From contig ML978124.1 in assembly GCA_010015805.1 (NCBI GenBank), positions 496,001 through 560,000 on the forward strand: DNA of 64,000 nucleotides. Reading direction: 5' to 3'. The first letter of the stretch is position 1; each line of letters starts with the position of its first letter. Both the position numbers and the translations under genes were made by a program. Below the pieces are notes generated by a model. The model was not told the DNA's origin. It did no database searches and saw only the letters and a list, made by a program, of their open reading frames with translations. The stretch is from Rhizodiscina lignyota. Taxonomy: Eukaryota. This document shows positions 1-64,000 of this stretch, one piece after another.

Positions 1-2
1 CC

Positions 3-908
3 ATGGCTGAGGATGACGAGTTCAAAAAGATGGGCAAACGGCAAGATTCTGTAAACTTGTCAACCGGTGCCTCTTCAGCGACTTCGAGCAGCGACAGCGC
101 ATCCAGTTCTTCGGCAACCGACTCTCCAACCTCTTCCTCGGACCCGCCATCCTCATCTTCGCCAACTCCGAGCTCGTCAGACTCGTCAGACTCGTCAACC
201 CCCACATCGAACTCTCCATCGCCTACACCAACCGCCTCGAGCACTCCTCCGGCGGACAGTGCAAGCTCTACGCCTCCACCAGCATCTTCGTCGAGTGCAA
301 ACACTCCAAGCAGCGCATCTTCCACCCCCGGTTCCTCTTCTGATGATAGTTCGTCATCGCAAACTCCATCGGCATCAGACTCGAAATCTTCAACGCCAGG
401 CTCAGCAAGTGCCTCGCCGACGCAGTCTTCTTCCTCCACGAGCCGCGTCACCAAGGCTACGACTATAACCAAGGCCCTAATCGGCAGTTCAACCTCAGTT
501 GGCGTTTCGACTGTTCCCACCACTGTCAACGGGCAAGCAACCTCTGTCGCCGTGACACACAGCCGTGTTGTCTCGTCAACTACCGGTTTCGCAACTTCCA
601 CACTCACGCCTAGTCTCAACGATGCTTCCAGCGGCAACTCTAGCTCAGGCCTGTCCGACAACTCGAAGAAGATCATTGGTGGCGTCGTTGGTGGTGTCGG
701 GGGCTTGATCCTGCTTGGCGGTATCGCAATCGTCGTCTGGAGAATCTACGGCAAGAAGAAGCACCACGATGACGACGACGATGATGAGCTCACCTCTGAT
801 GGTTCAATCAGAAGGGAGAAGAGGCGGGCAAGCAGCATGCCGTTCCAATCAAACTTGGAGCAGTATCACGCCCCATCCGGAAGAGTGAACGCTGCCTCTA
901 ACTTCTAA
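3..908 (+). CDS. Mid2/Mtl1-like Ser/Thr-rich cell-wall stress sensor, probably 5'-partial (signal peptide likely outside the window)
   Basis: Long Ser/Thr/Pro-rich ectodomain, a single TM helix (IIGGVVGGVGGLILLGGIAIVVW) followed by basic RIYGKKK, and a short tail ending LEQYH...VNAASNF. Confidence 0.8.
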   Translation: MAEDDEFKKMGKRQDSVNLSTGASSATSSSDSASSSSATDSPTSSSDPPSSSSPTPSSSDSSDSSTPTSNSPSPTPTASSTPPADSASSTPPPASSSSANTPSSASSTPGSSSDDSSSSQTPSASDSKSSTPGSASASPTQSSSSTSRVTKATTITKALIGSSTSVGVSTVPTTVNGQATSVAVTHSRVVSSTTGFATSTLTPSLNDASSGNSSSGLSDNSKKIIGGVVGGVGGLILLGGIAIVVWRIYGKKKHHDDDDDDELTSDGSIRREKRRASSMPFQSNLEQYHAPSGRVNAASNF

Positions 909-1729
909 CCTGACGTCTCTTTTCTATTGTGTTTGTATTTTTGGGCATGGTACATACTCTCCCTTCCCTCTTCAGCAGGCATAAAGAGGAAAGAAAATCG
1001 GTCATATATTTGCATTGTCAGCGAGGTGCATGGCGTTTTTTTCGGACGGAATTGATCAGAATAAAGATCAGGTCGATCCTTTTGGGATAGCGAATGCTCG
1101 GGATTCTTTGCACAAAATACATCTAGTCAATAGATTCATCATGGGCGCTGTACAGCTTGGAGGCCGTAATGCACGAGGCTCTCCTTCCCTTCCTTTCATG
1201 CTTGTAACAAAACATTCTGATAGTCAATAGTAGATCGTAGTATAGCCAATGCAGAATGCTTCTGCAATTCTTTCTTCCATCTATGTTCGCAATTATCGCG
1301 AAGCCATGTCGATCTAGCTCAGAGTGTATCTCGCCCTGCTGCCAATAAACCCATCCACTCCCGCAACTCTGAAACCACACCCCAGTTCAGCCACTCCCGC
1401 AACTGGACCGGTTGCATCTGCGTTTCAATGTAGACTTCCGACGTTCAGGAACCATGCTGGATCAAACATGAAAATATCTAGCTGCCCGCTTGCGTGGTCT
1501 GCGTAACATCTACATTTTCATGTTTTAAGTATCACATAGAGTGGGATCAGCACCAGGGGATTTCAACACCACTTTATTTTCATTCTTTTCACCTCTTATT
1601 AGACTGATCAGAATCTTGCAGTTTCGAAACTTTACTTTGCACCAATTCACTACCATCACCAATTGACGTCGTCTGGAGGTTCGACTTCCACTTCCAATCC
1701 CACATCATCATCGCAACCAACCTTTCACC

Positions 1730-2298
1730 ATGCAGCTCTCCACTCTCCTCATAGTCTTCTTCAGCTCCGCGATTCGCGCCAGCTCCGAGCTTGGCTACAC
1801 TCACATCGACTCTCTCCTCAACAGATTCGCCCCCCGACAAGGTCCGGCGAACCTACAATCATTCGCCGGTCAGCTTGGCGGGCTGGCACCAGCGATCGTA
1901 CAGTCACAGGACCCGAAGAGACCTTTCCAGGTGGCCAACTCCACATTTCCCGACTTCCCTACCGCAGGCCAGAAGACGTGTGATACGCAGTACAACAGTT
2001 GCGGTAATGTGGGTAGTCCCTCTTGCTCTTGCCTCGCCGTCTGCTCCGGCGTCCAAATACATTTTGTGGCTATATATTCGCTGCTCGAATCCAGCTAACC
2101 TGTTGGGTATAGGCAGCGAACGGCGCGCAGAAAGACCAGATAACACACAACATGTGTGACTCGCAGCACGATGCGTGCATGGCGGCGCAAAGTAGCGCGC
2201 CGTTAAAAACGTTCCAACAACTACAGCAAGCCCCGCAGCAAACTTCCATCCCGGATCCAAATGATCCGGATTTCGACCTGATATGTGATCTGAATTGA
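1730..2298 (+). CDS. Small secreted Cys-containing protein, 2 exons (1730-2008, 2113-2298)
   Basis: Signal peptide MQLSTLLIVFFSSAIRA. The intron GTGGGT(2009)...GCTAAC...TAG(2112) keeps the frame. Paired CDxQxxxC motifs (CDTQYNSC, CDSQHDAC); ends LICDLN*. Confidence 0.75.
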
Positions 2299-2665
2299 CG
2301 GGACCGTCCCTGCGATTCTAGAGTTGAAAGGCGCATAATGGCAAGTCGTCTTCAGAGATGCTTTGAGAGCAGAGTGAAAGGAATGAAGGCTTGTCTTGAA
2401 GTACGGGAGACGCTTGCCATATTGTCAGAATATATTGATATGATATTGCGAGGAGATATGAGAACAGCCCGCTTCCAGAGATCGAGAAGGAAATTCATGA
2501 AAAGTGTTTGTACATATCGGCCGTGTGGCCGTGATGTTGCATGAAGAACAGACAGGGAAAAGTCTTTGATGCAAGAAATTCGAAACGCCCAAAATGATAT
2601 CCATGAGCATGCCTCATCCAGATCGTACGTGAAAAGGAATAGCAGAATACATTAATTACGGCGGA

Positions 2666-3915
2666 TCATCTCCCTCTTCTCTGCAGCTGTCCTAAAGTCC
2701 TACAGCTCTTCAACTCCATCTCTCGCGCTTCCCGCATCTTCTCCTCGTCCGTCCAGAAGAAACCCTGCGCGTCTTGCATCATCCGATTCTGCATCATCTG
2801 CTCGCTCTCGCACTCCCGACTCAGCATGCCCATATACCGCACCTCTGCAGACCTATCCAGCTCTCGCCAGTTTCGCGCGCTATACTCGTTTACTGCGGTC
2901 GGATCGACGAAATATTTGACCTTCAGATCGCGGCTCGTCCTTGCAAAAGTGTGGGGTGGCTTGGGAGTATCGAAGCGCATGGTGGGGCCGGAGGGAGTAG
3001 AGGAGCCGGGGAAGAGTGCAGAGAGGAGAGGTAAGACAAAGAGCAGGAGGAGAGGGAGCAAGGCTTGGAGGGTCGAGAAGATAGAAGCAGGTTGTTGAGG
3101 CTGATTGCCCCCAGGAGGTCGGCGTCGAGGACCAGCACCCCCAAACTGGTGCACGCGAATGCCAGGCCCGCCGCCGAGATTGAATACAAAGCCAGGGCCT
3201 GTATCGAAGAGGCCGCCGCCGCCTGAGACATATGTTAGTTAAGAGTGGATGAAAGTGTAGAGGTATGTAGAAGCGTGCACGTACCGAACGGTCCTCCCCC
3301 GAATCCACCACCGCCCATTCCACCGCCGAAGAACTGACGGAATAGCTCCTCTGGTGATATCTCTTCTTCGAACATTGGCCCGCCCGGCCTGCCACCAGGC
3401 GATCTGGGAAACCCGCCGCCGCTGAATGGCGAAGATGTCGATGCGGACGCACCGCCGAATCTACTGTCTGGGTCGCCACCGAAGCGGTCGAATTGCGCCT
3501 TCTTGTCTGCGTCGGAGAGGATTTGGAAGGCTCGTGAGACCACTGTCGTCTTTTAGTTCCTCGTGGACAAAAGTAGAAATTCAATCTTTTTAATATCTTG
3601 TAATTTTCAAGCCGTGTAATGTAATGAGCACTCACTTTTAAACGCTTCATCCGCACCATCATAGCCATTTTTGTCCGGATGCGTGAGCAAGCTCAGCTTC
3701 CTATACGCCTTTTTGATGTCCCCGTCTGAGCATGTCGTCTTCACCTCCTCCAGACCCAGGATGTCGTAGAAAGCGTTCGCCGAGCACCTCCGCACTCTTA
3801 CCACAGCCGCCTTCTGCTCTACTGTGTACGCTCGTCCCGTGCTGCCATCATGGTGCTGGCGGTGTTTTGCGTCTCCGTTTGGTGTCGCTTTCGCGCCGCT
3901 CGCAGATGCGGACAT
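2666..3915 (-). CDS. HLJ1: ER-membrane DnaJ chaperone (Hlj1/DNAJB12-like), 3 exons
   Basis: J-domain FYDILG...IKKAYRKLSLLTHPDKN, VSRAFQILSD, G/F-rich region, EISPEELFRQFFGG, TM helix and C-terminal luminal domain. Confidence 0.9.
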
Positions 3916-4871
3916 GGTGGGCAAATGCCCGAAAGGTTGGGAGTTGGTGGAGACGCACTCTCAGTCGGCTGAGGTCGAATCCGCTGTCATGAAATGTTTC
4001 GGGTGGGTGCCGGATAAAGGACCGCTGCGCAAGATGTCGGTGTTTGTGTTGTTGTTTAGGTTGTAGTGGATTACGCTGCCACACTTATCGAAGAAGCCAC
4101 ATTCGGGCATGGATCTGGCCACTTGCCGCGTCCGCTCGGTAAAACTTCGGTGATATGTTCGAAATAGCTATCTCGACTTTTCGCTTTCAACTTTTCATTT
4201 GTCCATCTTCCTCATCTTCCTTCTTGAGGTGATCATGGATTGTTCGAGAAAGATCATGGCTCTTTCACAAGAGGGTGTAATATCCCCTCTTTCCCTAAGC
4301 GGGCAGGAGCCGGAGAGGCCCTTACAAGAGTACTTCAGAGACTGAGTTGTACGTTTTGACAATGTCGAGCAGCTTTCTCCTGCAATTGAACCCTCCCGCA
4401 ATTAGCCGTTTACACTGTAGAGAAGCCACCTCAATTCCGCCTCTAGCATGGAACGACTCCGACAAGATTTCAATCGTCCGTGTACTTAGATCAGTCTCGA
4501 CATTACGATCACTACGTTTTCGAGTACACCCATCCTTTCTTGGATTGAATTGGCTGTATCTGCTGCACAAGGCAAATGTAGCGCCTGCGCTACACAGTTG
4601 CTCTTCGGTGTATGCCAATAATCAACTTTTAGCGTGAATCCAAAGGGTCTATAGGGTGACCATCAGCGCATTCTCTCTAGCTGTTCGCGGGCAGCTTTAC
4701 CCGAGCTCGAAAACTACCGCGGTTGCGAGCGGGCACCGCATAGCTATAATCAATACATGTCTCCGGCGGTCAAAGAGATCACCCATTCAAAGTTGAGAGT
4801 TCAGATATAGCTGTCTGCGTTTCTCCAATTATTCAGTACTTGAACTTGTGCTCTTCGCTATAGCAGTCACT

Positions 4872-6353
4872 ATGGAGACGATCAGGATACCTTCTCTGAT
4901 CGCCGACAAAATAAGTCCACGGGCACGTGAGACTCTTGCAGTAGTCAAGAAATTTGTTGAAGAAGACTGTAAGTTTGCTATGACTTAAAGAATGGAAAAA
5001 AAACTCACCATCTGAAAGGCGTTCCTGCCGATGAAGTCTTCGAGGCACAGCTATCATGGGACCCTGACAAAAGATTTAAAAACATTCCTCTAATTCTCGA
5101 AGATCTTAAAGCAAAGGCACGCAAGCTTGGCCTCTGGAATCTGTGGCTGAGCAAGCACTATGAGGGCGGCGCCGGCTTCACGAATCTTGAGTATGGGCTC
5201 ATGTGCGAGGTCCTGGGCAGGAGCTTGCTGTCGAGGGAGGCGATGAACTGTAGTGCCCCAGATACGGGTAACATGGAGGTAGATTTACTCTCGCCCTTGT
5301 TCACCATAACCTACACTTACAATCACAGGTGCTCGCCATGTACGGTACCGAGGAACAGAAGAAGCAATGGCTGCAGCCACTATTGGATGGCAAAATCAGG
5401 TCTGCGTACGTCATGACTGAGCGTTTCATCGCTTCTTCAGACGCAAAGAACATCGAACTCGACATGCGCAAGGAGGGTAACGAATACGTACTAAACGGCG
5501 TCAAGTGGTGGATCAGCAGCGCGGGAGACCCACGGACGAAGCTCATGATCGTCTTCTGTCGTTCAGATGCTCAAAATCCTAACCCATTGAAGCGACATAG
5601 CATTGTTCTCGTCCCAAGAGATTCCCCAGGTATAACCGTCAAGCGAGCTTTGACAGTCTTTGGCTACGATGATGCGCCACAGGGACACTGTGAGGTAATT
5701 TTCAAGAACGTCCGCGTTCCTACGTCGAACATCGTTCTCGGAGAAGGCCGCGGCTTTGAGGTAATGCAGGGCCGGATGGGTCCAGGTCGACTTCATCACT
5801 GCATGCGGGCCATCGGTTGTGCTGAGCGTGGCCTCGAATATATGATTGCTCGTACACACCAAAGGAGCGCGCAAGGGAAGAAGCTCGCGGAGCAGGGAGT
5901 TATCCAAGACTGGGTCGCTAAGTCGCGGATCGAAATCGACGCTGGACGCTTGCTTGTCTGCAACGCAGCAGATATGATTGACCGGGGCAATACGAAGAGT
6001 GCCATGGTCGAGCTGGCCATCTGCAAAATCTACGTCCCGCAAATGGCCTGCAACGTCCTTGACAGAGCCATGCAAGCTCACGGCGGCGGTGGACTCTGCC
6101 AGGACTTCCCATTGGCAAAGACCTGGGCATATCTCCGGACGACGAGATTAGCAGATGGACCAGATGAAGCCCATGCGGCACAGCTTGCTCGTATTGAGAA
6201 TAAGAGGCATAAGGAACTGTAAGTTTGATCCACCTGATACGTAGCCGACTGCTAATATTGTTCGGTTTCAGGATCGACATGATACAGACTCAGGAAAAGA
6301 AAGTTGAGGACTTGATGAAGGAATACAAAGTACAGATCCGGGCACAGTTGTAA
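4872..6353 (+). CDS. Acyl-CoA dehydrogenase (ACAD10/11-like), 4 exons, PTS1-like C-terminus (AQL)
   Basis: Motifs LGLWNL, NCSAPDTGNMEVL, IASSDA, GPGRLHHCMR, RLADGPDEAH. Introns start near 4969, 5279 and 6218. Confidence 0.9.
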
Positions 6354-6685
6354 TGATACCTTGCAGCACATTTAATTTGATTATGCTCAGCCTGGAGCCT
6401 ATGCTGTTACGTCGGTTACAATTGTTCGGGGCGTTCAAGGGTAACAAATATTTGCCGCAGCTTTCAAGCACTGAGTAGCTGTTGTGTATAACCTCTCTTA
6501 GCAATAAAGCGGACGTAATCTCCAATAGTGCGCTATTGTGAAATATACTCCAAAGAACGTAGAACTAGGCTTTGAGAGATAGTCTCGCTTACCTTCAAGT
6601 GCGAACAATGAGAGCTGCTTGCCTCCAGGCGTTACAGCTCGCCCGGCGGCCAGCTACGTATTTTGTCACCCTCGAGGGCCCATCT

Positions 6686-6880
6686 TGAGTCAAGTGAGAG
6701 AGTTGCACGCGTTACGTTCACTCATGTTCGAAATAAACATTGAGTCATGTTGAACATGGATGAAAAATCGTCGATGCGGTGACGTCGCCTGTGCTTGTCG
6801 CGTTGCTTAGCAATTCAATTAAGGAAGGCGCGCGTTGCACGTGATGTTTTTACGCGCACTTACCAAGTCGCGTTTCGCGT
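6686..6880 (+). promoter_or_regulatory. RNR1 promoter: MCB-like (ACGCGT/CGCG) cluster, X-box-like site and two TGAGTCA sites
   Basis: ACGCGT 6707-6712; several CGCG cores 6799-6880; GTTGCTTAGCAAT 6802-6814; TGAGTCA at 6686 and 6741. Confidence 0.6.
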
Positions 6881-7100
6881 CTTTCAAAAGCAGCCCGGCC
6901 CCTCCACCTTTCCTCTCTTCCACAACAACCACCACATCATCAACTCTGGTATGCAACCTTCAATTGAGCTCATAGAATCCTCGAGCTAACATCGTTCTAG
7001 TCTCGGCGCACTCGGGCTCTGTAGCTGTGATCGTATTTCATCATAGCTTCAATATCATCGACGCCAACATACTTACCCACGAGACCAAACCAGAGCCACG

Positions 7101-10025
7101 ATGTTCGTCTATAAGCGAGGTATGTATTCCTTTGTTACCATCATCCTATCATCTCCCACTGTTGGAGAGCCATAGATGACGCGTTTTGGACAATCGCAAC
7201 GCGTCTCCTGTGTTCTCGCTGTCTCGCCACCACTGTATACTGACAAACACGTTGACAGATGGACGCAAAGAACGCGTTCAATTCGACAAGATAACGGCTC
7301 GTGTATCACGGTTGTGCTATGGACTGGATCCGGAGCACGTCGATGCCGCCGCCATCACGCAGAAAGTCATCTCCGGTGTCTACCAAGGCGTCACCACCGT
7401 GGAGCTGGATAACCTTGTGAGTTCGTCTCATCTCTTTAAGCAATAAAGTCAGACTGACATAGAGTTTTACCTCAGGCCGCCGAAACTGCCGCCTACATGA
7501 CCGTTACACATCCTGACTATGCCATCCTCGCTGCTCGTATCGCCGTCTCAAACCTTCACAAACAGACGAAGAAGCAGTTCTCCGCTGTGGTTACGGATCT
7601 GTACAACTATATCAACCCCAAGAACAGGAAACCGGCTCCGATGATCTCCAGAGAGACATATGACACTGTCATGAAGCATGCTGAGGAGTTGAATTCGGCC
7701 ATCGTGTATGACCGCGACTTCAACTACCAGTACTTTGGTTTCAAGACGCTGGAGCGTTCATACCTTCTTCGTCTTGACGGAAAGGTTGCTGAGCGCCCGC
7801 AGCACATGATCATGCGTGTCGCTGTTGGCATCCACGGCGAGGATATCGAGGCAGCGATTGAGACGTACAACTACATGTCGAACAAATACTTCACTCACGC
7901 GTCCCCGACCCTATTCAACGCCGGCACACCTCGTCCACAACTCTCGTCTTGTTTCCTCGTGGACATGAAGGAGGACTCCATCGAGGGCATTTATGACACG
8001 CTGAAGACTTGTGCCATGATCTCCAAGAACGCTGGTGGTATTGGTCTCAATGCGCATTGCATTCGTGCAACAGGCTCATACATCGGTGGCACCAATGGCA
8101 CGTCGAATGGTCTCATTCCGATGTTGCGTGTCTACAACAATACCGCTCGCTATGTTGACCAAGGTGGCAACAAGCGTCCTGGTGCCTTCGCTGTCTACTT
8201 GGAGCCTTGGCACGCAGACGTCTTCGGGTGGCTCGATTTGAGAAAGAATCATGGCAAAGAAGAAATCCGTGCGCGTGACCTCTTCTATGCGCTATGGATC
8301 CCCGACCTGTTCATGAAGCGTGTCGAGCAAAATGGCACTTGGACTCTCATGTGCCCGAATGAGTGTCCGGGTCTTGCGGATGTGTATGGTGATGAGTTTG
8401 AAAAGCTCTACGAACAATATGAACAAGAAGGTCGTGGTCGCGAGACTATTCGTGCTCAGAAGCTCTGGTACGCCATACTAGAAGCTCAGACTGAGACGGG
8501 CAATCCTTTCATGCTCTACAAGGACCACTGCAACCGCAAGAGTAACCAGAAGAACTTGGGCACCATTCGCAGCTCGAACTTGTGCACTGAAATCATCGAG
8601 TACAGCGCACCCGATGAGGTCGCCGTCTGCAACCTTGCCTCTATGGCTCTCCCCACATACGTCGACTACAACAGTGGCTCATATGACTTCAAGAAGTTGC
8701 ATGAAGTTACTCAAGTTGTCGTGCGCAATTTGAACAAGATCATTGACGTCAACCACTACCCTGTTATCGAGGCAAAGAACAGCAACAGCAGGCATAGACC
8801 GATTGGCGTTGGTGTGCAAGGTCTCGCGGACGCCTTCCTCGCTCTCCGCATGCCTTTTGATTCTCCAGAGGCGAAGCTGCTCAATATTCAGATCTTTGAG
8901 ACGATCTATCACGCCGCATTGACGGCTTCCTGCGATATTGCCAAGAAAGAAGGCACCTATTCGACATACGAAGGCTCGCCTGTCTCTCAAGGCATTCTGC
9001 AATACGACATGTGGAATGTAACTCCTACCGATCTCTGGGATTGGAGCGCTCTCAAGGCCGACATCGCTGAGCACGGCGTCCGAAACAGTCTGCTAGTTGC
9101 ACCTATGCCAACGGCTAGCACCAGCCAGATTCTTGGCAACAACGAGTGCTTTGAGCCTTATACGTCCAACATCTATTCTCGTCGCGTGCTTGCTGGCGAG
9201 TTCCAGGTTGTCAATCCGTGGTTGCTGAAGGACCTTGTTGACATGGGCTTGTGGTCCGACAACATGAAGAACCGCATCATCGCCGATGGTGGTTCTATCC
9301 AGCGTATTCCTAACATTCCTGATGATCTCAAGGCGCTCTACAAGACTGTATGGGAGATCTCTCAGCGCACTATTGTCCAGATGGCAGCGGACCGTGGCGC
9401 TTTCATCGATCAGTCTCAGTCTCTCAACATCCACATGAAGGAACCTACCATGGGCAAGATCACTAGCATGCACTTCGCAGGATGGAAGCTTGGTCTCAAG
9501 ACTGGCATGTACTATCTGCGTACGATGGCTGCGTCTGCACCAATTCAGTTTACTGTTGACCAGGAGCAACTGAAGGTGGCCGACACGAACATTGCTCGCA
9601 CACTGGGAATGAAGAAGCGCAACTTGACATCTGGAAACCATCACAGCACTCCAACAGCTGTACCTCGGCCGATGTATATGCAGAAGACGCCGGAGACCCC
9701 AACGTCTAACGGCCTTCCAACACCATCAGTAACACCACCTGCAGACTCTGAGAACAAGCGTCTTTCGACTACTCCAAAGAAGGATGCCAGGAGCGCCCCC
9801 GAGTTCAAGGCTGATGTCGACGAGGGTGAAAGCCCCGACATGCTTGCGACCGAGCCACATCCTAGCACCAGAGCGGAGAAGTTGTCGCTTGACGACGTCC
9901 CAACGCCCAAGCAGGAAGAGGATAATGATGAAGAGACGCAGGATCGCGAAGGGGATATCTATGCTGATGCGGTACTCGCCTGCAGCATAGAGAATCCGGA
10001 ATCCTGCATTATGTGCAGCGGTTAA
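7101..10025 (+). CDS. RNR1: Ribonucleoside-diphosphate reductase large subunit, 3 coding exons
   Basis: [22 protein letters not shown] cone, SNLCTEI active site, [23 protein letters not shown] and C-terminal CIMCSG. Confidence 0.98.
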
Positions 10026-10239
10026 TGCGAAAGGGAAACGTATACAGCATTTCATGGCTTGCATTTGCATTCAGGCGTTTACTGTGAATTGGTTCCCTTT
10101 GTAATCGGTTATTGGAAAGATATCAATTGTGTCAGGTTATCATATTCGGGCTAGTCTCTGTCAATAATAGCATGCAAGGTCTGCAGCTTCTCAAAATATC
10201 AATTTAGCTCTCACGTGAACACGCGTTTATCCATCTACT

Positions 10240-10550
10240 TACGTGAAATGCGGGCTTTGATTGACATAAGCTAAAAATAGTTAGATAAACTTATATTAGT
10301 TTGATATAAGCTTATAGATATACTCAAATGCATTGCAATGGACCCTGTGAATAGAATGTATAAAGACGAAGGCGATTCTCGTGAGCGACGAGGCCTGTAA
10401 AAGCGTCTCTTTGTCGCGATAGAGTAACGAGAAGCGAATCCTCTAAGGTAGGCCTGGTAAGCTACTTCTTAAGAACCTCGAATATAAACTTAATATATAG
10501 AAACTTCTTAGAAGTCCTAAAAACGACTAAAATAGAGATACTCTAGAAAC
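10240..10550. repeat. AT-rich, TpA-enriched island; probable RIP-mutated repeat remnant
   Basis: Abrupt drop in GC with many TA/TAG/CTA and few CA/TG dinucleotides relative to the flanks (judged by eye). Confidence 0.5.
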
Positions 10551-10872
10551 TGTTCGCTCGTGTGAAAATGGCTCCTTCGTATGTCAGGTAAATGGTCTGG
10601 CAGCAGCTCGCGTTTGCGCAGGGCGCGCCACAAGGATTGTTCATCAACAACACTTCACTCAATAACACTCCAACCACCAACATTCACTGATGCTCCAAAC
10701 ACGACAATCCTGCTTCAGGCAGCAACCTTCCCCTTTCGCTCTCGCTTTCATGTTCGGTGCCTAGCCTAGTAACCTTTGTACACTGGTTTCATGGCTGCCA
10801 GAACTATGTAAATCGCAGAAAAACAAACCAACCCTCCCTCCCGCACCCCAATTTCCTTCTCCACCACGAACA

Positions 10873-11769
10873 ATGGTGCGCGACAAGCGTTCCGCTGAAG
10901 CGGATGCCGAAGATCTTGATGACGAGCCTACGACAACTACTCGAAAACAGAAAACCGGCGCAAAACAGTGGGTTGACGGAGACAGCACGCCGCAATTCGC
11001 GTTTCCAAACGCACCTCAGCAGTCCAATCCCCTCCGCGGCCCCACTCCACCAACTATCGCTTCTGTTTCGCATAACCACCCTCTCACGGCGCCCCATATG
11101 GACAAGTTGTCTGAGAAGTATCACACCGACACGATCACCATCACTCGAAACTGCACCATCAGATCTAGAGTTGCACAGCTGCTGCAATTGCTCAAGCCAG
11201 TCGTTCCGCAGTTGACCGCTGAGCTCAAACAGACTGTGATCGCGCTGTCTGCAAGAGAAGATGCTGCGAACAAGCTCATTTCCGTGGTCGAGATTGTGAA
11301 GCGGGAGCTCGACGTGGCTCAACAGGCCTGGTTCCAGTACACAGGAGCTTGGGGCAGGATGGAGCAGCTCAAGAAGAAGGGAAGAGACGGAGATGCTGGC
11401 CGCGAGCAAGAGCGTCGGGGCGACATGCTGGCGAAATGGGGCCCGGGCAGGAGGCTGAAGGATGGAAAACACGTCACAAAGGAAGCGGGCGGTGAAGAGG
11501 AAGCTATGGAGGACGCAGATGCCGTGCCTGATGTCGGATCTGATGATGACGAGGATGGAGACGACGCTTTCGAGACGATGGTGCAACCAGAGAGGGACAA
11601 GGTTCGACAGATACCTGTCATCACGATCTACATGTCCAGGGGTCCAGTTCCGGAGCTCAGACAGCTTTTCGGGTGAGTACTTCCTCAAAGCAGCAATCTG
11701 AACAATCAGTCCTATGCTAATACAGAGATGCTTCCGAAAAGAGAGCAGTCATCTGCCAGTATGACGTGA
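10873..11769 (+). CDS. Alba-like DNA/RNA-binding protein
   Basis: Alba-fold motifs VIALSAREDAANKLISVVEIVKRE and PVITIYMSRGPVPEL. Intron from 11673, with a short last exon giving LFG|EQSSASMT* (acceptor choice uncertain). Confidence 0.7.
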
Positions 11770-12177
11770 ATCGACCTCACGTTCACGGCGTCAGCTCTTC
11801 CATGGACGTTGATAGCTCCCTGTTTACAGGTACCCCAGCAGTCTTTCCGCGGGCGCAAGATGGAAGCGAAGGCCAGACAGATGATGTATCTGAAGAGCAG
11901 CGGGAGATTGACGTTACCAAGCTTATGGACAGGCTTGTCCTACTTCGCGATAGGTAACGGCGGGCACAACAGTGTTCCATTGCGACAGTCTAGTATTTGA
12001 GGGGGAAAATGGGTGAGATCGACTGCATGGCCCTCACATGATGCTGCGGACTTGCTCTGCTGATGAAATGAGCATTCAATTTCGTTACTGTCGCTAGACG
12101 TAAAAACTACTTTTCAGACTCTAAGCTCTAATGCCTCATGAACAAATTTGTCTCGCTCTCTCCCCACTCATAACCCA

Positions 12178-12664
12178 CTACATCCGCAGTCGAACCCTGT
12201 ACTCCGGCTTCCTCACCAAACCCTCCATTCCCTCATAAGCGTTCGCCGCTGGCTCCGCCTCCCTTACAACGCCTGCCAACTCAAGTCCTCTCCGCATGCT
12301 CTGCAGCGTCTTGTGCATCACAGACTCGATAGCGGCCTTGAGCTTGGCGTCCGTCTTCTTCTTCTTTGGCTCCGGCTCCGGCTCTGGCTGTGGCTCCGGG
12401 AGGGCATCACGCTTTTCGTGTTCGGCAGCATTGATGAAGTCCAAGTCGGTGTCGCCTAGCGAAGGTGTGGGATGGCGGACGCCTAGCTCGACGAGGATGT
12501 CATGCTGGTTGGTTGGGTTAGTTGTGCAGAGTTAATGTGCTGGGCAATGGGCGTACTTCAGAGCGGCCTTGGAAGCGGAGCTCCTCGGCTCTGTTCAGGT
12601 CGATTGGGTTTGCGAGCACTGTGACCGCGGAGAGAACGGCGGCGAATAGGAGGACTGATCTCAT
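12178..12664 (-). CDS. Small secreted prepro-peptide (144 aa), 2 exons (12664-12557, 12504-12178)
   Basis: Signal peptide MRSVLLFAAVLSAVTVLA-NP; phase-0 intron GTACGC...CTAAC...CAG; KR followed by DALPEPQPEPEPEP. Confidence 0.8.
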
Positions 12665-13518
12665 GATGATTCCAGGTGATGAGAGTGGGCGGTGAGAGAT
12701 CGATTTGCTTTTCAGAGGGTTGCTCAAATGAGATTGGCGGCAGAACGAGTGGATGAAAGAAAGAGTGACAGTTGGCAAAAATGATTCGTTGGTTACTCGA
12801 GCCCAGAGAAGATGCAATGGAAGATGTTGTAACTGGTACCTGCAGACAACCAGGCCTTATAGGTCTCTGTGCTGCTTCTCCTCGCTGCACCTCGGATTCA
12901 TTTCAGTCCAGCCACTTCGCGCATCACGTTTCTGCCCTTGCAGAGGCGCGTACAAATGACCATAGCTTCATACCTTATGTGACATGGTGTGCGGTCTCAG
13001 TCGTGGTCTTAGTTTCTTGCAGCGCGTTAATGTCGAGAGGTGGAGCAAGGGATGCAGTACCACGTCTTACCGCATCGAGGCATGTAAGTGCTTGCAGCAA
13101 GGCGCGTCATATGCGCGCACTCGCATCCTTGGTGCATCGACACCGTTGAGCCGCGAAGGCAGGTAATGTCAGGTACCGTGTAACCTGACAATCAAATGCA
13201 ACTGAGGATGAAGCGGGTAGAACATGTCATCTATTCTAGCAAAAAAGGTCTGCGCAAGACGTGGAAGAAGAGAAACAGACTCATCGCAGAGCCCGATGCC
13301 GAATTCGTTAATTAAATATCTGCTAACAGTCCGCTGAAACAGCGGGCGGGCGACGCTGCTAACGCCCGCAGCAAAGGAATGCAATTGCAGCGAATAACTA
13401 CTTTTAGCCATTTGCATAGACGCTTTATCCGTCGTCTTGGTATCTCAGTTGGTATCTCAAAAGGCCATTAAAACCCCTGCCAGACGCCATGTATCCAAAA
13501 GATTGTGTGCGATCACGG

Positions 13519-15192
13519 TCAAGGGCCGTGATCCAGACTGCCTTCGTGGCTCCTCCTGCCCAGGCTCTGGCCAAGGGGCGCGCCGAAATTCATACTCGGT
13601 TTCAGTCGCAAAGGGATGGGCTCGTCTTCCCCTTCCTTATCGCTATCCTCGTCCTCCCCTACTTTCTCTTTCTGAGGAGCGTGGTTCCCATTGCCGTTTG
13701 TCCTCTCCGCCCCGCCGATATCCTCCTCTCTGCCATCACTCTTGCCGTCTGTGCTCTCACTGATCACAGACAGCTCGTCCTCTCCACGCTGGAAGATATA
13801 TGGCTGATGTTCAGCGGGGTCTTTTGAGATATTCTCAAGCTTCTTGTCTAGTATCTCCAGGAATAGAGTTGAGTCTTCCGGGTTGTTTCGCAGTCCGAGT
13901 GCACCTTTGAGAGGAGGATCCTCATCGATGTCAGTAACTTCGTTATTTCGCAACGCCTCCTCCTTGTATGACTCTGCCGCAGGCACTGTAGCATTAGCAA
14001 TGCCAGCTAGCGATGCGAAGTTTGACTGCGTGGGAGTTTCAGTACCAGGAGATGGTTCTTCCTCCCCGCCGGGGCTCATAAGCGATATACTAGCACCCGG
14101 AGTGTGCCCCGCGTGTCGGCGATAGGACGGTGGCGGAGGAGACATTGGTGGGACGGTCGAAGGCGGCGGTTCGTAGGGTATTTCCTGCACGTTGATTGCG
14201 TTGGGAGTGATGTGGCGGGACCCATAAAAGGTATAGTGGTCTGCACTACCATTTCTACCATTCTTTGAAGGAGACAGGCTGCGCTCAGCGGAGTGAATCT
14301 GTCGTCCTGAGGGAGAGAACGAACGTCCTGAAGGAGAGAACGAGCGGCCCGAAGGCGAAAATGAACGAGTTGGTGGTGGGAGTTGGCGGCCGGATGGCGA
14401 AAGAGAGCGGCCGGATGGCGAAAGCGAGCGGCCGGATGGCGAAAAGGAACGGCCTTGCGGGGATCGAAATCTTGCCTCCTCTTCATTGTAAGGGCTGAGG
14501 CTATCGTTGGAATAGCCGTCCTTCATGTCGCAGATCCTCAATCGGTTCTTCAGCTGCTCGTTCCTCATCGCCAAGCCCTCGGTCTCTTGTTCTTTGTGCC
14601 TGATCCTCTGCAACAACATGTCCCTCTCGGCGTTCCATATTTCCCTCTCTTTCCGGAACTGCTCCTCCATCCTCTCTCGCATAGTTTCTTCAAGCCTCCG
14701 AGTGGCTTTCGCCTCCTCTCGCAACTCGGCCTGGAGTCTCTCTGCCAATTGCTCGGCGTTTGTTCGTGCCTTCATAACCTCTTCCATCATCTCCTTATGC
14801 GACTTCTCGGCCTGTTCAAGCTGCGACTGTTTGAGCGTATACAGCTCGAAGTAGCTCTTGTCCGCATCCGAAGAACTTCCTCCCGACCCGTTTCTGCCTG
14901 GATATGGGCCCCATGCTTGTAACGACACCGACGGAATCGAGTTTAGAGACGATGGCTGGGATGCTAGTTGACCTGGACTTGCCTGGGTAGGCAGCTCGCT
15001 TGCAGAAGGTACAGACTCTCGCATTGGTATTTGCGTCGGGGAGATTGTTGCGCCATTAATGAGAGGTGCGAAAGAGTCGTGCTTAGGACTGGCGAGGTCT
15101 GACGGCGGTGTGAAGACGTGGTGACTGCGAATAGGCACTCCGTCCACGACTTCGGCTTTGTACGGCTCGTACATGCTGAGATCCGCATACAT
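13519..15192 (-). CDS. Hypothetical coiled-coil, low-complexity protein with GRSxSPS repeats
   Basis: 557-codon ORF with an E/K/R/Q-rich heptad region; C-terminus PLRLKPSMNFGAPLG. Confidence 0.8.
   Translation of the reverse strand: MYADLSMYEPYKAEVVDGVPIRSHHVFTPPSDLASPKHDSFAPLINGATISPTQIPMRESVPSASELPTQASPGQLASQPSSLNSIPSVSLQAWGPYPGRNGSGGSSSDADKSYFELYTLKQSQLEQAEKSHKEMMEEVMKARTNAEQLAERLQAELREEAKATRRLEETMRERMEEQFRKEREIWNAERDMLLQRIRHKEQETEGLAMRNEQLKNRLRICDMKDGYSNDSLSPYNEEEARFRSPQGRSFSPSGRSLSPSGRSLSPSGRQLPPPTRSFSPSGRSFSPSGRSFSPSGRQIHSAERSLSPSKNGRNGSADHYTFYGSRHITPNAINVQEIPYEPPPSTVPPMSPPPPSYRRHAGHTPGASISLMSPGGEEEPSPGTETPTQSNFASLAGIANATVPAAESYKEEALRNNEVTDIDEDPPLKGALGLRNNPEDSTLFLEILDKKLENISKDPAEHQPYIFQRGEDELSVISESTDGKSDGREEDIGGAERTNGNGNHAPQKEKVGEDEDSDKEGEDEPIPLRLKPSMNFGAPLGQSLGRRSHEGSLDHGP
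14268..14460 (-). repeat. Coding 21-bp tandem repeat, about 7 copies of (G)RS(F/L)SPS
   Basis: Repeated CCGGATGGCGAAAG.GAGCGG units on the + strand. Confidence 0.85.
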
Positions 15193-16604
15193 CGACCCTC
15201 AGGTCCTTCTCTTTCTTCAATTCCGCGAGTGCGCGATCAAAGAGGGCATCTGGTGCGGCAACTCGGCAGCATGAGCTGGCCCCGTCGGCCGAGAATGCCA
15301 GCTCGATGTAAGCGGAGCAGGCCGGGCAGTGTGTTGCAGTGTCGGAGGAATATATTTCAGTGTTCAGTTATGAGAGAGGTCAGAAAGGGAATAAAGCGCG
15401 GCGTGAGCAAAGAGCAATTAAAGGTTTGTGTCGCGCGACCGATTTGGTCGCCGGCGCAAAGTGAAGTGCACGCTTTGGCGGGTGAATGTGGGGACGGCGG
15501 CCTCCTTAGCCAGGTGAGAAGGGGATAGGACCCCCACACAATAATGGGAAATGCGCTGGAGTCGATGCGGAAGCGATGGAGGGCGTAGACAGATAACGTA
15601 GACAATTCGCATCCAGGCACACGTCGCAAGAGAGGTTTTTGGGGGTGACTTGAAGTGGATGTGACGTTTTAGCTGATCCCTGCTCCCTACGTGTCAGCTC
15701 CGATGGAGCCATTTCTTCCACGCTGCCGCAGCCACTCACGCTTCACCGCACCTGTCCCCTGCAAGAGATCTATCGCGGCTGCGGGCCGCCCCTTTTCTTC
15801 TTGCTGGAGGGCGTGGCGTGAGGTGTCGAAGAATTGGGCATTGCTTTCTAGCCACGATACCCCTGAAGCGGTTGTGCGAGCTCAGACGGCGTGCTTCTTT
15901 CAAACCTGCCACATGCTCGGCGCCGAATCTGGTAGGAGCGACGTTCTTTTTTGGGAAAGGGGGAAGACGTTTTGAACACACGAACTGTCCCAATTGGAAG
16001 CCACGGAACAGAGGAGGATTTGGTCTTTGCTCGCTGAGTAGGTCGTAGGCTGCTCACATCATGATTTGTTATCCAGAACAAAAGTGACTCCTGTTCACAG
16101 GCATCTTGGGTACTTTCTTTGCCCTGACGAAGCCTGAGCTCTTGATGTCACCTTGCACGTTTCTTTTTATTCACAGAATCTCAATAGGTCGTCGACTATG
16201 ACATTTGCCGGTGCGTTCCGCATAGGGGAACGTTGGTGTCAGTTATTTACAAGTTTAGCTCTGTACCATTGGCTGCTCTCAATATTTATTCTTGTTCGCA
16301 TTCCCAGTCTTGCGAGCAATAGAAGCAAACTGAAGCCGTACGATTCTGCAGCAATGCGTTCACTAACAGTGGGAGTCACATCGTGGAGCTTGCGACTTGG
16401 TGAGACTGCATCCCAGACAAAAGTAACCATAAAGCAATCATTAGAGCTTGTGGATTGTACTCCGCCGTGGTGCCAGAATGGCATCACGACAGCCAATGCC
16501 GCTCGTTGGAAAACAGAACTATTCAACTCATTCAATAAAGCAGAAGTCATCCAAATAACCCCATCCAAGAGGATTCTCATCATTCATCCAACATTTCAAA
16601 ACTT

Positions 16605-18809
16605 CTAGTGAGTACACCTCTCACTAGGGTCTCTCCAAACCAAGCCCATCCCCTCAAAAACTTTCTTCTCGGCATCCACCATGCCCAGTCCTCCATGTAC
16701 GCCTTCTGGTCCTTCCAAATCTACAGCCAAGCCAGTCCGCCGGTCCCGAACTCCGCTGCTGTCGAATTTCCACCCCTTGACGTTCTTCGCGTAACGACGT
16801 ACGTCCCGCTGGAACGTGGTACCACCACTCCAGCCCATCACAGCGCAGCCCACAGTGCGCCAAGGCGAGATGATAATATCCACACGCCGATGGATGTTTG
16901 AATTTTTGGCCTGCTGTTTCTTCTTCTTCGATTGCTCCTGCTCGCCTGTCGAGGAGCTGGACCGCGAAGAGGCTTTCGATAGTTTGGGCTTTCCTGGCCA
17001 GTTCGGATCCTGCCATACCACGAGCGCCTTGTCGAGCGTATCGAAGCCATGGCCTGCAGGGCCTGCACCTTTGAACGGCAATGTGGCCTGACCTCTGTGT
17101 GTGCCCGTCAAGCTTAGAAGTAAGGTGTGCGTGATCCAGTCCTCCGTCTCCAGGCTGGCCACAATGTCCGTGACGAGGTTCGCCGTCTTCCCCAGCTCAC
17201 GGTGACTGACGACGATGTCAACGTCTCCCGACTCCTGCTTGCCACGCCGGTAGCCACCGACAACGAGGACCTCGATACCCGTATCACGTACACGTATGGC
17301 GTGGTCCTTGATCACAGCTGCGATGGACTCGACTTCGGCGCGCGGGATGCCCTTTTGGAACTCTTCGTAATACTTGACACCGATCTGCTGCACACGAGTA
17401 AGGCCTTTCCAGCCGAATTCGACAATGTCATCGAGATCCCTCCACCCTTTATCGAAGTAGAACTCCCTCGCCGTAGTTGCACCAACCCCCCAAATGTCGT
17501 AAAAACGTTTCAGCACTTGCATAGTCTCATCTTCTTCTGCTTCCTCAGCAGCTCCGATTTTTCCGTCATTGTTCCTCCACTCAATCCACAAGTTGGCAAT
17601 CTTGACATCGCAGCCCGGTAGCTGCAATATCTCCTTGGGATTCCCGACTTTGTATGGATATGCTGCCAGCGCTGCGATGCTCGTGCTATACGCCCGCACT
17701 CCGATCTCGTCCCCGGTCAGGAGTCGTGCCAGCTTGATCTTCTTGAGCTCCGCAATGAAATCTGCGTTAGCCTGGTCGGTTGGCGTACTGCGCTGGCATG
17801 CGTACTTTATGTCGCGCTTGACCCACTCTGGCGGCTCGGGAAACTCGTCCCCACTACCTTCATAGTCCGACGTGGTTTGCTGGAGGAGTTTCGCCTTGCT
17901 CTGAGTGTGATGAGCGTGCTGGTGCGCACCGAGACGTCGAGGGCCATGCGTAAGTGCAGGGACGTATTGAGAGTGGCGACCGCGGGGAGCTGAAGCGCTC
18001 GCATCATCTTTAGCGCGTTCAATGATGGTTGAGGCTGATTTAGGACGCTCAGCAGCAACAAACTGCGACTGAGGTGATGGTGGTAGAGCGAATGGCTTGG
18101 AGGGTGATGTGGATGGTTCTGAACTGGGAGCTCCAAATGGGCGCTCTATTGTCCGTCCAGAATAAATGAGATAGTACCTTAGAGGTACCAATTTTTCGTG
18201 CTCGAAGACGGTCTCTAACCAAGACACCTTTACGACATGGACAGTCTCCATTCCGGGCTCACCAATTGATGGGAGAATATTGGCTTCATGCAAATGGATA
18301 GGCTCCGCGGAGGTATCTGGAGGCTGTACCTCTCGGGCTAGAGACTTGGAAGTCGATTGCTCGTCTTCAGACTCGGTGCTTTCATTTCCCGAGTCTGCAG
18401 TGTGTTCCGTGTTTCGATTCACTTTGGTCTTAACGAACCCAGATTCATGTCTCAGCCGTTTGTTCGAGGCCTGTTGATCTTCGTCGCCATCTTCCCTTCC
18501 GCGTTTTCGCCCTGTTGAAGAATCGAGCACTTCCTCCGTCCACCTCTTTCTCATTCGCAGCTCAAGCGCAGCGCGCCTCTTGGTGCTGATGTTGCCTACA
18601 ACAATTTGCGCCTCAGAAATGTTGTATGTTAGGAGCGCCCCAGCTTCCATAAGTTTTTCTTCCAGCTCATGTCGCGTTTCAATGTCGATATGTGTTGGTA
18701 GTAGAAAGATTGGAGGCAAGACACTGAGATCAAGCTTGACACCAGACTCTCTCGCGGCATCCGGCTCCAGAGCCATAGTTTGAGACGGAATAGTACCTGA
18801 GGAAGTCAT
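16605..18809 (-). CDS. Family X DNA polymerase with BRCT domain, Pol mu/TdT-like
   Basis: HhH motifs LPGCD and IWGVGATTA; GGYRRGKQESGDVDIVV; RVDIII; GWSGG. Confidence 0.92.
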   Translation of the reverse strand: MTSSGTIPSQTMALEPDAARESGVKLDLSVLPPIFLLPTHIDIETRHELEEKLMEAGALLTYNISEAQIVVGNISTKRRAALELRMRKRWTEEVLDSSTGRKRGREDGDEDQQASNKRLRHESGFVKTKVNRNTEHTADSGNESTESEDEQSTSKSLAREVQPPDTSAEPIHLHEANILPSIGEPGMETVHVVKVSWLETVFEHEKLVPLRYYLIYSGRTIERPFGAPSSEPSTSPSKPFALPPSPQSQFVAAERPKSASTIIERAKDDASASAPRGRHSQYVPALTHGPRRLGAHQHAHHTQSKAKLLQQTTSDYEGSGDEFPEPPEWVKRDIKYACQRSTPTDQANADFIAELKKIKLARLLTGDEIGVRAYSTSIAALAAYPYKVGNPKEILQLPGCDVKIANLWIEWRNNDGKIGAAEEAEEDETMQVLKRFYDIWGVGATTAREFYFDKGWRDLDDIVEFGWKGLTRVQQIGVKYYEEFQKGIPRAEVESIAAVIKDHAIRVRDTGIEVLVVGGYRRGKQESGDVDIVVSHRELGKTANLVTDIVASLETEDWITHTLLLSLTGTHRGQATLPFKGAGPAGHGFDTLDKALVVWQDPNWPGKPKLSKASSRSSSSTGEQEQSKKKKQQAKNSNIHRRVDIIISPWRTVGCAVMGWSGGTTFQRDVRRYAKNVKGWKFDSSGVRDRRTGLAVDLEGPEGVHGGLGMVDAEKKVFEGMGLVWRDPSERCTH

Positions 18810-19468
18810 ATTGAGCAGATTATGTGAATCCTGGGAATGGGACCGAGAGAGCACTGCTTTGCTTGATACGAGCGGGTTGCATTACGAGCAAGTGCGACTC
18901 GACTCGACTCATAATAATTATATGCAACCCGCTACAACAGTAGCAAAGCCAAAACAAAATCTGAATAAGATATGCGAATGGCAAGAGGAGGATTAGCAGT
19001 GGCGAAAGCGATGCTTCTGAATTACCTCTGGCGAAATCTAGTTGAGGTGATGCAAGGCGCTTAACTAAATGCGTCATATTGTACTCTACTAGGTAGGGGC
19101 GCAACGGCAAATGCTGACTAAAACCGATCGTTTCTTCCAATTAGGTAGTAAAACTCGAACTTGTCGTGTTAGCTATCGCATTGCCGTGGGAGACATTCAA
19201 CCAGATTTATTTCCTTTAACGAAACTCCGATCCCTTAACCCAACTTCAAAATGAGGTTAAATTAGGCCCCCAACTTAGTGCCATGGCCCATAAGGTTATG
19301 CATCTGACACTCACCAATGCCTTAACGGGGTTAGAGTATGGCAAGCCACGGCATATTTCTGCCTCGGTTTCTTTTGCGCATACTCGCCATCGTGCGTACC
19401 TTTCTGATTACTCTCTTTAAAAGGTCTACCTCTGCGTCTTGGAGCATCGTGAAAAACAGTATTCAAAG

Positions 19469-20861
19469 ATGGCGATCGATCGTATTGATATGTTCAGTGA
19501 CCCTCGTGTCGAGCACAAAACCGCAAATCTCAATGGTCACACCTATCACTATGTTCTTGGCGAGCCTAAGGAGGCAGTAAAGGGGACCATTTTTCTCGTC
19601 AGTACTCCGTATCAAATGCATATTTTGGGAAGAAGCGGGAGCTGATATATTTCAAGATTCACGGTTGGCCAGATTGCGCTGCGGGATGGCGATACCAAAT
19701 TCCCGCACTGATTGAGTTGGGCTTCCGCGTCGTCGTCCCAGATCTTATGGGCTTTGCTGGTACTGTATGGTGCCCGTCCGACTATTGCTTTCTACTTTGT
19801 GGATTGGTCAAGGAACGCTCCTCGTTATTGACTTGGACGTCTGCAGGATGCCCCGAAAGTCCCGCCAAACTCCATAAGCCTGTACAGCCACAAAAGAGCT
19901 GCGGATGACTTTGAAGAGCTCGCGAGGCAACTTGGCGTATCAAATATCATCCTCGGTGGCCATGACTGGTACGATTGACAGGCCATCGGCTCATTTAGGC
20001 ATCGTGTGCGCTAACTGCTGTGAAAGGGGTGGCTCAGTTGTTTGGAGAATGGCACTCTGGAAGCCTGATCTGGTCACTCACGTCTTCTCTGTGTGCACAC
20101 CGTACACTCCACCACAGAAGGATTATGTCTCACTCGAGGATCTGGTCAAGGGACCGCTTCCGCAGTTCGCATACCAGCTGCATCTCGCTAGCCCTGAAGT
20201 TGAAGGCCGTATTCAGAGCAAAGAGGACATCAGGCAGTTCCTGAAGGGCATGTTCGGAGGGCGGGGACCGAATGGAGAATTGGTCTTCGAGGCTGAGAAG
20301 GGCATCTTGTTTGACTCACTCCCGAAGCTTGGGGATACTCCCTTGATGACTCCCAAGGTGGGTGATGCTATCGGCTGCGATACGTAGCAATGCTGCTGAT
20401 CAAATCTAACTGACTCGTGATACAGGAGCTGGATTACTACGTAGAGCAGTATTCCAGGAATGGATTGCACGGCACAAGTAAGGTAGATGCCTATTGAGAG
20501 GGAGAGTCATGCTAACGTTGATGTAGTGAACTGGTACCGAACTCGAAAGGTTAATTGGGAAGAGGAGTTGCAGTAAGGCTCCAAGTTAAAAGTTTCGTTT
20601 AACTACAAGAGTGAATAATGCTCATTGCAAAACAGGCTCAACAAAACCACAATCGACCAACCCAGCCTCTTCATTCAGGCAACCCGCGACCTCGTGCTAA
20701 AGCCGGAGATGGCTCGGGGAATGCAGAAGTATATGACACACTTCTCCTACGGTGAAGTCGAGGCAACGCATTGGGCGCTCGTACAGAAGCCGCAAGAGGT
20801 AAATGCAATCATCACGCAGTGGCTGAATGAGGTCGTGCTCGGCGGTAGAAGTAAGCTGTGA
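19469..20861 (+). CDS. Alpha/beta-fold epoxide hydrolase, multi-exon, peroxisomal (C-terminal SKL)
   Basis: HGWPD oxyanion motif, PDLMGFAGT, GHDW|GG nucleophile elbow, NWYR, THWAL; ends GRSKL*. Confidence 0.9.
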
Positions 20862-21202
20862 TCGCTATAGGCTAATGTGAACCGACGCCTTCGAATCACA
20901 AAAGCTGCTCATATTTACTTTCGAAAGGGGCCATCTCCATGCATGCAGTAATTGAAGACATCAACCTATGTACAACGGGTGCAACTTTTGGAGTCAATCT
21001 GCGTCACATCACTACGTGCGCTTTGACTGGAAAACACCCATCAAACTCTCTAAGATCTACTGTGACCCATTCCAACCTCTATTTCGCAGGCAATGCTTGC
21101 CAGCGTCGGTTGGACCTTGAAGCTTTTATGCCCGCCAAAACAAAATCGTATTCGAAGCACCTCATTCTCACCATCAGCAAAGAAAGAGAAATCCGCACCA
21201 AA

Positions 21203-24200
21203 TTAGTCCATCTTGAGTTCTTCATGCTCGCCGACTCGAACTTCCGCAGGAGGCGGGTCGTCCTCGCTCATGGGCTCAGTATCGCCCGGCACATACTGCA
21301 CCATTCTTGGATCGACTGCCTCAATGTGCGTCACACCGACCGAAGGACTGACCTCACGGCTGACGTTCAGAGGTAGAGCGCTGTCATCAAACTCTTCCAT
21401 GCGGTTATCGTCAAGGTCTGGCAGCGCACTAGTGCTGCTGCCTTCCGCGACATTGCTGTCATTATCGTCAGCCTCTCCATCCGCGTCTGCGTCATTGTCC
21501 GCCCGACGTAGGTCCCCCCAAGTCCAGTTTTGCTCTTGGGTGGCGGCCATGCTAAAAGCAGACTGCTCTGCGGTCACAGGTCCAAACAGCGCTGATGACC
21601 GACCAATTGTACCACCTAGCGTTTCATCGCCGGCATGATCCATCTCTTGAGATCCATAGGCCGGGAGCTCCTCATCCATCATCGCGTCCCCTGCCTCGGT
21701 CCTCGCTTGCTTCCCTGCTCCCCCCGAACCAGCTGGCCCGCCCACTGGTCGGCGAGCCGCTCCGGCTGCGGCTGAGGCGCTCGACGACCCATTGTGGAAC
21801 GAGACGCCGAGCGGTCGGCCTTTTCCCTGGCCGGATGGGGAAGCATTACGTGAGGAAGATTGCGATTTGTGCACCGTGCCGTCTTGGGTATCAGGATTAA
21901 CTTCATCTGGATTTTCGGCGGCGCGGGCGTCGGCAATGAGCTCTTGGAGGTAAGATGGCCCGAGAGGAGTATCAGATCGACGACGATAGAAAAGAAGGTA
22001 GGCGGCGGAGGTGATGACAACATCAGGATCGTTCCTCTTGGAAACTTGGGAGTCTGCACTGTAGTTAGTAGTGTTCAATAAGGGCGGGGCAAATTCATAA
22101 CCTACCATTGTATTCATACCACTGGCCATCAAAGAAGTTCTTGGCAAAGGCAGTATAGTGTCCACCTCCCAAGCCGCCATAGTGGTTGTCCACGGCAATC
22201 AAGTCGTAAACCAGATCCTTGTCGCCATCCTTCAGCCCAACGCGCTTATTCAAGTCGAGCCCCTCCACGGGGAAGTCAACAAGCACGTCAATCTTATCTC
22301 GGAAGCCTCTATTGGCGCCAAAGCGTTTCAGGTGGATGACAAGAATATCCGGGAGCGTCCAGACCTCCAGCGTCTTTTCAGCGCGACGAAGCTCTTTGCA
22401 GCGGCTGCAGTACCAAGCATTCTCCTCTGAGAGGACCTCGCTCTTGGAGGTCTCTGTAAAGCAGTCCTCCAATGTCACACCTGATTTCTTTCGCGCAGCA
22501 CGACGCTCCTTTTTCTCTTGCAATTCTTCATCCTCAAAAGTCTCGGCAAACTTCCGCGCTTCAGCACCACGCATCTCCCCAGCCTTATCAGCGCCAAAGA
22601 GTGCCTCTACTGCATCGGTAGTCCAGTCTAGGACCAGAACTTCCCCCAAGCGAACCAAAGCAGGATCTTCATCTTCATCGGCTCCATCGTACGCCGAGTA
22701 ATGTGAAGGCTGAACTGAAGTCTGCTTGCCCTTGCGAGAGTACGTCGCCTGGTTTTTCCTACCCTTCCCGTGTTTCTTCTTCTTTGAGGGCTGGTTATAC
22801 AGAGTGCTGATCTGAGGGAGTTCTTCGTCACTTGTTGGATCATTCGTCTGGAAGCTATTCACTTGTTCAGGAGGATCGTCAATGTCAGATTCAGAAGAGC
22901 GGCTCCGACTCATGCTAACAGTAGACGCAAGTGAGGACCTGCGCCCATCTGTCAGCGATTGATGGACCCTCGACTGGATATCGATATTTTTCGCGCTGCT
23001 GCTATCGAAACTGGAGAAACCTGTTGGAATGATCTCTGGCCCAACACTGTGGTATCGAATGGTGAACAGATTCTGAAGTTGGCCGGGAATGAATGATCCT
23101 GGCTGGAGGATGGAAGGACGCTGACTCGTTGCGAAAACATTAGGATGCAGGTTGTGGCTGTTTGAAGTATGGCTGTCGGTCATGGAGACGTCGATAATAG
23201 AATTCTCGCCCTCCACTGATTGTGCCTGGACAGCTTGATCGGTGGACGAAGCATCGTCTTCGGGTGTCAAGACGGTATCGGACTCGTTTGCTGACTCATT
23301 TGCATTTGTGAATGGTTGATATTGATGATCGTCATCCTCGAAAATGTCTTTCGTTGTCAGGCCATCAACTTTCGCTAATATCTTCTTCAATATCGTGTCA
23401 TAATCCATGGCCTCCTTAGGAGTGAGACTAATGAAGAAGGGGTAGAGGATCAGACTCTTGGACGCGTAGGTATTCGAGCCGGACTTTTGATTGAAGACAG
23501 GGACAAGCATGTGCTCTGCGAGCTCCGAGTCTGAGCCGTCCATTTCATCGTCCGAATCTTTATGGTTGAATACCAACATTGATCTGATTTTCTGGGGGTT
23601 CTTCTTTTTGGGAGGAAAGTTTGTAGGAACGTGCTCCAGCTCATAGACAACGATGTCATCCCGTGGTTGTACGTTCGATTCCGAAATTGTGGCGTTGTCC
23701 TCAAAGATCTTGTAGAACTTATTGTTGAAGATTTCCGCGACAAGAAGGCGGTTGCGATCAAGACCTGGAACTCGCTGCATGATGTACTCCTTGAGTGAGC
23801 GGAAAGTACCATTCTTGTCCATGTCGATTTCAATTCTCAATGGTTTCCCATACAGAGGAATGAAGTCGATAGTGTGCTGCCAAGTTTGTTGGAATGGCAG
23901 CTGGAGAGTAAGCAGGGAGAACGGGTCGAACGTAATGCTAACTTTCTCGCATTCTGGGCAAACCATGGTATTCTTGTAGAAACCGTTGAACAGGTCCATT
24001 GCAATGGAGTCATTACGAGCGCGATGATTGTCTTGGTACTTTTGACCAAGTGCTTTAATCGCGTCAGGGTCATGAACGGTCTTGTCGTCCGATTCCGGAT
24101 TCTCGATGTAGGGTTTCTTGACAATGCGATTGAGGTCCTCATGGAGCCCATCGACGAGGAAGCTCATAAGCTCCTGAGAATCTTGCTGACCGTAGCCGGA

Positions 24201-26088
24201 AAACATTGGCGCGTATCTACCAAGCACTCCTTTGAAATTGCGCGGTGCGAAGCTTGTAGCCGCTGACGGGTCGTAAATCGAAGCAAGCAAGCCTGCGTAA
24301 GCCCTCGCTACGTTTCCATTGTGACCGAGCGGATTGTTCGTATTCAACTCTTTCTTGTACTTCTCCACTACACTCCGGATCAGTTACATATTCACAGCAA
24401 GACTGAGAAGCTCGAATTAACTTACGGAGAAAGTACTGCGTCAGCTCTTCAACACTACGAATGCATTGCAAGGCAGAGTTCATGTAACACGAGTTACCAA
24501 GGTTTATCAAACCAACCGTGCCACGAGTTCGACCAGTACGTTGAGAACGCCCCCGAGTCATTGGTCCAGAGGGAGCAGGGCTAGACCGACCGCTTGATGT
24601 ACCTGCTTTGCTAGCTGTTGTACGGTTCGCAGTGGTCTTGTTGTTGAGAGTGACACCGTTCTTTGCTGCTGTGGAGCGCAATGCATCTGAGACGTATTCG
24701 TCCTTGGTAGTTGAGACTTGCTCTTCGACGATGAGAGTTTGATCCGATGCGAGACCAAGGATTGCAATCTTTGAGCGTCCATTGTACTTCGGATTGGCTG
24801 TCTCGTCTCGGCAGTCGACCATCTCCCGGTCTGAACCTTCGGTCATAGATGTGAATTCGTTGAGGTCCATTTCCAGTTTAAGGGAGGAGGCCTGTGGTCG
24901 CATGCGCGGCGAACCGCCCGATGAGGACGGAGGCGTTAATATTCCTGGCTGATTTCTAGTACTGGCCTCTGGTACGGGTTGGTTCATCGAAGTCAGGTCC
25001 CTCCAGAGGCGAATCTTGACGTTATTAGGGACATTGACTGCCTGCTTTACGTCTTTCAGGAACTCTTGTGTACCCTTGCTGCGCGTTGCCATGAGCTTTG
25101 GAGCAGCTAAATTTCGCTCTTGAAGGACTTCTAGAGTAGTTCCATCCTTCCCGTTTCGAACCTTGCGGATCGTGAAGATTGGCGGATGCAATTCATAAAT
25201 GACATTAGTGCTTGTCGAGTCCTCTTCAGCAGTATCGTGTGCGTAGCGCTTGACAGGGAATGAGCCAGATGCCAGGCCGTACCAGTCGAGGATCAGATCC
25301 CATGCCTTCGAAGGCACAATCGTGTAATCGTCTTCGGTCACTCCAGCTCTGAGCGGTATGAATGGCTCTCCCTTCTCGTCGCTGTATGTGTGCTCTGGCA
25401 TTTCTTTCAAATATTAGCTGCATATTCAAGGGGGAAAAGACCCCTAACCTGTTTGCATAATTGATGAATTGTCTATCGGGCCAACTTCTCCTTCTAGAGC
25501 ATCCTTATCCACATCAGCTGGCGGTGAGCTGGTTCGCGCAAGAACGCGTTGCAGCCACTTGTTCGCCACCAAATATCCTACATCGCCATCCTGAGGTGGC
25601 TCCTGTAGCATGGGAAGCACTTCTCCGTATTGCTCATCATATGAAGGGCGAGGGGTATTGCTGGCCTTGTCTTCAATGATTCTATCATCAGAGGTTGCGG
25701 TCATGTGAAATGGTGATGACTCAAGACTCGTGGCGGCGCTTGAAGGCTGTGCGGAGGCTGATGTTGGATCGGAATTGATACTGTTCGAGGCAGTACCATC
25801 CGCCATTTGATCATTGGAAGAGGGCTCGTTCGAGCTGAATCTCGCATTTGACGTGCCCTTTGAGGAGCTGGCGTTGTCTCCACCGGTGGTGTTGGTGCCC
25901 TCGTGCCCAGGTGTTTCCTTCATATCAACATCATCACCATCTTCCATGTGTGCGGCGGATCGCTTCGGAGGTGATGACGAGCGAGTCTCCTGCGATGTGA
26001 CACTCCGTTTCAGGCTGGCATTGTCGAAAGGTGTTGGAAGTCCTTCCTCAAGCGCTGGAGAGTCTTCGCGATTCTGATCCTCCGGCAT
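21203..26088 (-). CDS. UBP12: Ubiquitin carboxyl-terminal hydrolase (DUSP + USP; Ubp12/USP4/15-like), 4 exons. First in-frame ATG at 26088; possible non-AUG start at 26391
   Basis: Cys box GLINLGNSCYMNSALQC, QQDSQE, CPEC/CSRC zinc pair, HLKRF, His box HYGGLGGGHYTA, AAYLLFYRR. Confidence 0.93.
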
Positions 26089-27035
26089 TATCGGGGTTCC
26101 GCCAGTGTTTAGCGATAGCCCAGCGTAAGCTTCAGTTGGCGAGCTTGCGGCTGAGGAGATAGAGGTATCTCCAGAAGCTTCAGCGATCTCTCCGTGTAGA
26201 TGTGCGGGAATGAAGCGAGGCGGAGAGAGTGAGGGGCGAGAATCGGAGATGGGAGGCGGAAGAGAGGGAGGTGGCGTGGCAGAGCTGGAAGGTTCGAAGG
26301 CTGGAGGTGTGCAATGCCGGATTGGTGGATGGGTATCCTGATCAACTTGTGTCTTTGAAATCTTTCTCTTCTTGGAGGTGGAGGAAGCCGTTTTTGCAGT
26401 GTCTCGCGCTGCTTTCAAACCGTTTGCCGGTCCGAAAGCATAAACACGTAGAAAGGGCCGGGAAGATGTGAGCAAACGTAATGTAGCAAGCAGCTACATC
26501 GATAGACGCGAAAAGAGAGTTTTAATGTTGCGCGGAAGGGCGTAATGTCGCGTGGTGTCGGCGCCAGGCACCTTCTAGGTGACGCTTCGAGATTCTGATC
26601 TTGGGGGCCCAAGCGTCGGTCGTGAGGCTGACGGCACTTGCCATATTTTAATTTCATAAACACCAACACACATCGGGAGGATACTTAGTATCTTGCATAA
26701 GGCCCCCGACGAGATGGACAAAGTAGCTGGTCGCCAGGCAAGATGCAACCCATAAGTGTGAGCGCCTCTCGTACTTCAAGGTCAGCCAGGCTATCTCTGG
26801 AAGCTTAGTTCTATGTTCTTCAGAGAGTGCATCATAGTAATAGGCCTTTGAAAACCTTGATCACCATGTTCGTTCTAGAATCTATCGATTATGGCTGTTC
26901 GGTGTCTTAAAAGCTACGGTGAGCCTTTTGGTCACGATCGAGTATGGACTAAGGTACTGTAGAATGCGTTTCATGACTTAATGCTATTGATAAATGGACC
27001 GACTCCCTTATATCTGCGCTTCATGGTGAACAACC

Positions 27036-28156
27036 TCAACGATTGCTCTCTGTGCTTGTCTCCTTGCGCTTCTTCTCCTCCGCCCTATCCTCCCTTATTA
27101 CTTCCTCGGCGATTGACAAAACCCACGCAGTGAATTCCGGTGGGAACTTGAATTTCTGTGTGGGTTGTTCCGCTCCAAACTCGGTTCCGTTCCCCTCTTG
27201 AGTGCGAATCTCATGTTCAACGGAGTTCGGACTTGGAGTAAGGTTCCTGCACAATCTCAGTTATTAGCATCCGCATCGTGGCTATTCGGTCCATAAGCTA
27301 TTGCGTACTGCTCAGATGAAGATAATGACCCGCTGCAATTCACTGCAGATTCACAGGTGCTATTGCAGGTGTCTGGGTGTTCTGCAGAGCTGAGAGGTCC
27401 ATATGCCAGCAGAGGCTGTCCTGATTGCCGTGTCGTTCTCATACCCTCCGCTTGAGACAATGGCAGTTGGTCAAAGTTTTCTCTTCCCTCTCCATTCGAA
27501 ATGAACAGAGTCTCTTCGCCCTCAAGCGCCTCGTCAAGTACAGCAACTTCGCACCATTCATGTGTATCCGGCTGTTTCTCTTCATCCCCACCCTCGTGAT
27601 CCATTGTGGAGCTGGAGTCAGGGTATACCGTGACCCATCCGTCTTCGGCGCTGTTCTCGACTCTCTCCTCGATGTCCTCTGGGTGGAGCTCGTGTCGCAA
27701 TGGTGAGTGGCTTGTACACGGCCGTTGCAGTGCCAAAGTCCTCCTTGTCGCGGGAGCGCTTGGTGGAAAAGACTGGCGAAGTCGCCATGCCTCTTGGTTC
27801 CATCTATCTTGAACCTCATCTTGCTCAACATTCAGTGTTTCGACAACCTTCATCTGCTTCAATGTCTCTTCGGATGTTGCATCATTCGAGTATGCTTCCT
27901 CCAGCTCCTCTTCGGCCTTTCGCAGTCGCATCTCAGTGTCATCTACCCTACTTTCCCACTCTTCCATAAATGTTGCAAACTGACACCCGCCGCAATTCAC
28001 TCTAGACAGGAAGTATGGAAGAAAGGAACTCGAACCTCCCCTTGCGCAGCAACACGCTGGGTCACCACTCGTGTGTCGTACGGTCCTGCGACAGTGTGAA
28101 TAAATGCGATAGCTGGTATGGCCACAGCCATGCCATACTTGGTGTATCTTGCACAT
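27036..28156 (-). CDS. Hypothetical protein with N-terminal MCx7CGH Cys/His cluster, 2 exons (intron 27308-27247)
   Basis: MCKIHQVWHGCGH...HC...CCC...CGGC followed by an acidic coiled region. The intron GTACGC...GCTAAT...CAG joins the two ORFs in frame. Confidence 0.65.
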
Positions 28157-31100
28157 GGTTGCACGATTCCGGAAGGAGACTTGGATAAACGTAGGCGTTC
28201 GCGATGATTTGAGATAGGCCAAGTTATATAAATTCGGTCAGATTCCAATGCGTGTCGCAGAAGGCCGAAAATGTCCCGTGTTTGCGGTGCTGCGACGTGA
28301 AATATGCCAACCTCCGATGATAGAGATGCTTTAAACAGAGTTTCTCGTCCAAGTTGGCTCCTGGTGTTGCCGGAATGAATATTTCAGGCCTTTGATGATG
28401 CACCGGGCATTTAGACCCGATCTTCGATAACGATGATCTCCAAGTATGAGGCACCGAGAGTACCAAACCACGACCGATCGACAGCTGGAGGGAGAAGATG
28501 GAGAGAAACGGCGATGATGAAAGAGCGATAGATACAAACTAAAGAGTCAGCTACTAGTACCTAGGTGCCTACAGGAGTCCGTGAATACGTTGAGTTGCGC
28601 CTTCCATAATTTCCCTTCACGGTGTGCGCTTTGACGCAGTGAACCACTCTTTTCCCAACGTCCATATTTCCAAACACACGAATTGTTCACCTCTGATTTC
28701 GAATTATGTCATCACGCAAAATAAGGAGGAGATACGTGGAGTTTCCCACCAGCGAACAGTCTCCAGGGCCACCCCACTACAGTCGTCTTCAGCACTTCTA
28801 AGAAGCTTCTACATATTAGTGAGTTTATATTCGAGGTCGTCAGGGATTAGCTTACAAGGCCTGCTTTAGAGGGTTTGCTTCTCGATGTCGTAGAAAAAGG
28901 ACGCCGTTGCAGGTCTTATTCGCTCACGAGAAACCTGCTCTTTCGTACCTTTGGGATCTGTCTCCATAACCAGTTCTTGTAGCGAGAACGTCTCGGTTCA
29001 TTTTTTTCTTTTCAACTTTCGTCTCGGTGTATCTTGATTAGATACATTTCAGCTCGTATTATCAACCTTACTACAGTAACTGCGCTCCATTCTTTACAGT
29101 CACGAGAGAGTCTATCGTTATATGTATGGAGGCTACGGCATTTATATCCTCACATTGCCATTCTGGCGATCAGCTGGCCTAGTATCCTAATTCAGAAGAC
29201 TTCCGTGGTACACTTTACCAGTCTTTAGTTACCTTTAGATCGGTAGTCTTGTGGTCTTTCTTCGGTACCGAACCTTTTAGCTTGCATTGCCTAGGCGGCA
29301 GACGGCGGGGTGACGAAAGTGGCGGGCGACCAGAGTGGAGCTTGACACGGAAGGGGTTTGCTTATTCTTCCTTCCCTCAAATGTAGAGTTGGAGTTAGTC
29401 TCACCACGAGAGATGTTCCAATATATGAGTTGATGAAAGAAAAGATTAGAGACACAGGCTGGAGGGGCTTGGCACGCTCCCTGAGTGGGTGCAGGCGCCA
29501 TTACCACTGACCAGCGTTCGGCGCCTGCAGCGTTTAGCAACAACAACGGTTAGCGCACCAATCAGGATTTCCAGGTTTATTTCGTGCGTCAGACAGCCAC
29601 CTCACGGCTTTCCGACCCAGATCTGTCACGTGCGCGGGACCTGCGGGTGTTCGCAGGCCCACAGGGGAGCCAAATCGGTCTGGCTTCGTGGCTGCAACAG
29701 TAGCTCCAAGCGGCGCTGCGGCAGACCAGAAAGCCTAAACTCTCCGAATACGGAATCATGGATAACCAGAAACTGGAGAGACAAGAGTCATGATGCAGGT
29801 AGATGGAAATCATGCCGAAGCACCCACTTTGCCGCAACCAGAGCGGCCAAAAGGCACCGGATGAGAACGAATAGCAAAGGATATGCGGAACGAGATGGAT
29901 CAGTTTGCTCTGGACCACGCTACAGCTGTATTGTCGCTATGAACTTCCCTTTATCGTTTCCCCATCGGAGATTTCGGGAGACGTTACCTAGTGACGCAGG
30001 CAAGGTCATTGCCATGTGCGCGGCTAAGTTAGTGCTGGCGGTGTACAGCACCGTTCAGAGGTTGGAAAGGAAGGCATGGATGGCAGTGGAGCCTCTGCAC
30101 TGACGGTAGCACAGCGCCGGAAGAGCAGACAGGGTGGATCATGATGCTGGCAGAGCATGCGCTTGGGAACGAGCGCTTGATGTCTCTTTACCCTGACCCA
30201 ACGGAAGGCAAGGTTTAGAGGCCCATGTCCTGAAATAACAGCCGTGCCCCGGTCCATGCCTCGCCGGTCGCAAGTCGCAAAGCAGGGCGACCGGCCTTCC
30301 TGCGCACATGCTGCTTGCTCCTTTGGCTCCCCGCAAACTTAGCTCACCCACCGTCGACGGGCTCTGCTGTAGATCAGACTCGTTTTCCTTCTCTTATATC
30401 GTCCGTCATCACGTCTTATTCGCAATTGACCGCTTTTCGTGCTCGTCGTATCATCTGCTGTCTTCAATCCTTCCAACTTGTACCCAGCATGTGCCTCACC
30501 TCGTGCCATTGGTCTGGATGAGCACTAACATTGGACTTGCAGAAGTACTTGTACATACGCTCCTACCCTCTCTCTGATTGCTCCTTCACGCTGCATAAGG
30601 CCCTGTAAAGCACGGTCACCCACCGCTTCCTTTTCTCTCAACGGGCTGACTGTTTCGCTCGCCCCGCTCCGGTGCCTGAACTGTCTCGTGCACTCGGTCT
30701 GTCATGCATTGTAGCACCATCGTCCTATCCCGGTCATAAACTAGCCTTCACGCACCTCAGCCGTCAACGCTGAAACCTTCTTGAGGAAGCGACAGAAGAC
30801 CATCTCAAATCTTCGATAGCGATTGCGGTCCATGTCGACGGGAGGCCACTTTCGTTCTACCAGTCGAACCAAACCAAACATCCGAGCGGAGGACTCCGCA
30901 AACATAGAATCAAATCTATACTCGCTCGGCCTCCTCGGAGGTGGAAGGGCAACAAGGAGAAATAAATCGGTAGAATTCAAGTCGCAAAACGAAGAGCGTG
31001 GTACGGAAACACCTTCTCTTTCTCTTCTGTTCCAATTGTTTAAGACATGTCTAAAACTGAATCCATTCACCGTGCGCGCCCTAACAGATCTTATAGAGCT

Positions 31101-31248
31101 TCGTAGACCACCGCATTCTCCGCGGTACCCTCCCATCAGCGCCTCGCCAATTATCTCGCGATCCTCTTCCAGAAGGTCCGCAAGCTCACCCACTCGCTCG
31201 CTTCCGACTCGTCCGCTCCCATCTTCAGTCCCGAGGTCTGGCAGAGGC

Positions 31249-34200
31249 ATGGCCGGCGTGCTGGACCTGGACAGGACTGGAAACCGCAGAGACAGGACGT
31301 TCGTTGGGGCAGAATGCGCGGTCTGCGAGGAACCTCTAGAGCACACACTTCGCGGTGAGCGTATACTACAGCTCACATGCGCGCATGTTGCACACGAAGC
31401 TTGCTTCTATGAGTACATCCGGGAATTTGAGGCGCAAACTTGTCCAGCATGTGATGCACCGCTTGGGCTGGACTCAAGCCGGGGAGGTAATGTATTAGAT
31501 ATGGGTATACGATGTGTTCTACAATTCGATACACCGCATCGCTAATACTAATGCAGGAAAGCTCAACAACTTGGTGAAGTCCAACAGATCACTTGATCTT
31601 AGAGATGACCCACGAGATGGTTACGACGCGGCTACCCCATGGGATCGTGACCCACGACCCGACACTTCGCGATCTGCCTCTGCCAGAGATGTACATTATG
31701 GGGAAAAGAGTCAAGCACGAGATTTCAGCGAAAACAACTCTTCGCGCCTACACAATCGGAACGATAGTGGAGTGTCTGGTCCCTCTAATGAATATGCGGA
31801 CCCACATGCACCTGTCGCCAGAAGGCATGACTTTGACGTCCAGTCTATGGAGACAACTCTGAACAGCCCGAAGACGGCGAACAGGAATCCTATTCCAGCC
31901 CCTCACGTCACTATACGAAGCGAGTTTCCTACATTAACGCGATCGCGCCAGCAACAGAGTTTGACCTGCCTTGTCACCGTCGAAGTTGCAGAGCGAAAGT
32001 GGAAACACGAACCGGAGCCGGAGAGTTCGCAACGGGCTCAAACAACGACTAAACTTGCAAAGGCGCCGAGCCAGAACTTTGTCAGGGCCACTCCCATGGA
32101 CCAAAGCGTGGCAGAGCGACTCAGAGATCGAGTGGATAACTGGCATGGATTGGATGTCTCAAGGTTGGAGATTTTGTCGGCGCTACTTGTCAAGGCTGAG
32201 CTTACACTAGAGCAGGTTCGGGAAATTGCATCTTCACGCCCACATCCGTGTTGGAAAAGATAGGAGGACCTGGCAGGATTTGGAGTGCTACCTTTTCTCT
32301 GAAATGCTAATTTGCGTGAAAGAGAAGAGAGTGCCATCAGATTCGCAGGTTGGAAAAGTGCGATGCAATCTCAAGGGTTCGATATTGATCAAGAAGCACC
32401 TTCGACAAGTTGATGCATCCATGGGTATATCAGCCCATCCCTTCTTTCGACTCGACACTGATTCCTTATAGATGAACTTGTTCTAACCCTTACCCTATCC
32501 GTTGCCGAATTACCGCAGTTCCATCTGCACTTCAGGGACCCGGACACTTTGGAGGTCTGGAAAATTGCACTGATGCAAATTAACAGCAATCAACAGCCTA
32601 TCCTAAAGACGACAGAGTACGATCAAGATAATTCTGGAACCGATGAGGATGATTTCACGAGCCCAAAGACGGATAAGCGCCTATCATCCGTCCATTCTTC
32701 ATACGCCGGTCGATCATACAATACAGCAGCGACAGAATATTCGAGTACCCGGAATGGTGTACCAGACATGCGACTACCGGCCGGTGTGCATGTACCGCTG
32801 GATATTGTTGTCGTAATCCCTGTATCGAGCTCGATGCAAGGCCTAAAGATAACTCTTCTCCGTGACACACTTCGTTTCCTGGTTGCCAATCTCGGAGAAC
32901 GAGATCGTATGGGTCTTGTCACATTTGGTTCAAGTGGGGGAGGAGTACCTATTGTAGGGATGACGTCAAAAGCGTGGAGTGGCTGGCCCCAAGTTTTGGA
33001 AAGTATCAAGCCTCTTGGACAAAAGAGTCTGCGGGCGGACGTTGTTGAAGGCGCCAATGTCGCAATGGATTTGCTCATGCAGCGCAAGTCGACAAATCCG
33101 CTATCAAGCATCTTATTGATCAGCGACTCTTCGACGTCAGACCCAGAAAGTGTGGACTTTGTCGTCTCGCGAGCAGAGGCCGCGAAGGTCACTATTCATT
33201 CCTTTGGACTTGGTCTCACGCACAAGCCGGACACAATGATCGAATTGTCAACTCGAACGAAGGCTTCATACACATATGTCAAAGATTGGAATGCGCTTCG
33301 AGAATGTGTCGCAGGATGCCTGGGCTCGTTGCAATCAACATCACATCAGAACGCGAAGCTCAAACTGCGGTTACCGGAGGGCTCGCCTGCGAAGTTTGTC
33401 AAGATTTCTGGTGCCATGCATATTACAAAACGGGCTACCGGAAAAGATGCTGAGGCCGCTCTTGGCAATCTACGCTTTGGAGACAAGAGAGGTATGATTG
33501 TCGGTGATTATGATCTTGCATGATGACTAACAACTGTATAGATGTTCTAGTGCAGCTTGCTATTGAGCCTGACAACAGCGCAGAGCAAGCACCCCACGAC
33601 GCATGGGAGTCCATAGTCTCTGGCCTCGAAGCACTTGGAGGAGCTGACCCAGAAGACCCACGACCACTCAGCGTGGAAGAAGTTCCCTTAATCCAAGCAG
33701 ACCTTGTGTTCGGCGACGTTCTCCGCGAAGGTCAAACCGCCCATCTGCCGCGACCAACACTACTTACAATCACAGTTCTCCCCGCATCAGGCAGACCAAA
33801 ATCCATTGCTCGGGCACCGTCTCCACCTATTCCGCCACACCCATCTGTCGTACAGCGCCGAATGGAATTATTGACATCTGACATGCTTACACGCGCTCTG
33901 ACACTTGTTTCCCGGAACCAGCACGACCGAGCGCAACAGCTCCTTACGGAGACGCGTAGTATCTTGAAAGGTCTCGGCAAAGGTAGCTTACCACCGCTTC
34001 CTCCGCCTCCTGGGAAGATCCCGCCCACTCCGAATACACCAAAGGATTCTCAAACGTCTCCAACGGGCGACTCACATCCGGACAGGCGGCAAACGCCTTC
34101 GCCGCACAACAGCACAGCCTCCAAAAACTCATTCAATCCCGCGTCTGGGATTGATCCGGGTACCATGGCCGCCTTGGATGCGGAAATTGAGAGCAGCTTA

Positions 34201-34413
34201 GAGTGGATTAATCATCCCGCAGTCTTTAGCCGGGACTCTCGGAAAGCTGTGCTTCAGGCCATCGGCATCATCTCATCTCAACGTGGCTATACATTCCGCA
34301 CGCCTATCGAAGTGCTCTGGGCTGAGCGGATACCAGGGGTGAAGCAGATCAGCGACCGAGAGAAGGAGTGGAGGGATATGGGTTTGGGCGAGGAAGCGTT
34401 AACTGAAGAGTAA
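31249..34413 (+). CDS. RING-H2 + PH + vWA domain protein (Far1/Ste5-like architecture), 5 exons
   Basis: CAVC...CAHVAHEAC...CPAC RING; WQDLECYLFSEMLICVKEK PH-like segment; PLDIVVVIPVSSSM, DRMGLVTF and IHSFGLG vWA motifs. Confidence 0.88.
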
Positions 34414-36893
34414 TTGTGTCTCTCACTTTTGCGGATTTTTGCGCGTTTTCAGCGATCTATACTGCTACATTCGGCATGTTGGTCATTTGGATCTCATTTA
34501 CGCACTTTATACCTTATACCTTCTACCTTCGCTTGGATTTCACTTTCTCGGTGTAATTGTCGGCTGTCCTCTTCTATTAGAGGAAAGCGCAGACTAGAGA
34601 GGAGGGAGGATGCCTTGAACCAGGCTTTGTCCGGAACGAGATACCACCGTAGCGCAGAGCAGCATTTCTGTCGTTATTAGCAGTAGAGTAACAAAAGACA
34701 CTACATTTTGGTTTCCCGATCAACTGGCGCCTATCATCTAGAGAACGTCCTTAATCTTACACTGCCTCCGTTTGAAGATACTTATCTGGCGGAGATAAGG
34801 AACAAGGTTGCCACCGAACATGAATCCGTCTTGGGAGGTAAGACTACTTCACGATCGTCCAATTCTCCCTAGGGGCCCCCAGCATGTGAAGACGACTCCC
34901 TGTGTGCACACGAGACACTTTCATCAAATACCTGATTCTAATAGTAGTCTGAAGTCTCTTTCAGCTTAAATCTCGCTTCACATGGCGGTTCCCGCGCCCA
35001 GGCGCCAGCTAGCAGTGCAACACTGCACGCACGGTTCAATGACTATTGGTTTCAAACACCGAGAGCACTGATCTGAGCGCGAAGCGACCACGAGCACCGA
35101 GTATTGTTGGTGAAGAGAAGGAGAAAGAGTGTGTGAAGATCCTCAACTCTCACGAGCCAACGTATTACCGTATTGCGGCATCGAGCGGGCAGGATGCCGA
35201 GCCATGGGAGAAAGGCATAGAGTGAGAACCTAAATAGTGCTCGGACGAACATGGGAGATGCTCAACGAACTTCCGTGGAGCTCAAACAGGAGATGGCCTA
35301 TCTGGTCCCGCAATATTTTAGCCGAAGAAGAGCGAAGGGACTGCAGGAATAGGCATTCGTCCCGATGAATGACACTGCGCAATGCCCATCACGCAGCTCT
35401 TTAGAGAAAGTCTAATCCAAATGCAAAGACAAGCAGCAGTTGGTCCGGGGATGTACATAGGTACGGAGTGCCGGCTCGTGCCACCCCGGGTCCACGTTGC
35501 CCTTCTTGTATCAGCAAGCTCGCCTCCAACGGTCTAGAAAGTTTCGTGATTCAGACATCTGCTCTGACCCGCATGGATCGGCGTTGGTCAATTGTACGCG
35601 TTCCCTGTAGTTTGAAAGCATAAAACATCATACGATACATGAATTCGCTACTGCAGGCGGTCACAGGTGCCCTACTGTATGTCGCGCTGCCAACGATCCG
35701 CCCTTCTTGGCCAATTATTCTGGAACGGCGATCTCCTCAAGCGAATTTCATGCGAACAGTTCGATGATGACATTGATGAAATATCCGCTGCGCCTTTCCG
35801 TCGTGGATGGGCGCTGCTGACAGCCCAGTTGTGCGCCGACGGTTCAATACCACGGCATGGGAGCCAGCATCCTGGCCTTTTTGCGCAAGCGATCTCATAG
35901 AAGGGGATAAACAAGGAAAGCACTGCGGGAAGAGGTATCCAACGAGTCAATGCTGTCCAGGTCCCCTTGCGAGTAGCATACTGTGTCTTACCGTCCAGGA
36001 TTCAGCTGACGGAAGCGCGCTCTTCGCGCTTGAAGGTGGAGGCGAGCGTCCCATTAAGCGCGATATGATCAACTTCGAGAATGCAACTGTACTCCGTAGG
36101 ACAAGAAAGCTTAAATGAACCCTTTCGCTAAGCCAGTGTATCCACTCCGAGCCCTAGACGCAGAAAAACTTGTTGTATGCAGGACATGAATCGGTAGGCA
36201 CAGAATGTCACTCTGATCTATTTAGAGTTACATCAGGCCAAGCAAAAACGGTTTCTTAAATAATGATCTTCTAGCTTAGTGGCAATACCCCGTTGGCATT
36301 AGAAAACGTCCAAGCAAAGCCTGGAGGTGAGACGGAGACCCGCTTGGAATTTGGAAAGGCAGTATTCTTTTGGGCTGCAGTCCCGAATACACGTGGCACG
36401 AGGCGCTGAACGGCCCGAACCGTGCTGTCATAACCTTATCTGCTGAGCATAACTGGAGTCTCCTATTGACAGCATTTTGTGGCGCAAACCGGAAGCTGTG
36501 CGAGGGTATTTAGTCAAAGGGATAGATCTATTGAGACATAACGCGTAATCGAACTGTAGCTCAACTATAGTGTGATATCCGGACTGAACGGACACTTTGT
36601 CGATCTGGTTGCAATTTCGTACAGTTTCGTCTCCGTACATCTCCGTAGAAGTGTTGCAACGTTTGATAAGAATGCTCGGCCAAAGACTATAAGGTTAAGT
36701 ACGTCAGGAGATAGCAAGTGCCATTGATAAGCTGTGAGTTGTGAGACTTGTCATGGAATAGTTCTTAAACAGTACGAAGAGGAGAAGTTGGGCAGATCGT
36801 TAACCATGACGGCTCTTGAACCCCTTATAAACCATCTCATGGACATCACCCCAATCCCGATGCGTCAGAGTTGAAGCTCGAACTAGGCAGATA

Positions 36894-38095
36894 CTACCAT
36901 GTGGTACCACCAAGCGCCCGCTTGAAGTCTTCCGCTGCAACAAAGTCAGCGCTGTCTCCAGGAAGTATGAGTAGTTGCGTACCATAGTCTAGCACTCTAC
37001 CGCACTCCGACGAGTCTCTCTTCTCACGAGCCTCTGGAAGCCTTGCAATCCAATTAGCGAAAGTGGATGTTGTTTAGAGAGCAATTCTTACCATTCCCTC
37101 ATTTTATCCATCCGATTATGACTCGACGGGTGCGTAGATAGGAATTGAGGTACCTTCACCTTCTCAGCCTTGTCCATACGATCCCATAAGCCAATTGCGG
37201 CATCAGGATTGAAGCAACTCTGTGCCATCATCACTGCCATAAATCAGTACAAGACAGCGCACCAGAATTCAGACTCGTTCCCTACTTAGACCGATATAAT
37301 CCGCTTCTGACTGAGGAGCACACACATTAGCAGAGCAAACCCTCAAAGATTCGATATGTCCCTTACCTCCTGTTGTCTACTCCCCGGCAGTGAAAAGGCA
37401 TAGTTGCCCACCAGCCGAAAGAGACCTATGTCTATTCCGGTCATGAACCACGAGATAAAAGCGACCCCTGACAGTATTCCAGCCTGGCTGAGTCTCTCAG
37501 CCGCATGATGCGCGAGATTATGTGCTATCTCGTGTCCCAGCACCGTCGCGAGTCCATCGTCGTTCTTGCAAATCGGCAGTATCCCCGTATTGACGAACAC
37601 CTTGCCCCCAGGTATAACGAACGCGTTTGGCTCCGGGTCGTTGATAACATGGACCTCCCACCGCTGGTCTGTTAGGCCAGACGATGGAATGAGCCGTTCT
37701 AAGACGCGGTGCACCATTTTTGTGCGCGGGTCCCATTCTGATAACAGCTTGCCCCGATTCTGCTCCATGACCTCATTGTACATCTGCTTCGCGAAATATA
37801 TCTCGTTTTCCGGACTGATAAAGTTGAACCGTCGACGCCCTGATACAGGTACTACTTCTAGGTTGGAGACGTAGACCCCTCCGGCGACGACTCCCAAGCC
37901 GCCGATCTGGTAGAAGAACGTGGGCGACTGCGTCCATCTGTACAGAGACCAGTAGCTTTGTTGGAAGCGAGAGTATCGCTGCTGTCGGCTTCGTCCTGCG
38001 TGGAAGTTGCGAGGGAATTGGGCAAGTCGTGGTCGGAGAGTCGAGGTGATGGAGCGCGAGCGGAGGGACGTAAAAGCTGTACGGCAGGGTATCAT
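36894..38095 (-). CDS. OMA1: Mitochondrial M48 metalloendopeptidase, 5 exons
   Basis: NLEVVPVSGRRRF, NAFVIPGGKVFV, HEIAH zinc motif, EADYIGL, FLSTHP; Arg/Ser-rich presequence. Confidence 0.93.
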
Positions 38096-38817
38096 GTTGG
38101 ATAGAGGCAGCCCCGAGAGACTGGAGGATCCGCTTTGGTCATTTCATTGTCTCTAGAAGCGTGGGAGACTTTGACTTAAGGTGAGTTACATGGCAGATCG
38201 AGTGTGGTCGTCGCTCCCGTTCACAATACGATGCTGCTGAGTTCTCGAAGCTACCCCTGCGTGCCCCACGCGATACCCTTACTCGGCCGAATAAATCGTC
38301 ATCCATAAGGCATGGTCTTTCTGAAATACATACGCAAAGTTTTATGCACACTTTTTCATTGAATGGTTTTTTTTCACTATCGAATCCTATCGTACAACCT
38401 GATTGGGTTATCCTAACCCGGATGCGGTCAGAAGCATGCTCAATGGTGAGATCAAGCATGTCCAACTGCAGTACCTTGTCGAACCCAGATGAAATCAAAG
38501 TGGGCAAAGTGGAGAAAATGAAACGGAAAGTCCATCAACAAGAAATGACACGGATTCAGTGCCCAAACCATACGTCTACACGTTTGAGGTTGGGAGTGTG
38601 TGATTGCAAGGTGAACCTGTAGCTTTCGAGGGGTGAGAGTGAACTATCCGCAACAAGAAGAAAAGAAACTGTTGTCATATCCGCCAGTGTATTAGGGGGC
38701 ACATAGGCCAATGCAATTGAAGTCCAACGTGTCGCACAACGGAACAAGACTGGGTGAGCTGCCAAGAGCAAGACGAACGGAAATGCTGAGAATGCTCTTC
38801 GCAACGTGTACGTCCGC

Positions 38818-41100
38818 TCAGTGAACGCTCGTGTGGACACCGTTGTGCTTTGCACAAGGGTCATCTCCATAGAAGATGTTCACCGTCTCCCACTCTTCGA
38901 ATTGGGAAAGCTCGAGCTTGAACTTGGTAGCATCCTTGATGTTGTTGAAGCGGAACTCAACAACGCGATTCTGGTGGTTTTGGTTAGCCGTTCAATTATA
39001 GTATCGTGTGATGAAATACCTACTCCACGCGGATTCGTGCCATTGATAATACGCTCGACCATGCGATCGTTTCTATCAGCCAGCCTGGTCAGATATCCCA
39101 CGCTCAAGTTTTTCGCAACACCTATTGCTCGCACACATCGCGTAACGCCAGAGAGAATGCAGCCTCGCAAGAAATCATGAATATGATCGTTATGATCTCC
39201 AAGCTCCACCTTGGCGTAGCGGCCGGTCGTGTTCGGAATAGGGATACCATTGGAAGTGCTCTTGAAGTACTTCATGCAGTCATCGTGGGTCATGAACTTC
39301 ACTATTGCTGACCGCTGACCAGTGATGTACATAATCTTCTCGATTCGACCTCCCCACACGAGAGAGAGGACATTGCTGGTAGCGTAGGTTGAGGGAAATC
39401 CAGAGAGCCGAACAGAGCGAGTTTCGGACGCTACGTCGCAAGCATTAGTAAACTTGGCAACTGTGATGAAGTGAGGATAAATCGACTTACGGAATTCTAT
39501 AGTACCCTGTTTCGGCAAAGCCTTGAAGACAAACAAGCCCTCAGTCTCGACTTCCTCGCAGTTCATGTCCTCCATCGCTTCATGAGCTGGGATGGTACTA
39601 GAAGGCCTGATGACACGTAACTTGGGCAGCTCCGAATTGAACTTCAGCGCAGGGGATCCAACCGGAGATGTTTCCTTCTTCAATAACTCAGCGCTCAATG
39701 TCTCAGCCTTCAATGCTTCAGCCTCCGCAGCTGCGGCATCTTCTGCCGCTTCGAGCTCGTCAATGGCCGCTACAGCCAGGCCATGAAGAGTGTCGTTCAA
39801 AGTCTTCAAGTTAGCCTTCGACTCGTTCTCACGCTTCATCGCAGCTCTAAGTGCCTCCTGGGTCTTGTCCAACTCATTCTTGGTATCCTCGACATGCTTC
39901 TTGGCCTCCTCGACTACCTTCTGGGCGTTCGTAAGCTGATCTTCGATCCGGTAGCGCTTGCCCCGAGCCTCTGTACGATCCGCCTCGGCTTTGTGAAGAG
40001 TCTCTTTCATCTGGTCGATATCGCCCATGGCATTCTGTAATTTCTTCTTCGTAGCTTGATGCTTGTCGAGTTTGAGAAGGAGCTTCGTGAAATCAGTCAT
40101 CAGGATCTCGCGGTCTTTGGCCCTTCCATTTTTGAGCTCCCCTGGAACTGCCTTGCGTGAAGCCTCTCTCTCCTCTGCATGCTTCTTTTCAGTCTGTTTG
40201 CGCAGTGCTTCGCGCTCTTCTGCCTCTCGAACGGCCTTCTCTAGAGCCGCCTGCTCCTTCAATGCGCGCTTGCGCTGCGCTTCGATGCGCTCCACTTCGA
40301 TGCGCTCCAGCTCAGTCTTTCGATGCTCTTGAGCAAGATGCACCTTAGAATCATGAGGCGCGGCGAAGCGCTTGTTTGCCTGACTCGAAGGCGTGAAGGA
40401 CCTGGATGCCATCCTCTTGCCTGGGGGAGAGATAGAGCCTGCCGGGCTATCCGAAGAAGGGCGACTGAAAAGGTCGCTACGAGAGAATGCACCCTCAACG
40501 TTCTGAGCCAGACTCAACTCCTGTGGGGGAGGTGATGGGGTTCCAGAGTCTCGACTGCTAGAGCGAAGAGTGAATGCAAGCGCACTAACTGGAAGCGCGT
40601 TGGATTTATCGCCAAGCGCCGTAGGAGCCGTATCAATGGAGGCGGAGATGTCTGAGAAGCGTCAGTACTGGCCGCTTCAAATCTTGCTAGTCAGCGGCAG
40701 GATGGGGTGATTCGGATCAATTTATGCTGTCAAGGTTCGGATTGATGAAACACATACTCGCACTTGGTGATCCAGCTTTCACTGCGACGGCGTGAATCTT
40801 CTCTTGGGAGGACTCCTCTTGCTCAGCGACGCCTTTAAACGCGATATCTCGATCAGATCCGCTCCGATGGTGAGCACCTTGTCCGCGGGCACGAACAACT
40901 TCTGCAGAGTTCTCGAAGGGGTTGGCGCCAGGCTTTGATGGCTGAGGAGCGTTGGAAGCTGAGCTGGTGGAGGGCAAAGTCGAACTTCCCAAGTTGAGCT
41001 GGAACCCCGCCCTCCCCAGATAGCTTTTCAGGTTGCCATCTTTGCCGCGTGTTGGCTGTTTGTCCTCACTGCCAGGTGACGCCCACTTTGATTGACGCAT
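38818..41100 (-). CDS. Coiled-coil plus two C-terminal RRM-like domain protein, 3 exons
   Basis: RSVRLSGFP...VWGGRIEKI...AIVKF; TRCVRAIG; spliced end VVEFRFNNIKDA...IFYGDDPC, typical of fungal RRM proteins. Confidence 0.75.
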
Positions 41101-42078
41101 CCTGCCTCTAAGCACACAGCCGTGGCCAAGAGACTCACAGAAAGGCGAATGGTTTTGGGAAGAAGTTGCTCGTAACCAAGATCGAAGAGGTGTTTTGATT
41201 TTCTCGGGGAGAAAGGTGAGTGAAAGAGTTTTCCCTCAGCAACGCGCCGCACAACAACAACAAGCTTCTGAGATTGGAAGGAACGACTGCCCACCTGGTG
41301 GGTGGCAAATTAAACCTACAGTTTGCGGGGTGGCTCCCTAACACTCCTACCTTATTCTTCCACGGAGACTATAGTAATTCCCACCCGCGCATATTAACTT
41401 CATATTAGCGCAACCTAAGGTTACGAGCAGCTTTGAGCGCCCCAGCCTGAAGTTCAGACAGCTCTTCACTTGGCCAAAGAGTTCGTATTTGAGCCTCCTT
41501 ACGCGCCACTAAACTGGTCTAGAGCCTCAAGATCATGCCTTTCATACCATACTTCAACCTTGCCTAACTTAAACATCTTTCGCGGTCCCGCGGACTGAAT
41601 GATTGCTGGAAATGAAGGGCGCTTCATAGGAACGACGACGCTAAAGGCACCTTCAATTAAATGAGAAAGGGCGAGCTTCGCCTACTAATGGAACATTTTG
41701 AAGATTTCTCTTTACTACATTAGCGTAGATGTGGCTGATATCATTATCAAAAGAAACCTAGCATCAAGTGAAGTGGTTGTGATTTCCTTGGCGCATGATA
41801 CGGCTTGGAGGGCCAGATTTCGGGGCGGGCCGGCCGCCGCCAAAACATATCCCCGCGTTGACGTATGGCTGGGCTGCAGGTGGCTCCTTTCGCCCTGAGA
41901 CCTATTCACGAGATCTTACCCTGGTGGCACCCTCAGTATATATTCTATCTTTATCCGCTTCGACCGCCTCGAGGCTTTTCGCTCCCTTTGGTACCAGCCT
42001 TGAAAGATGGGCCGATAAGAACCTTCGCAAATCCTCAATACCTTGATAACGAGAGACTCCCGTCGCCACAAAGCGACC

Positions 42079-43722
42079 ATGACCCTCGACAATGACACCC
42101 GCGGGTGGATTATGACCCTGGCTTCCGGGATTGGTATGTATCTCACGGTCTACGAATACTTACTTTACCTTTACAAGACTGACAGTCGGATAGCTTGCGT
42201 CCTTGGATCATCCATTATTTGCGTCGACGTATTCGTTCGCATGATTCCTGGGCAGAAGGACTTTAGGATTCAAGATAGTAACGGATTCCTATCGTCATCA
42301 CTAAGCCTTAGTTTCGGTGTCATGGTAAGACTTTGCAATTTGGAAGCAGATCGGTCGAGCTTACTTTATTTCTCAGTTGTTCTCGTCGCTTTACAGCATG
42401 CTGCCTTCAGCAAAACGGTCGCTCGAGAAAGGCGGATTTTCCTCTCAGGAAGCAGCATGGATTCTGATTCTATGTTTTATTGCTGGTGTGGTAGGCATTC
42501 AGATTATATCACGGGTTTTACACCATTACATGCCCTCTCATGTAGTTGACTGCGACCACACTCACCAAGGCGGCGAGGAACAATCTGGTGTACATTCTGG
42601 CCACGCAAGACCTCACCGTCATTCTCATGGGGAGCGAAGAGCATCCGACCTTTCCACACATACTGATCCCGAAATGGCGATGCGTGAATCTGCCGAATCA
42701 CTTCGGCAGAATGGAAGTTACAGTGGCACCGATGCTAACGGAGCTCTGGCACGAAGACCGTCCTTGCCTTACCAATTGACAAAGCAAGTATCGCAATTAA
42801 TGACAAGGACGAAGTCATCTTGCGACGTCGATGGCCAGTGTTATGGCTATTCTGAACCCTGTGGACTTGAATGTTTCAAGATCGTACAGTCTCGGGGAGG
42901 AACTCGTCTACCTTCCACTGGCGCTATTCGGCACCCGGGCCTGTCACGTAGCGCGACCACAAGTCGAGCGGTGGCTCGGACGGGTGAGCGCCAGCCGCTA
43001 CTCCAGGATATTGTCGAGGATCGCACCCTCTCACCGCCCAAGAATGGCTCTCCGATTCTGTCTGTCAATGGGTCGACCGGACCTAGTAATTACAGCTCTC
43101 TTCACCAGACAGACGCGCACTCTGAAGGCACAGCAGAAACAGAGTTCGACGAGGGAGACGATGACCTAGCCCATGATCATCACCATCACGTCCCAACAAA
43201 TGCGTTTCTTTCTATTGGCCTACAGACCTCCATCGCTATTGCTCTTCATAAGCTACCTGAAGGGTTCATCACCTACGCAACAAATCACGCCAATCCCCAA
43301 TTGGGTTTATCAGTCTTTATGGCCTTGTTTATCCATAATATCACTGAGGGATTCGCAATGGCTCTTCCACTATACTTGGCCATCAACAGTAGATGGAAGG
43401 CTATGTTTTGGAGCGCCTTACTTGGTGGAGCGAGCCAACCGCTGGGGGCAGGAGTTGCAGCTTTGTGGTTTCGGCTTGCTAGACGTGGAGATAGCGAGCC
43501 AGGCGAAGGAGTTTACGGTGGAATGTTTGCGGTTACTGGTATGCCAATCTCCCATAAATGAATTTTCGAAATGCTAACCTTGCTGCAGCTGGTATCATGG
43601 CGTCGGTTGCTTTGCAGCTTTTTTCCGAGAGCTTAGACTTGACACATAACCGTAATTTATGTATGGCGTTTGCCTTTGTTGGAATGGGTATTCTGGGTAT
43701 TAGCTCGGCGTTAACCGCGTAG
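42079..43722 (+). CDS. ZIP-family zinc transporter (Zrt3-like), 4 exons
   Basis: SLSLSFGVM, His-rich loop HDHHHH, IALHKLPEG and FIHNITEG ZIP signatures. Confidence 0.92.
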
Positions 43723-44179
43723 ACGAATGGTTTCAAGGAAGGAGGCTCATCTCATTGGAAGGCCTTTTCCAATTATTCATGGGAAAAAACATATTTAGCT
43801 CCATCAGGATTGCTTCGGTCAGGGTTCGTGTATGTACAATAAAATTCCAAGACATGTATTATGCAAACACTGTCACAAGGTACGAATCACCTTGTAAATT
43901 AGACAGTCAGTTCGCCACCGACAGTAAGGCCGCCATTCAAAATATACGGTGTGGTTCGATAAACATGTGATTTGTGGCCTTAAGGTTGTTGATCTGCCGC
44001 CAGCCCGCGTTTAATGCCCCGCGGTTCCTTGCATCACTAAAAAGTTACAGAACACCCAGGTTCCACCATTTCCGCTCTCTCGGCTTTCAGATCGACTGCT
44101 GGTGCCTCACACCATCTTCGAACGTTCTCTTCACCAAACCCATTTCAAAACACTTTCATCGAACAACGGGTCCTTGAAG

Positions 44180-45601
44180 ATGAACTCAGAAGACGCCGGA
44201 GGCGGCGAAAAGCCCAGCAACGGAAAGTCCAGCAAGCCACGCGACAGCAAAGGCTGGGATGGCAAGCTTCGCGTTGAGAGGAGGCCTCTGATCGTGAACC
44301 CCGAAGCGTTGTCTGATCCTGACTACTCTGACGAAGATGCGCCCCCTCCGGAGCTGATCGAGGCGGATGAAGGTGCGTATCGCGGTTGGCACGCGAGCTT
44401 CCTTGGAAACTGACTCCGGACTCTTGGTAGATCTGTTAGATGGTGTTGAAGAAGACACCGAGGTTTGTTTCTCCGGACCCAGCTTTACTGACCACCTGCT
44501 AATGTTGGCGCGTCGTAGGAGGTCGACCTCGTACACTGCCGCATCACCTCAATCCCCGCCTTGCACCTCGAGCGCTTCCAGAAGGTTCAGGTTTGTGTTG
44601 GCAGATATGCTATGAGATCTTGGCCAAACCTGACCTGTTAACAGAGGCTTTGTCTGCGCCAGAACCAAATCACCATCGTCGAGCTCCCGCAGGAGTGGGC
44701 TTCTACTTCTACTCTACAGGATATTGACCTCTACGACAACCTGCTCAAGCATATCGAAGGTCTGGATAGCCTTCTCGAACTCATCAGCCTCGACCTGAGC
44801 TTCAACAAGATCAAGCACATCAAGAATGTCAACCACTTGACGAAGCTGAAGGATCTCTATTTCGTGCAGAACAAGATCCAGAACATCGAGGGCTTGGAGG
44901 GTCTGAGCAACCTCAGGAACCTGGAGTTGGCTGGAAACCGGTTGAGAGTAAGGCTGCAGTTTGTCAATTACGCGGCTATCCTTACTAACTCAGGCTACAG
45001 ACGATCGAGAATCTCGAGTCCCTCAAAGGCCTTGAGGAGTTGTGGCTAGGCAAAAACAAGATCACCGAGATCAAGGTTTGCGAACAGATGCACCTCATCC
45101 ACAGTTGGCTTGCTAAACCTCATCAAGAACATCGACAGCCTCTCCAACCTCCGTATCCTCTCCATCCAGTCGAACCGTCTTACGCAAATCTCCGGCCTGT
45201 CCTCCCTTACCTCTCTCGAAGAGCTCTACATCTCACACAACGCGCTGACTAACATCTCCGGCCTCGAGTCCAACACGTCCCTCCGCGTCCTCGACGTGTC
45301 CAACAACCCGATCGACCATTTCACCGGCCTGACAAACAACTCCAACCTCGAAGAAGTATGGGCGAGCAATTGCCTCTTTGGAGACTTTGCTGAAGTGGAG
45401 CGCGAGTTGAAGGACAAGGAAAAGCTGGACACCGTGTACTTTGAGGGAAATCCTCTGCAGAAGAACCAGCCGGTGCTGTATCGCAACAAGATTCGCTTGG
45501 CGTTGCCACAGGTCAAGCAGATCGATGCGAGTAAGTTGCCATTCTACCTCTGGATGAGTTGAACATGCTAACTGTGAGTAGCGTACGTGAAAGTGAGCTG
45601 A
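44180..45601 (+). CDS. SDS22: Protein phosphatase 1 regulatory subunit (LRR), multi-exon
   Basis: GWDGKLRV, NPEALSDPDYSDEDAPP, SDS22-type LRRs, TVYFEGNPLQ, YRNKIRLALPQVKQIDA. Confidence 0.93.
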
Positions 45602-46077
45602 GGCAGCCACTCCGACGACTGAATACGCTTCTACATCCCAGAAGGGATTAGCAGCTCACACTTTAGCATTTTCAAGGCTCTCGTGTTTTACTGGAGCCAT
45701 TATGAGGGTATGTACAGTACGCCGTATGGTATTATACGGCTTGGACGGGAAATGATATCCCATTTCGATGCAAAAAAAACGACATGGCATTTTGGCATGG
45801 AATTGAAGTTGGTCATACAACGAACTTCACGAGCGCTGCATATGCAGGAGTGCTTTTGGTGTATCTGAGCTAGACGCATATCGCCCACCGAATGTAGTGG
45901 GCGGAAAGACGATTCTTCTCACGAAGAGCAAAATATAGTTATCAAAAAGTGTACCCCATGCTTTCGTCCTTGCTCGCCCGCTGAAACGAACAAGCCGAAA
46001 ATGCGAAGTGCCATCCCCAGAAACTTGCCCCCTAATTCATTTGCAAGACTCGCTCGATGCGCCGTAATGTACAGCTC

Positions 46078-48269
46078 CTACGACCTCATCTCCTCCAACT
46101 CCAACTCCAGCCTCCTTATCTTCTCATCCCTCTCATCCCTTCCCCCAGCACTTGCGCCACCACTGGCAACCTTGCTCTTCAGCATATCGACTTCCCCAGT
46201 GAGGTTCGTAATCTGCTCGCTCTGCGTGGCCATCATGCGGTTCTGCGCCTCAAGCATGGCCATCAACCTGGCCTGCGCATCCTTGATGTCCTGCAAATGC
46301 GCTTTGAGGCCCTCGGCTGCGCCGCTTGCTGTTGGGCCTGCTGCACTGGGTGGGGGTCCGCTCGACACTGGCGCAGGTGCTGGTGTAGGGGTGGATGTGG
46401 GCGGGTCCGCAACTGTGGGCACTGATCTCGCCCCAGACTTTGGCTCGGTTTTCTGCACGGGCTTTTCTGGTTCCTTCGCGATTGCGGGACCACGAGTCTT
46501 TTCCTCCATTCGAGCTACCGTCGCCGATGGCCGCTCGACGGGCTTGGGTATCTCCTCGAAGCTCGAATCATCGTCATCTTCTTCCTTCTCGTCTTCATCT
46601 TTATCCGCGAACTTGGATGCCATAGCCGACATGGAGGCCTTGTTGTCCTTCATGCTTGGCATGGTGTCTCTCTGCACTGGTGCAGGTTCCGCTTTCGGCT
46701 GAGCCTTTGGTGCTTCTGTCTTGGCTGGCGGTGGGCTCTGTAGGGGTGTCTGTGTGGCCGGCTTGTAATCCGCGGGGACTTCCTTCGGTGCTCCGCCTTC
46801 GTAGACGCTCTCGAGTGAAATCTTGGGAGGGAGACCGTCTTTTCCATCGAACCACTCGCCAGCCGACACGGCAGGTTTGATGCCGTTGGTAGGTGGGTAG
46901 ATGTCACCTTGGAAGACTTCAGCACGGCGGGGAACGATGAAAGAGATGGGCTCGACGTATGTATCAGCCACGGTCTTGTAAGCACGCATGACTTCATTGT
47001 CGTGGAGCTGGCAAAGATATTAGTATCTGGACTGTAATATGTATTTCATGAGAGGAGCATACATTGATCCCACGCTTTGGTAAGAAGGCAATGCCTCGCT
47101 GTGGATCAGGTGATTTGTACTCGGAGAGGTACTCAAATTTGTCGTTTTCATACTCGTAGTAGCGGATATTCCCGTCACTGAAACTGGTTAGCGATAGAAA
47201 GTACTCAATTCATGACAAAACTTACCCTTTGCCTGCAAGATAAAGGCATTTCGTTCCATCGTCCCAGAATGGCATACAGACCCCAGATATTTGGTCCAGA
47301 ATCATGAATCCACCAATAGGCTCCTTTGGTGCCCTCACATCCCATAGGCCCAACTGACGATCGCTCATGCGCGAGAAGCCTGTTGTTGCGATCCTGTCGT
47401 GCTCGCCCATCCACACAGCCCGGCTATTTTTCGCTCCTGAATGGCCTTGGTTTTCCTGTACTGGCTTCTCTTGCCTCACATCCCATAGGCGGAGCTTCTT
47501 GTCACGACTAGTTGTTACCAGAAGAGCACCATTCGCACTCCATGATAGCGATTGAACGACATCTCCATGCTTCAGCGTCAGCTTTGGTGCACCTGCTTCG
47601 ATATCCCATATCTTCACAGTATAGTCGCCGGACGAACTGGCAAGGACGTTGGCGGCGGAAGGATTGAACAGGACGTGGCCAACTTTTCTGGAATGTGCGG
47701 TGAATCTGCTGACCGGTCCGACGTCTTCTGGCTCTTCCGCGTCTGTGTACAGCGAAAAGTCCTCCGGGACCTTCCAGATGAAGACCTTGGCGTCGTCTGA
47801 GCCGGAGGCGATAAGCGAGTCGTTGAAAGGACTCCAGTCCGTATCCAATACAGCAGCAGTGTGTCCTCTAAATAACGGCATGCGCTCTGGGAGCTTCCCG
47901 CGCTCATTGGTAGGTATTACGGCGAACGCCCCACCGCCGCTCGCCTCCCAATTGACAGATATGTACTCCGGATTCGCCTAATATACATGTGAGTTTAGTC
48001 CAGCTCGTGTGGGGCCCGGCGGAGCTCACTTTGATAAGGTTGGTGTCCCAGGCATTCTTCGATATGCGGAGGTTATCATAGCATTGTTCCTTGTCGCCGT
48101 TAGTTTCAGAAGCTCAAGTTGTCTGAGAACGTTTCTATGCAGCTCACCTTTTTTGTAGACTGTCCAAAGACGTGACCTAGAAACTCTTCTTTAGCATAAT
48201 ACTCGGGTCCGGTGCAGAGCTGAGCGAATGCTTACGGTACTTCGAGGCTCTTACGAAGCGGCCAGCCAT
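46078..48269 (-). CDS. CRN1: Coronin (WD40 actin-binding protein), multi-exon
   Basis: MAGRFVRASKYRHVFG, NAWDTN, GHTAAVLDTDW, GFSRMSDRQ, LAGKGDGNIRYYE, PISFIVPRR and a C-terminal coiled coil. Confidence 0.96.
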
Positions 48270-48710
48270 TCTGGCGCGTAGGAAAAGAAAATAGTGAAAG
48301 AAAACAGGAGGTTACAGCCAAAGTGCTATGTTCACTTATGTACTATAGGTGCGTGGATCGCATATAAGGGGTTGAGGCTGAGATCGAGGTTGCGCGTGCT
48401 GAAACGAAGTCGCATGCGTCTTGTCGCGAGCTCCAGCCCAGCTTCGAGACGCGGACAAAGAAATATTCCGAGGAGCTTGGGCCATTTGTAGGGCTGAATT
48501 GTATAAGTTCGACAAAGTCACAGGGAAAGTCACAGGGACCACCGCAATCAATGTGCCAACTCAAAATTTCACTGCCCTCCCTTTATAACTGAATTTGGAA
48601 GACGGCGATATACGCTCGCTTTTGCCATTTCTCAATTGACCACTCTCGCAGCTCCTTCTGTATCCCTCGTCCTGTCACAGGGACAAACTCCACCGCCGAG
48701 CCACGAAGTC

Positions 48711-48717
48711 TGAGTCA
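48711..48717 (+). promoter_or_regulatory. Gcn4/CpcA-type element upstream of ILV3
   Basis: Exact TGAGTCA about 100 bp upstream of the ATG of an amino-acid biosynthesis gene. Confidence 0.55.
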
Positions 48718-48815
48718 ACCCCACTCAACCATTCTGCTGCAGTCGAGGATTATGTCCCGGTGACAATACCATAAAAGAGATCAACGCGGTAGAATTGAGG
48801 TTCATTAAGGCCAAT

Positions 48816-50748
48816 ATGCTCCTGCGACGGCTCATCACCGCTCCTTGCGGCTCCTTCTTGAGGTCCAGCACAGGTTCTCTGCGACAGGCCAATAGGCATG
48901 GTTCCATTACTCATCTATCAATGAGAGTAGTACTAATAAGGAGATGAAGCAGGCTTTTATCAACCTCACTGCCTCGTAAAGCCTCGCCGACCGACGATTC
49001 GAAAGTTCTGAATAAAGTCAGTAGCCATGTCACACAACCAAAGGCTCAGGGGGCGTCGCAGGCTATGCTGTACGGCACTGGTCTCACAGAAGAGGACATG
49101 AATAAGGCTCAGGTTGGCATATCGTCCGTGTGGTTCTCTGGCAACCCATGCAATATGCACCTCCTCCAGCTCAATAACAAGGTGAAAGAGGGCGTGGAAA
49201 ATGCCGGTATGACAAATGGAAAAAAAGTTCAAGTGGAGCTAGAGATGCTAACACAGTTGGATAGGCATGGTTGGGATGCAATTTAACACCATCGGTGTTA
49301 GTGATGCCATTTCAATGGGAACGAAGGGCATGAGATACTCGTTGCAATCACGAGATCTTATTGCTGACTCCATTGAATCCGTCATGGGCGGCCAGTGGTA
49401 CGATGCCAACATCTCCATTCCTGGATGTGACAAGAATATGCCAGGAGTGGTGATGGCAATGGGACGTCTCAATAGGCCTTCGCTTATGGTGTACGGAGGC
49501 ACAATCCAACCTGGTTGTGCAAAGACACTGAACAACCAGGATATTGATATTGTGTCAGCGTTCCAATCATATGGCCAATTTATCTATGGGGATATTAACG
49601 AGGAGACGCGCTTCGACATCATTCGGCATGCCTGCCCTGGAAGCGGAGCATGTGGTGGAATGTACACCGCAAATACCATGGCCACCGCGATCGAGACGAT
49701 GGGTCTGACGCTTCCTGGATCATCCTCGAACCCAGCAGAGTCAAAAGCGAAGCAACTCGAGTGTCTTGCTGCGGGTGGTGCTATCAAAAACCTTCTCGCG
49801 GAGGACATTCGCCCAAGCGATATCATCACCCGTCAAGCTCTCGAGGATGCCATGACAATCACTATGATTCTTGGCGGTTCAACCAATGCTGTCCTTCATC
49901 TTATTGCAATCGCTCACTCTGTTGGTATCAAGCTCACCATCGACGACTTCCAGGCCGTGAGCGATCGCACACCTTTCCTGGCAGACTTGAAGCCATCTGG
50001 CAAATACGTCATGGCGGATCTTTATGCTATTGGCGGCACACCTTCCCTGCACAAGTTCCTTATTGGAGAAGGTGTCATCGATGGTAACCGACTGACCGTA
50101 ACTGGTAAGACGCTTAAGGAGAACATCGAAAGCGCGCCTGCGTTCCCAGAAGACCAACAAATTCTCAAGCCGTTCAGCAACCCTATCAAGCCGACGGGGC
50201 ATATTCAAATCCTCCGCGGTAACCTTGCCCCTGGTGGCAGTGTAGGCAAGATCACTGGCAAAGAGGGTCTCAAGTTCAAAGGCAAAGCTCGCGTCTATAA
50301 TGACGAAGATGACTTCATTACCGCTGTTGAAGCCGGACAGCTAAAGAAAGGCGAGAAGGTCGTCGTCGTCATCCGCTACGAAGGACCAAAAGGTGGACCT
50401 GGCATGCCGGAAATGCTGAAGCCCAGTTCAGTGATCATGGGCGCCGGACTAGGCCAGGACGTTGCTCTGATCACAGACGGCAGATTCAGTGGAGGGAGCC
50501 ATGGATTCTTGATCGGTCATATTGTTCCTGAAGCGCAGGAAGGTGGTCCTATTGCCTTGGTGCAAGATGGGGACGAGATCACCATTGACGCAGAGAGCAG
50601 GGAGCTGAATCTCCATGTCAGCGAACAAGAATTGGAGAATCGACGAAAGGACTGGAAGGCACCGCCGCTGAAGTATCAAAAAGGTACTCTATTCAAATAC
50701 GCGAAGAATGTGAAGGATGCTAGTCTCGGAGCCATCACGGATGGCTAG
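48816..50748 (+). CDS. ILV3: Dihydroxy-acid dehydratase, mitochondrial, 3 exons
   Basis: [53 protein letters not shown]; Arg-rich presequence. Confidence 0.97.
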
Positions 50749-51958
50749 TGTAGTCGAAATCAAAAAGATCATTGCCTTGTTCCATAGCAAGGAATGTCCT
50801 CTTCGTGACCGTGTATGTCTGGCGTAACTGCGATGGGTGAGGCCTGATAAGTATTTTGTGCCTTACAAACGTTCAATACGTCATACCAGAGCCCAATTTT
50901 ACCTACAACAAGTACCTAGGCAAGATCATAAGATTAAGACAAATCGCCGGCGTGAAACGCATGCATACGATCACGGCCTCCTCCGATCGCAACCCCTTTG
51001 ACTGACAGCACTTCTCCTTATTAGATTGAAAAGGAGTATCATGTTACGGAGTAGAAGCAGTCTGCCGGAGGATTTTATACGCACTGGGCACATACTGACC
51101 CGAAAACCAGGGTTCGAGGTTTGGGGCGGAGAACATTGCAAGGGTGAAAAGTGTGGGGAAGCGAAATACTGGGACAGTCAATAATAATTCCGGACTTTTT
51201 ACGCTTCGGAAGCACCCAAGCAGTGACAGCGGGCTACGCCCGCAGCAGCCCTTACAGTAGCTGCTGGCATGCTGCAATCCTCGCACTGGAAGAGTCCGTT
51301 GTCCCGTTTCGTCTCCTCTCTCCGCACTCCTGCCGCTCTCTCCGTCTGGATTGGCCTTCACTAGCCCCGGAGTCCACCTGCGTATGGTATCTGCACCATG
51401 GCATGATCTCATGCCCGCTAGCGATCCTGCTAGGCAACGTTGACCGCTCACGGGATGATCTACGGGGGGCTGGCCGACGGCAGCTCTCTGTCGCTATTTG
51501 TCCAAAGGATCTTGGTTGTACCGAAGGTACCGAACATCGCTGCTGGAGCACCTGGACATGCGGCCGGTGTGGCACCCGAAAGGTCCAATCTCACCCGCAG
51601 GATGGAAGACTCCGCCTCTGCCGAGTTTGATCTGCTGTTCAAGCTATCTCGTAAACTGATCTCTGCTTCCTTCGTTTCTTTTGACTTTTAATTCCCGCCG
51701 TTCCCTTCTGTTGAAGTCGCGTCGTCGACCAATTTCACGCTCGCAAAACGCCTGTGCCTACCGGAGTAGCGCCCAACAATCGATTGAATAGGCCCTCGAA
51801 TCCAGGAACGCTCTCGTAGAGTGACGTTCACGATGAAGCCGCCTCAGTGACGCTCATTAACCAACATCCCATGCCAACACTCTTAACGCTTTAACGATTT
51901 CGGTATACAATGGTCAACTCTCTTCTACTCAACGGTTTGGCAACACGACGAATACGTC

Positions 51959-54780
51959 ATGGCAGGCACCGAGAGTCGTCAAACGACAGCTTTAGTAATT
52001 GCTGCCGTATTTCTTGCTTGCTCTACGGTCTTTGTGACTCTTCGGCTTATTTCACGAACGTTGGTTGTCAGGAAATTGCAGCCTGACGATTGGTTTATCA
52101 TTGCAGCTTGGGTATGTCTTAGTTCCACTGAAACAGATTTTAGCTTATTATGTGAAGGTGGTGAGCTTCGGGCTATCATTTTCGATTTGCTATGGAGCAT
52201 CTGTTGGCCTGGGGAGGCATGAGATCGATGTTCCAGCGGATTGGGAAGCTCCACTGAAGAAGTCGGAATATGCTTTCTCGGTGCTCTATGTAAGGAGTTC
52301 GAACGATCTCCCGACTTCTGCTAATTGATACAGAACCCCGCGCTCATGCTCACAAAAACCTCGATATTGGTGTTCTACCTCAGGCTATCAACAACCGAGA
52401 AAATTTTCAAGTGGGCATGCTATGCTACTTTGGTTGTTGTTAATGTTGGTGGTCTTGCTCTTTCAATACTAAATATCGCCCAATGCAGACCATTGGTATG
52501 AGATATGGCTGTGAATATTGCAACTGTATGTGCTAATGCAGTACAGAGTTCGGCTTTCGAGACTCCAATTCCCAATGGAGCGAAATGTACAGACATCGTC
52601 ACGCTGTACCTGAGCTCCGCTCCTCTAAACATTATCACCGACCTTGCAATCCTCTTCCTCCCGTTCCCTGTCCTTACGTCCATCAAGCTACCGCGGAAGC
52701 AGAAGATCATCCTACTGGTTACCTTTGGATTTGGCGTATTCATTGCAGTAGTCGATGTGGTCCGAATTGCGTATTTGCAACAAGCTTTCATGACCCGAAT
52801 CGAGAGTGTGCAGACCAATTCCCACAGCGAGGGGCCAGACGCGAGAAATAGCAGCGATTTCTCTTGGTACGGTGCAATTTCGTACACTTGGTCCGCGATA
52901 GAAGTCCACGTTGGGATTATGGTTGCTTGTGTGCCTGGTCTGAAGCCGCTGGTATCAAGGTTCCTGCCCAAGATGCTCCGAGATTCGGATAAGGAAGATT
53001 TCACGATAAGGTCGAGCGACGCGTCAAGGAGTATGTCTGAGATGCAAACGGCACAACGAATACCATCTGCTACCAAATCACCCGTACGAGACCGAGGCGA
53101 ATCAGTGGCCCCGGATGAAGGACCAATTGGCATGATGGATTTCTTGACTACTCCGGATATGACCGAACTTCCTCAGATCCAGCGCACAGATACAACAATG
53201 ACCCCAACGACCCCCAACTTTTTTGACTTTGTGAATATCCAAGGCAAAAAGTCCATGGTGCATATGACGACAGAAGAGTCCCTTTTCCCTGTGGCGATGG
53301 TCACAGTTCTTTTCTTCATCTGGGTAGGTTGCCGTGTGGTGCAATAGCGATTGTGCTAATTACTGATTGCTTTTAGGGGTTTGCCTACGGCCTCCTGGAC
53401 AGCTTGAATGCACAATTTCAAAACGTTGCACACATGTCCATTGGTCAAACCATTGGGATTCATTCGGCGTACTTCGCCGGGTACTTTGTAGCTTCCGCAT
53501 CATTCGGTCACCTCGTACTGAGGTTCTGGGGATTCAAGGCATGCTACATTGTTGGCCTCGCTATCTATGCGTGTGGGACCTTGGTCTTCTGGCCTGCGGC
53601 AGTGTTGACGTCCTTTCCGGCCTTCCTTGTGTCCAACTTCATCGTTGGCATGGGCCTGTCCACCTTGGAAGTCAGTGCAAATCTGTTTATTAGCCTTTGC
53701 GGTCCGCAGGAGTACATGGAGATTCGCCTCAATTTATCTCAGGCTGTGCAGGCCATTGGAAGCGTTGTGGCACCACTGCTAGCAACTAAGGTCCTTTTCA
53801 AAAGCGCGACACATGCATCCGCTCTGACGGACGTCCAATGGACCTACCTTGGCATATCACTCTTCACCATCCTGCTAGCCGTGGGTTATTACTACGTTCC
53901 CTTGCCCGAGGCAACAGATAGGGACCTTATAGAGATTGGGGAAAGGGCAGATGGCGCTAACGATGCTGAATTGCATATCCCTTTCTTCTCCGGACCCAAC
54001 TCGTACATCAAAGTCGTACTCATAACCCTGGTCATCGGCATCTTCAGCGAATTCTGCTACGTTGGCGGTCAGGAAGCCATCTCTACATCGTTTTCCTCAT
54101 ACCTCGCTGAAGTAAACCCGTCGCTCGATCCAGTCAACTTTCAGGCTGTAGGCCACTCCGCCTTCGCGGTCAGCCGTTTCATAGCGGCCGGACTGAACCT
54201 TTGGATCAAGCCACGGTACTTATTAGCATTTTATTACGGGGGAGCCGTTGTCTTTTCCGCACTGTGTATGGGAACATTCAGCGCCAAGACCAGTAGTGGG
54301 CTACTCATTATGGTGTACTTTTTCGAGGGCCCGATATTCTCTTTGGTCTTCGCGATGATTCTACGAGGGCTAGGAAGACACACGAAACTCGCAAGCGCAA
54401 TGATCGTTGCTGGCTTTGGGGCAGGTGGCGCGACAATACCACCGATCATGCATGCTGTGGCGACTGGAAGAGATGAGCGATATGGGTGGTCTGTAATTGT
54501 GGCGATATTCGGTGGTGGTTGTATTTTAGTGATTTGGGCGAATGCGTTGCCGAGTGTGAGGAAGGTTCTCGATCCAGTGAAGACCGCTTCATCACCCTCG
54601 TTCGAAGGCGGTGCGGATACTCCCGATGAAGACCAACCAACAATTGCGAGTTCGGGAAGCAGAGCGAGCAGAATATGGGGGAACCTCAAGAAAAGTCGGA
54701 GAAGGAAAAGCGATGAAAAGAGAAGCAGTGATGACGAAGGCCCTTCGAGCCCTTCGACCGAGCATCGAGAGAAGCTGTAA
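51959..54780 (+). CDS. Fusion protein: Pth11-like 7TM (fungal rhodopsin-type) domain + FucP/GluP-like MFS transporter; 5 exons, 875 aa
   Basis: Introns 52112-52157, 52290-52333, 52496-52546 and 53324-53376 all preserve the frame. 7TM motifs LRLISR, DDWFI, GLGRH, QCRP, NIITDLAILFLP, EVHVGIMVAC; MFS motifs FFIW|GFAYGL, IHSAYFAGY, LEVSAN, RLNLSQAVQAIG. Confidence 0.88.
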
Positions 54781-57142
54781 TGGAATCGGTGCATCATTGA
54801 CGCGACATGACGAACTTCTTTTTCTGTACATATGTTATAGATACCCCTGTGAATTAAACACATGCGCCTACGTATGCGCTTCTTCCGCTGCCAAGAAGCC
54901 TTGGCTTGTTCGTTGGTGGTTTGTTTTGCGACAGGAATTGTGTGAGATTTCGGTCTTCCGTTCATGCCTTAGTGTCTCTCTTCTATGACGGGAGACCTGC
55001 ATACATGGCCCACGTATGTGTGTTTTCGAATTTCATGACAAGGTACGACTCTGTATTACCCACTGGAAAGCCGGAATGTTTGGATTAACAAGACTGTCTC
55101 GGCAGAAAAGCTTGCCGGTGCTTGATGGAAATTTGTATATATGCATAGCTGCCAAGAATTGATCTGCTCTCGAGGGCAGACAGCGTCAAAGAGCTCCCAT
55201 CACCATCTACGTACAATGATGAGCTAATTGAAGTGCGAATCCAGCTATCCTGCTCGGCCAGTTCGAAGCTGCTCAACCGCAGCGCCACTCGGATGAAGTT
55301 AACTTTAGACTGAGTATTGTTAAACCAGTCAGTGCTTCCGCCATCGTCGCAGTTCTTCCAAGACGGTTGCTCACAAACTGCGGAGGAGCGCAAGGACAAA
55401 AACCTACGACGGAGCGGAAACTGCCAAGGCGGCTTTAGTGTGAACCGATATATGGAAGATGGTGGAGAGGAGGCTGTGCAAAGAACTTGATACACTGTCG
55501 ATGCGGGTGTGTGATTAAGGATATAATACAGGTCCGATTTGCAAAAGTTTCGAGCCTGGGTGTTGAACGATGATCTCCGACTTTGCATGTTTGACAGTGT
55601 CAAGAATTCGGAGAAAGGAAAAGATCAGTTCGCGCCTCCTATTGGTTCAATGCTCCACGTGGATTTGAGTTTAGAGCTTTGAAATCTCATAAGAGGAAGT
55701 CTGAGAGACGAGAGGGTGGAGTTTTAGGCGCGTTTGACAACCATCATGAAGACCAGGCTTCCCTGAGCAGATCGTACAACGAAGCAGTACGGCCTTGAGG
55801 ACGCGCGGAGTTCCAAATACTTCCATTTGATATGTCGCTTTGACGAGAATCGGAACTGCTCAATCTTATGAGGAAACAATTCTTTCTTGGCTTCCGTCTT
55901 TTTGGTCATTCAACAAGTTTGTGGTACTCGTGATGGCCTGGAGTTGGTGCTCAAGGTCCCAAAGTGCAATCCGGTACTGATCTAGTACTATCTGATGATC
56001 TGCAGCCACCCGCAGAGGGTCTCGTAGGCAAAATAGATGAAAGACCGACTCGGAGAGGGTGCCGATATTGTGAAGAAGATTGCTGCATGGTGTAGGTTGG
56101 TAGATTTCGCGGGAGCCGCCCTTGGGTGCCCTAATTTGCAAGGGACTTGGTGATGCACGTGGCTGAAACGCTATCCTAAACAACGTCCTTAGTATCCTTC
56201 GTACCAACTCAACACAACCTACCCTCTTCGATGCTTGATCACGACAAGCTGTGTTTCTCTCGAGAAACATCGGCTCCCAAGAGCTCTTGTTTTCGCGAGA
56301 TGGTCTTAATGAAGGAGCTTCATGCCATCCCGCACTCTTACCTCGCGGCGGGTCTGTGCAATAATCGTTTCTACCACGAATGCTTGGTAGTCGATGAATG
56401 ACGACTGAACCATCAGCAGCAACAAATAGGCAGTTCTGGAGACAATGACAGAGTCTTAGATCAAGTTCTATCAAAAGCTGCTATCGGAAGCAGGAGATGG
56501 GCGTAGCCTGGGATAGAAAGGTTTCTAATTGAGTTGACATCTTGTGTCTGGCGTCGAAAGGAAGCTCATACAGGTCTCAGAGTGCGTAATAGCACGTTAA
56601 AAAACTATACAATAGTATAGAGGTAATATGATCGACGTACACGCGCTACGTATCATCGGAGCAGGAGCACAGCCAGTAATTGATGATGTTTCGATCTGGT
56701 TATCCAAGGATGCTCAATCGTCCTCTGTAAGAAGATGCATCACCAGCAGGGGTATGATGCCAGCCTTACGACCTCAAAACGCTTGTTTAACTGTCCGTGA
56801 TAAATTGCAGGTGCCTTTTTTTGCCAAGATCCCCAAGGGTGAGCTCCATCACATCCAGGCCATACCCCTAGTCGATCGAGGCTGTGCTTGACGCATTCAT
56901 TCATTACTTCTTTTCTCCATAATCGCAATTTGCTGTCTCTACATTATCCCTCCTCGCGTCGTTGTTTGCCTTTGAGGGTTTGCGGGAGTGATCTTTTTCT
57001 TCGTCTTCTATAAACATTTCTTTCCATTCGTTAGGAAACGTTAAGGCGGGCCTGTTCATTCCTTTGTCACTCATTACTTGGGCTTCTGCTTTCAATCTTT
57101 AGACTCATCGGCCGGACCTTCCATTCCTTTCAACAGTTCATC

Positions 57143-59120
57143 ATGCATATCTTCGGCTCGCTGTCTCTATTGTTGCTGGCAACTTCGACAACAGCCTCTC
57201 CTTCACGACGTTACTATCGTTTCTCTCAAGATCAACAGCGCAAGGCAGAAGAGATAAACCGGCGCCAGCTTAATAACAACATAACAAGCGCTGTTGATCC
57301 AGCCTCAATTACAACTGCGACAATTTTCAGCACTTCGACCCACACGGTTACATCATGTCCCCCAACAGTTACCAATTGCCCGGCGGAGGCTGCGCTTACC
57401 ACTACCACAACCCACGTAATTGCGGTATCGACGACAGTTTGCCCGGTGAGCGAACTCTCGTCGATATTTTCTTCTATATCTAAGGCAGCGGCGTCCCGCG
57501 AGTCGGAGAAGTCGAAGGAATCAAAGAAGGAATCAAAAAACAAGAAAACGACAACACCTGCTTCCACATCGGCAACGATGACCGGTACCGCCCCAATGTC
57601 ATCGTCCCTAGGAACAGGATTTGCTTCAGGATCAGTGTCTATTCAGTCAGCCAATAATACGAGCACGAGCAGCTCCAGCATTATCTTAAGCACCGGATTG
57701 TCTTCGGGTTCGGGATCCGTAGCCGCTCAATCAGCTAACAGGACGACTTCGACTTCGACTAAGCAAACGACTTCCACCAAGACATTCACGAGCACGTCTA
57801 CCGTCCTCAGTCAAGTCACATCAACTGTTACATCTCAAGTAACTATGACTCTGTCTTCGAATGGAACCACGACGACGTCGATCAAAACCACAACGCTTGT
57901 GAACACGAAAACGGCAACTTCGACCAGCGTAAGTCTTCTCCCCCCTCGTATTATTGAACTCGCACTAATCAATCGCGGTAGACCGTATTCGTCACCGCCA
58001 CGATGATGAATAATTCAACAATATCAGCCGCGACCGCAACGACAACGACAACCTCGACTCCGACCTCGACGACTTCTTCTTCCTCTAGCCTCAGCTCATC
58101 TAATTCAACGCTAGTATCTGCCGCAGCAGCTACTACCTCGTCCACAACTCTTTCGAGCACGACGACCACCACGTCTCTCAGAACGGTCACCTCTACGGTC
58201 CTGACCTCTGCTCCTGTTACGTCCTTTGTCAACACGTCCATGAGTCTCATGACCTTCACTAATTCTGCCGGGTCTGCTACGACGTTGACATCGACAGTTC
58301 TCAGCACATCTACGAGCTTCAGCACCGTCACTATTCTGCAGACGCAAACTCTATCGGCGACTTCATTCGCCACCTCATTTGCAACTACATCCGCCACATC
58401 GGTATCCGCTGCAGCGTTCACGTCAACCACCAGCACTACATCGTTGGCAAATACGACGTCGTTCTCTACCGCGACCTCTGCTGTATTTACCAGCGCAACT
58501 ACCTCCACTGCGACATTTTCAACCCCATCGTTTTCCACCGCGAGCACTGCGGCCTTTACGAGTGCGACTACGGCGACGACTGCATTCACGAGTGCGTTTA
58601 CCTCGGCGTTCACGAGCACAACGAGCTTTCAAACTTTCTCCGCTGCCTCTGCGCAGAGCTCGACCTGTACTCCTTCCACAGTAACAGTTACAGTTACAGC
58701 GTGTGCCTCGACTTGCAATACCCCGGTTACCGTCACAGTGGTGAGTTCAAAACTTCTCCGTTTCAGGTGGTTTCGGGAAATACTAATAACAACCGTTAGA
58801 CTGCGGCAGCATCGACCGCGACCGCACTTGTCGTCCAGACCGTCAGTGCTGCAGGTTTCAATACTACAACGAGCGCTACGTTCAATTCCGCAATGGTATC
58901 AGCAATGGCAACGGCTCTGAGCTTCGGGACAGGAACTGCGGGAACCGCGGGCACCGCGGGCACACTCTCTGGCGGTGCATTTGCAACAGGCAACAACGGC
59001 ACGTTCACGAAGAAGACGTCTGCTCATGGCCACAAGTTTACCAAGACACCGTCTGCTTTTGACACTTCTACCAAGAAGCCATCTACTACAGAGGTCCCTG
59101 CATTGTCGTATCTGTTCTAG
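57143..59120 (+). CDS. Secreted Ser/Thr-rich mucin-like/cell-wall protein, 3 exons
   Basis: Signal peptide, RR processing site, THTVTSCPPTVTNCP...VSTTVCP motif and long S/T tracts; introns near 57929-57980 and 58741-58799. Confidence 0.8.
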
Positions 59121-59961
59121 TTAGACAGGCGGAGGAAGGCCTGGAGCCTGCTTTGAAGGAATAGAGTCGATTTCTCGCATATTTCCTTTAGTGGGCATGT
59201 TCTTGGCTTACCACGGGTTTCTGGGGAGATGTAAATAATTCAGATACGACGAGTGAACGACACCAGTAAATATCTCCCACACAGGACTCTGATTTAGGGT
59301 CGACTCACTCTTAGTGCGAGACGTCAAGGAATACAAGCGTGGAGTTTGCAGGCTACTTCGGCTCCTTACAATCATTCATTCACTTTCTTATCACGCGGGT
59401 GACAAAACAGCTACGCCTGATTCACTGAACGACTGTAATAAGAACAATTTTTGTTCTTTAGCAACGAGCGAGAGCATCTCTGAAGGCTCGATGAAATATA
59501 TGCCTGAGCGTATTTATCGAAAAAGCGCACCTTCTGTATATATAAACCATATTAACTACGGAGGATACACCTCCTCATAGTTCGATATTTTGCAGCAACG
59601 ACTCAACTATTTTGTCGCTTACTTGCTTACTACTTCAATCTTACCTTTATGCTCCATATTCATGCTCGAGAAGCGGCGAAAGTGGGTTCTATCTCAGGTA
59701 GTTAAAGGTGTTACCTTTCACCCGATAGTATCCGCAACCATTCACATGAGAGAATTAAGCTTTGACCAAGAACCGCCCACTATTTTGGACCAACACAAGA
59801 TCTTTTATCTCCTTCTTCTACTCTTTCTTTTCTTCCGTAGCCCACTGTCCTACTCTTAGAGATCAAAAGTCGCAGAACAGGTTCCAAAATATCGGCCCTC
59901 GCAGTCGTCTATAGCATCATCCAAGCTACATTCTCCGCGAACTATCAACACAAGCGAAAAC

Positions 59962-61693
59962 ATGGCTTCTGAGGATCTATCTTCTAAGCATTCACTTGCG
60001 TACACATACGACATCCAAGACTTCCGAGTCGGTAATGTGGAAGATGAGAGACGTCTTCGAGCTCTTGTTGGAGTCCGAATTGGCACCGATACCGATGCTG
60101 GAAGGTACGTCTGAGAGTCTGAGAGATTCGATCTTGGGTTGGCAAGCTGGACTTAACATTAACGGATTTTAGTGAAACCCCCAAGTCGAATAATGGCCGC
60201 GTCAGTGGCCTCGCTCAACAACTTGCCTCCTTGTCTGTCTCTTCTCCAACCGAAGAAGCCTTGAATGAAAAGATCAATCGGAACCTCGAACAAGTTAGTG
60301 GCGCTGGTGTCACTAGGCGCGATCGGATCGCTATCGACGATGCGTCCAATTTCCAAAGACCATTCATAGCCTTCTTCAATGTGACGCGGAGATTTGAGAA
60401 GACTTGGGCTGCTGTCGGGGTTGCTGTTCGAATGGCGGCCAAGGAGGTCGCTGCCGCCAAACAGGTTCAATCTCGTAGACCGAAGTGCGTTGTGCTTGTC
60501 TCGACGCGCATGGAAGCTGCTGTCCTCTTCTATCAGGCCCTGAACCTTTGCTTCGGTACAGGAATCCGTCCGCGAGCTCTATATGGCACGCAGTCCGAAG
60601 ACATCGATTGTCCAAGCTACGACAAGCAGCGCAAGCTCCTACTCAATGGCAGCTGCGACCTTCTGATCGTAACCCCTGGACGATTTTTCCAGATGCGTCA
60701 GGATGCAAAGTGTAAAGCGGCTCTGGGTGACATTCGATTCGTCTGTCTTGAGGAGGCACAACTCTTTATCTCGGGAATGTGGAACCAGGATAAGAAACCT
60801 ATTTACGAGCAGGTGCACGAGGGAAAGCTGATACAAGAAACAACATCGATCTTAGCGATCGGATCGGGCCTAATCCACATAGTAAGGAAGGCACTTCGAG
60901 ATTCTCTGAAGATTGAGAAACGGGGATGGATATCCCGAATCCTTGCTCCAAGTGCGGGTGTACATGCGGCCCAACATGTTCAGCAACACTTCACGAGGAT
61001 TCAAGATGGCCCCACTCTCTTGAGGCACGCCGTGTCGCTGATCCGCGTAATACTTCTTGGAAGAATGAAGACCATGGTATTCCTGAATTCTTTGGAGACG
61101 GCGGACGAGTTCCATCGCGATGTCATCCGCGAATTGGAAGAGGCCGGGGTCAGGGAACCGGGTAGACAAGTTGGCCTGTTGACTCGAACAATGGGTTTAC
61201 AGCACAACGAGTCGGCCTTCGCAAAATTTTCCCTAGGCTCGGAAATGACCGTTCTTATCGGGACCCACGGCCTCGCAATTTCTCCGTACATCTCGAACGT
61301 TACCACTGTCATCCACATAGCCTTACCTTTCTCCTTGGAAGACCATAATATCCGATTGGGCTATGTTTCAGCGGCAACCAAAGAGGCAGCAGGAACATCG
61401 CTTGCACTTGTTCAGGAGAAAGACCAGCCGGTATTTAAGAAGATAGCGGAAGATGTTGCTGCTGCTGGGACTGGCTCAAAGGAGGTCATCTTGCGAGCCC
61501 TCCGAACTCCCTCTGCATTCGAACCTGTCCCTCAGAAACCTCATCGAGCCAAGAGATATAATCCGAAATCCGATAAGAAGTGCTACGAGTGTGGCAGTTG
61601 TAAGTCCCCAGAATAGAGGATGAAGCCAATTCGTCATACAGAAGCTAATATGAGGCAGACGGGCACTTCCGGGTGAATTGTCCGTTGTATTAG
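59962..61693 (+). CDS. Divergent DEAD-box helicase-like protein with degenerate motifs and a C-terminal CCHC zinc knuckle, 3 exons
   Basis: STRMEA, TPGR, LEEAQ, KTMVFLNS and VLIGT occur in DEAD-box order. Spliced end CYECGSYGHFRVNC; introns 60105-60172 and about 61600-61658. Confidence 0.75.
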
Positions 61694-61975
61694 AGGTGAC
61701 GAGATAGAATCAATCTCAAGGAGGAGGTCTGGTGCAAGAAGTATTTTTGCCGGTTCGACGACTTGAGGGAGGGAGCATCACCGCTTGGCCGTTCTCGAAG
61801 CTACAGCGCTTTTTTCAATCACCGTCCACGACAAGTTCCAGGCACAGTTTCCGGATAAGACTAGGTTTGGGACGCAAAGGAGGTTGCATATTTTGATTTC
61901 GCACCCCGGATAGTGCGGAAGTGAAGGTCCTTTTACGGAGTATCCAACAGTGACTTATGAGGTATTGCGGAAGGA

Positions 61976-62009
61976 AGGAGAGGTTACGTACCAGGAGAGG
62001 TTACGTACC
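61976..62009 (+). repeat. Perfect 17-bp tandem duplication
   Basis: AGGAGAGGTTACGTACC x2. Confidence 0.9.
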
Positions 62010-62505
62010 AGGATAGTCACACAAACTAGCACTAAGGTTGTACCAGAGCCGCAAGATATCGAACTAATGGTTCTTGACATTGTGCACTTCGTATATTCAG
62101 ATATGGCCTCGCTCGTCCGAACCTCAACGTTGGAATGGGTGGAGTTCAGATATTCATCACGTGAAAGCCAAGACTCGTCACTCGGTAGGTACCGGGGAAT
62201 GACAGTCCGGGCCCGAGCTTTCGCCTCCCATTTTGAAAGCCTAGCAAAATTCTAGAAGTGCCAAAGCGCCTTTCTCCGTCGATTGGCCGAGCTTCAAAAG
62301 AATTTCAGTTCTCCCTTTTAACCGCACATCCCCCTCATCCATCAACCGTCAGATACCCGTAGACTCGTACGCGCTGTTTCGACCTCGAATTTCAATAGAC
62401 CATATTTCGTATACCCTTATAGATTCTCGTAGCGCAGGACAACGCGCCTCCTTTCCATTTTGCACTCAACCCGCGACTCCGGCCGCCATTGGCTCCTAGA
62501 AAGAG

Positions 62506-63138
62506 ATGAAAGTTTTTTCGGCTTCAGATGAGTTCGACTACTCGTGGGAAGAAGTTTCCACAGCAAACTGGCGGAAGTACTGCCCTTGGAACGAGAAGAC
62601 GCCACATGTACTTGCGGTCGACACGCTATCCAGAAATATAGACCCAGAGACTGGAATTGTAAGTTATCACTTGCCCATCGCGCAAGGTGGACAGTTTCTG
62701 ACCATATCACCTCTACAGCTTCGGACTGAGCGACTGATTACATGTCAACAAACCGCACCCAAATGGCTTGCTCCCTTCGTTGGCGACGGCAGCTCTCATG
62801 TCTATGAGGTGTCTTACTGCGATCCAAAGTCGAAGAAAGTCACTATGTGCTCGCAGAACATGACATGGTCTGATCTGATCAGCGTACAAGAAACTGTCGT
62901 ATACAAACCCTTGGCAGCATCTCCAAACGGAAAGACCCAATTCCACCAGACAGCCAGAATTACAGCTCTATGTGGCGGATGGGATAGAATTAAAGCCAAG
63001 GTCGAACAAGCCACCGTCGATAGATTCGCACAAAATGCAGCGAGAGGAAAGGAGGGCTTCGAGATGGTTCTCGAAATGAGCAGGAGAGCGTTCGCCCAGG
63101 AGAGAGAAGAACAGGCCATGCAGAAGGCAAGGCTGTGA
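62506..63138 (+). CDS. UPS2: PRELI/MSF1 mitochondrial lipid-transfer protein, 1 intron
   Basis: MKVF...WEEVSTANWRKYCPWN, HVLAVDTL, LRTERLITC, RFAQNAARGKEGFEMVL. In-frame intron GTAAGT at about 62659 to about 62718. Confidence 0.9.
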   Translation: MKVFSASDEFDYSWEEVSTANWRKYCPWNEKTPHVLAVDTLSRNIDPETGIVSYHLPIAQGGQFLTISPLQLRTERLITCQQTAPKWLAPFVGDGSSHVYEVSYCDPKSKKVTMCSQNMTWSDLISVQETVVYKPLAASPNGKTQFHQTARITALCGGWDRIKAKVEQATVDRFAQNAARGKEGFEMVLEMSRRAFAQEREEQAMQKARL

Positions 63139-63725
63139 ATCAATGACGGTGGCCAAAGCTATCCTTCCGTTTGGCATCGACGAGTACGACGACTGACGCC
63201 TTCACCATAATCGACCATCCAACGATGTTCGACTTCTCATACGGCTTGAATGATATACCCTGATAGACTCTCGTTGCTGCTGCGTTGAAGCGTGTTTTAG
63301 GGCGTTTGATGGGTTTAGGGCGTTTTGAATTGGTTTAGAGAAAATCTGGCGCGAGCTTGTATCATCTAGGGGTGGGAAATCTCCTGTCTAATGATACCAC
63401 CGCTCGTTCTTAGAGAGCATCACCGGGTCGATTGTAATTTTAGATGGCAATAGATTTTAGAAGCACCCTTACTATCCACTACAGGAGATTGCAATATTCT
63501 ACCAACATTACATGCCTAGAGTTTCTGAAAGAGAGAAACCATTCGCGTAAATTGGCAGTTCATGTCCTTTACTGGGGGTAGGGGTAGGTTTGTATATTCA
63601 CCCCGGCGCTACGTAGCGCCCGCCAAGAACATTGTTCACGCCCACGTCCAAGTCGCGTTGCTCTGGCGCCCAAGAGCTTCCATCGATCATTTTCCAACCT
63701 CCCATTTTACACTCCAACTCTGACA

Positions 63726-64000
63726 ATGAATCCGTCCACTCTACTCAACGACGCATTCGCGGAAAAGCCGATCTTAAAGCGACGACTCGAAGAATGCATG
63801 AGTAATTTACTCCCTGATCCCTTGTCGTTTGCCGCGCTCGCTAACGTGTAATTACAGGCGAAAGCCCTCAGTACGCCGACCTCGTGCTCAACATCTCCGC
63901 ATACGTCCTCGAGCTACGCCAGAATTTCTCTGCTCACGTCCTGACGGCAAACGAACCTGCCAACAAAAAGCGGAAACTCGACGATGCGCCCTCAACACAG
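63726..64000 (+). CDS. 5' part of a probable Rtt106-like histone chaperone (3'-partial)
   Basis: Spliced MNPSTLLNDAFAEKPILKRRLEECM|SESPQYADLVLNISAYV...EPANKKRKL resembles Pezizomycotina Rtt106 N-termini from recall; only the N-terminus is visible. Confidence 0.55.

Follow-up and report, generated by a model that had tools for sequence, protein, structure and literature searches.

The window, a 64,000-nucleotide stretch of Rhizodiscina lignyota DNA, contains one gene that encodes one membrane protein with 19 helices, in which a GPCR-like 7TM module is followed by a linker and a FucP-like MFS module. We consider it rather probable that this protein combines sugar:H+ symport with a coupled receptor-like 7TM module, both working as one unit. 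Pth11-like proteins, to which the 7TM module is similar, are 'non-classical' receptors; to our knowledge they form the largest and least understood fungal '7TM receptor' class, nearly all of them being orphans, and we know of G-protein coupling documented for Pth11 only.

One gene with five exons encodes both modules

The spliced coding sequence (2628 nt, five exons, 51959-54780, forward strand) encodes 875 amino acids and has one terminal stop. The product is identical, letter for letter, to database protein P0001, which is annotated as 'MFS general substrate transporter' of Rhizodiscina lignyota. Exons and introns are located as follows:

51959-52111, forward strand: exon 1, aa 1-51, with the start codon, TM1 and the beginning of TM2 of the 7TM module
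52112-52157, forward strand: intron 1, 46 nt, GTATGT...AAG, phase 0
52158-52289, forward strand: exon 2, aa 52-95
52290-52333, forward strand: intron 2, 44 nt, GTAAGG...GCTAAT...CAG, phase 0
52334-52495, forward strand: exon 3, aa 96-149; Fung_rhodopsin, profile 69-119, E 2.8e-13
52496-52546, forward strand: intron 3, 51 nt, GTATGA...GCTAAT...CAG, phase 0
52547-53323, forward strand: exon 4, aa 150-408, a single open frame with TM5-TM7, the entire linker and half of MFS helix 1; Fung_rhodopsin, E 3.3e-26
53324-53376, forward strand: intron 4, 53 nt, TGG/GTAGGT...TGCTAAT...TTTAG/GGG, phase 0, between W408 and G409 in MFS helix 1
53377-54780, forward strand: exon 5, aa 409-875 and stop, with the remainder of the 12-TM FucP-like MFS module and a disordered C-terminal tail; MFS_1, E 7.2e-16

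Two large ORFs are present at 52502-53347 and 53377-54780 (forward strand), and a sequence-only reading of this DNA had joined them by a 53-nt phase-0 intron. Coordinates, splice sites and the length of exon 4 all agree with this: since exon 4 (777 nt) comprises 259 codons, intron 4 is in phase 0, and when left unspliced it translates into a stop (after FFIWVGCRVVQ). Helix 391-425 of the AlphaFold model spans the site 408/409, so that the intron indeed lies inside the first MFS helix, as had been proposed. The three short GT..AG phase-0 introns further upstream (introns 1-3) were absent from that description. The stop-free ORFs of many relatives begin just 3' of the intron 2 site, and intron 4 is missing from many relatives. 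In a DNA-like sequencing run, which is silent on expression and may be where the window comes from, a single contig of 69.6 kb extends colinearly over the stretch, without joints.

A Pfam search of the whole protein placed Fung_rhodopsin (PF20684) at residues 28-287 (E 2.9e-59, 200.9 bits, above Pfam's gathering score of 27, profile positions 1-237 of 237) and MFS_1 at residues 404-737 (E 3e-13), and thus both domains on one chain. AlphaFold predicts 7 + 12 membrane helices, in line with the approximately 19 that had been expected, with a pTM of 0.84 over the 875-aa chain and about 170 disordered residues. Spliced coding sequence, Pfam domains and predicted helices together bear out the claim of one 875-aa chain with a Pth11-type 7TM module, a linker and a 12-TM MFS module.

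The N-terminal module has a GPCR-like fold

51980-52969 (span including introns), forward strand: 7TM Pth11-like module, aa 8-290; Pfam PF20684, seven helices, fold match to Ste2

The seven helices of this module were located by AlphaFold at residues 8-37, 42-66, 78-113, 118-143, 166-194, 199-239 and 254-277. Its fold is GPCR-like: in a VIA-align wide search, for which the model of the 61%-identical fragment relative P0413 served as query in place of the window protein, the best match was the fungal GPCR Ste2 (Z 16.8, rmsd 3.8 Å, 234 residues), 2.3 Z units above the next row, followed by TAS2R14 and class A GPCRs at Z 12-14.5. A Foldseek search of the 7TM model against the PDB gave no match at E <= 0.001. 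The Atlas model matches a cluster combining CFEM and Fung_rhodopsin with TM 0.86 over 270 residues.

The module resembles Pth11-like receptors (fungal GPCR class XIV) in its full-length PF20684 domain, its seven helices and its GPCR-like fold, whereas its C-terminal tail continues into a 12-TM transporter. Pth11 proper from Magnaporthe carries an N-terminal CFEM domain; this domain (PF05730) was not found by Pfam in the 875-aa protein, which has only seven residues before helix 1. The retinal Schiff-base lysine is absent, helix 7 (aa 254-277, FSWYGAISYTWSAIEVHVGIMVAC) being devoid of lysine. Near-invariant charged or polar residues lie within the helices (K103, N132, N177, D181, D219, R222, Q227 and E268), and the pair Cys146/Cys163 is conserved in the outer loop. 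Counting K and R on the AlphaFold helix boundaries gave 7 outside and 8 inside. Where the 7TM half has short database matches, these are fragments that either contain the linker motifs or extend into MFS helix 1, and a close stand-alone partner of the module appears to be missing from the subfamily. Another Pth11 fusion exists, in which the partner is a GMC oxidoreductase.

The linker contains two conserved motifs

52970-53269, forward strand: linker, aa 291-390, probably cytoplasmic, mostly with pLDDT <50
53132-53158, forward strand: linker motif 1, MMDFLTTPD, aa 345-353; F348, L349 and P352 conserved in at least 90% of 147 relatives
53219-53233, forward strand: linker motif 2, FFDFV, aa 374-378; present in 133-145 of 147 relatives

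Both strings that had been quoted for the linker were located, PIGMMDFLTTPD at 53132-53158 and NFFDFVN at 53219-53233. Linker length ranges from 51 to 228 aa in the 147 relatives, and the alignments show near-invariance at two motifs, MDFLTTPD and FFDFV; the spacing from FFDFV to W408 is fixed at 34 residues in 140 of the 147. N-termini of MFS proteins face the cytoplasm. The 7TM module probably has its N-terminus outside, with the conserved pair Cys146/Cys163 in the outer loop, and the linker is probably cytoplasmic. Pairwise identity averages 0.62 in the 7TM module, 0.575 in the MFS module and 0.40 in the linker, and the identities of the two modules correlate with r = 0.94; by this measure, both modules are under equal constraint.

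The 7TM module might instead be a built-in structural partner of the transporter that serves folding, ER exit, targeting to membrane domains or endocytic turnover, with no ligand sensing or signalling, and the linker motifs would then be sorting or adaptor signals. The motifs are short, acidic-aromatic and situated in a disordered segment, as sorting and adaptor motifs often are, and the 7TM module never stands alone in the subfamily. In addition, almost no Pth11-like protein has a known ligand or G-protein partner, according to the available part of a recent review (PMC13308352). The near-invariant charged and polar residues within the helices and the outer-loop Cys pair, however, exceed the usual needs of a passive scaffold, and conservation is slightly higher in the 7TM module than in the transporter. 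We regard this explanation as unlikely, though it has to be taken seriously.

The MFS half had been described as having no independent start. This holds downstream of intron 4, but in-frame ATGs are present upstream of it in the linker (M345, M346, M386 and M389). A stand-alone MFS protein could therefore be made, besides or instead of the fusion, from an internal promoter and a start at MMDFL (M345/M346) or near M386/M389. Such a start would fit the presence of at least one Met at reference positions 343-347 in 128 of the 147 relatives, as well as the 'MFS-only' ORF calls among 120 database matches of 256-818 aa, 11 of 19 of which start at or within the MMDFL motif. In the remaining relatives, however, I, L, V or F takes the place of Met, which is what one would expect of a hydrophobic helix face and not of a start codon. 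Moreover, intron-blind callers take the first ATG past an upstream stop or contig edge (locus L064 starts 3 nt before that ATG), and in 73 of 80 related metagenome loci the upstream linker continues in frame without a stop despite its variable length. We consider a second product improbable.

The C-terminal module is related to FucP

53270-54552 (span including intron 4), forward strand: MFS module, aa 391-800; 12 helices, FucP as nearest solved relative
53398-53400, forward strand: codon of D416, which aligns with FucP Asp46 (TM1, proton coupling); D in 119 of 147 relatives
53668-53670, forward strand: codon of E506, which aligns with FucP Glu135 (TM4, substrate recognition); E in 144 of 147 relatives

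The best solved relative by sequence is FucP (3o7q; E 1.5e-26, 25% identity), and the best fold matches are 3o7p and 3o7q (ranks 1-2, TMt 0.78-0.79) in a Foldseek search of the whole model, which returned MFS transporters only and is silent on the 7TM half and the interface. The top NCBIfam match was likewise fucP (E 5.7e-36), with a score that fell far short of the cut-off of the fucP equivalog TIGR00885 (124.6 versus 280.4 bits). Because of this score the names 'L-fucose permease' and 'fucose permease' are not justified as substrate assignments. With Escherichia coli FucP and the FHS family (TC 2.A.1.7) the module shares the 12-helix MFS architecture and the equivalents of Asp46 and Glu135, while the window protein adds an N-terminal extension of 390 residues with a second membrane domain. 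The only characterised fungal FHS member that we found is the L-rhamnose transporter RhtA of Aspergillus niger (available part of PMC5161314).

In FucP, D46 acts in proton coupling and E135 in substrate recognition, as described in the available part of PMC3824880. Both acids are retained in the window protein, and its MFS half probably transports a hexose or deoxyhexose actively, by sugar:H+ symport. The alignment also shows that FucP Tyr365 is replaced by Phe and N162 by Gln, and that the conserved motif FFEGPxF brings an extra Glu (E725). The Asp46 equivalent is gone in 28 of the 147 relatives, including nearly all non-Dothideomycete members, so that proton symport is not a property of the whole family.

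This loss, together with the Glu135 equivalent kept in 144 relatives and the Phe in place of Tyr365 throughout the fused family, would also fit an MFS module that binds sugar without transporting it, as in Snf3/Rgt2, and the protein would then be a pure receptor with two sensing or transducing folds. Against this, both acids are present in the window protein and in 119 of the 147 relatives, the MFS core is well conserved with a complete 12-helix model, and the closest solved match, FucP, was deposited in an outward-open state. We judge such a sensor to be slightly less probable still than the second product.

The fusion is widespread in fungi

Among 557 long database matches, the best 120 all carry PF20684 and PF07690, so that, as had been guessed, the fusion is also found elsewhere, annotated as a plain permease; names on fused relatives include 'MFS monosaccharide transporter-like protein', 'fucose permease' and 'Rhodopsin domain-containing protein'. 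Both domains are also present in 101 of the 120 matches of 256-818 aa (hand count of the table), the 7TM module is present in 73 of the best 150 representatives at 50% identity, and Pfam confirmed PF20684 in 12 of 12 distant fused members. One stop-free ORF spans both modules in 73 of the 80 metagenome loci, 20 of these 73 being whole-length, and the remaining seven are cut by contig ends. The fusion is thus independent of the prediction of the 53-nt intron. On long genomic contigs the ORF calls pass through the intron 4 site with no insertion.

That neighbouring genes were joined by a chance GT..AG intron, as an artefact of annotation or assembly, has virtually no chance of being correct and was rejected on sequence grounds, since within exon 4 alone TM5-7 share a single frame with the linker and the first half of MFS helix 1, the ORF is uninterrupted in the 73 independent loci, and the architecture occurs in five fungal classes.

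Named fused members belong to the Dothideomycetes, Eurotiomycetes, Leotiomycetes, Sordariomycetes and Tremellomycetes (Basidiomycota). Unfused FucP-like fungal proteins from Mycena and Blakeslea form a separate clade with a support of 100. Judged from these comparisons, the fusion is an old orthologous family over Ascomycota and Tremellomycetes that is present in hundreds of fungi. The sequence-only reading had placed Pth11-like proteins in the Pezizomycotina; the fused family does occur there, but this scope was too narrow. Likewise, a GPCR census preprint (10.1101/2024.11.25.625238) reports in its available part that Pth11-related GPCRs are found only in Pezizomycotina, whereas the fused subfamily is also present in Tremellomycetes. 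Carriers include many plant-associated Dothideomycetes, dermatophytes and Tremellomycete yeasts; an Aureobasidium, Penicillium canescens and a Kwoniella are tractable and non-pathogenic examples. A tblastn comparison of six window neighbours with the 80 loci gave no matches, and Pfam, run on 131 ORFs that flank 32 loci, found neither a universal neighbour nor a conserved neighbourhood pointing to a substrate; one neighbour is an aldo/keto reductase.

A possible coupling of the two modules

For the coupled symporter that we favour, the 7TM half would pack against the MFS module within the membrane. The pTM of 0.84, from one AlphaFold run without PAE, implies by the pTM formula that both bundles are confidently placed relative to each other, and the model suggests this packing. 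Sugar binding and cycling in the MFS module might then be relayed to the 7TM module via helix packing and the linker motifs, and the cytoplasmic face of the 7TM module would signal, giving a 'transceptor' of two folds. Provided that the symporter is coupled to the 7TM module, this direction is the mechanism we favour, with a chance somewhat below even. The reverse flow, with an outside cue detected by the 7TM module, which in turn gates or sorts the transporter, is not separable from it. The 'transceptor' role is our hypothesis.

The idea of a transporter fold that reports nutrient availability is shared with yeast transceptors and sensors (Gap1, Pho84 and Mep2; Snf3/Rgt2; available part of PMC3824880). 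These consist of a single transporter fold, with additional tails in Snf3/Rgt2, whereas here a separate receptor-type 7TM module is located on the same chain. The GPCR-bigrams of oomycetes and Dictyostelium (GPCR-PIPK, -AC, -PDE, -TKL and -INPP) likewise have an N-terminal 7TM receptor domain with a covalently attached C-terminal effector; they are conserved within lineages and of largely unknown function (PMC6033456, available part). That source lists soluble catalytic signalling domains as partners, and the word 'transporter' does not occur in its available part; the protein described here carries a 12-helix membrane transporter instead, and its 7TM domain is of the fungal Pth11 type.

A full-text literature search that covered main texts found, among the papers listed, none on a Pth11/Fung_rhodopsin-MFS fusion and no functional characterisation, as had been supposed. 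The available part of the GPCR census preprint mentions MFS solely as a co-expanding gene family, the words 'MFS', 'fused' and 'permease' do not occur in that of the 2026 GPCR review (PMC13308352), and MFS does not occur in two preprints on 'modular fungal rhodopsin'.

Implications for Pth11-like receptors

PF20684 domains are not limited to Pezizomycotina, and the names now in use ('MFS general substrate transporter', 'L-fucose permease') conceal one half of the protein and assert a substrate without support from the scores. Many non-Dothideomycete lineages have lost the proton-coupling Asp and kept the substrate-binding Glu, and a GMC oxidoreductase fusion is known. These two observations may hint that transporters have drifted towards pure sensors and that Pth11 modules are habitually wired to carbohydrate-handling partners. 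The permanent weld to a FucP-type transporter is a 'Rosetta stone' that ties the Pth11 7TM fold to sugar handling, and the fusion offers a tractable assay, in which the full-length protein is compared with half-deletions for uptake and signalling. As a tentative proposal, with less in its favour than against it, the family may represent Dikarya-wide 'receptor-transporter bigrams', in which a Pth11-class bundle is allosterically coupled to a sugar transporter and the receptor fold reads occupancy or gates uptake. If true, this would, for the first time, assign a ligand class to an orphan Pth11 subfamily, and would amount to a mode of nutrient sensing distinct from classical GPCRs and from single-fold transceptors.

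Receptor and transporter modules are encoded by one gene

The gene at 51959-54780 (+) comprises five exons, separated by four short GT..AG introns of 46, 44, 51 and 53 nt, all in phase 0.

Exons of the fused gene
51959-52111 (+), exon 1
52158-52289 (+), exon 2
52334-52495 (+), exon 3
52547-53323 (+), exon 4
53377-54780 (+), exon 5

The spliced coding sequence (2628 nt, single terminal stop) encodes 875 amino acids identical to database protein P0001, 'MFS general substrate transporter [Rhizodiscina lignyota]'; taxonomy look-up places the species in the Dothideomycetes, order Aulographales. The sequence-only reading had proposed a Pth11-like 7TM domain joined to an MFS transporter through an intron within the first MFS helix. 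Intron 4 (53324-53376, TGG/GTAGGT...TGCTAAT...TTTAG/GGG) matches its description exactly and lies within that helix: exon 4 carries 7TM helices 5-7, the whole linker and the first half of MFS helix 1 in one open frame. Pfam analysis of the whole chain detected both expected domains: Fung_rhodopsin (PF20684, E 2.9e-59) is complete and spans residues 28-287, and MFS_1 (E 3e-13) covers residues 404-737. The product is one chain with two complete membrane domains.

Related loci were fetched from metagenome contigs. Both modules lie within a single stop-free ORF in 73 of the 80 loci (20 of these whole-length), the other seven being short contigs that end before the second module; orthologues are thus not always encoded as two separate genes. 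ORF calls on long genomic contigs cross the intron-4 position with zero inserted residues, as in P0296 (807 aa, 155-kb contig) and the full-length P0015 (951 aa, 30.6-kb contig). Fragments P0416, P0417 and P0422 end or diverge directly after FF(I/L)WG, which suggests that these relatives have an intron at, or at most one codon from, the same site. The fusion is real and independent of the intron-4 splice, and a wrong joining of two neighbouring genes can practically be dismissed.

Genes and open frames around the fused gene
42329-43558 (+), ZIP zinc transporter (Pfam)
45050-45559 (+), LRR protein (Pfam)
46081-47977 (-), coronin-like WD40 protein (DUF1899 + WD40 + WD40_4; Pfam)
49252-50745 (+), dihydroxy-acid / 6-phosphogluconate dehydratase family (ILVD_EDD_N E 6e-111, ILV_EDD_C E 5e-75)
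55088-55624 (-), long open frame
55869-56480 (-), long open frame
57035-58003 (+), long open frame
57982-58917 (+), long open frame
60123-61613 (+), DEAD-box helicase (Pfam)
62500-63135 (+), PRELI-domain protein (Pfam)

The dehydratase-family gene is the upstream neighbour of the fused gene; no such gene adjoined the fusion in any of 80 related loci, so its adjacency here is probably incidental. The long open frames downstream (55085-58920) gave no Pfam match at E <= 0.001, and the ZIP, LRR, coronin-like, DEAD-box and PRELI genes have no evident link to the fusion. In six of 32 related loci scanned, the fused gene is followed on its own strand, after 0.5-1.7 kb, by an aldo/keto reductase gene (PF00248; L002:5859-6506, L005:8169-8819, L010:7452-8309, L012:7579-8445, L025:7134-8463, L080:7133-8462); L025/L080 and L002/L005 could each be near-duplicates. 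The reductase gene is absent downstream of the fused gene in the window; in one sub-clade it may be a sugar-reductase partner.

The fusion occurs in Ascomycota and Basidiomycota

Searching long proteins (819-2335 aa) with the MFS exon yielded 557 matches, and all 120 of those listed contain both PF20684 and PF07690; full-length fused orthologues, for which a search had been proposed, thus exist. Among 120 listed matches of 256-818 aa both domains were counted by hand in 101. The other 19, 'MFS-only', are ORF fragments: 14 contain at least one linker motif and four begin inside MFS helix 1. When 1.84 billion representatives were scanned exhaustively with HMMER, 2395 matched; in 73 of the best 150, an HMM built from this family detected the 7TM module. 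Classes of the named members below are those to which we take them to belong, except for four with lineage looked up.

Fused members by class
Dothideomycetes: many
Eurotiomycetes: Microsporum canis 'L-fucose permease', Penicillium canescens
Leotiomycetes: Tricladium varicosporioides
Sordariomycetes: Niveomyces, Chaetomium, Berkeleyomyces, Cladobotryum
Tremellomycetes (Basidiomycota): Kwoniella, Cryptococcus depauperatus, a Tremellales sp., Cryptotrichosporon

The M. canis protein illustrates the anticipated occurrence under a plain permease name. PF20684 was confirmed by Pfam in 12 of 12 distant fused members; in the Tremellomycete proteins P0156, P0163, P0178, P0187 and P0188 the domain is complete (E 1e-49 to 1e-56). 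Pth11-related receptors are described as confined to Pezizomycotina in a passage of 10.1101/2024.11.25.625238. The sequence-only reading likewise assigned them to this group, which is too narrow given the complete domains in Basidiomycota. One annotated model of C. depauperatus (P0407, 1464 aa) links the fused gene to a 'histone acetyltransferase'; its sister models measure 914-938 aa, and P0407 is probably a merged gene model.

In an unrooted FastTree phylogeny with 94 MFS-domain rows, the fused members from Tremellomycetes form one clade (support 99), and the 14 rows of unfused fungal FucP-like proteins (Mycena, Blakeslea and unnamed relatives) group in a clade of their own (support 100). 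Most of the 'solo' rows scattered through the fused part represent truncated ORF calls. Short proteins matching the 7TM half were solely fragments of fused genes, with linker motifs or reaching MFS helix 1; thus no close stand-alone version of either half was found in this search or in the tree. The fusion has been conserved since before the Ascomycota-Basidiomycota split, or was anciently transferred between them.

The 7TM module resembles GPCR folds

An AlphaFold model of the whole chain, computed from an alignment of 147 relatives (A1), has a mean pLDDT of 85.4 and a pTM of 0.84. About 19 helices had been expected, and the model contains seven (8-277) plus twelve (391-798); residues 303-370 and 825-875 are disordered. 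Structure searches turned up no solved structure of this 7TM family, and Foldseek gave no match to the 7TM model at E <= 0.001. For the model of P0413, a 61%-identical 7TM-only fragment (pLDDT 88), the best match was the fungal pheromone GPCR Ste2 (Z 16.8, rmsd 3.8 Å, 234 residues), followed at Z 12-14.5 by TAS2R14, designed GPCR-like folds, an adiponectin receptor and class A GPCRs. Lysine is absent from helix 7, and the module is therefore not a retinal rhodopsin; the fused protein has no CFEM domain, which rules out Pth11 proper.

Nearly invariant polar or charged helix residues are K103, N132, N177, D181, D219, R222, Q227 and E268. A nearly invariant Cys pair (C146 and C163) in the helix 4-5 loop fits an N-out, C-in topology, which would make the linker cytoplasmic. 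That the module is an accessory domain without signalling is rather unlikely.

Two linker motifs and a tail motif are conserved

Pairwise identity averages 0.62 in the 7TM module, 0.575 in the MFS, 0.40 in the linker and 0.39 in the C-terminal tail, and 7TM and MFS identities correlate (r = 0.94, 10,731 pairs). These values indicate that the two halves travelled together, both under purifying selection. Among the 147 relatives the linker varies from 51 to 228 residues. In its motif MDFLTTPD, F348, L349 and P352 are each conserved in at least 90% of them; FFDFV is conserved in 133-145 relatives, is recognisable even in Tremellomycetes and lies a fixed 34 residues from W408 in 140. The disordered, otherwise variable tail ends in a conserved P..EHRE(R/K) motif (A1 consensus; STEHREKL within 54742-54777, aa 864-875), which may be a sorting or phosphorylation signal.

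The linker could also supply an internal start for an additional, MFS-only isoform, compatible with the other readings. Of 147 relatives, 128 have a Met within positions 343-347, and the MMDFL motif holds or marks the start of 11 of the 19 'MFS-only' ORF calls. Other relatives, however, have I, L, V or F at the Met positions, and intron-blind callers would choose the same ATGs after any upstream break. We regard such an isoform as quite unlikely.

The MFS module is a putative sugar symporter

The best solved relative of the MFS module is E. coli FucP (sequence E 1.5e-26; fold TMt 0.79), whose Asp46, Glu135, N162 and Y365 align with D416, E506, Q533 and F729. According to a review (PMC3824880), Asp46 is indispensable for transport that depends on protons, and Glu135 contributes to recognising the substrate. 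The module scores 124.6 bits against the NCBIfam fucP equivalog cut-off of 280.4, which places it outside the FucP equivalogs and leaves the 'fucose' of some database names unsupported. The only characterised fungal FHS member found was RhtA of A. niger, an L-rhamnose transporter (PMC5161314).

The Asp46 equivalent (position 416, window 53398-53400) is D in 119 of 147 relatives, and the Dothideomycete clade keeps it. In the other 28 it is replaced by N, G, S, A or another residue; among these are all 12 named non-Dothideomycete members listed, and every named Tremellomycete, Sordariomycete, Eurotiomycete and Leotiomycete member examined has N, G, S, T, L or F. The Glu135 equivalent is retained in 144 of 147. 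Loss of Asp46 with Glu135 kept may reflect a change of role, from symport to facilitation or sensing. Since the window's protein keeps both acids and the fold, it would be an active sugar:H+ symporter, and a non-transporting sensor is very unlikely here.

A candidate receptor-transporter unit

We favour a reading in which 7TM and MFS would form a hard-wired receptor-transporter unit. The two bundles probably pack side by side, because a pTM of 0.84 with about 170 disordered residues needs confident placement of the 290- and 410-residue bundles relative to each other, and the conserved linker motifs presumably take part in coupling or adaptor binding. Signalling from transporter to receptor would be somewhat likelier than receptor-gated uptake, because substrate binding looks more conserved family-wide than proton coupling.

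The fused protein belongs both to PF20684 and to the FHS branch of the MFS. Conceptually closest are the oomycete GPCR-bigrams, in which the partner is a soluble catalytic domain (PMC6033456 contains the word 'transporter' 0 times), and yeast transceptors, which in contrast use a single fold. The architecture has already been catalogued automatically: an ESM Atlas cluster of 60 members is named 'Fungal rhodopsin/Major Facilitator Superfamily domain-containing protein', and UniProt-style names include 'Rhodopsin domain-containing protein'. As the sequence-only reading supposed, no functional characterisation, nor any paper describing or testing the fusion, was found in full-text literature searches. 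Querying the ESM Atlas with P0001 residues 1-300 also returned a second Pth11-type fusion: 52 clustered proteins, about 1015 aa long, combine CFEM and Fung_rhodopsin with the N and C domains of GMC oxidoreductase, another instance of this 7TM fold joined to a carbohydrate/alcohol-oxidising partner. The function suggested here is a proposal; the fused family itself is real, ancient, widespread, unstudied and open to experiment.
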